From a virus (Duplodnaviria > Caudoviricetes), in IMG/VR virus record IMGVR_UViG_3300011425_000005, positions 1 through 50,769 of that record: a DNA stretch of 50,769 bases; one strand, written 5' to 3'. Shown in pieces: positions 1 through 50,769 of the stretch. The notes under the pieces were generated by a model that saw nothing but the letters and a program-made list of their open reading frames with translations, was not told where the DNA came from and did no database searches. The stretch's first letter is position 1, and each line of letters opens with the position of its first letter. A program made the position numbers and the translations under genes.

Positions 1-44
1 GCTTATAGTCACGTTGAACAAACATTAAAAGAGAGGATAAAGCC

Positions 45-1028
45 ATGGAAGAGAGATATCAGCAAGAAGCAGAATTTGGTGACGACCCCATCTTAGAAGA
101 AGATGATCCGGTAGAGGATGAGATTGTCCTTGATGAAGTCCCAGAGGAAGAAGAAGGCGATGAGTACGAAGAGGAATCTGAGGATTCAGATGGATATAAT
201 CCAGAGCTAAAGCAACGCGATAAGGCTCAGGTTAGAATAAATAGGTTAACAAAAGAAAGATATAAAGCTGAAAATAAAGCAAAGCGAGCATTATCAGATG
301 CAGATTATTGGCGTCAAAAATATGAACTATCTTCCCAGCTTAACCTTAGGCAGTCTGATTTAAATGCAACTGCTAGATTAGAAAAAGCCAGGGCAGCTCA
401 AATTTTAGCTATTGAATCAGGAGATGCTCAAGCTCAAGCAGATGCTAATATTGCAATTGCAGCAGCTACTTCTGATTTGCAAGAAATAAGCAAAGAACAT
501 TTAAGAAGTGAATATGAGCAAAGGTCTAGACAACAATACCCCGCTCAACAGCGTGAAGAAATTGATACAGAGATAGCGCATGACTGGGTTCAAGAAAACA
601 ATGATTGGATAAATCCACAAAGCAAAAACTTTGACGAAGAATTGACTCGATATATTGCAGCAGTAGATGACCAATTGGGTAATGAGCTGAGAGCTAAAAA
701 TGCAACTCACTTAATAGGCACTTCGGAATATATTGAAACATTAGACAATTATAAGTCTGCCTTCTTAAATCAAAGAAATCAAGCAATGCACTCAGGAAGA
801 AATCAAAACCAAAATAGGGGGTTAAATATGCGACAAGCACGTGGGGGCGCTTCACCTGTTAGAGGTGCTGGCCAAACGCAATATAGAAACAACAAGTCAA
901 TGGATTTGACGCCAGCTGAGCGAGCTATGGTTGAATCTATTAGTCATACCGGCGTTACTGAAGAAATCTTCAAAAAGGCAAAAATGGCTGACATGAAAAG
1001 ACGTGAAGCTGAAAGAGGAGGTGCATAA
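45..1028 (+). CDS. Putative capsid scaffolding protein
   Basis: Very acidic N-terminus, coiled coil (QVRINRLTKERYKAE), helical C-terminus; lies between portal/GroES and capsid genes. Confidence 0.65.
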   Translation: MEERYQQEAEFGDDPILEEDDPVEDEIVLDEVPEEEEGDEYEEESEDSDGYNPELKQRDKAQVRINRLTKERYKAENKAKRALSDADYWRQKYELSSQLNLRQSDLNATARLEKARAAQILAIESGDAQAQADANIAIAAATSDLQEISKEHLRSEYEQRSRQQYPAQQREEIDTEIAHDWVQENNDWINPQSKNFDEELTRYIAAVDDQLGNELRAKNATHLIGTSEYIETLDNYKSAFLNQRNQAMHSGRNQNQNRGLNMRQARGGASPVRGAGQTQYRNNKSMDLTPAERAMVESISHTGVTEEIFKKAKMADMKRREAERGGA

Positions 1029-1498
1029 TGGCTAATTTACCAAAAGATTTTTCATTAAAAACAAATGTAACCAAAGAACAGGCTTTAAAAGCTATCCAAA
1101 ATATGGAATATCAGGATTCATTAAGCATTCCTGATGAAATCATACCTAAAGGTATGGTATATGGAAGAGCTGATATACGAAGAGCTGATAGGGTTCAAAA
1201 TCTGCTTCGAAAAGGTTGGTCATTTGTACCCGCTAGCAGACATCCTGAAATGGTATTTAAGGGTGTTGAAGATCCAGACCCTAGAACAGCAGATTGGATT
1301 ATGTACGGGAAAGACCTAGCCCTTATGGAAAGAAGCCTAGAGCTTCATCAAGCTGAACAAAGAGTTATGGATGAGCACAATAGACAAAGGATAATGACTA
1401 CTCCAGGATTGGAACATGCGCCTTATAAGCCAAATATCCAAACCCAAAGTTATATGGATACTGATGATGGGAGAAGTAGGGACGTATCATTTGCATAA
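1028..1498 (+). CDS. Conserved phage head-module hypothetical protein
   Basis: Coupled to scaffold (TAATG); GWSFVPASRHPE...LALME motif resembles genes upstream of Mu-gpT-like capsids. Confidence 0.6.
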   Translation: MANLPKDFSLKTNVTKEQALKAIQNMEYQDSLSIPDEIIPKGMVYGRADIRRADRVQNLLRKGWSFVPASRHPEMVFKGVEDPDPRTADWIMYGKDLALMERSLELHQAEQRVMDEHNRQRIMTTPGLEHAPYKPNIQTQSYMDTDDGRSRDVSFA

Positions 1499-1543
1499 AA
1501 AACTTGCAATTTCCTGAAACTTGTGTATTGTATATATAAAGAA

Positions 1544-1710
1544 TGTGAGTTATTATATAAATTACTCATATAGAGAAGAATAGCACTCTATAAAACTGCT
1601 ATTGACGCATTTGTCCAACTTGTATGTGACATAAGTTGCTACATGATAAATCTAAGGCTAATTTGCCTTAATAGGTTGAGTGAAATACTCAAGTATAGGT
1701 TTAACATGGA
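1544..1710 (+). ncRNA. Structured 5' leader of capsid operon (H-type pseudoknot plus three-way junction)
   Basis: TATAGAG/CTCTATA (1569-75/1586-92) interleaved with AATAGCA/TGCTATT (1579-85/1597-1603); further hairpins up to the SD. Confidence 0.55.
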
Positions 1711-1718
1711 GATAATTT

Positions 1719-2354
1719 ATGTCATTTGGAACAAATGCCCCTATCGGGTTTGTTGAAAACGTTACTAAAACTAGCTCTACATGCAATACTCAAGATTATC
1801 AATACGATATTGCTAGTGGTTATGCTACTTCTCTTTTTACTGGCGACCCTGTTGCACCCTTAAATACTGGCTTTATTGGTCGGGCAACTCCTGGAGCAGG
1901 AAATCCTGTTTTAGGCGTTTTTAAAGGAGTTACTTTTCGCAGCACAACTAATGAGTTAATGTTTTTCCCTTATTGGGTAGCTAATACTGTTACAGCTAGT
2001 GCTGCTCCTGCTCAGGCTTATGTAATTGATGACCCAATGGTTGTATTTACAATTCAAGCCGGAAGCTCTAATGGTGGTACACAGCCACAAGCAGTTAGAA
2101 CTTCTATCAATAAAAATGCAGACTACGTTATAGGGGCTGGAAACACATTCAATGGTCTATCAGGTGCATATTTAGATATGTTCACTGTAGCTACGACTGT
2201 AGATCTACCATGCAAAATACTTTCGATTACACCTGGCTTCACTGCTGAAATCAGCCTGCCTTCGGAAAATGTTTTGGCTCAAAATTACAACAACGTAAAC
2301 GTCCTCTTTAACAATCATAAGTTTAAAGGCGGCACAGGTACAGTTGGAATTTAA
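1719..2354 (+). CDS. Capsid cement/decoration-like protein
   Basis: IASGYATSLFTGDPV and VIDDPMVVFTIQ motifs; directly upstream of the major capsid gene; GGAG SD. Confidence 0.65.
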   Translation: MSFGTNAPIGFVENVTKTSSTCNTQDYQYDIASGYATSLFTGDPVAPLNTGFIGRATPGAGNPVLGVFKGVTFRSTTNELMFFPYWVANTVTASAAPAQAYVIDDPMVVFTIQAGSSNGGTQPQAVRTSINKNADYVIGAGNTFNGLSGAYLDMFTVATTVDLPCKILSITPGFTAEISLPSENVLAQNYNNVNVLFNNHKFKGGTGTVGI

Positions 2355-2378
2355 TTAATTAAATAGGGAGATATTTTT

Positions 2379-3281
2379 ATGGCAATTGTACGCGCCGCGA
2401 TTAGAAACTTATTGATACCAACTGCTAATGCTGTTTTTTGGGACAATAAAACATATCCTGCACAATATAAAGAAATTTATACAACTGTGCGTTCACACAT
2501 GGCTCAAGAAATAGACGTTGAAATGCGTCCATTTGGTTTAGCTCAGTTCCAAGCTGAAGCTTCACCTTTTGCTTTCGATAATGGCATGGGTCAAAGAAAC
2601 TTGACTACTTATGTACATAAGAAAGTAAGTATCGGCTTTGGCATTTCTGAAGAAGCTTTAACAGATAACCTTTATAGAAACAAATTTGGTTCTATGGTTA
2701 ATATGTTGAAACAATCTATGAATATAACTAAAGATATTCTTGGTGCTGCTCCTTTAAATGGTGCATTCACAACCTTTATGACTGGCGACGGTGCTACTTT
2801 ATGCTCTACTCTACATCCTACCGACGGAGGTTTTTATGCAAATAGACCTGCTGTAGGTTCAGATTTGACTGAAGCTTCAGTTGAAAGCATGCTTACCATG
2901 ATCAGACGTTTGAAAGATTTAGCTGGTAAACCTGTTCACATTAATGCTGTCAAGTTAGTAGTTCCCCCTGAATTGGAATGGGCTGCATGTCGACTAACCA
3001 TGTCTACCTACAGAACTGGAACTAACAACAATGATATCTCTGCAATCTATAATAAGTCTGCATTGCCTAAAGGTTATATAGTTAATAACTATTTAACCAA
3101 TCCTAGTGCTTACTTTATTATCACAGATGCTATCGATGGCTTTAAGCATTTTGTTATGCAAGATGTTAAGGTTGACGTAGATACTGATTTTGCTACATCT
3201 AATGTCTTAACAAAAGTTTGGGAACGTTATTGCTTTGGCGTAACAAACCCACGCGCTGTTGTAGGTAATCCTGGACTTTAA
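2379..3281 (+). CDS. Major capsid protein (Mu gpT-like, HK97 fold)
   Basis: GDGATLCSTLHP, KLVVPPELE, NNYLTNPSAYFI and ERYCFGVTNPRAVVGNPG motifs; 300 aa. Confidence 0.9.
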   Translation: MAIVRAAIRNLLIPTANAVFWDNKTYPAQYKEIYTTVRSHMAQEIDVEMRPFGLAQFQAEASPFAFDNGMGQRNLTTYVHKKVSIGFGISEEALTDNLYRNKFGSMVNMLKQSMNITKDILGAAPLNGAFTTFMTGDGATLCSTLHPTDGGFYANRPAVGSDLTEASVESMLTMIRRLKDLAGKPVHINAVKLVVPPELEWAACRLTMSTYRTGTNNNDISAIYNKSALPKGYIVNNYLTNPSAYFIITDAIDGFKHFVMQDVKVDVDTDFATSNVLTKVWERYCFGVTNPRAVVGNPGL

Positions 3282-3298
3282 GATTAAGGAGATCAGTT

Positions 3299-3988
3299 AT
3301 GGCAAATAATTATATTCCAAATGGTGAATTAGCCGTATTGGTTGGGGATGGGAGTATTGCTCTTCCTACCCCACAACCTACAAAGGTTAGTGGAGATAAA
3401 GTTAATGCATGTATAGAGACGCAATCTACTACACGTGCAGATATCTTTATGAAGCCAAAAACTGACGCTCAAATTGCGGCTATTGTTAACCCAACTCCTG
3501 GTATGGTTTCATTTAGCAGTACTTTGGGTAAAATGGTTGTAAGAGAAACGGCTGTATGGGCTCCAATAAATGCAGTAACTGGCTTACTGTATAGCACAGT
3601 TAATTTGACTACTGCTCAAATTATAGGAATGAGTGCAGCTCCAGTTGTAATATTAGCTGCGCCAGGCGCAGGTTTAACTTACATTGTTCATGGGCTCAGA
3701 TTCTCTATAGTTTATGCAGGTGCTCTGTTTACTGGTGGTGGAATAATTAATGGCCAATATGGAGCAACAGCATTAGGTGCTGGAGAAGATGCAACTAATG
3801 CATTTGCTGCTACATTCTTAACAGCTACTGCAGCAAGTAAATTTTTCTATGTTACTGGAAATGATACTGTTGCATTAACAGCAGCTGGAACAGAAAACCA
3901 ATCTATAACGCTTACAAATGGAACAGCTCCATTTGCTGGCGGTGGAACTTCTACTGGTAAGGTAGAGGTTTGGTATTCAATTGTTTGA
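3299..3988 (+). CDS. Head decoration/fibre protein, paralog 1
   Basis: Follows MCP; beta-rich; N-terminal ~90 aa similar to 4597; C-terminal AAPGAG...VWYSIV domain. Confidence 0.6.
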   Translation: MANNYIPNGELAVLVGDGSIALPTPQPTKVSGDKVNACIETQSTTRADIFMKPKTDAQIAAIVNPTPGMVSFSSTLGKMVVRETAVWAPINAVTGLLYSTVNLTTAQIIGMSAAPVVILAAPGAGLTYIVHGLRFSIVYAGALFTGGGIINGQYGATALGAGEDATNAFAATFLTATAASKFFYVTGNDTVALTAAGTENQSITLTNGTAPFAGGGTSTGKVEVWYSIV

Positions 3989-4009
3989 TCAAGATGAAGG
4001 TAATTCTTT

Positions 4010-4582
4010 ATGTCAAATGTTTTGGCCCAAAATGAAAATGTTATAGATTTGTCATGTGTGGCTCTCATGAATAATGAGAGCCCTGCTAATGATGGTGATA
4101 TTGGAATTAAAATAAATTCAAATGTTGGTTCAATAAACACATCTTCATTTACTACAACTTATGCTGCGGTTACTGTAACAACACAGCAACTTATAGATCT
4201 ATTTGAATCTGGACCTCTAGATATAATTGCTGCGCCAGGAGCAGGTTATATAAATGTTCTTAACGGATTAGCGTTTTCAATAGATGAGGGCGGAACTGAA
4301 TTTAATGAAGAGTTTCAATATCAGCTTATGTCATTAGTATATAATTCAGGAAATAAGCCAATTTTAGCATTTACTATGGGATCTTTTTTTCTAGATTATA
4401 CTGAAGATAGATTTACTTACGCAAATGTGAATATGAGTAATTATGATCATGCGTATGTTTATAATAGTGAATGTGTAAATAAGGCAATTTCTCTTTATCC
4501 ATCAGGAACTTTTACTGCAACAGGTGGAACTACAAGATTAAGAGTTCATGTTTGGTATACAACTATTGAAGCAAGTTTTTAA
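4010..4582 (+). CDS. Head decoration/fibre protein, paralog 2
   Basis: Shares IIAAPGAG and VWY C-terminal motifs with both neighbours. Confidence 0.55.
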   Translation: MSNVLAQNENVIDLSCVALMNNESPANDGDIGIKINSNVGSINTSSFTTTYAAVTVTTQQLIDLFESGPLDIIAAPGAGYINVLNGLAFSIDEGGTEFNEEFQYQLMSLVYNSGNKPILAFTMGSFFLDYTEDRFTYANVNMSNYDHAYVYNSECVNKAISLYPSGTFTATGGTTRLRVHVWYTTIEASF

Positions 4583-4596
4583 ATTAAAGGTATTTT

Positions 4597-5340
4597 ATGG
4601 TAAATAATTATGTACCAAATAGCGATTTAGCATTCATCATAGGTGATGGTGGGATATCAAGAGCTTCTCCGGCACCAACAAGAGTTAGCGGGGATAAAGT
4701 TAATGCATGTTTGGAGATTCAGTCTACAACTCGTGCAGATATTTTTCTTAAGCCTAAAACGGATGCGCAGATTGCGGCTATTCCTAACCCTACTGATGGA
4801 ATGATTGCTTTTAGTAGCACTCAATCGGCTATTGTTGTTAGAGAAGCTGGAAATTGGGACCCACTGACACCTGCTGTTCCTCCAACTCCACCATTTATAC
4901 TTTATGCTTCAGTTTCTTTAAATACTTCTCAAATGTTTGATATGTTAAGTAATGGAATAGGATCTCAACCTATTATACTTCCAGCTCCTGGACCAGGATT
5001 GAGATATATAATTCATGGAATTAATTTAAATTTCTATGAAAATGATGCTAATTTTTCTGCAAGTGTAACTGACGGTGTCAGGGCTGTATATGACTTTATT
5101 AGCATTTCACTTACTTGGGAAGATTTTGCTTCTGGATTAATCCCTTATTCATTTTTTGTTACTGAAGATAATGATGGTGATAGAGCATTTTATACAACTG
5201 GTGATTCTGTTGATGGCGATCGTCTTCCTGAGACTACTAATGCTGCCATACGTATAGCACGTGTAGGATCAAGTGGATTTATTTATAGTGGCAGTCCAAC
5301 TGGTAAAGTTGATGTTTGGTATTCAATTGTTTCAGTTTAA
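4597..5340 (+). CDS. Head decoration/fibre protein, paralog 3
   Basis: VSGDKVNAC.E.QSTTRADIF.KPKTDAQIAAI shared with 3299; ends GKVDVWYSIV. Confidence 0.6.
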   Translation: MVNNYVPNSDLAFIIGDGGISRASPAPTRVSGDKVNACLEIQSTTRADIFLKPKTDAQIAAIPNPTDGMIAFSSTQSAIVVREAGNWDPLTPAVPPTPPFILYASVSLNTSQMFDMLSNGIGSQPIILPAPGPGLRYIIHGINLNFYENDANFSASVTDGVRAVYDFISISLTWEDFASGLIPYSFFVTEDNDGDRAFYTTGDSVDGDRLPETTNAAIRIARVGSSGFIYSGSPTGKVDVWYSIVSV

Positions 5341-5357
5341 ATTAAAGGAGAATGTAA

Positions 5358-5609
5358 ATGTTTAAAGAAATGATTAGTAAGGTTGAAGCAAAGGTTTCTG
5401 AACTTGAAAATAAAGTAAAGCAAAACAATGATGCTGTCGGAAATTTAATTATGAGCATTGATAGTCAAACTGCTGAAAAAATAAGGATTCAAAATGAGTC
5501 TACTTTTTTATCAGGTGCAATACAAGGATTTAAAACAATGATTTCTGAACTTAAAACTTTCGAACCAGAAAAAACTTCTCCAGTCGAAACAATAGAGGAA
5601 TTACAATAA
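5358..5609 (+). CDS. Small coiled-coil protein
   Basis: Strong SD (AAGGAG), heptad pattern. Confidence 0.6.
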   Translation: MFKEMISKVEAKVSELENKVKQNNDAVGNLIMSIDSQTAEKIRIQNESTFLSGAIQGFKTMISELKTFEPEKTSPVETIEELQ

Positions 5610-5610
5610 G

Positions 5611-6288
5611 ATGGCACATCTTACGAAAATTACATGGCCATTATTAGATTTGCAAGCTGTATGTCTTAATCAGACACTAGCTGCCGCTGGAAATCTAATT
5701 ATTAATGGGACTCTTTCTAGTAATCCTAACTTACCTAATATCAGGGCTGAATTTCCTAAAATTTGTCGGCAGGTGACTATTTCATCTACTGGTAATTTAT
5801 CTGGAATTCAGTTCACTATAACTGGAATAGGTGACAACGGTTACCCTAAATCAGTAACAATAGCTGGACCAAATAATAACACTGTGACCACGGTAAATGA
5901 ACTGTTCACAATCGTTAATTCTGTTTCTGCTAATGCAGCTGTTGCTACAAATGTAAGGGTTGGAACTGGAACTCTTGGAGCTACTCAATGGTTCCTTAGT
6001 GACCATTACAGAGATGTTAACCATTTGGCTGTCAATGTCATTGTTACTGGAACCATTAATTACTCATTCCAAACAACATATGACGATCCAACAACAAACC
6101 CTAATTATGTAGTTAAAACTCCAATTGATGGAGTAACGATTCCAACAGTACCTACTACAACGCCGATGGTTAATCAAACCGTTAGTGATCTTGCTGATTA
6201 TACTATTCCAACACATTATTCTAGAGTCTATGTAAATAGCTCAGATGCAACTGGTGCTCTGGTAGTAAACTTTTTACAACAAGGGTGA
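5611..6288 (+). CDS. Virion structural protein
   Basis: Beta-rich, T/N/V-rich; in the structural operon. Confidence 0.6.
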   Translation: MAHLTKITWPLLDLQAVCLNQTLAAAGNLIINGTLSSNPNLPNIRAEFPKICRQVTISSTGNLSGIQFTITGIGDNGYPKSVTIAGPNNNTVTTVNELFTIVNSVSANAAVATNVRVGTGTLGATQWFLSDHYRDVNHLAVNVIVTGTINYSFQTTYDDPTTNPNYVVKTPIDGVTIPTVPTTTPMVNQTVSDLADYTIPTHYSRVYVNSSDATGALVVNFLQQG

Positions 6289-6292
6289 GTTT

Positions 6293-6493
6293 ATGAATAG
6301 ATCAATAAAAGATGAAAAATGGATCCAAAGGGCAATAAAGAGAAAGGGTTCTTTGCATGAATCATTGCATATCCCTGAATCTAAAAAAATCCCAATGGCT
6401 ACGCTAGAAAAGGCTGCTCATTCTAAGGGTAAACTTATGAGAGAAAGAGCTAATTTGGCGATGACCTTAAAAAGGTTAAATCGTTCTGGATAA
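6293..6493 (+). CDS. Small basic conserved phage protein
   Basis: KWIQRAIKRKGSLHESL...KIP...RANLAMTL motif seen in phage head modules. Confidence 0.65.
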   Translation: MNRSIKDEKWIQRAIKRKGSLHESLHIPESKKIPMATLEKAAHSKGKLMRERANLAMTLKRLNRSG

Positions 6494-6507
6494 TCAGGGA
6501 TGATAAA

Positions 6508-7569
6508 ATGTCAACTTCAGAAACATATGATTTCGGTTCTGCACAGAACGAACAGATTATAAGGGAAGCTTATGAACGAGTTGGCGTTTTAGGTGATTTG
6601 CAAACTAATCAAAAAGTTAAAACTGCTCTTCGATCTTTAAATTTTATTTTAATCTCATGGATTAATAGAAGGTTAAATCTTTTTACAATAAAACAAGGAT
6701 TACTTGCCTTAAATCCGGGTCAATCCTCGTATTTAATGCCAAAAAATATAGCCGACGTATTAAAGGCCAGCCTAAGGAGTTCATACAGAAATTTAGGTGG
6801 AACAGCGGCTTCTACTCCTGGAGGTATAGCTGATAATGCTTTTGATTCAAATCTAAATACCAGCTGCGCTCAAACGGGCCCTAATGGAAATATTTCATAT
6901 ACATGGGGCGGCTCAAATAGAGCAATATCTATGATTGGCATTGTTTCTTTTATTGATGCTACTTATACACTAACTGCACAATTCTCTTATGATGGAATTA
7001 ATTGGGCAAATAATGAAGTTTTAATATTACCTGCGACTCAATTCAAAAAAAATGTATTGCAATGGTTTTCAATTCCAGTACCAATTGCTGGTGCTTATTT
7101 TAGAATTTTAGAAACTGGTGGCGCTACTTTAAATATAGCTGAACTTTATTTCAACAATAATGTGCAGGATTCTGTTTTAAGTAGAATGTCATGGAGTGAA
7201 TATCATACTTACCCAAATAAGGAACAACCCGGAACCCCATCTCAATATGGATTTGATAGACAAATTAATCCAATCTTAAGGATATATGAAACCCCAAATA
7301 ATTTATATAATTGCTTATATTACACATTCAAAAGACAAATCCAAGATATTGGAACCATTATAGATACGGCTGAAATTCCAGATAGATTTATGGAAGCTAT
7401 AACGGCTGACCTTGCATATAGGCTTGGCGTGAAAGAAAAAAGACTAGACATTCTTGATAGATTAAAGGGTGATGCTATTGAAGCTTTTAGGGAAGTTGCA
7501 TTTGAAGATGAAGAAAGCGTTCCAGTCAAGATTAAAGCAAAGCCCTCTAGACATTGGAGTGCAAACTAA
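6508..7569 (+). CDS. Head-tail adaptor (P22 gp4-like) with inserted discoidin/F5-8C-like domain
   Basis: IIREAYERVG, ALRSLN, W.NR.LNLFT and IPDRFMEAI...LAY motifs; insert at 6787-7155. Confidence 0.7.
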   Translation: MSTSETYDFGSAQNEQIIREAYERVGVLGDLQTNQKVKTALRSLNFILISWINRRLNLFTIKQGLLALNPGQSSYLMPKNIADVLKASLRSSYRNLGGTAASTPGGIADNAFDSNLNTSCAQTGPNGNISYTWGGSNRAISMIGIVSFIDATYTLTAQFSYDGINWANNEVLILPATQFKKNVLQWFSIPVPIAGAYFRILETGGATLNIAELYFNNNVQDSVLSRMSWSEYHTYPNKEQPGTPSQYGFDRQINPILRIYETPNNLYNCLYYTFKRQIQDIGTIIDTAEIPDRFMEAITADLAYRLGVKEKRLDILDRLKGDAIEAFREVAFEDEESVPVKIKAKPSRHWSAN

Positions 7570-8075
7570 TGTCAAATAGAAGAGGAAGATACTATATAGT
7601 TGACCCAGAAAATCCTCAAGCTAAAGGAATTTGTGATCGTTCTGGATTTGCTTTTAATCAAAGCGATTTAGTAAAGCAAATGGAATGGAGGGGAGAGTCT
7701 TTAGAATGGACAGGCCTAACAGTAGGGAGACCATTTCTGGATGAACCAAATGAACAATTTAGAACTCCTGAAGTAGGACCTGATTCAATTCCTGTTGAAA
7801 ATCCTAAAATGCCAGTTTTCACGGAAGTGTTTTGGGCAAATCAAATGACTCCATGGTCACAATTGAATGTTTTAACATGGGCATCATGGGGTGGAGTTGA
7901 ACAAGGGATTTTAACGGCTCCTGAGGATGAAATATTACAAGCGCTACAAGCAAATATGCCTGTATCACCAAATTATGCTTCTAGCCCATTTCAAATTTTT
8001 AAACCAGAATTAACTCAAGATCAAATTTTATCTTCTCTTGAGAACTATAATTGGAGTAGTAATCAAAATGTCTGA
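7569..8075 (+). CDS. Conserved neck-region protein (GICDRSGF motif)
   Basis: AKGICDRSGF motif; start likely ATG 7569 coupled to the upstream TAA. Confidence 0.6.
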   Translation: MSNRRGRYYIVDPENPQAKGICDRSGFAFNQSDLVKQMEWRGESLEWTGLTVGRPFLDEPNEQFRTPEVGPDSIPVENPKMPVFTEVFWANQMTPWSQLNVLTWASWGGVEQGILTAPEDEILQALQANMPVSPNYASSPFQIFKPELTQDQILSSLENYNWSSNQNV

Positions 8076-9912
8076 TTTAACCCTTCTTGCTCCACAAAGT
8101 TCATATTTTAGCTTATTGAATACTCAATCCAGCAATGGTCTTACTAATTTCTTGCAAGTTATACAGGATGGCCTTGGAAGAAATACACCTCTATCACTTT
8201 CACAAACAGGTATTGATATAAATACCACTATGGGTGGTGGATTTTCAATTGATAATACACAATTACTTGCAACGGCAGCTCAAATAAATGCTGTTTGTTA
8301 CAATGCCTCATTTGCAGCATTTACGACAGCCCTTAAACTTCCTAATGGGACGACTGCGCAAAGGCCTGGAACACCTGCAAACGGTGATATTAGATATAAC
8401 TCAACAACTCAATCCGGCGAACTTTATGCTGCTGGAACTTGGATGACTTTAAATGCAGGAAGTCCTGGTCAATATTTCCCAGGAAATCCTACGTACCTAC
8501 AAGATACTTATTTAGCTGGAACTTACAATGTTAGCATGGGCTCTCCTATGCCACCTGTTACATTTAGAACAGAATGTACATTATTTGGAGACTCAGTCGC
8601 TCAATCTGCATCTTCTGGTTCAAACTTATGTGCATTTGGGTATCAGGCGTTAATGATAGTTTCTTCTGGTTCAGATAATAGTGCATTTGGCCATATGAGC
8701 GGGAAATCTACAATAGCTGGATTAGGAAATAGTTTTTTTGGCAAATCATCTGGCCAAGGAAATGTTAATGGTGATCGTAATTCATATTATGGCGCACAAA
8801 GTGGTGCTGTTTCAGATGGTGACGATAACTCATTCTATGGTGCTGCATGTGGGACAAGCCTTTTAGTTGGTGATGAAAATTCATTTTTTGGTTCACTAGC
8901 TGCTGAAAACTCTGATGGATGTTCATCATGTTGTGCTTTTGGTTTTTCATCGTTACAAGAAAATGAACAAAACAGGATGTCTGCATTTGGCGCCCTTTCA
9001 GCAACATCCAATATTTCTGGTGATAATTTAGATGCCTTTGGATATGCTGCGCTTTCTTCAAATATTTTAGGTAATGATAATGCTGCATTTGCACAAAATT
9101 CATTATTCAGTAATATTGATGGTGATTTTAATTGCGCTTTTGGATTAGAATCAATATATTCAAGCACCGCGGGTAATTCAATTTCTGCTTTTGGATATAT
9201 GACTTTACGTAATTCTACTGAAAGTTCTAATTCTGCTTTTGGATATAAATCTGGATTATCACTCACTACTGGCGAAAAGAATTCATTCTTTGGAGCTTCT
9301 TCTGCAGAAATTGGTACTATATCTGGACTTACTGGATGTACATTGATAGGTGCAGAAACAACTATTACATCAGGATTAACAAATGCAACTGCTATTGGTT
9401 ATCAAGCGTCTGCAACAATAAACGATTCAATTGTTCTTGGAAAGTCTGGAACAAACGTTGGAATAGGTCTTTCCGACCCTGAATTTCCTTTAGATGTTAT
9501 TGGACCAGTTTATTTTAAGGGTATTGACTCAGGTTACCCTGGAACTGGATTATTAACTACACAATATGGAATATCAACATCTGGAGTTACATCACAAGAT
9601 ATAGATTTTGCAATTGATACAATTGAGCCAAATATTCTATCTGTAAGTGTTAAAATTTCTGTTATTAAGACTACTGGAGATAAATCAGCATATGCAACAT
9701 CAACAGCAGCAGCCTTTTATGATGGAATTACAAGCGCATCTGTAGGAGCCCTACCTGCAATAACATTTACAGCAACAGCTGCTTATGCTCCAACTGCTGT
9801 TTGGTCTATTTCTGGAAATAATCTTCGCCTTACTGTTACTGGAGTTGCAGCTGGAAATGAGATATGGGTGATTTCTTCAGATTCATTTTCAACATATAAT
9901 AGTGCGGCCTAG
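8068..9912 (+). CDS. Tail fibre/adhesin with NSxFG repeats and a YadA-head-like segment
   Basis: LPNGTTAQRP..GDIRYN motif, many ~14-aa NSAFG/NSFFG repeats, ATAIGYQASATINDSIVLG; likely start MSDL at 8068. Confidence 0.75.
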   Translation: MSDLTLLAPQSSYFSLLNTQSSNGLTNFLQVIQDGLGRNTPLSLSQTGIDINTTMGGGFSIDNTQLLATAAQINAVCYNASFAAFTTALKLPNGTTAQRPGTPANGDIRYNSTTQSGELYAAGTWMTLNAGSPGQYFPGNPTYLQDTYLAGTYNVSMGSPMPPVTFRTECTLFGDSVAQSASSGSNLCAFGYQALMIVSSGSDNSAFGHMSGKSTIAGLGNSFFGKSSGQGNVNGDRNSYYGAQSGAVSDGDDNSFYGAACGTSLLVGDENSFFGSLAAENSDGCSSCCAFGFSSLQENEQNRMSAFGALSATSNISGDNLDAFGYAALSSNILGNDNAAFAQNSLFSNIDGDFNCAFGLESIYSSTAGNSISAFGYMTLRNSTESSNSAFGYKSGLSLTTGEKNSFFGASSAEIGTISGLTGCTLIGAETTITSGLTNATAIGYQASATINDSIVLGKSGTNVGIGLSDPEFPLDVIGPVYFKGIDSGYPGTGLLTTQYGISTSGVTSQDIDFAIDTIEPNILSVSVKISVIKTTGDKSAYATSTAAAFYDGITSASVGALPAITFTATAAYAPTAVWSISGNNLRLTVTGVAAGNEIWVISSDSFSTYNSAA

Positions 9913-9921
9913 GGGAATTAT

Positions 9922-19767: not shown

Positions 19768-22044
19768 ATGCCTACTTTACATACTACCACTTATACTAGC
19801 GTTTTTTCTGGGCAGAATGTAGGGCCCGCTTTCCCACAATATAATACATTTACAATAAGCGGGAATATTGAACTTTCATGGCCAATGGGATTTCAAAATC
19901 TGAACCCAGTAGTCGCAGTAAATATGGATATTTCAGCTACAGCAGGAGGGTTCACTGTAAAAATGCCTGATGCTGAAGGTGCTGGAACCGGTTATGCAAT
20001 TAAGATAAACAATCCTGGAAACTTTAGCTTTAATCTTATTGATAACTCTTCTAACTTAATTGTAACTATCCCAAATGGAACTACAAAAGAGATTTGGCTT
20101 ATTGATAACGGAACAGTAGCTGGAACTTGGAGAACATTCCCAAATCCTGGTGGTGGCTCGGCCGTTACATCAATAAACGCAACATCAAGCTCAAATAATC
20201 TTGTTGTTACTGGAGCACCTGGCCTTCCAATTACAAGTGCAGGGACGATTCAATTTGCTCTTGCTAATGATTTGCTTGCACTATCTACCTTTGGAGCATC
20301 TACTGGGATAGCTGTTAGAACTGCTGCTAACACCTGGGCATTAAGAAGCATTAATGGTACAGTTGGTCAAATTTTAGTCACAAATCCATCTGGTGTAGCT
20401 GGAGATGTTACTATTGCTCTTTCAAATGTTCTTACGAACTTAGTTTCTATAGGAGTTGGAAATCTATCATTATCTGGTAATACCATTGCTTCAACTAACG
20501 CAAATGGCAATATTATCATTAACCCACAAGGAACCGGTAGGGTTCAATTAGCTAAAAATACAGAACTTTTAACTGGCTCTAGTCTAAAATATTTTGATGT
20601 TACTGGTAATTTTTATACATCTTTTAAAAATGGAACAACAGCAATTAATCAAGATTTAATTTGGCCAACAACTGCACCTTTAAATGGACAAGTTTTATCT
20701 CATTCTGCAGCAGGCCAATTACAATGGGCATCAGTTGCCACTACAGGTGGCGGAATGACAATAGTAAACTCTCTTGCAAGATATTCAAATACAGGAGGAG
20801 GATTAACTGATTCTACTGTAATATTGGATAATGCCCAAAATATGACAGGTATAAATTCTGCTCAAATTAAGAATATACTTATTGGGATAGCTGGTGATGC
20901 AACAATTTCTACTCAGCTGACAAACCAGGATTTAACATTTTCCCCAAACGGTTTAGGATTTTGTATTTCTAAAACAGATTTTCTTATTAGAAGAAATGTA
21001 GCAGCACAATCTAGATTAAGGCTGTACAATGATGCTGATAATTTTTATGCAGGATTAATTGCCCATCCTAATATGGTAGCTGATTTTACATGGAGACTTC
21101 CACTTGCTGGAAATATAGATGGATTCTTTCATACAGATACCGCTAATCAAATCACTATTACTCCAATTACTTCATTCTTTCCTGCCATTAGTACATTAAA
21201 TGCTGTGCCAAGATTTTCAAATACAACAGGAAGTCCGTTAAAAAATTCTCTCTTTGTTATTGATGATGCCGGTATAGGAACAGGATTAACTCAGTTTACA
21301 ATTGGAAATATATCAATAAATACAACAGTTAATACAATATCATCTACTGCAAATCTGGACATGAGTACTTTAGCCAATATGTCTGTTGGAGCAGTTGGTA
21401 ATATTTCCATGGGAGCTGCAGGCGTTAATTCAATAACATTCCTAACTGATTTAAATTTTAAAAATGCAGGTACTGGAATAAAGGCTAATTTTTATAATCC
21501 AGCTGGGACATTTGCAACATCAATTGTAAATGCAGCAACCGCATCAAGCTTCACATTGACATTACCAATTGCTCTAACTGCGACAACTGGTATTATGAAT
21601 GTTGGCTCAACCGGAGCAATGTCAATAAGTGCCTTAGGTGCAGCTGCTGGATCTTTAAGAACGGATGGCGCCGGAAATATTACTATAAATAGCATAACTA
21701 CTGCAGCAAATCAAGTAGCTAAATACAGCGATACTGTAGGGACAACAGCGCCTTCAACAATGTATTTAGATGCAAACTCTAACCTTTCAATTAGCGATAC
21801 AACAATACCAGGCGGTGGCGCTACAAACGCAGTAACATTAAACGTTGGCACATCTGCAACATCAATAGCCGCTTCGCACTTAACATTACAAGCCAGGGAT
21901 ACGGGAACAGGAATAGTTCCAGGGTGGTATGGTGCTGGTAATGGCGGCGTGTCTGCATCTGTCCTATTTACTGTCACAAATAAGATATCTATATATGTTA
22001 ATGGAACAAGATACTATCTATTAGCAAATACAAGTGGAGCTTAA
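19768..22044 (+). CDS. Tail fibre protein
   Basis: T/G/A/N-rich beta repeats (GNIIINPQGTGRV, WPTTAP..GQVL, ARYSNT.G); last gene of the structural operon. Confidence 0.75.
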   Translation: MPTLHTTTYTSVFSGQNVGPAFPQYNTFTISGNIELSWPMGFQNLNPVVAVNMDISATAGGFTVKMPDAEGAGTGYAIKINNPGNFSFNLIDNSSNLIVTIPNGTTKEIWLIDNGTVAGTWRTFPNPGGGSAVTSINATSSSNNLVVTGAPGLPITSAGTIQFALANDLLALSTFGASTGIAVRTAANTWALRSINGTVGQILVTNPSGVAGDVTIALSNVLTNLVSIGVGNLSLSGNTIASTNANGNIIINPQGTGRVQLAKNTELLTGSSLKYFDVTGNFYTSFKNGTTAINQDLIWPTTAPLNGQVLSHSAAGQLQWASVATTGGGMTIVNSLARYSNTGGGLTDSTVILDNAQNMTGINSAQIKNILIGIAGDATISTQLTNQDLTFSPNGLGFCISKTDFLIRRNVAAQSRLRLYNDADNFYAGLIAHPNMVADFTWRLPLAGNIDGFFHTDTANQITITPITSFFPAISTLNAVPRFSNTTGSPLKNSLFVIDDAGIGTGLTQFTIGNISINTTVNTISSTANLDMSTLANMSVGAVGNISMGAAGVNSITFLTDLNFKNAGTGIKANFYNPAGTFATSIVNAATASSFTLTLPIALTATTGIMNVGSTGAMSISALGAAAGSLRTDGAGNITINSITTAANQVAKYSDTVGTTAPSTMYLDANSNLSISDTTIPGGGATNAVTLNVGTSATSIAASHLTLQARDTGTGIVPGWYGAGNGGVSASVLFTVTNKISIYVNGTRYYLLANTSGA

Positions 22045-22538
22045 GAATTTTCAATGCTAGAACTAATATCATATTCAGTTTCTACGTGATATACAGGGAA
22101 CCCATACTCTTTTAGCTTTTCAAGCTGAGAGATTGGTTCATCTTTTTTAGTTAATGTCCAACTTAATGCGAAGCAGTCAAAGAATATAACATTATTTTGT
22201 TGCTCAACTATGTTCATAGTTCCTTCTCCCAAAATAGTTGTTATTACTTCCTCTTTCCTTTTCAAAAGAAACGAGAAATTCTTATCCATACTTAAAATGA
22301 ATATATCTTCATTTTTGTGACATTCTTCCCTTATTTTTTTAGGGATATCTATTTTTTCTTTTTTTATAGGCTTATTTTTTTTATTTGATTCACCAGAAGA
22401 TATTAATCTTGCAAATATAGATTCCATAGTATCCTTTTCAGACGCTATTTTATTTTCAATTAAGTAATTTATTAATTCTTTTGTTTGATTAAACTTTTCT
22501 AACAATGTATCTTTTATTTCAGTTTTTTTGTTTTTCAT
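22041..22538 (-). CDS. Hypothetical protein
   Basis: 165-aa ORF coupled to the MarR gene. Confidence 0.6.
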   Translation of the reverse strand: MKNKKTEIKDTLLEKFNQTKELINYLIENKIASEKDTMESIFARLISSGESNKKNKPIKKEKIDIPKKIREECHKNEDIFILSMDKNFSFLLKRKEEVITTILGEGTMNIVEQQNNVIFFDCFALSWTLTKKDEPISQLEKLKEYGFPVYHVETEYDISSSIENS

Positions 22539-22990
22539 TTAATGCTCCTAGCACTCTTAGTAATTTCCCCGCTAAAGTTATAAACAAAGTTTATAAAATC
22601 TGGCTTGTCTTTTGCAAATATTCCAATTCCTTGTTCTAGCTCTATTATTTTTGGCATTATTTCCTTTAAGAAGATTGCCCCTTCTTTTGTCAATGCCGGA
22701 TAAAGAGACCGCTTATCATTAGAATTCTTGTATATCTCAACGTACTTAGGCATTGACCTTATACAAACCATCATAGATTTGTAATTCATAAACATCTTTT
22801 TGGCCATATATCCAATATTTTTTCCTCTATACTCAGCAACAGCATATAAAAGATATACCTGGTTCATTGTTACGCCATGATTCCTTAGGTGCTTATTAAA
22901 GAAATTTGAAATGGCTCTTGATGCCATGCAAACTCCAAGCCCTAAAAGTTCTATATCACAAGTTTTTAATATAAGACTATCTCCAAACAT
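22535..22990 (-). CDS. MarR-family transcriptional regulator
   Basis: ASRAISNFFNKHLRNHGVTMNQVYLL...DKRSLYPALTKEG winged-HTH signature. Confidence 0.85.
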   Translation of the reverse strand: MFGDSLILKTCDIELLGLGVCMASRAISNFFNKHLRNHGVTMNQVYLLYAVAEYRGKNIGYMAKKMFMNYKSMMVCIRSMPKYVEIYKNSNDKRSLYPALTKEGAIFLKEIMPKIIELEQGIGIFAKDKPDFINFVYNFSGEITKSARSIK

Positions 22991-23008
22991 TACTTTTAAT
23001 TCCTTTGC

Positions 23009-23317
23009 TCAAATTATTAAAGATTTTTTAGTTGCAATTATTATTTTTTGACCAGACCACTCTGGTATCTCAGTGATGTCTCCATCCAGAACTCCTATTT
23101 TATGATGCTGCCCGCTTTTAAATTTAACAATTAATTCATTTTCAGAATAATTTCGACATATAACGAATTCAGAAAAATTATGATCTCCAGTATAGAATCT
23201 AATAAATTCATGATTTAAGAATTCGTTTAAGGCGCTAAAATTAAACTTGACAGGCTTTATATTATTTAAAGCAAGAATTGGCAACATCCTTTCTTCTATA
23301 TATTGAACAAAAATCAT
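23009..23317 (-). CDS. Hypothetical protein
   Basis: ORF with SD, first gene of a leftward operon. Confidence 0.6.
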   Translation of the reverse strand: MIFVQYIEERMLPILALNNIKPVKFNFSALNEFLNHEFIRFYTGDHNFSEFVICRNYSENELIVKFKSGQHHKIGVLDGDITEIPEWSGQKIIIATKKSLII

Positions 23318-23348
23318 TTAAAGATCTTCCTCATTTGTAAAATACTTG

Positions 23349-23393
23349 TTGACTTCAAATTTGGATGGTAATACTATGTAAATCATTTGTCAA
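23349..23393. promoter_or_regulatory. Overlapping divergent sigma70 promoters with TT(G/T)ACA operator-like repeats
   Basis: Plus strand TTGACT(23349)-17-TACTAT(23372); minus strand TTGACA(23393-88)-17-TACCAT; 17-mer also found at 31107-31123. Confidence 0.7.
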
Positions 23394-23422
23394 ACAATTA
23401 GATTACATTACCAGGAGATTAT

Positions 23423-23617
23423 ATGAGAAAGAAAACAAAAATTATAAATGTAAGGGTTACAGAGCAAGATTTTCAAATTATTAGAAAAATGTGCAAGAAA
23501 AATGGCACCTGGTCTGGCTCTTGGGCTAGGGCACTTCTGTTAAAGGAGCTTGTAAGGATTGGGAAAAGGGAAAATGATGATCCATATATTAGAGAGAAGG
23601 TGCAAGAAAGTAATTAA
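23423..23617 (+). CDS. Ribbon-helix-helix DNA-binding protein (CopG/MobC/Arc-like)
   Basis: KTKIINVRVTEQDFQII beta-strand plus two helices; 64 aa; AGGAG SD. Confidence 0.75.
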   Translation: MRKKTKIINVRVTEQDFQIIRKMCKKNGTWSGSWARALLLKELVRIGKRENDDPYIREKVQESN

Positions 23618-23684
23618 TATTTAGCTTCCTAATTAATAGTTAATATATTATAATGAAATTATCAGGATCGATAATGAGGATTTT

Positions 23685-23972
23685 ATGCTAGAAGGAATTA
23701 ATCATAAGGAATATAATGACTATCTGAAGTATTATAGTGATGGAAATCACGATATAGTCCATTTTAAAATTTTACCTGAAGCTGCAAATGAAAATGACAA
23801 GGTTATTAATGTTAACCTAAATCTTTTTTTAAGAATGCTCGGTGCCTCAAATGAAATAATTGAAGATGACTACAAAACATTGCAGTTTATGTTTTATGTC
23901 AAGTCAACAATGGATGAAGCAAGGGCACTTCGTCATATTTTTGATAAGGAACCTGAATCATTTAACGAATAA
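23685..23972 (+). CDS. Hypothetical protein
   Basis: GAGG SD, 95 aa. Confidence 0.55.
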   Translation: MLEGINHKEYNDYLKYYSDGNHDIVHFKILPEAANENDKVINVNLNLFLRMLGASNEIIEDDYKTLQFMFYVKSTMDEARALRHIFDKEPESFNE

Positions 23973-24329
23973 TTAATTTTTTAAATATTCGTTAGTTAAA
24001 TTTATTGCTTCCTCAATGCTTTTACATATAACACAAAGGTATCCTTTCGCCTGTAGTTTATATAGAATTTCTTTTTGTTCTGGACTAACTCTTCCTTTTT
24101 CATTTTTAAACTCAATGAACATTCCATGGTATTGCCCACGCGGTGAAAAAATTCCTAAATCAGGAAATCCTTTTTTCATGCCCTCTCGCTTTAATCTGGC
24201 CCCATAGCGCGGATCCCTTACTCCACCATTAGGGAATGATGAGGTTACCTCAAAAATCTCAGGATGCTGAAAATTTAGCCATTTTAGATAATTGCATTGA
24301 ATTGAAGATTCGCTAATTATTTTATTCAT
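23973..24329 (-). CDS. VRR-NUC domain nuclease
   Basis: ESSIQ, PNGG.R, LKREGMKKGFPDL, FIEFK, GRVSPEQ motifs; likely start ATG 24329. Confidence 0.9.
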   Translation of the reverse strand: MNKIISESSIQCNYLKWLNFQHPEIFEVTSSFPNGGVRDPRYGARLKREGMKKGFPDLGIFSPRGQYHGMFIEFKNEKGRVSPEQKEILYKLQAKGYLCVICKSIEEAINLTNEYLKN

Positions 24330-24397
24330 ATATATTGACAATTTAAATTATATATGTCATACATTATAACTCTACACATTGTTTTATTGGTAGCCAT
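24326..24397 (-). CDS. 23-aa leader ORF coupled to VRR-NUC
   Basis: GGAGGA SD, MATNKTMCRVIMYDIYNLNCQYI*, ATGA overlap with the nuclease start. Confidence 0.45.
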   Translation of the reverse strand: MATNKTMCRVIMYDIYNLNCQYI

Positions 24398-24460
24398 TTA
24401 AGTCCTCCTAAGGGTGATTTCCCGGACCTTGGTAGGTTGATAGTTATGGAAACGGATTCT

Positions 24461-24489
24461 ATACTATCATATATTTATCTAGCTGTCAA
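24461..24489 (-). promoter_or_regulatory. Sigma70 promoter (extended -10)
   Basis: TTGACA-17-TAGTAT with TGn on the minus strand. Confidence 0.6.
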
Positions 24490-24527
24490 ATTTTTAACTT
24501 ATTGCAAATACTGGAGGGGATTCCATT

Positions 24528-25550
24528 ATGCGTGAAATTGACTCGGGAGTCTTTGACTCACCGCTTAATACTAATTCAAGTAAATTATTAATATACGAAG
24601 GACCTTTACAAGTTTTGCCTTCGCTTGCTGTAAAAATTGGATTAAATGAGGCAATTATTTTACAACAAATTCATTATTGGATATCTAACGAATTGAATAG
24701 AAATGTAATTGGTGGTCGAAAATGGGTTTATAACTCTTACAAAGATTGGAAAAAACAATTCCCGTTTTGGGGTAAAAATACAATTGTCCGAACAATCGAT
24801 TCTCTCGAAAATAAGAAATTGTTAATATCTGGGGCATTTAACAAACTACCTAGAGATAGGACAAAATGGTACACAATTGATTATGAATCACTAAAATGTT
24901 TGGAGGTAGGTAATTCTTCAAAAAATGATGACTCTAAGGAAGAGAATGCTGATAGTCCCATTTACCCAAATTGGGTCGTTCCATTTACCCAAAATGGGTA
25001 TATGCATTTACCCAAAATGGGTAAATGTAATACCAAAGATTACTTACCAGAGATTACCAAAGATCTTAATGTGCGAAATGCAAATTTTGATAATGAGTTT
25101 GAAGAATTTTGGAATTGCTATGACAAAAAAGCTGATAAGAAAAAATGTGGAAAAGCATACGTCAAGCTCTTAACAGATAAGGGTGTTGACTTACATGATA
25201 TAATCATGAATGCACTTTCTGCTCAAAAGAAATCCAGGGATGCTGCAGATGCCTTGGGTATATGGCAACCATTCAGAAAACAGCCGTTAACATGGCTTAA
25301 CGGTAATTGTTGGGAAGATGAAGTCAAAACACAGGAGCAATTGAATGAAGAACGTAAGCGAGTCTCTAGGAAAGTACCAAACAAACCCATGGGCATGTCG
25401 ACCTTCGACCAATACCACATTATCAACGACAAAATCAGAGAGTCTGCAGAAGCCGAGATCGTCAGAAGTAAGCGAGCAGAAGCGTTGGAAAGAGGAGAGG
25501 AATGGGAATGGGATGGCTCGTCTAGCAGCCTTGGTATCCCGGATTTTTAA
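24528..25550 (+). CDS. Phage replication initiator (lambda O-like)
   Basis: LAVKIGLNEAIILQQIHYW...WVYNSY..W..QFPFW...DRTKWYTIDY N-domain; FEEFWNCY...TWLN..WEDE C-domain; internal iterons. Confidence 0.85.
   Translation: MREIDSGVFDSPLNTNSSKLLIYEGPLQVLPSLAVKIGLNEAIILQQIHYWISNELNRNVIGGRKWVYNSYKDWKKQFPFWGKNTIVRTIDSLENKKLLISGAFNKLPRDRTKWYTIDYESLKCLEVGNSSKNDDSKEENADSPIYPNWVVPFTQNGYMHLPKMGKCNTKDYLPEITKDLNVRNANFDNEFEEFWNCYDKKADKKKCGKAYVKLLTDKGVDLHDIIMNALSAQKKSRDAADALGIWQPFRKQPLTWLNGNCWEDEVKTQEQLNEERKRVSRKVPNKPMGMSTFDQYHIINDKIRESAEAEIVRSKRAEALERGEEWEWDGSSSSLGIPDF
24959..25066. repeat. Replication origin iterons inside the rep gene
   Basis: CATTTACCCAAA(A/T)TGGGT at 24959, 24982 and 25005 (23-bp period, palindromic), then three TACCA(A/G)AGAT. 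Confidence 0.85.
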
Positions 25551-26034
25551 ATTCTTATCAGCAAATTACGGTCATACTTGGGCAAAGGGAGTTGAATATT
25601 CAACGAATGAAAGCAGGATATCTGTATGGTCAGAAGCGGTTCAAGGATTAAGCGTTGATCAATTGCAATACGCAAAGAAAAAGATATTGAACGGGGAATG
25701 CTATTTGGATTTCCCACCTACTGCTGCTCAATTCAGAGTTCTATGCAAGTCTATGCCAGAAAAGTCGGAATCTACGGTTTCTAGATTCGATCCTGAATAT
25801 GACATTCAGTGGTTTAGTTCTTTGTCTGAATCTGATAAGATAAAAGTTTATCAAGGCGCAATCAGGGCATATCCGTTTCTTGATAATTTTCTAAAAGCTA
25901 GCAACCAATCATTTTTGGATGATTCTTTCGAAAAAAGTGTTTGGATTAAGCCAATGATTGAAACTTTTAGAGAATGCTACAAGATTGATTCACTAAGATG
26001 GTTCAAATTCGAAAATTTAGGCACCAAGGCGTGA
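25513..26034 (+). CDS. Replication protein P-like helicase loader
   Basis: RIF..L...YGHTW, W...V.GLS..QL, FPPTAAQFR.LC motifs; overlaps the end of rep; likely start 25513. Confidence 0.7.
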   Translation: MARLAALVSRIFKFLSANYGHTWAKGVEYSTNESRISVWSEAVQGLSVDQLQYAKKKILNGECYLDFPPTAAQFRVLCKSMPEKSESTVSRFDPEYDIQWFSSLSESDKIKVYQGAIRAYPFLDNFLKASNQSFLDDSFEKSVWIKPMIETFRECYKIDSLRWFKFENLGTKA

Positions 26035-26192
26035 TTTAAATATGAAACCAATATGTTTCCCTAGGGTATGCGAAGTTAATGTAACCTTGGATGTTTTTTA
26101 AAGGATTTGGATTTTAATTCGTTTTAGGTTACGTTTGTTTTGAAAGTTCACTTTATTAATGTAACATTTATTTTTTAAACAGGAGAAGAGAA

Positions 26193-26906
26193 ATGATTTT
26201 AAATAAGACAATTTTAGGCGTATGTCTATTATCAATGACTAGCGTAGCTTTTTGTGAAACCGAAGTTCCTAAGAGTAGATTTTACCTTGGATCGCATGCT
26301 CAAGTTCGAAAAACAGATTTTGATAAGAAATTTGGACAAGCAATTATGAGAAAGTCACACAATCAATTCCATCACTTTATTGGATTTAAGATAAGCGAAA
26401 ATTTCGCAATTGAAGTCAGCAGGGAAGCTATGATTTCTAAATCAAAGAAAACAACTTTGATGGAAGGTCAAATGTTTAATGGCATCCCAATCCCGAAAAA
26501 TTTAGCTCCGTCATTATTTTCAACAAATATGAAGCTAAAAGCTATAAATCTTGATATTGTTTTATATAAACAACTGTTTGATGATATTCCGCTTAGTTTT
26601 GTTCCATCAATTGGTATTAGTCATATAACCATCGAAGTAACGAGGGACAATTTACACTGCGGAAATTTTAGTGGAAAAATCCCAACTAGAGTCTTTAACA
26701 AAAGTTTCCTTTCATTAAAACCATCAGCTGCTCTTCAGTATGATTTTGAAAATGGATTTTCTTTAAGAACATCTGCGAGCTTTATCAATACCAATGGAAC
26801 AAAACTAACAACACATGATAGCCACATGTTTAAATTGAAAGCAAAACCTCGCGTTAATCTAAAAGATAGCTGTGTTTTTGGAGTTGGATTTGCAGTTAAT
26901 CTATAG
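26193..26906 (+). CDS. Outer-membrane beta-barrel protein (OmpA-TM/Ail/Lom-like)
   Basis: Signal peptide, FYLG first strand, FIGFKISENFAIE, QYDFENGFSLR, terminal strand FGVGFAVNL. Confidence 0.8.
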   Translation: MILNKTILGVCLLSMTSVAFCETEVPKSRFYLGSHAQVRKTDFDKKFGQAIMRKSHNQFHHFIGFKISENFAIEVSREAMISKSKKTTLMEGQMFNGIPIPKNLAPSLFSTNMKLKAINLDIVLYKQLFDDIPLSFVPSIGISHITIEVTRDNLHCGNFSGKIPTRVFNKSFLSLKPSAALQYDFENGFSLRTSASFINTNGTKLTTHDSHMFKLKAKPRVNLKDSCVFGVGFAVNL

Positions 26907-26943
26907 TTTTTATAGATATGTGTTATAAGTTTCAAAGATTTAT

Positions 26944-26977
26944 GTCACAATGTTTGTTACCTAATAAACATTGTGAT
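26944..26977. repeat. Long inverted repeat (terminator or operator)
   Basis: GTCACAATGTTTGTTA-CC-TAATAAACATTGTGAT, after the OMP gene. Confidence 0.6.
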
Positions 26978-27013
26978 AATATACCTTAAAAAAATGATTT
27001 TCGGAGACAAATA

Positions 27014-27424
27014 GTGGAAGCTTGGCAACAGGGTGAGTTTGGTAATCCGATTGGCGCTCAGATAAAAGTAAATGCCTTACGTAAGGTTTGTCAAAGCTTC
27101 TCAAAGCAATCCATGGATGTATTGATGGAGATAATGTTGAATCCAATGTCTGAAGAAAAAAATAGGATTGCAGTTGCAAAATTTATTTTAGAGCAAGGGT
27201 ATGGAAAAGCACCTCAATCAATGGAATTTAAAATCACAGAAGGATTATCTCCAAATATGATGAGTTCAGATCAGTTAAGGATGTTTGCATCTGGAAAGAT
27301 TCAGGAGCTTATAATTAACCTTCATCAAACAGGGAAGCTTGATGAGTATTTAAAGTCTAATCAACTGAGCTTGGAAGCTCCAACAGTCGAAACTATTGAA
27401 GCTCCAAAAGGGAAGTCTAAGTAA
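27014..27424 (+). CDS. Terminase small subunit-like (DUF5681-like) protein
   Basis: WQQGEFGNPIG (cf. FxxGQSGNPxG) and RIAVAKFILEQGYGKAPQ motifs; GTG start with GGAG SD. Confidence 0.6.
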   Translation: MEAWQQGEFGNPIGAQIKVNALRKVCQSFSKQSMDVLMEIMLNPMSEEKNRIAVAKFILEQGYGKAPQSMEFKITEGLSPNMMSSDQLRMFASGKIQELIINLHQTGKLDEYLKSNQLSLEAPTVETIEAPKGKSK

Positions 27425-27872
27425 GTGTTACATCAACTTTATAGGTTTTGTTTAATTTATCCATCATATCACCTATACTAATCCCTTCCTCACATTTATT
27501 TATAAGAATTCTTTCTAATGATTCGTTATAATAAATTTCACTTATGACCTCAATTGCTATTATTTCCTGTTCAGAGCAAATTCTTTGTATAGAAACATCT
27601 TCCCATTTTTTATCATCGGGGATTATCCATGTTTCATATTTTTTAAATTCCAAATTTCCGCTAAATTCATCTAGGGTTATAAATTTTCCTTTTAAATGGT
27701 GAACGTCACTAAACATAAATTTACAATCTTGGTAATTAGATGGGTCGAAAGCCTCAACCAGTTTCCCTATAAAATATCCATTTCTGTAAAATAATATGTA
27801 TTTTCCAACAATTGATGAAAAATTATTTTGTATCTTTTTGTCTGAGCCTTCGTTTAACCTAACAAATTTCAT
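27417..27872 (-). CDS. Hypothetical protein
   Basis: 151-aa ORF with SD at the end of the leftward early operon. Confidence 0.6.
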   Translation of the reverse strand: MKFVRLNEGSDKKIQNNFSSIVGKYILFYRNGYFIGKLVEAFDPSNYQDCKFMFSDVHHLKGKFITLDEFSGNLEFKKYETWIIPDDKKWEDVSIQRICSEQEIIAIEVISEIYYNESLERILINKCEEGISIGDMMDKLNKTYKVDVTLT

Positions 27873-28006
27873 TTCATTGCTCCTTTCATCGTTAAATCCA
27901 TTATAAACTTGGCAATTTCAACCCTATCCTGAGAGCTAAACTCTTCATCTTCCATATACTTCAGTAAAAAATTACCTGATTTTTCAAATAGTTCATTAGT
28001 AACCAT
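27869..28006 (-). CDS. Small hypothetical protein (45 aa)
   Basis: MVTNELFEKS...; ATGA coupling to 27872. Confidence 0.45.
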   Translation of the reverse strand: MVTNELFEKSGNFLLKYMEDEEFSSQDRVEIAKFIMDLTMKGAMK

Positions 28007-28020
28007 TTTATCAATATCTT

Positions 28021-28224
28021 TCATTTCATTTCTCCTTTTAGTGATTTATCGATTTCAACCTTTATATCATTTTTTAATCTTGATATGCTATTTCTGCGAA
28101 CAGTTATTATAGGCGGTTTAATTGTTTGAGCCAAGTAACTTTTTGTTTCAAGACCCATTCCGCCCCTTCCATCCCATATTTTAATTTGGTGACCCTTGTA
28201 AGTCATTGTATGCTTCATTTTCAA
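28021..28224 (-). CDS. Small basic hypothetical protein
   Basis: GAGG SD; MTYKGHQI pattern. Confidence 0.55.
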   Translation of the reverse strand: MKMKHTMTYKGHQIKIWDGRGGMGLETKSYLAQTIKPPIITVRRNSISRLKNDIKVEIDKSLKGEMK

Positions 28225-28432
28225 TCCTCACATAAAATTTTGACCAGGTTTGCAACATTTATGAAAATCTGGTCATTATTTTCATTAACCCAATTTGCGC
28301 ATTATTTCTATAATCGATAATGTTAATGAACTACATACAGAATCAATAATGCATACTACAGCTATACCTTCGAATGGGATCAATTCAAGCTTATGCATAA
28401 TTTTTGATAATGTTTTCTCAAAGTTGAATTTT

Positions 28433-29218
28433 TCAATGATAGTTAGCATTTCTTTCTCCTGAATTTTTTAATAAGCTCAAAAGTTGATGCGCATGTCCTG
28501 CATATGAAATCTCTATAGCTTCTGTAGAAAGTCTTCCATCACAAGATCCAGCAGTCGATGAAAAAAACATTCTATGCATTGAATCATCATCTAACTTAAT
28601 AGACTTAAGCGCCATATTTACTATGTGACTTACATTTTTTGGAAAATGGATGCTAGCTTTTAATGCCAATCTTTCTAATTTTTTAATGTGTAAGTTTGAA
28701 AATTCATAATTCCATGTATTTGACTTTATGGCTCCCTCATAAAGCATTAAAGAATGTTGTAAGGCTTCTATAGATTCATCTTTAATATCTTGCATTAACC
28801 CTTCTTTATCTTGAAGAATTTCAATGCCTTCTTTTAAAAGAAGTACTGCTATCTTCCATCTTATTGGCTCTAGATCTACACCGACAGGTATTGATTCTAA
28901 GAAGTCAATAGCGAATTTATCACACTCACCCCATGGCAAGCATTCAAAAAATGCTTCTTGTATCTTAGACAACCATCCTGGTATTCCTAGAGTCTCCTGT
29001 AATGCACAATGTGATTTTGTGTCGTATGACTTTCCTAGTATTTTATTAACAGAATTAACGGAACATCCTACCGCACATCCTTGAAAACCTTGTCCCCAAA
29101 TAAAAGAGCCATATGTTCCCTTAATAAATCTATCCTGTTCTTGATGATTCTTCATCTCAGCTATAACTAATTCCTTAAGGTTGTAATCATTATGGTAACT
29201 TAAAATTTTATCGTTCAT
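28433..29218 (-). CDS. Conserved phage hypothetical protein
   Basis: GCAVGCS, LGIPGWL, FLESIPVGVDL motifs. Confidence 0.65.
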   Translation of the reverse strand: MNDKILSYHNDYNLKELVIAEMKNHQEQDRFIKGTYGSFIWGQGFQGCAVGCSVNSVNKILGKSYDTKSHCALQETLGIPGWLSKIQEAFFECLPWGECDKFAIDFLESIPVGVDLEPIRWKIAVLLLKEGIEILQDKEGLMQDIKDESIEALQHSLMLYEGAIKSNTWNYEFSNLHIKKLERLALKASIHFPKNVSHIVNMALKSIKLDDDSMHRMFFSSTAGSCDGRLSTEAIEISYAGHAHQLLSLLKNSGERNANYH

Positions 29219-29453
29219 TGCAGTTCTCCAAAATAGTGTTTAGTTCTTTCAACTCTTTACAAAGATCCTCTAATTTTTTATCTATCCTTGAAATCGTTTC
29301 GTCAACTTGTCCAAAAAGGTAACTATCATTGATTGCAGTATTCTCAACTCCAAGAAAACCAGAAAATGTAGATTGAAGAATAAGCTTAGATAACTTAACT
29401 TTATCTGATGGGTCCATTACCTCGTCGTTAAGAATGCTTTCTAGTGTTCTCAT
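29208..29453 (-). CDS. Hypothetical protein
   Basis: Coupled to both neighbours. Confidence 0.6.
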   Translation of the reverse strand: MRTLESILNDEVMDPSDKVKLSKLILQSTFSGFLGVENTAINDSYLFGQVDETISRIDKKLEDLCKELKELNTILENCNER

Positions 29454-30316
29454 GCTGCTTCCTCCTCTGCAAAGAATTCTTTTGCAGCATCAGTCATCTC
29501 AACATCAGAAGTGGTATTTTTATTTTTCTGTATCTCAATCTCTAATAACTTTCCCTCAAGCTTATGAATTACTCTTTCCCATTGTGATATAGACATTTGA
29601 TCAAGAGAATCAATTTTTAAGTAATCGCATGTTATTTTTAAGTTAGCTCCAACCTCTTTTGCTAAAGTAACCAATTCCATTATTTGGTCATCGCTTACTA
29701 GATCATTTCCTTTATCTTCATTTTCAATAGTAATCCCCTCTACTTTCTTGCAATTTTCTATTTTCCCATAATTGATTTGTTTGGTTGGATAATCCTCGGC
29801 CTCTTCTTTTATTATTATTCCCCTTAATAAATCCGAGAATTTATCTCTTAGACCAAAACCTCTAGCCCTCATCTGAAGCATCCTTTCTTGGTAATTAGTC
29901 CATGGCCCAGCCTTTCCCCATAAGTTTGCTTTTATAGCCTTTTCTTTACTAAAAGTGACAGTATGTTCAGGTTCATTTCTTCTCTTTACAGTACATGTTG
30001 CTGTCATTGTTTTAGAGTCAAAATCTTCTTTCATATATTCGAAGTCAGGAGATTGCTGACATACAGCAAGCATTGCATCTCCCCAAATACTTGGCCTTCC
30101 ATTAATTACCGCTATGTTTTGTATTGATGCCATAGGTTTTAATCCAAGTTCCTGTCCAAACTGAAGACAAACTAAAACATCACCAGGTTTACCTTTCATA
30201 TTCGTAGGGCAAAAACTACTTGCAGCAATAATCTCGCTAACCCTTATAGCATTTTCTAAGGTTGTGCACTCCATAAAACCTTGATTTCTTTCTGAAACTA
30301 TTAAATCTGTACTCAT
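29450..30316 (-). CDS. recT: RecT-family single-strand annealing protein
   Basis: GQELGLKPM.SIQNIAVINGRPSIWGDAMLA; GPWTNYQERMLQMRARGFGLRD.F.D.L.G. Confidence 0.85.
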   Translation of the reverse strand: MSTDLIVSERNQGFMECTTLENAIRVSEIIAASSFCPTNMKGKPGDVLVCLQFGQELGLKPMASIQNIAVINGRPSIWGDAMLAVCQQSPDFEYMKEDFDSKTMTATCTVKRRNEPEHTVTFSKEKAIKANLWGKAGPWTNYQERMLQMRARGFGLRDKFSDLLRGIIIKEEAEDYPTKQINYGKIENCKKVEGITIENEDKGNDLVSDDQIMELVTLAKEVGANLKITCDYLKIDSLDQMSISQWERVIHKLEGKLLEIEIQKNKNTTSDVEMTDAAKEFFAEEEAA

Positions 30317-30336
30317 TTTTCCTATCTCCTTTGATT

Positions 30337-30633
30337 TTAAATCTTTAAAAAATTGATTAAACTATTTAATGCTGATTTATCCTCAGGCACTACAGTTTTT
30401 AATGTTGATAATGCGGATGACCTAAGTGATGAAAGAACTGTCATTTCAACCTCAAAATCATCCTCATCAACCCATGCGCCTTCATACAATAGATTCTCAA
30501 TTGACTCCATAGCTTTGTTTCTTACAAATTCAGATATGTTTTTGTTTTTTTGAACAATTCTTATACCATCGTATGCTATATGAGAAACTATATTCCTGTA
30601 TGTTGCCTTTGATTGAGAATTTATTGCTATCAT
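30337..30633 (-). CDS. Hypothetical protein
   Basis: Likely start MIAINSQ (30633) with GGAGG SD. Confidence 0.6.
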   Translation of the reverse strand: MIAINSQSKATYRNIVSHIAYDGIRIVQKNKNISEFVRNKAMESIENLLYEGAWVDEDDFEVEMTVLSSLRSSALSTLKTVVPEDKSALNSLINFLKI

Positions 30634-30866
30634 TTTATCCTCCTTAAATAAGGGGTAACCTGGCTTTCTTCTAAATCGGCAGCAAGTATGCTTTTCTTTA
30701 GCGATTTGCAAAAATTTTCTATGTTATTTTCCCAGTTATCTTTTGACCCACTTCTTATTACTTTATTAATGGCAACACCAAGTGCGAACAAAGCATCTAC
30801 TGCTATCTCACCATCAATTGCCTTAAGAACCTTCATTTCAAGCTCACCTACAGATTTTTCGCTCAT
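30630..30866 (-). CDS. Small helical protein, paralog family A
   Basis: Pattern shared with 32635, 33033 and 33587. Confidence 0.55.
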   Translation of the reverse strand: MSEKSVGELEMKVLKAIDGEIAVDALFALGVAINKVIRSGSKDNWENNIENFCKSLKKSILAADLEESQVTPYLRRIK

Positions 30867-31057
30867 GCGGCCTCTCCTTTATACCATACGATATCGCCTG
30901 TTTTTGAATAAATTGGAGGGATAAAATCCTCTCCATTCATCTCAAAATGAATCTTATCTGTTACAAGAAGTCTATTTGCGCCATATCTATGGTACTTATC
31001 ATAGAATTCATTTTGACCCTTACAATCTGTTACATACTTTTTGTTTACCATGCTCAT
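30863..31057 (-). CDS. Hypothetical protein
   Basis: First gene after the leftward promoter; GGAG SD. Confidence 0.6.
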   Translation of the reverse strand: MSMVNKKYVTDCKGQNEFYDKYHRYGANRLLVTDKIHFEMNGEDFIPPIYSKTGDIVWYKGEAA

Positions 31058-31094
31058 TTCTTGTCTCCCATTTGAAATTTACCCTAGTGTTTAA

Positions 31095-31134
31095 AATATA
31101 CATCACTGTAAATCATTTGTCAACTATTTGTAAA
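31095..31134 (-). promoter_or_regulatory. Leftward early promoter with triple 11-bp-period repeat
   Basis: TTGACA(31123-18)-17-TATATT; TGT(A/C)AA at 31107, 31118 and 31129. Confidence 0.75.
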
Positions 31135-31280
31135 ACATTTTATTCTGTGTTATAATCTGTTTTGAAGGTTGATAAGAGGGATGCGCAGAGAATGGATGTA
31201 ACTGTAGGTGATATAATTTCGTTAACGTTTACATTTATATTGTTGTTAGTATTATTTATTTTAGAGAGTGGGAGATTTAA

Positions 31281-31454
31281 ATGATTGAATTTAAAGAGCA
31301 ATATCCAAAGCTTCCTAATAGTGATCAATGGGGAGCAGCTTTGTCAAGCGTAGTAGACTTCATGGGAACTCTGCAGTTGGTTGTTAAGAAGATTGACTCC
31401 AGAGTTGCTAACCTAGAATCAAATAGAACTGAAAGCAAACGGGAGGCATCATGA
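31281..31454 (+). CDS. Small hypothetical protein (57 aa)
   Basis: GGGAG SD, MIEFKEQYPK..., ATGA overlap with 31451. Confidence 0.55.
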   Translation: MIEFKEQYPKLPNSDQWGAALSSVVDFMGTLQLVVKKIDSRVANLESNRTESKREAS

Positions 31455-32431
31455 CCTTTTTATTTGTATATACAGTCTTGATGGCAGTCCTTAGCATTAT
31501 TAATGGGGTTTTTACGTACAAGATTTTTAAACAACTAGAAATAGGAGATAATATGGGTAAGAATAAGAAGGCTTCGTTTGGAATATCTAAGCGAGGTGCT
31601 GATAAGCTTTTTGATAATATTTTCAGAAAAGATCAAATAACCATTAAAGATGATGGCGATAATCTTGTCGTTAAAGAAGAGTTTGACGGCTCATTCTTAA
31701 ATCCTTTCGCGGATAGAGAGCTCTCTTATTTGACTACTCCTCAGCAGTTTAAAGTTGGTCCTGTTGAAATATTGCCAAAACCAGGAGAAGGTTTGTCGTA
31801 TGTTTTTGATAAAGATATTAATCATAATATTGTTCATAATGAGGAATCAAAACCGAGTCAAGAAAATCATACAAATGGGGGTAATGTTAATATTCCAATC
31901 ATAACGAATGACGAGGAAATGCCTGAAGATGAATCAAGCATTTTAAGTAGACTTCTTTACCTATCAGCCTTTCTTAATGAGCAACATAAGGTTTCATCAT
32001 ATCTAAGTCCAGAGGAATTTGAGAATATGAAGTGGGAAACAATAAATGAGACCTATTGCTTGATAACTGTTGACTTACCAAGAAAACAGGCCGAACTTAT
32101 TAGGAAGTATTTTAGAAGGCTTGATACAACCTATGTTAAACAAGATGGTACATATTATTCTAAGGTCACTAAAGGGAATGTGGCAGAAGAAGTTATAAAG
32201 GAACTCATTGAGGTTTACCCTTGGAATGACTCAAATGAAGACAAGGTTAGGGTTAACTGGGATGATTTTAGAAAGATTAATACCAATCAAATAAATACAG
32301 TCACTAGTGAGAATAATCCAGTATTTCCACCAGAGAATGTCGATAGTGCATATGGAGAAAAGCTCAAGTATGCAATAGGAAATCTCTCGAAGTCGGTTGA
32401 AAAGCTTAATGAGATTCTTTCAGGTAAATAG
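31451..32431 (+). CDS. Hypothetical protein (N-terminal TM; alternative start 31553)
   Basis: 326-aa ORF; internal AGGAG SD before MGKNKK. Confidence 0.65.
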   Translation: MTFLFVYTVLMAVLSIINGVFTYKIFKQLEIGDNMGKNKKASFGISKRGADKLFDNIFRKDQITIKDDGDNLVVKEEFDGSFLNPFADRELSYLTTPQQFKVGPVEILPKPGEGLSYVFDKDINHNIVHNEESKPSQENHTNGGNVNIPIITNDEEMPEDESSILSRLLYLSAFLNEQHKVSSYLSPEEFENMKWETINETYCLITVDLPRKQAELIRKYFRRLDTTYVKQDGTYYSKVTKGNVAEEVIKELIEVYPWNDSNEDKVRVNWDDFRKINTNQINTVTSENNPVFPPENVDSAYGEKLKYAIGNLSKSVEKLNEILSGK

Positions 32432-32439
32432 GAGATAAT

Positions 32440-32625
32440 ATGATTGATAAGATTGATATTAGAGCAATGAAATTCTTGCTCAGAACTTCTGACCAGCAAT
32501 TAGCTTCTGATGTGAGTGGAAATGATGTTTTTACTGATGAAGAATCTGAAAAGATCTTAGGAAGAAAGGTGTGGTTCCCCTCTTTGAATTGGCGAGAAAT
32601 TAAGCTTAAACTAACGGGAAAATAG
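32440..32625 (+). CDS. Hypothetical protein
   Basis: AGGAG SD. Confidence 0.55.
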   Translation: MIDKIDIRAMKFLLRTSDQQLASDVSGNDVFTDEESEKILGRKVWFPSLNWREIKLKLTGK

Positions 32626-32634
32626 GAGAAAAAA

Positions 32635-32886
32635 ATGATTGATCATGCTCACAATGAAAAAATTAATACAATTTCTAGTAAGGTTATTGATGTTTTAAAA
32701 CCTTATTATCCTAGTGATAGCTTTAATGCTTTGTCTAATGTTTTATCTGCTATTCTGGCAGCTTATTGCATTGACGAGAATGTTGATCTTGAACCTTTAT
32801 TGAAAGACCTTTTTAGTGACATCAGAAATATTACTGATATCCACATTAAGGCTATTAATAATAGACAAATAAAGGTAGAAATATGA
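32635..32886 (+). CDS. Small helical protein, paralog family A
   Basis: NALSNVLSAILAAYC; AGGAG SD. Confidence 0.6.
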   Translation: MIDHAHNEKINTISSKVIDVLKPYYPSDSFNALSNVLSAILAAYCIDENVDLEPLLKDLFSDIRNITDIHIKAINNRQIKVEI

Positions 32887-33032
32887 CCTCTATTGACGAG
32901 GAGGCAATGATTCATTGGTGTAGAAGAAGATTTTATGAATATATCAAGGAAGTATTATCTACTTCAACAACTAATTATGAGTTTGATTTATGGTTGTTTT
33001 GGCAAACGCGCGAAAGTAATAAGGAGATTTAG

Positions 33033-33260
33033 ATGGAAAATGAAGAAGGGTCAAAAAATATTTATTCTGACATTAGAAATGTAGTTAATAGAAAAAATGG
33101 TAATGAAGTTTGTGATGCGCTTATAAGTGTTCTGGCTGATGTAATTATTTTATATTGTGATGCACAAGGGGATCGTTACGATGTTGACAGTGTGGTAGAT
33201 TACATTAGTAACCATATTAAGGAGGTTATTATATTTAAGCGCGAACTTAAGGAGGTTTAA
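33033..33260 (+). CDS. Small helical protein, paralog family A
   Basis: IYSDIRNVV...DALISVLADVIILY...VDYI..HIKE. Confidence 0.65.
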   Translation: MENEEGSKNIYSDIRNVVNRKNGNEVCDALISVLADVIILYCDAQGDRYDVDSVVDYISNHIKEVIIFKRELKEV

Positions 33261-33586
33261 GTAAGCATTTTGTCCCATTTTGTTTTCTTTTTTATGGAGT
33301 TTATATGGAATTTATTTTAGAGATTTTAACTTTTACTATTAAGTTTTTTTGTTATACATCTTCTATGGTTATTGTTGGGTTTGCTATTCTAGCTTTAGTG
33401 GGGGTGATATAGATGTGGTTTTTAAATTTTTTTTTAGAAAATATGAATTTTTGGATATTGATGTTTTTCATAATTTCAATAAAATCTGATCTTATGGATA
33501 TTAAGTCTTCTATACGTTGCGGTCGTATAGATCTCTTAGAGATCGATGGCAGGCTAAGACGTATTGAGGGTAAATAGGAGATTTGA

Positions 33587-33811
33587 ATGGAAGATAATGA
33601 TTTTAAGATTGAAGAAATTTATTGTAATATCAGAAATATAGTTTCTGGAGAGCCTTATAGCCCTGCTGTTAACGCTCTTGTAAATGCTCTATCGGATATA
33701 ATAATTTTATATCTCGAAGAATCTGATGTTGGCGCTGGTATTAATATAATGGTAGATTCAGTTTGTAAGCACATTAAGGAATGCGTTAAGTTTAAAATTG
33801 AGGAGATTTAA
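33587..33811 (+). CDS. Small helical protein, paralog family A
   Basis: IYCNIRNIV...NALVNALSDIIILY...VDSV..HIKE. Confidence 0.65.
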   Translation: MEDNDFKIEEIYCNIRNIVSGEPYSPAVNALVNALSDIIILYLEESDVGAGINIMVDSVCKHIKECVKFKIEEI

Positions 33812-33998
33812 ATGAATAATTTTCCGATAGTCGTGATGCTAATTCTTGTCATTTATTGGCTTATAAGGATTTCTCATGTTTTGGAGGGCGTAGCATGTTC
33901 ACTTGGATAAAAAGCAAGATAAGCAATATCAATATGGACAATACAATCCATATGCTAATAGTCAATATGGTCAACAAAGTCAATATGACTTCAGATAA
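33812..33998 (+). pseudogene. Small membrane-protein gene apparently split by a +1 frameshift (Q/Y/N-rich tail)
   Basis: TM ORF stops at 33910; the +1 frame reads DKKQDKQYQYGQYNPYANSQYGQQSQYDFR* to 33998. Confidence 0.35.
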
Positions 33999-34024
33999 AA
34001 CACTTGGGTTAAAGGAGATATAAC

Positions 34025-34366
34025 ATGATTAAGTGGATGTATGTAAAGTTTAAGGCTAAGATGAAGGCTAATGAATCTACACCCCTACTAAAACCAATGG
34101 AGGAAAAAATGGAGAAAGATGAATGCTTTGCAGGTTTAATTCAAGATGCAAAGAGTATGCTTGAGACAATGAGGAATCTTGAGAAGCTCAATGCACATCT
34201 CGATTTAGAAGACTCAAATAAAGGAGATGCTCTTATAAAAAGAACTCTCGCAGTTTTAGAGCATCGTAAGAATAAAGAATTAGAAGATGTTCTTTCTGAA
34301 ATGATTCGAGTTTTCGACAACATAAGGTTTAAGGAAAGTGCGGTAATTATATCTATCTGTAGGTAG
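34025..34366 (+). CDS. Hypothetical protein
   Basis: AAGGAG SD; ESTPLL motif; helical. Confidence 0.6.
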   Translation: MIKWMYVKFKAKMKANESTPLLKPMEEKMEKDECFAGLIQDAKSMLETMRNLEKLNAHLDLEDSNKGDALIKRTLAVLEHRKNKELEDVLSEMIRVFDNIRFKESAVIISICR

Positions 34367-34413
34367 TTTACTTTTACAGAATATGTGTTATATTGTATTA
34401 AAGGAGATAGCTA

Positions 34414-34758
34414 ATGATTAACATTTTAGATGAGTTAAAAGACATTAATGTTGGAGAAGATGAATTAATTCAGGATAGGCTTACTCCTGAGCAAATAGAA
34501 TTAGAGAAGAGAGAATTTAAGGATTCTTTACGTAAGAGAGATATGGATAGGCTTAAGAAGCGTGTAATATGTGTTTCTAATCAAGAGTGTTCGCAAAGAT
34601 TAAATGGGAAGACTCATTATGTATCAAGCGTATATTTCTCTCCATCAATTAGAGATGCATTTCCATATCATCAAGCTCAGATTCACTGTGAATTTTGTGG
34701 GCAGGTTGATTTCGTGTTTATTGAAAAGAATCTGCAAGAAGGTCGAATAAGTGAATGA
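34414..34758 (+). CDS. Hypothetical Zn-ribbon protein
   Basis: CVSNQEC and CEFC; AAGGAG SD. Confidence 0.6.
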   Translation: MINILDELKDINVGEDELIQDRLTPEQIELEKREFKDSLRKRDMDRLKKRVICVSNQECSQRLNGKTHYVSSVYFSPSIRDAFPYHQAQIHCEFCGQVDFVFIEKNLQEGRISE

Positions 34759-34850
34759 GTTTTTAATGTTTGTAATGGGGTTAGTAATTGGGTTCTGTAT
34801 TGCTCTTAAATTACTAAATGATGATGACTGTGTATAAGAGGAGAAATGAC

Positions 34851-35060
34851 ATGAAGGATTATGGTATTGATGTATTTGCACAATGTATAGGGGGAAAGGT
34901 CGTATTTGTAAGGAAGCCTTTAGTATTTAAGGATGACAAGAAGCCATTTGTTAGTAGAGAGAAAGTTCTACGTGGAACACATGGATTTAATGATAAGCCT
35001 TATATGGCTCCTGTGATAACGATACAGGAATGCAGGAAGTCAGCAAATAGATCCGTATGA
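34851..35060 (+). CDS. Hypothetical protein
   Basis: GAGGAG SD before MKDYG. Confidence 0.5.
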   Translation: MKDYGIDVFAQCIGGKVVFVRKPLVFKDDKKPFVSREKVLRGTHGFNDKPYMAPVITIQECRKSANRSV

Positions 35061-35073
35061 GGAGTTGATTGTC

Positions 35074-35376
35074 ATGAAAAGCAATGTATTTGATATAAGG
35101 ACTAAAGAGAGAGTTGCCGTTGATGTTCCCAGAAATACTCTTCCTGGTGGAATCTTTATGTCATTGAATAACCTTATTGCGAGTATGGAAATAGATGGTC
35201 CTCGTTGTTATCTAATAGGTGCTCTGAAAGAATATGCCCAACATCTGAGAGTTCCTTCCGATGACCTAAGAACATTGGTTTTTGTCTTTGACAGTAGAAA
35301 TTCTAGGTCTTTCCTAATTAAGGATTTAGCGGAGAAGGCAGATGTTATATTTGCGGACCAAGTAATGTTTGAATAA
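35074..35376 (+). CDS. Hypothetical protein
   Basis: GAGGAG SD, ~100 aa. Confidence 0.55.
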   Translation: MKSNVFDIRTKERVAVDVPRNTLPGGIFMSLNNLIASMEIDGPRCYLIGALKEYAQHLRVPSDDLRTLVFVFDSRNSRSFLIKDLAEKADVIFADQVMFE

Positions 35377-35421
35377 TTTCAGTTATAATAAGGCTTTTGA
35401 ATATATTTATGGAGAAATCAT

Positions 35422-35859
35422 ATGAAACTTAAGTTAGCGGCCTTATTAATGTTCTCACATGCAGCAAATGCACTTACGATAGATAAAACAAATTATAAAA
35501 AGCATTTATGTGATGAGAGAATTTTTACACCCGTTACATCTATCCCTATTATTTCAGAAGCCATCCCTGCATACGTTGCAGAAGGAATGGAAAATATTGT
35601 GAAAGACGATTATCGGCGCTATTGCGATATGAGATTCTATTACGAGGAAGCACTGGAAAATGAAAGGGCTGGAAGCTGGAGATCCCATAAGCCATGTGGT
35701 GGAAATCCAAAAGATGTTATAACGCCTGCAGCTTGCATGGAAAAAGAAGGTATTTATTATGCACAGGCTTGTGAAAAGCTAAAGCAGGATAGGGATACTC
35801 TTCCAAACTCTTGGAATTCTGTAATCCCAAAGTTTGTAGCATGTAATAACATGCGATAA
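35422..35859 (+). CDS. Secreted Cys-rich protein
   Basis: Sec signal MKLKLAALLMFSHAANA; six Cys in the mature part. Confidence 0.7.
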   Translation: MKLKLAALLMFSHAANALTIDKTNYKKHLCDERIFTPVTSIPIISEAIPAYVAEGMENIVKDDYRRYCDMRFYYEEALENERAGSWRSHKPCGGNPKDVITPAACMEKEGIYYAQACEKLKQDRDTLPNSWNSVIPKFVACNNMR

Positions 35860-35964
35860 TACATGTTTAAACTTCCAGAAATTATTATGGCAATATTATT
35901 TTTCTTGATAATGTTTGGATGTATGTATATCTTTTATTTATTGGAACAGTCGAGCTGATAATGG

Positions 35965-35993
35965 TTGACATTTGTTTTACATTAAATTAATAT
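35965..35993 (+). promoter_or_regulatory. Sigma70 promoter of the tRNA-like RNA cluster
   Basis: TTGACA-17-TAATAT; TTTACA 11 bp after TTGACA, as in the other early promoters. Confidence 0.7.
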
Positions 35994-36002
35994 GTGAGTT
36001 AA

Positions 36003-36078
36003 GGGGCGTACGATATTGGGATGTAGTGTGGGTTTGAATGAATGCTATGCTTTCGGTTCGATTCCGAAGCGATCCACC
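36003..36078 (+). ncRNA. tRNA-like RNA A (degenerate, T-arm intact)
   Basis: GGGGCGT/GCGATCC-A-CC acceptor; TTCGG-TTCGATT-CCGAA T-arm; D and anticodon arms do not pair well. Confidence 0.55.
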
Positions 36079-36086
36079 TTTTTTAT

Positions 36087-36229
36087 GCAATGGCGTCGTT
36101 GACAGTGAAACGATATAGTGTCGAAAAATCGACAGGGGCGTTTAGTGACCCACAAACCCCCAACTCTAGTGCTTAGCATAGGGTGTGCGGAAGAGTCGCG
36201 AGTAGGTGCAATTCCTACCCATTGCATCA
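36087..36229 (+). ncRNA. tRNA-like RNA B with expanded multi-hairpin core (~143 nt)
   Basis: GCAATGG/CCATTGC-A-TCA acceptor, GTCGTT/AACGAT D-like arm, GTAGG-TGCAATT-CCTAC T-arm, four internal hairpins. Confidence 0.7.
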
Positions 36230-36247
36230 ATTGTTTTTATGAATTAT

Positions 36248-36458
36248 GCGAGGGGCCATCTGGTGATGGTGTTATGACATCAATTCCTGAAGGTTAACAG
36301 GAGTGAAATACTAGCGCCGTATGATCTCTGAAGGTTAACAGGGGATTGGCATTGTAACAATGACTGATAAGTTGATGCTTAATGGCTGTGACATGGCCAG
36401 ACACTTTAAGATATCACTGCTAATCACGATATCTGGTTCGATTCCAGCCTGAGCACCA
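36248..36458 (+). ncRNA. tRNA-like RNA C (~210 nt) with duplicated hairpin and CCA end
   Basis: CTGG-TTCGATT-CCAG T-arm, 3' GAGC-A-CCA; two CTGAAGGTTAACAGG hairpins inside a CATCAATT/AGTTGATG stem; 5' boundary uncertain. Confidence 0.6.
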
Positions 36459-36479
36459 TTTTATTTAAAGGAGAAATAA

Positions 36480-36761
36480 ATGGAAAAAGTTATTATACAT
36501 ATAATTGCTATTTTGTTAGCGGCTTTGATTGTTAGTGCTTTATCTTTTGTTATATTAGTTCCTCTTAACTATATAGAGGTTGCAGTTCAGCCAAATGTAG
36601 AAGTCTTTGTAGACAAAGAGATTGTGTACAAAGGAACTAATGCATGCGTAAGTGTTAAATCGAGTGGAGATACTACTACAGTCAAAACTAAAAGGTTTTA
36701 TTGCATCTTACCGCATAAGACATATACGTCAAAGGACGTTGTTATTAGGACAGTTGAGTGA
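36480..36761 (+). CDS. Membrane-anchored hypothetical protein
   Basis: N-terminal TM, two Cys, AAGGAG SD. Confidence 0.65.
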   Translation: MEKVIIHIIAILLAALIVSALSFVILVPLNYIEVAVQPNVEVFVDKEIVYKGTNACVSVKSSGDTTTVKTKRFYCILPHKTYTSKDVVIRTVE

Positions 36762-36772
36762 GGGTTAATAAT

Positions 36773-36934
36773 ATGAAAATAGTTGGAGAGCATAATCACC
36801 AGATTGCATTAAATGAATACGAGAAAGAGGTTCTAAGGAGGCTTTACAAAATTGAAAAAGAGCAAGCTAGAATTAATACTATTCTTTTTGATTACCGCAA
36901 GCTTCAAGAAATTTTAAAGGAGCATGTGAAATGA
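36773..36934 (+). CDS. Small coiled-coil protein (53 aa)
   Basis: GAGG SD; ATGA overlap with 36931. Confidence 0.5.
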   Translation: MKIVGEHNHQIALNEYEKEVLRRLYKIEKEQARINTILFDYRKLQEILKEHVK

Positions 36935-37305
36935 TTTATGTTTTAATTGTTGCTCTTATGCTGACTTTAGGAATGGCATATTATATTTTTGAGTGTCATT
37001 TGGATATTTCATTATATAAAGGTAGGTCAGATTTTTATAATATGATGTATCATCATGCGAATGACGGATATATGGAATCACTAGACAAAATAATATCTCT
37101 TGAAAAAGAACTTGTTGAAACCAGAATATTAAACATACAAATAGACAAGAATGAGAAAGCAACAAATAATGAAGGCTTTGTGGCTTCTATGGAGCTTGCA
37201 GAAGATCCAAATGACAAATTTGTTGAGTGTAAGTTTAGAACATGCGGGCCAAGCATTCATATTAGTTCAGTTCCAGACTTGATTAAGGAGGACGAAGATG
37301 GATAA
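36931..37305 (+). CDS. Membrane-anchored hypothetical protein
   Basis: N-terminal TM, AAGGAG SD. Confidence 0.6.
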   Translation: MIYVLIVALMLTLGMAYYIFECHLDISLYKGRSDFYNMMYHHANDGYMESLDKIISLEKELVETRILNIQIDKNEKATNNEGFVASMELAEDPNDKFVECKFRTCGPSIHISSVPDLIKEDEDG

Positions 37306-37525
37306 CAAAAATAAAGATTTCTTGAAGTGGATGTTTACGCCAAGTGCTGTACATTCTACTTTAATGGAGCATGATGAGGATTATAGAAATGATTTCAGAA
37401 AAAGGATGTTGGATATATATATGAAGCAAATGACGCAATCTGAAAAAGATTTTATTAATGCTGAAATTGATGCTCATAGGGAATATGTTAAAATCCATGA
37501 GGAGAATGAAGATGCCTCTAAATAA
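37298..37525 (+). CDS. Hypothetical protein
   Basis: GGAGG SD, coupled. Confidence 0.6.
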   Translation: MDNKNKDFLKWMFTPSAVHSTLMEHDEDYRNDFRKRMLDIYMKQMTQSEKDFINAEIDAHREYVKIHEENEDASK

Positions 37526-37673
37526 TATGCAAGAAGCAGTAGAACATGTTTGTAGTGAACTAAGGCACCAGTTAGAATATCAAGGTGTTGAGGAAGAGCA
37601 AATAAAGAAAGTGATTGAAGACGTGGTTGAGTCAATAAACTACAATGTGAAATGGGGATTAAAATGTCAATAA
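37512..37673 (+). CDS. Hypothetical protein
   Basis: Likely start MPLNN with GGAG SD. Confidence 0.5.
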   Translation: MPLNNMQEAVEHVCSELRHQLEYQGVEEEQIKKVIEDVVESINYNVKWGLKCQ

Positions 37674-37861
37674 GAAAAGATCTTTACGAAACTCTTCTTA
37701 AAGTTGGTGAGAATTTTAACCCTAATGATATTCCTAAATTAATAAATGATACGAATAATTTATTATGCCAATATGGGCTAATGCTTATTAACCGCGAAGA
37801 ATATATAGATATGATTGATTATTGGGAGGCCAGAAATGAAAGAACCGATGCATCCAGGTAA
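37664..37861 (+). CDS. Hypothetical protein
   Basis: Coupled ORF in the early operon. Confidence 0.5.
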   Translation: MSIRKDLYETLLKVGENFNPNDIPKLINDTNNLLCQYGLMLINREEYIDMIDYWEARNERTDASR

Positions 37862-38471
37862 GGTATTGAAGATTATTATGATTGAGCATGGATTATATAC
37901 ATATAACGATATGGGGGGGGAAGAGGTTTCAGTTACTTCTGTCCAGAATGAATTTAACTTTAATAGTTATATAAATACAAAAGATTTATTAAATGGCGAT
38001 GAAGATATAGGTTATACGGTAGCTTATAAGCTTGGAAGTCGTATAAAGGGAACCGACATGGCATTCTGGCTTAAGCTTCAGAAGGATTATGATGAGCATA
38101 AGGAGAATGAGACTGAAGATAGATATGACGTGGTAACTGATTTGATTCAGTTGAGAGAGGCGGAACTCTATCTTGTAAAATTAAATAAGGACATGGAGCA
38201 ATATCGTGAGTCATGCGTTAAAGAAAGCATTGATAATGATATGTCGGAATCTATTAGGAGTTTAGATGAAGAGATTGCTGGTGTAAATAAAATATATAGT
38301 AAAGATAGGCTTGATAAGGCTAAAAGGGTTGATGAATATTGTGCGATACGAAGAGGTATCTTAGAGGATATTCTAGAAAATATATTGGAATTAGATAACG
38401 ATGATCACATGAGAATAAAGTCAGATATAAAGAAAATATATGATGTTCATGGGTGGGAATGGGATGTCTAA
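37836..38471 (+). CDS. HigA-antitoxin-like HTH domain fused to a coiled-coil domain
   Basis: PMHPGKVL...LLNG..DI...VAYKLG...GTDMAFWLKLQKDYD matches the HigA/VapI pattern. Confidence 0.7.
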   Translation: MKEPMHPGKVLKIIMIEHGLYTYNDMGGEEVSVTSVQNEFNFNSYINTKDLLNGDEDIGYTVAYKLGSRIKGTDMAFWLKLQKDYDEHKENETEDRYDVVTDLIQLREAELYLVKLNKDMEQYRESCVKESIDNDMSESIRSLDEEIAGVNKIYSKDRLDKAKRVDEYCAIRRGILEDILENILELDNDDHMRIKSDIKKIYDVHGWEWDV

Positions 38472-38577
38472 AGGATTATGAAAGTTATTAAGGAGATTAA
38501 TTAATGTTAAAGCAGGTTAGCAATCATAAGATTGAAGCGGTTGATGATATCTGCCTTAATTTTTGGTGGACGAAATA

Positions 38578-39015
38578 ATGGGTAATTACACTGAAATACT
38601 TATAAAGGCAAAGATTAAATCTTGCATTCCGGACAACGTTAGAAATATACTAATGCACTTATTTGATTCTAAGATAGAATTTGAAGATGAATATATCAAA
38701 TCTATATTGCCTGAGCATGAGTTTTTTAAATGTCCTAGATGGCATCTTGTTGGAACATGCTGTAGCTCTTATCATATCCCATGGATTGATAGTAATTATG
38801 AAGATGGATATATTTTTAGCAGAAGTGACCTAAAGGATTATGATGACGAAATAGATAAGTTTTTTGATTGGATTAGTGATTATATTGATGGAATTCCTGG
38901 GCAATGCATTGGGTATAAATGGCATGAATATGATGATGCTCCAACGTTAGCATATCTTAAGGGGATTAGGGTTGAGAAAGATATCTTATTGTTGGTCACA
39001 GAAGAAGGAGTTTAA
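38578..39015 (+). CDS. Conserved phage hypothetical protein
   Basis: MGNYTE...LPEHEFFKCPRW...LKDYDDEIDKFFDWI..YI motif. Confidence 0.65.
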   Translation: MGNYTEILIKAKIKSCIPDNVRNILMHLFDSKIEFEDEYIKSILPEHEFFKCPRWHLVGTCCSSYHIPWIDSNYEDGYIFSRSDLKDYDDEIDKFFDWISDYIDGIPGQCIGYKWHEYDDAPTLAYLKGIRVEKDILLLVTEEGV

Positions 39016-39021
39016 AACATT

Positions 39022-39429
39022 ATGAAAGACCATGAAATCAGAGAAGCGATAAATGAATTGCGCGATGTTGCAATTAAGTATCGTGATGCTGAACAATTGA
39101 GAATCAGGATTGCTGGGGTAGTTCATTCCATTGTTGAAAAATGCAAGCCAAAAACCAGCAAAGATGATTTATTGCTCAATATTAAAGAAATAGCAAATGC
39201 AGAATATGAATATCCAGAATATGCCTCCGACGGATTATGGGAAGTACAGAAGCTAATTGAGGAATTTGAGGAGTTAGAAATAATAAATAAATCCATATCT
39301 GATATTCCGGACTGTAATTGTTTTTGCGAGAATTCTATGGAGAAACTCCTTCTTAAAGTTGAGCTTCTTAAGAAAGTCAAAGAGAATAAGTATCTTGCAG
39401 ACGAAAATACTTGGTGGCCAATGCCATAG
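39022..39429 (+). CDS. Hypothetical protein
   Basis: MKDHEIREAINELRD.A..Y....QLR.RI motif seen in phage proteins. Confidence 0.6.
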   Translation: MKDHEIREAINELRDVAIKYRDAEQLRIRIAGVVHSIVEKCKPKTSKDDLLLNIKEIANAEYEYPEYASDGLWEVQKLIEEFEELEIINKSISDIPDCNCFCENSMEKLLLKVELLKKVKENKYLADENTWWPMP

Positions 39430-39439
39430 GAGATAAGTA

Positions 39440-40540
39440 ATGGAAGAATTTAAACGAAAGCTAGCATTAATAAGAAAGATAGCTGAGGTATTACCTATTG
39501 ATGGCGCTGATAACATAGAGCTTGTCAAGATTGATGGATGGCAGTGTATTACGAAGAAGGGTGATTTTAAACCTGGAGACCTATGCGTATACTTCGAGAT
39601 AGATTCATTCCTTCCAATACACCCTGAGTTCGAATTCTTGAGAAAGTCATCATATAAGAAGATGGGCGATAAGCAGGGGTTTAGGCTTAAGACTATAAAG
39701 CTTAGAGGGAATTTATCACAAGGTTTGGTGCTTCCGGTTACAATATTTACTCCCTGCCAAGCAAGATTTAATTTCCTTGAAACAATACTGGATGGACTTG
39801 AAGAAGGTAAAGACGTAACAGATATTATTGGAGTTCTAAAATATGATCCTCCAATACCTGCTCAGCTTGTAGGAGTATGCAAAGGAAACTTCCCATCATT
39901 TATACGTAAGACAGACCAAGAGCGCGTTCAGAACATCTGGAATAAGATTAAGGACTCTAAAGAATCATTTGAGGTTACTGTAAAGCTCGATGGCACTAGC
40001 TGCACTTACTATCTTAATGATTGCGTATTCGGCGTGTGTTCTCGCAACCTTGATCTTATAGAGACTGAAGGTAATACTTTGTGGAAATTGGCTAGGGAGC
40101 TTAAGATTGAAGAGCGTTTACGAGAATATGGAAAGAATATAGCCCTTCAGGGGGAAGTTATTGGAGAGGGTGTTCAAGGAAACCCTGAGGGAATTAAGGG
40201 CCAGAAGTTCTTTATATTTGATATATGGGATATTGACGCTCAAGAATATTTTGTCCCGGGAAAGAGGTTTAATATGTTATCTACGTATCCTTTTTATAAA
40301 TTTTATATGAGGCCTCTGGAAAATGGAAATAGATTTATAGATAGACTAGACATCATTCCAATTCTTTACGAACATATTACTTTGGAAAATTTTAATTGTC
40401 TTGAGGATTTACTTGTTTTCGCTAACGGGAATTCATTAAGGTCAGAAACAAGAGAGGGTGTTGTATTTAAGTCAAACGACTCTGACTTAACGTTCAAGGT
40501 TATTTCAAATGAGTACTTACTTAAGAATAAGGAGAGTTAA
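39440..40540 (+). CDS. ATP-dependent RNA ligase, DRB0094 (Rnl5) family
   Basis: N-domain RKLA...PIDGADNIE...GWQC..KKGDF..GDLCVYFEIDS; motif I KLDGTS, QGEVIG, FFIFDI, EGVVFK, FKVISNEYL. Confidence 0.92.
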   Translation: MEEFKRKLALIRKIAEVLPIDGADNIELVKIDGWQCITKKGDFKPGDLCVYFEIDSFLPIHPEFEFLRKSSYKKMGDKQGFRLKTIKLRGNLSQGLVLPVTIFTPCQARFNFLETILDGLEEGKDVTDIIGVLKYDPPIPAQLVGVCKGNFPSFIRKTDQERVQNIWNKIKDSKESFEVTVKLDGTSCTYYLNDCVFGVCSRNLDLIETEGNTLWKLARELKIEERLREYGKNIALQGEVIGEGVQGNPEGIKGQKFFIFDIWDIDAQEYFVPGKRFNMLSTYPFYKFYMRPLENGNRFIDRLDIIPILYEHITLENFNCLEDLLVFANGNSLRSETREGVVFKSNDSDLTFKVISNEYLLKNKES

Positions 40541-40543
40541 TAA

Positions 40544-40696
40544 ATGGATACTGAAGAGAAGGTAGCAATATGCCCATATTGTGGAGGATTAGGCACTGGT
40601 GATGATGAACCATGTTATGATTGCGATGGTTGGAATTGTACGTGCATGGAGAATCCTGATGAACGATGCTATGTTTGTATAGGTCATGGAGATTAA
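40544..40696 (+). CDS. Small Cys-rich Zn-finger protein (DnaJ-like CxxCxG repeats)
   Basis: CPYCGGLG, CYDCDG, CYVCIGHG. Confidence 0.55.
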   Translation: MDTEEKVAICPYCGGLGTGDDEPCYDCDGWNCTCMENPDERCYVCIGHGD

Positions 40697-40973
40697 GCTA
40701 ATGTCATTTGATTTATCAGAAGAATCTCTAGATTCAATGCTTGATATGCTTAAAAGAAGGTCAGATAGTGATGGAAAGATACTTATAAACTGTTCAAGAA
40801 CATATATTATTGGAGATGGTGAGATTGATATTATTAAACGTCTTGCAAAAGATGAAAATTTATTGGACTATTTAGATAAAATGTTAGGCTCTGAAAGTAC
40901 AATAATTGTTAGTCCTAAAACTTCATTAATGTTAGGAAAGCTTAAGAAAGATAGGGAGAGAGAGTTAATATGA
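40686..40973 (+). CDS. Hypothetical protein
   Basis: 95-aa coupled ORF. Confidence 0.55.
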   Translation: MEIKLMSFDLSEESLDSMLDMLKRRSDSDGKILINCSRTYIIGDGEIDIIKRLAKDENLLDYLDKMLGSESTIIVSPKTSLMLGKLKKDRERELI

Positions 40974-41143
40974 ATATAGTTAATTGCTACAAGAATTACC
41001 ATTCGGCTTCGATTGGTGCATGGATTGCATTAGGAATGGCCTGGCATTTAGATAATGGATTCTGGACTATATTAGGAGAATCATTATTAGGATGGGTTTA
41101 CGTCGGATATAAGGTTGCTGAACATATTTGGCCAATGGTTTAA
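40970..41143 (+). CDS. Small membrane protein (57 aa)
   Basis: Two hydrophobic segments, ATGA coupling. Confidence 0.55.
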   Translation: MNIVNCYKNYHSASIGAWIALGMAWHLDNGFWTILGESLLGWVYVGYKVAEHIWPMV

Positions 41144-41146
41144 ATA

Positions 41147-41494
41147 GTGAAAGAGCCTATAATACATAGTCATATTGAGCCTAATCTAGAATACGGATCG
41201 TGGGAAGATGGTCCGCTTGAATCCTATAGAAAATATTGTAAAACATGTAAGCAACATGGGTGGATGGAAAAGCATGATAATTTTTCTCATGATTCTATTT
41301 ACTGCGACTCCTGTAATGAAATGGTTCATCTTGGAGCTTTGCGCAATAAGAATCAAATGACATGGGTAGAAACAGGAAATGGAAATTTCTGCATGCAATG
41401 CTTTTGTGATAAAACAAATTATGGAGAATCTCTACGTAATGATGATGAATTGGAATTATGGGCGTTGAAATGTGATATACTACCGTCCTCATAG
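41147..41494 (+). CDS. Cys-rich hypothetical protein
   Basis: CKTC, CDSC, CMQC. Confidence 0.55.
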   Translation: MKEPIIHSHIEPNLEYGSWEDGPLESYRKYCKTCKQHGWMEKHDNFSHDSIYCDSCNEMVHLGALRNKNQMTWVETGNGNFCMQCFCDKTNYGESLRNDDELELWALKCDILPSS

Positions 41495-41519
41495 TCCATT
41501 TTATCTCGGTCAAAATAGA

Positions 41520-41816
41520 CTATGAGTTTTTATAATCTATTTTCTTAATGCCAATTAGTTCGAACCTATTACCATCCTTATATTCTTTGTTATAACAAGG
41601 AAAATCTATATCGTCTTCTGGGTAAAAATAATCATACCTGTTGCAATCACATGAAAAGTTACCTTCTGTCCACATATAATCTACTCCAGCAGGGATAAGT
41701 TCTCCATCTTCATAAGAAATAGGTTCATAACCATCATCTTCAGATAATGAATCATAGGCTATCTCTTTTGTTTCGTTGGTTTTTCTGTCTTTTAGGATAA
41801 TTGTGAACTTATTCAT
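41520..41816 (-). CDS. Conserved phage hypothetical protein
   Basis: YMWTEGNFSCDCNR motif. Confidence 0.65.
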   Translation of the reverse strand: MNKFTIILKDRKTNETKEIAYDSLSEDDGYEPISYEDGELIPAGVDYMWTEGNFSCDCNRYDYFYPEDDIDFPCYNKEYKDGNRFELIGIKKIDYKNS

Positions 41817-41819
41817 ATT

Positions 41820-42125
41820 TTACCAATCCTCTTTGTCAAATCCTGGTTCATTCTCAAAATATTTAACTGCTTCTTCACATAGAGCCATCCCCATTAGTTG
41901 GTTACTATGGGGAAACCAATCGCCACCCCATTTCTCGTAGCATTCCGCAGCTATCGCTCTCCAAGTATAACCATCGACTCTTAATGACTTAACATACTCG
42001 GCCTTTTCTTTTGTCATGAAGGATTTAACATCTTTCTCAAATCCGGTAAAAGTTTCTTCAGCCTTTTCGCAAAGATCTTTTAAGCCGTCTTCATTTAGAA
42101 CAATTAGTCCTGAATTATCTTCCAT
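41820..42125 (-). CDS. Hypothetical HTH-like protein
   Basis: Start MEDNSG (42125) with GAGG SD just after tRNA-Ser; LRVDGYTWRAIA. Confidence 0.6.
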   Translation of the reverse strand: MEDNSGLIVLNEDGLKDLCEKAEETFTGFEKDVKSFMTKEKAEYVKSLRVDGYTWRAIAAECYEKWGGDWFPHSNQLMGMALCEEAVKYFENEPGFDKEDW

Positions 42126-42144
42126 AATTTCCTCGTTAATATAT

Positions 42145-42234
42145 TGGAGGAGAGAGTGGGATTCGAACCCACGGTACCGGTAAAGGTACAACGGTTTTCA
42201 AGACCATCGCCATAAACCTCTCGACCACCTCTCC
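42145..42234 (-). tRNA. tRNA-Ser (TGA)
   Basis: GGAGAGG acceptor, CT-TGA-AA loop, long variable arm, GTGGG-TTCGAAT-CCCAC, encoded CCA. Confidence 0.93.
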
Positions 42235-42251
42235 TTGGATATGAAAGTATA

Positions 42252-43070
42252 CTAGAATGGTACAAAAAATCCTATACGATATGTAATGCTATCCTTGAAC
42301 TTAGCATGCTCATTTACTTTATTAGCTGTTTCTCTATCTTTGCCTTGTATTTTTATCTTGTGGGTATTTTCCCATCCAGCTAATGCTCTAATTCCGAAAT
42401 TACGATCAGTAAGATATTGAACGCCAGTATTTAATCTTATTGTAACTACACGATTTTTATATTGGCTTTTAGTATGTGCAAATCTTTGAACTGGCACATT
42501 ATATTCGTCATGCAATACAATATTTGCTTCTCCAATTTCAAACAGGTCACACTTCGTTTGGCTTCTTAGATGCCCTAAGCCCGCTGATCCAATAAGATTT
42601 AGATTCTTTTTCTCATTGATTGGTAAAAACCCCATAATATTTATATTAAATCCTGAAACCTTTGATCTTGCGTTAATAAAGTTAGTTATACTATTGAAAC
42701 CATGCAAGCTGTCAATTAATTTATTGCCAAATAAAAATAATCCTTTATTGCCATATTTGGAATTAATTTTTGAATCGGATAGCTCATATCCTGCCTCAAC
42801 GCCAAAATATTGATTCATTTTATATCCTAAAAAAACATTTAATGATGTATAAAATGGGTCTTGAAAAACATTATTTCCAAAATTTCTTTTGAATTCCATT
42901 CGTCTAATCTTGGTATCTGCTCCTGCATATGCATCTAGATTATAATGGACTTCAAATGCTAGGCAGGATTGTACAGCCATAGGCAATGCAACAAACATTA
43001 AAGATATTGCCGATTTTATTCGACTCGCGTTAGATATAGCTATTGACTTCTCTGTCATTTTATTCTCCAT
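42252..43070 (-). CDS. Outer-membrane beta-barrel protein (OmpA-TM-like)
   Basis: Signal peptide, YAGAD, FLGYKMNQYFGVEAGY, GVQYL..RNFGIRA...WE, terminal YRIGFFVPF with BAM-type Phe. Confidence 0.85.
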   Translation of the reverse strand: MENKMTEKSIAISNASRIKSAISLMFVALPMAVQSCLAFEVHYNLDAYAGADTKIRRMEFKRNFGNNVFQDPFYTSLNVFLGYKMNQYFGVEAGYELSDSKINSKYGNKGLFLFGNKLIDSLHGFNSITNFINARSKVSGFNINIMGFLPINEKKNLNLIGSAGLGHLRSQTKCDLFEIGEANIVLHDEYNVPVQRFAHTKSQYKNRVVTIRLNTGVQYLTDRNFGIRALAGWENTHKIKIQGKDRETANKVNEHAKFKDSITYRIGFFVPF

Positions 43071-43173
43071 TTAATATTTAAGTTAGAAACAATTGAAGTG
43101 TAATTCATTTTTAAACGTTTGGATATAGGTATGTTAGTTGATAAATTATAATATTTTTAATATACTATCTATA

Positions 43174-43245
43174 ATAGTGTGCCATAGGTTTTTATGTTAC
43201 TTTTGATATCTAGCCAAACAGTACAATAGTTCTATGGCACATTAT
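43174..43245. repeat. Inverted repeat with ~44-nt spacer
   Basis: ATAGTGTGCCATAG (43174-87) / CTATGGCACATTAT (43232-45). Confidence 0.6.
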
Positions 43246-43249
43246 GTAT

Positions 43250-43329
43250 GACTTTATAGCTTAGGCCTGTTAAAGCGTTAGTGTTAAAAAACTAAAGAAC
43301 CCAGGTTAGAATCCCGGGTAATGCCACCA
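43250..43329 (+). pseudogene. Degenerate tRNA-like element
   Basis: TAGCTTAG..AAAGC D-arm, TTAGT/ACTAA stem with 8-nt loop GTTAAAAA, GG-TTAGAAT-CC, 3' ACCA; mismatched acceptor. Confidence 0.6.
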
Positions 43330-43368
43330 TTACTAATTAAAAATATTAGAAAACCTTTATTATAAGAT

Positions 43369-43397
43369 TTGATTAATAAAAGTCTTTTAGCTATATT
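43369..43397 (+). promoter_or_regulatory. Sigma70-like promoter upstream of the structured RNA and terL
   Basis: TTGATT-17-TATATT. Confidence 0.5.
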
Positions 43398-43407
43398 ATA
43401 AAATCGA

Positions 43408-43576
43408 GCTATATAGGCAGGATTACTTACGATAGTCCACTCTCTCGGCTTGGCCGTCTATGGGAGAAAGAGTCACTGAACGGCTTCTTACTAGGATTTT
43501 CAAACGAGCTCCTTTCTCTTTGTTGGTCCTAGAATGGTCGCATTAACCAAGAGAAATGCTCAGTTGTCTATATAGC
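43408..43576 (+). ncRNA. Unassigned ~170-nt multi-junction structured RNA upstream of terL
   Basis: 12-bp closing stem and five internal stems forming an almost linker-free four-way junction. Confidence 0.7.
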
Positions 43577-43616
43577 ATTTCTTGCTTTGATATCTACCTA
43601 CCATTAACATACGTAT

Positions 43617-45242
43617 ATGACTTATGAAGAAAAGGACTTTTTTAGTGAAATATTGTCTCGTGCTGATGCAGAGACTTCTCTTTACGCATTCACGCAGCAG
43701 GCTTGGCCAGAGATAGAGGGTGAGTTCCAATTCATACCATCTTGGTATCTCAAGGATATGTGTGAACACTTAGAGGCATTACATAGAGGAGATATAAAAG
43801 ATCTAATTATAGCCATTCCTCCTAGAACAACTAAATCTACTATATGCTCAGTTATGTTTCCATCTTGGACTTGGCTTAAAACTCCTGGAGAAAGGTTCTT
43901 ATGCTTCTCTCACTCTGAAGATCTTGCTATAGAGCAGGCAATAAGGCATAGAGATATTATCTCATCTGAGTGGTATAAGTTGAGATGGGGAGATAGATAT
44001 GACCTTAAAAATGATCAGAATCAAAAAACTAAGTTCTCAAATACTAAAGGTGGATATAGAATTTCAAAAGGGGTCAATAGTAAGGCAACAGGGCGTGGCG
44101 CAACAATCCTTATTGCAGACGATATGAATAATGCTAGAGAATCTGACCTTGAAAGAGAGAATACAAATCTTATATGGAGCACTTCATTATCATCTCGTAT
44201 GAATGATGCCAGTAGAGATAGAAGGCTTATCACAGCACAAAGAACGGGACCTAATGATTTAATAGACTTCTTGCTTAATGGTAAAGGCGCTAAAAGCTGG
44301 ACTTACATGATGCTTCCAATGGAATTTGAACAGAAAAGGCGTTGTGAAACTATTGTATTGCCTTCTACTACACCTTTGAAGTGGAAAGACCCAAGAGAGA
44401 AAGAAGGTGAAGTACTTTGCCCAATTAGATTCAATAAGGTAGCTCTTGATAGGTTAAAGGAAGGTTTTAAATCTGACTATCTAATTGCTACTCAGCTTCA
44501 ATTGAATCCTACCATACCTGATGGTGGGTTATTCAAGAAATCACACTTCCAATGGTGGAAGGCAGAGAAGCCTCCAAAGATATTAAAAATTATTGCATCA
44601 TTCGATACTGCCTTTAAGAAAGAAGGCTCAGAGGAACAAAATAAAAGCCGATCTTATTCAGTATGTACGATGTGGGGAGTCTTCAGGGATGATTTCGGTA
44701 TATCGAATATTATATTGCTAAACATGTGGCGAGACAGGGTTGAGTATCCAGAATTAAGAAGAATTGCTCAAAATATTGCAAAGAATTACCGATATAACGG
44801 AACAGATACAGATACTGTTGCTAAGAAATGCATACCTCCTGATATGATTATCATAGAATCTAAAGCTACTGGAGACCCGCTAAGGCAGGACCTTAAAAGA
44901 GCAGGGGTTAATACTGTTGGATTTGACCCCTCTCCATATGGCGGTAAAATTAGACGCGCAAGCCTAATAACACACCTTGTTGAAGCGGGAAGGGTTTGGG
45001 TTCCAGCATCTGGTCCGAACTATATTAGACTATTGCCATTTGCTAAGAAGTTCGTAGATGCATGTGCTGCATTCCCACAAGATCCTGCATCCAAAGACAT
45101 CGTGGATACATTCTCTCAAGTTCTATTAAAAGAGATTAAGAATCAAGAATTGCAACATCCAGGAGACCCTGTTGAAAAGAAAACAAGGCGTAAGAGAGAT
45201 CCTAAAGATGATAATATTTATGGTGTGGATAAATATAATTAA
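43617..45242 (+). CDS. terL: Terminase large subunit
   Basis: Walker A IAIPPRTTKS, TGRGA-ILIADD Walker B, nuclease SFDTAF, IESKATG, DIVDTFSQ. Confidence 0.95.
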   Translation: MTYEEKDFFSEILSRADAETSLYAFTQQAWPEIEGEFQFIPSWYLKDMCEHLEALHRGDIKDLIIAIPPRTTKSTICSVMFPSWTWLKTPGERFLCFSHSEDLAIEQAIRHRDIISSEWYKLRWGDRYDLKNDQNQKTKFSNTKGGYRISKGVNSKATGRGATILIADDMNNARESDLERENTNLIWSTSLSSRMNDASRDRRLITAQRTGPNDLIDFLLNGKGAKSWTYMMLPMEFEQKRRCETIVLPSTTPLKWKDPREKEGEVLCPIRFNKVALDRLKEGFKSDYLIATQLQLNPTIPDGGLFKKSHFQWWKAEKPPKILKIIASFDTAFKKEGSEEQNKSRSYSVCTMWGVFRDDFGISNIILLNMWRDRVEYPELRRIAQNIAKNYRYNGTDTDTVAKKCIPPDMIIIESKATGDPLRQDLKRAGVNTVGFDPSPYGGKIRRASLITHLVEAGRVWVPASGPNYIRLLPFAKKFVDACAAFPQDPASKDIVDTFSQVLLKEIKNQELQHPGDPVEKKTRRKRDPKDDNIYGVDKYN

Positions 45243-45257
45243 TGATATATTAAGGCG

Positions 45258-45343
45258 GTACTCAGTAGCTCAGTTGGTAGAGAGGAGTTAATGTTTTAAC
45301 ACTGCGTTATTCTGGTCGTGGGTTCGAGTCCTACCTGAGTACA
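45258..45343 (+). ncRNA. tRNA-like RNA with aberrant extended anticodon arm
   Basis: TACTCAG/CTGAGTA acceptor, TAGCTCAGTTGGTAGAG D-arm, GTGGG-TTCGAGT-CCTAC T-arm; ~28-nt anticodon region with no canonical 7-nt loop. Confidence 0.7.
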
Positions 45344-45345
45344 TT

Positions 45346-45421
<76 letters not shown>

Positions 45422-45423
45422 CT

Positions 45424-45627
45424 CTATTCTAGCGTATCCTCTAGTTTATAATTCAGCCATATGACATCCATGCAGTGGTCTGAAATGCACGGCTTTATTT
45501 TAGGTCCATCAGGCCTATAGAAACGATCAACTAATTCTTCTCTTGTGTATCTATAATGTAATTTAGAATCGCATGCTCTGCAGTTAATTGTCATGCCTTC
45601 TCGCACTGATTTTTCATTTTTATTCAT
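45424..45627 (-). CDS. Small CxxC protein
   Basis: Likely start MNKNEK with AAGGA SD; CRAC. Confidence 0.5.
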   Translation of the reverse strand: MNKNEKSVREGMTINCRACDSKLHYRYTREELVDRFYRPDGPKIKPCISDHCMDVIWLNYKLEDTLE

Positions 45628-45753
45628 ATTAATTAAATCCTTCTTTTTATTAAAAATAACAAAGAATAGAGGGTACAATAAAATCATTAATTTGTCTAAT
45701 TTAATATGCTACTATCATGTTATATTTTGCAAATTTTAATTTTGGAGAAAAAA

Positions 45754-50769: not shown

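Follow-up and report, generated by a model that had tools for sequence, protein, structure and literature searches.

A conserved structured RNA candidate with a four-way junction and a pseudoknot, encoded directly upstream of terL in two related tailed phages

Directly 5' of terL, a tailed-phage genome from IMG/VR carries a 169-nt element that, judging from comparison with one relative, is very likely a real and selectively maintained folded RNA of about 170 nt, encoded on the + strand and seen in two related phages. An earlier note, drawn up from the first genome, had proposed a four-way-junction RNA at this place, and the fold is borne out by compensatory changes in the second genome (L001), where 11 of the 14 base pairs that vary are still paired. 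The reading that we favor, tentatively and at a probability of about 0.42, is that the element is an accessory small-RNA gene in a variable islet of tRNA and other small-RNA genes flanking terL. This reading derives from the sparse distribution of the element (2 of the 182 sources searched), from its absence from the relatives G001 and G002, and from the tRNA genes that relatives carry at the same spot.

The window, meaning here the whole stretch of DNA that was analyzed, is an entire IMG/VR record of 50,769 bp, rated 91% complete. Contigs from two other metagenome runs, X2 and X3 (different studies; freshwater sediment and soil), are identical to it wherever they overlap, so the sequence is real and an assembly artifact is excluded; run X4 gave only two short unlike pieces and run X5 none, with no new variants of the element. 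There is one copy of the element per genome in the window and in L001, and in the window it sits inside a 546-nt intergenic region (43071-43616). The features referred to below are as follows.

42252-43070, - strand: outer-membrane beta-barrel protein gene (Pfam OMP_b-brl and OmpA_membrane domains), divergent from terL
43369-43397, + strand: sigma-70-like promoter TTGATT-17-TATATT, its -10 hexamer ending 10 nt before P1
43408-43576, + strand: structured-RNA element, 169 nt, directly 5' of terL
43408-43419/43565-43576, + strand: P1, 12 bp with one G-U, 5' strand GCTATATAGGCA
43420-43425/43433-43438, + strand: P2, hairpin GGATTA/TAGTCC with an invariant 7-nt loop CTTACGA
43439-43443/43469-43473, + strand: P3, ACTCT/AGAGT, with a variable inner extension
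43452-43457/43480-43485, + strand: pseudoknot GGCCGT/ACGGCT
43475-43479/43560-43564, + strand: P4, ACTGA/TCAGT, four pairs invariant and one C-G pair becoming U-G in L001
43491-43498/43525-43532, + strand: P5, 8 bp, CTAGGATT/GGTCCTAG (listed earlier as 6 bp, 43491-43496/43527-43532)
43503-43508/43516-43521, + strand: P5b, inside P5, with an invariant loop CTCCTTT (43509-43515)
43513-43524/43545-43556, + strand: alternative pairing, present in the window
From 43533, + strand: invariant linker AGAATGGTC, just 5' of P6
43540-43544/43555-43559, + strand: P6, GCATT/AATGC, loop AACCAAGAGA, one G-C pair becoming G-U in L001
43560-43576, + strand: 3' strands of P4 and P1
43577-43583, + strand: T-rich tail ATTTCTT (ATTTATT in L001), at which sequence conservation stops
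About 43582-43619, + strand: candidate terL promoter TTGCTT-17-TAACAT-6-ATG, picked out by eye and not part of the RNA
43617-45242, + strand: terL (phrog_38, E = 1e-71), its ATG at 43617 lying 40 nt past P1, as the earlier note had it
L001 2709-2737: sigma-70-like promoter TTTACA-17-TAAAAT, which also ends 10 nt before P1
L001 2748-2916: the L001 copy of the element, 169 nt

The TerL protein of the window carries a nuclease-type C-terminal domain, and its gene is followed, in order, by two tRNA-type genes, a convergent small ORF, a 296-aa ORF and the portal gene. The 296-aa ORF (45706-46596, + strand) has no Pfam or PHROG match, and no tblastn match at E <= 1e-4 in G003, G001 or G002, despite the genomes being otherwise syntenic. 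The beta-barrel protein encoded on the other side of the intergenic region (42252-43070) is 60% identical in G003 and about 24% identical in G001 and G002, where it occupies different positions. Scanning 49 window ORFs against PHROGs turns up a replication initiator, a RecT-like protein and an RNA ligase, and no phage RNA polymerase.

All the helices previously listed for the element are recovered, both by a direct check of the sequence and by an inverted-repeat scan, and P1 to P4 do abut, with C43474 as the sole unpaired base of the junction. Eleven of the twelve P1 pairs are invariant between the two genomes and one is A-G in L001. In P2 two pairs swap between U-G and U-A, leaving 12 of 12 cells paired. 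Four pairs of P3 are invariant and one is broken in L001; its inner helix, as aligned by eye, reads CTC/GAG in the window versus CGGG/CCCG in L001, and its apical loop holds the 5' strand of the pseudoknot. The 3' strand of the pseudoknot (43480-43485) comes immediately after the 5' strand of P4, so the two helices abut and could stack. This pseudoknot, proposed earlier from the window, covaries: all six of its pairs are kept in both genomes through one double change (G-C to C-G) and two of wobble type. P5 reads CTAATCAT/ATGATTAG in L001, four double changes and one single change away from the window. The invariant loops are CUUACGA, CUCCUUU, AGAAUGGUC and AACCAAGAGA. A second pseudoknot, of the H type and likewise invariant, could be formed by TGGT (43535-43538) with ACCA (43546-43549), a pairing noticed by eye. 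The alternative TTTCTC/GAGAAA pairing that the earlier note had suggested fares less well, losing two pairs in L001 through changes that are not compensatory.

The helices were defined from the window alone, which makes L001 an independent test of them. L001 is a complete record of 51,293 bp with direct terminal repeats, and its terL is 89% identical to that of the window. Four-fold degenerate sites in terL are identical at only 76 of 179 positions (42%), so neutral sites are near saturation, and the 75% identity of the element (128/170) therefore means that it is under constraint. Its G+C content of 44-46% compares with 26% in the upstream flanks. Aligning the intergenic regions gives a sharply bounded conserved block that starts about 20 nt ahead of P1 and stops 7 nt beyond it; the remainder is mostly diverged, apart from a second conserved hairpin farther upstream, and the spacer between element and terL (40 nt in the window, 84 nt in L001) cannot be aligned.

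Over the 50 pairs of P1-P6, P5b and the pseudoknot in the two genomes, standard pairs occupy 97 of 100 cells, as against 36-46% of cells in a control that slides the partners by 1-3 columns. Fourteen of the pairs vary: three are double-changed and still paired, eight change on one side by way of G-U, and three are broken, of which two belong to L001 (P1 pair 8 and P3 pair 5) and the third, a P5b pair, to the window. When the same number of paired positions is mutated at random, about 13 broken pairs are expected versus the three observed (P ~1e-5), and a second null that uses the observed share of transitions gives P ~3e-5. Owing to an alignment gap at column 120, just two of the four double changes in P5 enter this tally, so that the full 8-bp helix contributes two further double changes and one single change. 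The covariation rests on two sequences, for which tree-aware statistics are inapplicable, and a shuffle control has little power on a two-row alignment: the observed percentage of paired cells is reached by 31 of 500 shuffles, and the covariation score by 58. Read as + strand RNA, 49 of the 50 pairs form in the window and 48 in L001; read as - strand the counts are 46 and 42, and it is the G-U pairs that make the + strand the preferred one.

Predicted folding energies, on their own, would make only a weak case for the element. The + strand of the window copy has a minimum-energy fold of -52.2 kcal/mol (z = -3.09; 2 of 200 shuffles as good) and the - strand one of -46.3 kcal/mol (z = -2.49), while the L001 copy by itself reaches -45.8 kcal/mol (z = -1.44; 17 of 200 shuffles as good). 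With flanks included the signal is gone (z = -0.48 and +0.38). The minimum-energy fold of the window copy includes P1, P2 and P5 and replaces P3, P4 and P6, three helices that are missing from the corresponding fold of the L001 copy as well. The 8-bp P5 is present in both folds, as CUAGGAUU/GGUCCUAG in the window versus CUAAUCAU/AUGAUUAG in L001.

A promoter roughly 10 nt upstream of P1 had also been claimed, and a site is indeed present in the window at that distance. It is a pattern match, found at the same offset in both genomes despite diverged surroundings, and both genomes conserve ATAAA[AT]TCGA in the gap from the -10 hexamer to P1. Since promoter-like sites are no commoner in this AT-rich region than in its shuffles (5 found vs 3.9 expected in the window, 7 vs 4.1 in L001), the shared position, and not the match itself, carries the weight. 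No intrinsic terminator is found on the + strand 3' of the element in the window or in L001, just the T-rich tail; a transcript from the element's promoter should therefore reach terL, which would also fit a 5' leader. Among the sequencing runs searched, no RNA run contains the region, and transcription of the element is therefore inferred. A small ORF was considered and dropped, none being common to the two copies. Two further sequence features of the intergenic region were likewise set aside: a pairing of the terL start with a far-upstream region (inverted repeat I4 of the window) has no counterpart in L001, and the repeat TTTGATATCTA, found at 43202 and 43586, does not exceed chance expectation genome-wide and has no second copy in L001.

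The search of Rfam suggested in the earlier note returns no known-family match for the element, as no family overlaps it even at E <= 10; tRNA alone reaches its gathering score in the window, and does so at other positions. ARAGORN calls no tRNA or tmRNA at 43408-43576. Its matches and those of the Rfam tRNA model fall outside the element, at 42145-42234, at 45258-45421 and, weakly, at 43250-43326. A covariance model built for the element (R1) finds it in the window and L001, 2 of 182 sources searched, a distribution that leaves out closer terL relatives known as protein (P0001, 90% identical; P0002, 81%; P0003, 76%; P0004, 74%; P0006, 72%; and P0007). The same model finds the element nowhere in the complete genomes G001 and G002, whose terL products are 57% and 56% identical to that of the window and whose portal proteins are 45% and 48% identical, and it is absent from the region upstream of terL in L085. 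Other routes agree: blastn of the full intergenic region against a phage collection yields nothing beyond the window and the L001 contig; nhmmer over 164 loci yields no further copies; three conserved blocks used as exact patterns against IMG/VR viral contigs retrieve L004 (which is the L001 contig) and chance matches that R1 rejected; searches for loci seeded with terL in viral and metagenome contigs, one of them seeded with P0003, add no copies, and searches of genome contigs give no terL relative. The two carrier genomes are syntenic throughout, and for that reason the position of the element beside terL is uninformative either way.

Relatives of the same close clade (56-74% terL identity) carry tRNA genes where the window and L001 carry the element, in four of the five cases below.

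L088/L005: tRNA-Tyr, ending 25 nt before the terL ATG
L007: tRNA-Asn upstream of terL
L086: tRNA-Ser and tRNA-Pro, then three structured units, upstream of terL
L006: two tRNAs, on the opposite strand
L085: nothing at that spot

These loci suggest that in this clade the region next to terL serves as a docking place for small RNA genes of various kinds. Several other sequences in these regions were observed along the way. In L086 (2103-2405, + strand) the three tandem units between tRNA-Pro and terL are non-tRNA structures of about 85-95 nt without an Rfam match, each preceded by AGTTT[AG]TGG and ending in NCCA; unit 1 has a T-arm-like hairpin, while units 2 and 3 are long hairpins (z = -3.6 and -2.4). 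The second conserved hairpin of the window (43179-43240, + strand), with a promoter-like site at 43138-43166 and no Rfam match, has a conserved loop segment CTTT[TC]GATATCTAGCCAA and a 10-bp stem in which, compared with L001, two changes are compensatory and one is of wobble type; it may be a small RNA of its own or belong, as the 5' end, to a longer transcript. A weak tRNA-like sequence (43250-43326, + strand), scored at 31 bits by the Rfam tRNA model and not called by ARAGORN, has two mismatches in its acceptor stem, an anticodon loop of 8 nt and GCCACCA at its end, and is absent from L001. Downstream of terL, directly before tRNA-Asn, a tRNA-shaped gene (45258-45343, + strand) bears a 24-nt insert in the anticodon region, so that its anticodon is not assignable; at the position of this pair L001 has tRNA-Asn alone.

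As an accessory small-RNA gene, the element would be transcribed from the + strand by its own sigma-70-type promoter into an RNA of about 170-180 nt starting a few bases before P1 (near 43405). The RNA would fold into the four-way junction of P1-P4, with the loop-to-junction pseudoknot stacking on P4 and the long P5 arm presenting the invariant CUCCUUU loop. As no terminator follows the element, the RNA would probably arise as the 5' portion of a transcript that reads through, and would later persist as a stable folded RNA; its end may lie near 43583, or the transcript may read through into terL. It would act in trans, its invariant loops engaging a protein or RNA partner. Partners were sought with Pfam and PHROGs among the neighboring ORFs and the ORFs unique to the window and G003, and no RNA-binding or RNA-processing domain was found, with the single exception of the RNA ligase, which is also encoded by G001 and G002. 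The element would thus be cargo, carried by some members of the clade and missing in others, like the tRNA, tRNA-like and hairpin RNA genes of the islet. Its independence from terL is argued by the lack of conservation in the spacer and in an alternative 3' hairpin, and by a possible promoter belonging to terL itself.

The main rival, which we consider possible but doubtful, makes the element a cis-acting 5' leader of the terL mRNA: a switch responding to a ligand or protein, a stability element, or a processing "punctuation" signal that would set the 5' end of the mRNA, as upstream tRNAs may do in the relatives. The element lies on the same strand as terL and a short way upstream of it, a promoter-like site comes right before it, and no terminator-like site separates the two; the neighboring gene on the far side points away from terL, which must therefore have its promoter somewhere in this intergenic region. 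Aptamers typically show this kind of complex junction, with a pseudoknot and loops that do not vary, and the accessible part of PMC10690425 reports 14 structured-RNA candidates from IMG/VR that lie upstream of a putative large terminase domain. What a leader would also need is a conserved expression platform, and there is none: the spacer differs in length (40 vs 84 nt), and the alternative 3' hairpin weakens from -11.1 kcal/mol in the window to -4.1 in L001, on account of which a conserved terminator/antiterminator switch was dropped. The two pairs lost from the TTTCTC/GAGAAA alternative in L001 count against a leader in the same way. The earlier note's suggestion of a terL switch accordingly finds nothing here that links the element to control of terL.

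The start of terL bears on the same question. A Shine-Dalgarno-like tetramer precedes 35 of 42 window ORFs and is lacking at terL, as it is in 15 of the 16 loci where an in-frame ATG could be placed (24 were tried, and the distant starts are uncertain). Initiation at terL would then be unusual and could depend on an upstream RNA, as a leader would have it; at the same time there is no ribosome-binding site for such a leader to sequester, and the relatives with 56-74% identical terL, equally without a Shine-Dalgarno sequence, manage without the element. The candidate terL promoter downstream of the element has the same arrangement as TTGCTC-18-TACCAT-6-ATG in L085 (about 780-833) and TTGCCC-17-TACCAT-6-ATG in L086 (about 2430-2482), and a scan of the loci finds a TAnnnT hexamer at -12 upstream of terL. 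The promoter scan did not flag the site at 43582, whose -35 hexamer matches at 3 of 6 positions. Taken together, these sequences suggest that the terL mRNA may be leaderless and transcribed from a promoter of its own. If that promoter is real, the element is a separate unit upstream of it.

A new class of catalytic RNA, self-cleaving or otherwise, that processes the small-RNA/terL transcript is improbable. A multi-helix junction with one covarying pseudoknot and possibly a second, invariant unpaired blocks, and adjoining tRNA and tRNA-like genes that need processing would all suit such an RNA. Still, no cleavage site can be proposed, a distribution of two genomes is unlike that of known ribozyme classes, and no ribozyme family is found by Rfam at E <= 10 (hammerhead, twister, twister-sister, pistol, hatchet, hairpin and HDV-type included). 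An HDV-like fold was looked for by eye and rejected, since P5 starts with C-G and not the G-U of a cleavage site and no crossing P2 is present.

More improbable again is an element that works as DNA, whether a pac or cos site, an origin, a set of protein-binding inverted repeats or a small inverted-repeat mobile insertion. Terminal inverted repeats of 12 bp, a sharply bounded conserved block among diverged flanks and a place beside terL, where pac sites are frequent, are what one would look for in such an element. The compensatory changes in internal helices speak against it, as do the one-sided changes, which keep a G-U pair on one strand and amount to a C-A mismatch on the other (48 vs 42 of 50 pairs in L001). 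The element is moreover single-copy in each genome, shows no visible target-site duplication and is not at the contig ends, and the direct terminal repeats of G003 lie elsewhere.

The earlier note had also placed the element in a "terS slot". This is an interpretation that stands for distant relatives only (about 36% terL identity), in which TerS is encoded directly upstream of terL: in Roseobacter phage CRP-901 and many marine contigs an annotated 162-aa TerS overlaps the terL start. Upstream ORFs in the window's own clade have no small-terminase family match, nor have the 49 window ORFs scanned against PHROGs, and a profile of the distant-relative TerS has no match in the window, in G003, G001 or G002, or in nine further loci. 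The idea of a slot is thus not groundless, but the absence of a recognizable TerS is common to relatives that also lack the RNA. In L008 (46% terL identity) the gene just upstream of terL (1415-2356, + strand) encodes an RNA polymerase sigma factor (phrog_351, E = 9.5e-51).

A packaging RNA, either a pRNA-like motor cofactor or an RNA that replaces the small terminase subunit or helps TerL recognize DNA, is unlikely and the least probable of the readings: its size near that of phi29 pRNA, its place adjoining terL, the missing TerS and invariant TGGT and ACCA blocks that by eye could in principle pair between molecules are set against the lack of an Rfam match, against small terminase subunits so diverse that a failed search does not mean absence, and against G001 and G002, which have homologous terL and portal genes and lack the RNA anywhere, and L085, which lacks it upstream of terL, so that it is not a general part of this packaging machine. 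Nothing, then, ties the element to packaging as the earlier note had proposed. Were this reading true, terminase-type tailed phages would gain their first example of a packaging RNA.

Comparison with known systems begins with phi29 pRNA, a phage-encoded RNA of similar size (about 170 nt) with a multi-helix junction. The element shares all three properties; it differs in having no Rfam match, in belonging to a phage whose terminase has a nuclease-type C-terminal domain, and in being absent from relatives with the same motor genes. The SAM-I riboswitch aptamer is a four-way junction with a loop-to-junction pseudoknot, and the element resembles it in its P1-closed four-way junction, pseudoknot, invariant junction and loop nucleotides and covarying stems. 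The pseudoknot of the element, however, joins other parts of the fold, no riboswitch of Rfam matches, and there is no conserved terminator or ribosome-site platform.

The tRNA islets of phages offer a closer likeness in setting. The species 1 and 2 RNAs of T4 are stable non-tRNA RNAs encoded in the phage tRNA-gene islet, and the element in its turn sits where relatives carry same-strand tRNA genes by terL, present in some genomes and not in others. It is like a tRNA in having a long terminal helix made from its 5' and 3' ends and four arms that abut as in a cloverleaf. It is unlike one in its length of 169 nt, its want of T- or D-loop motifs and of an encoded CCA, its seemingly own promoter, and in going unrecognized by ARAGORN and the Rfam tRNA model.

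The 14 candidates of PMC10690425 share with the element their data source (IMG/VR contigs) and their class of position; as described in the accessible part of that paper they are defined as lying <=25 nt from the start codon, and the element ends 40 or 84 nt before terL. Being absent from Rfam, the element probably represents an undescribed RNA family, though it may be among those published candidates. Of the earlier claim of a new class of noncoding RNA, the part that stands is that no Rfam family accounts for it; the putative class is known so far from two genomes. The two-genome distribution limits the present value of the element. If confirmed, it would be a new family of complex-folded phage RNA with a four-way junction, at least one pseudoknot and several invariant loops.

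GOLLD and ROOL are borne by phages or prophages, often near tRNA genes, and ROOL averages 581 nt, according to the accessible part of PMC5737381. The element likewise is phage-borne, lies near tRNAs and has a complex fold with a junction and pseudoknot; ROOL is more than three times its size, neither family matches it in Rfam, and it is known from two genomes alone. GOLLD, ROOL and the stable RNAs of T4 have resisted functional explanation, and a small, tractable element with clear boundaries could offer a way into their study.
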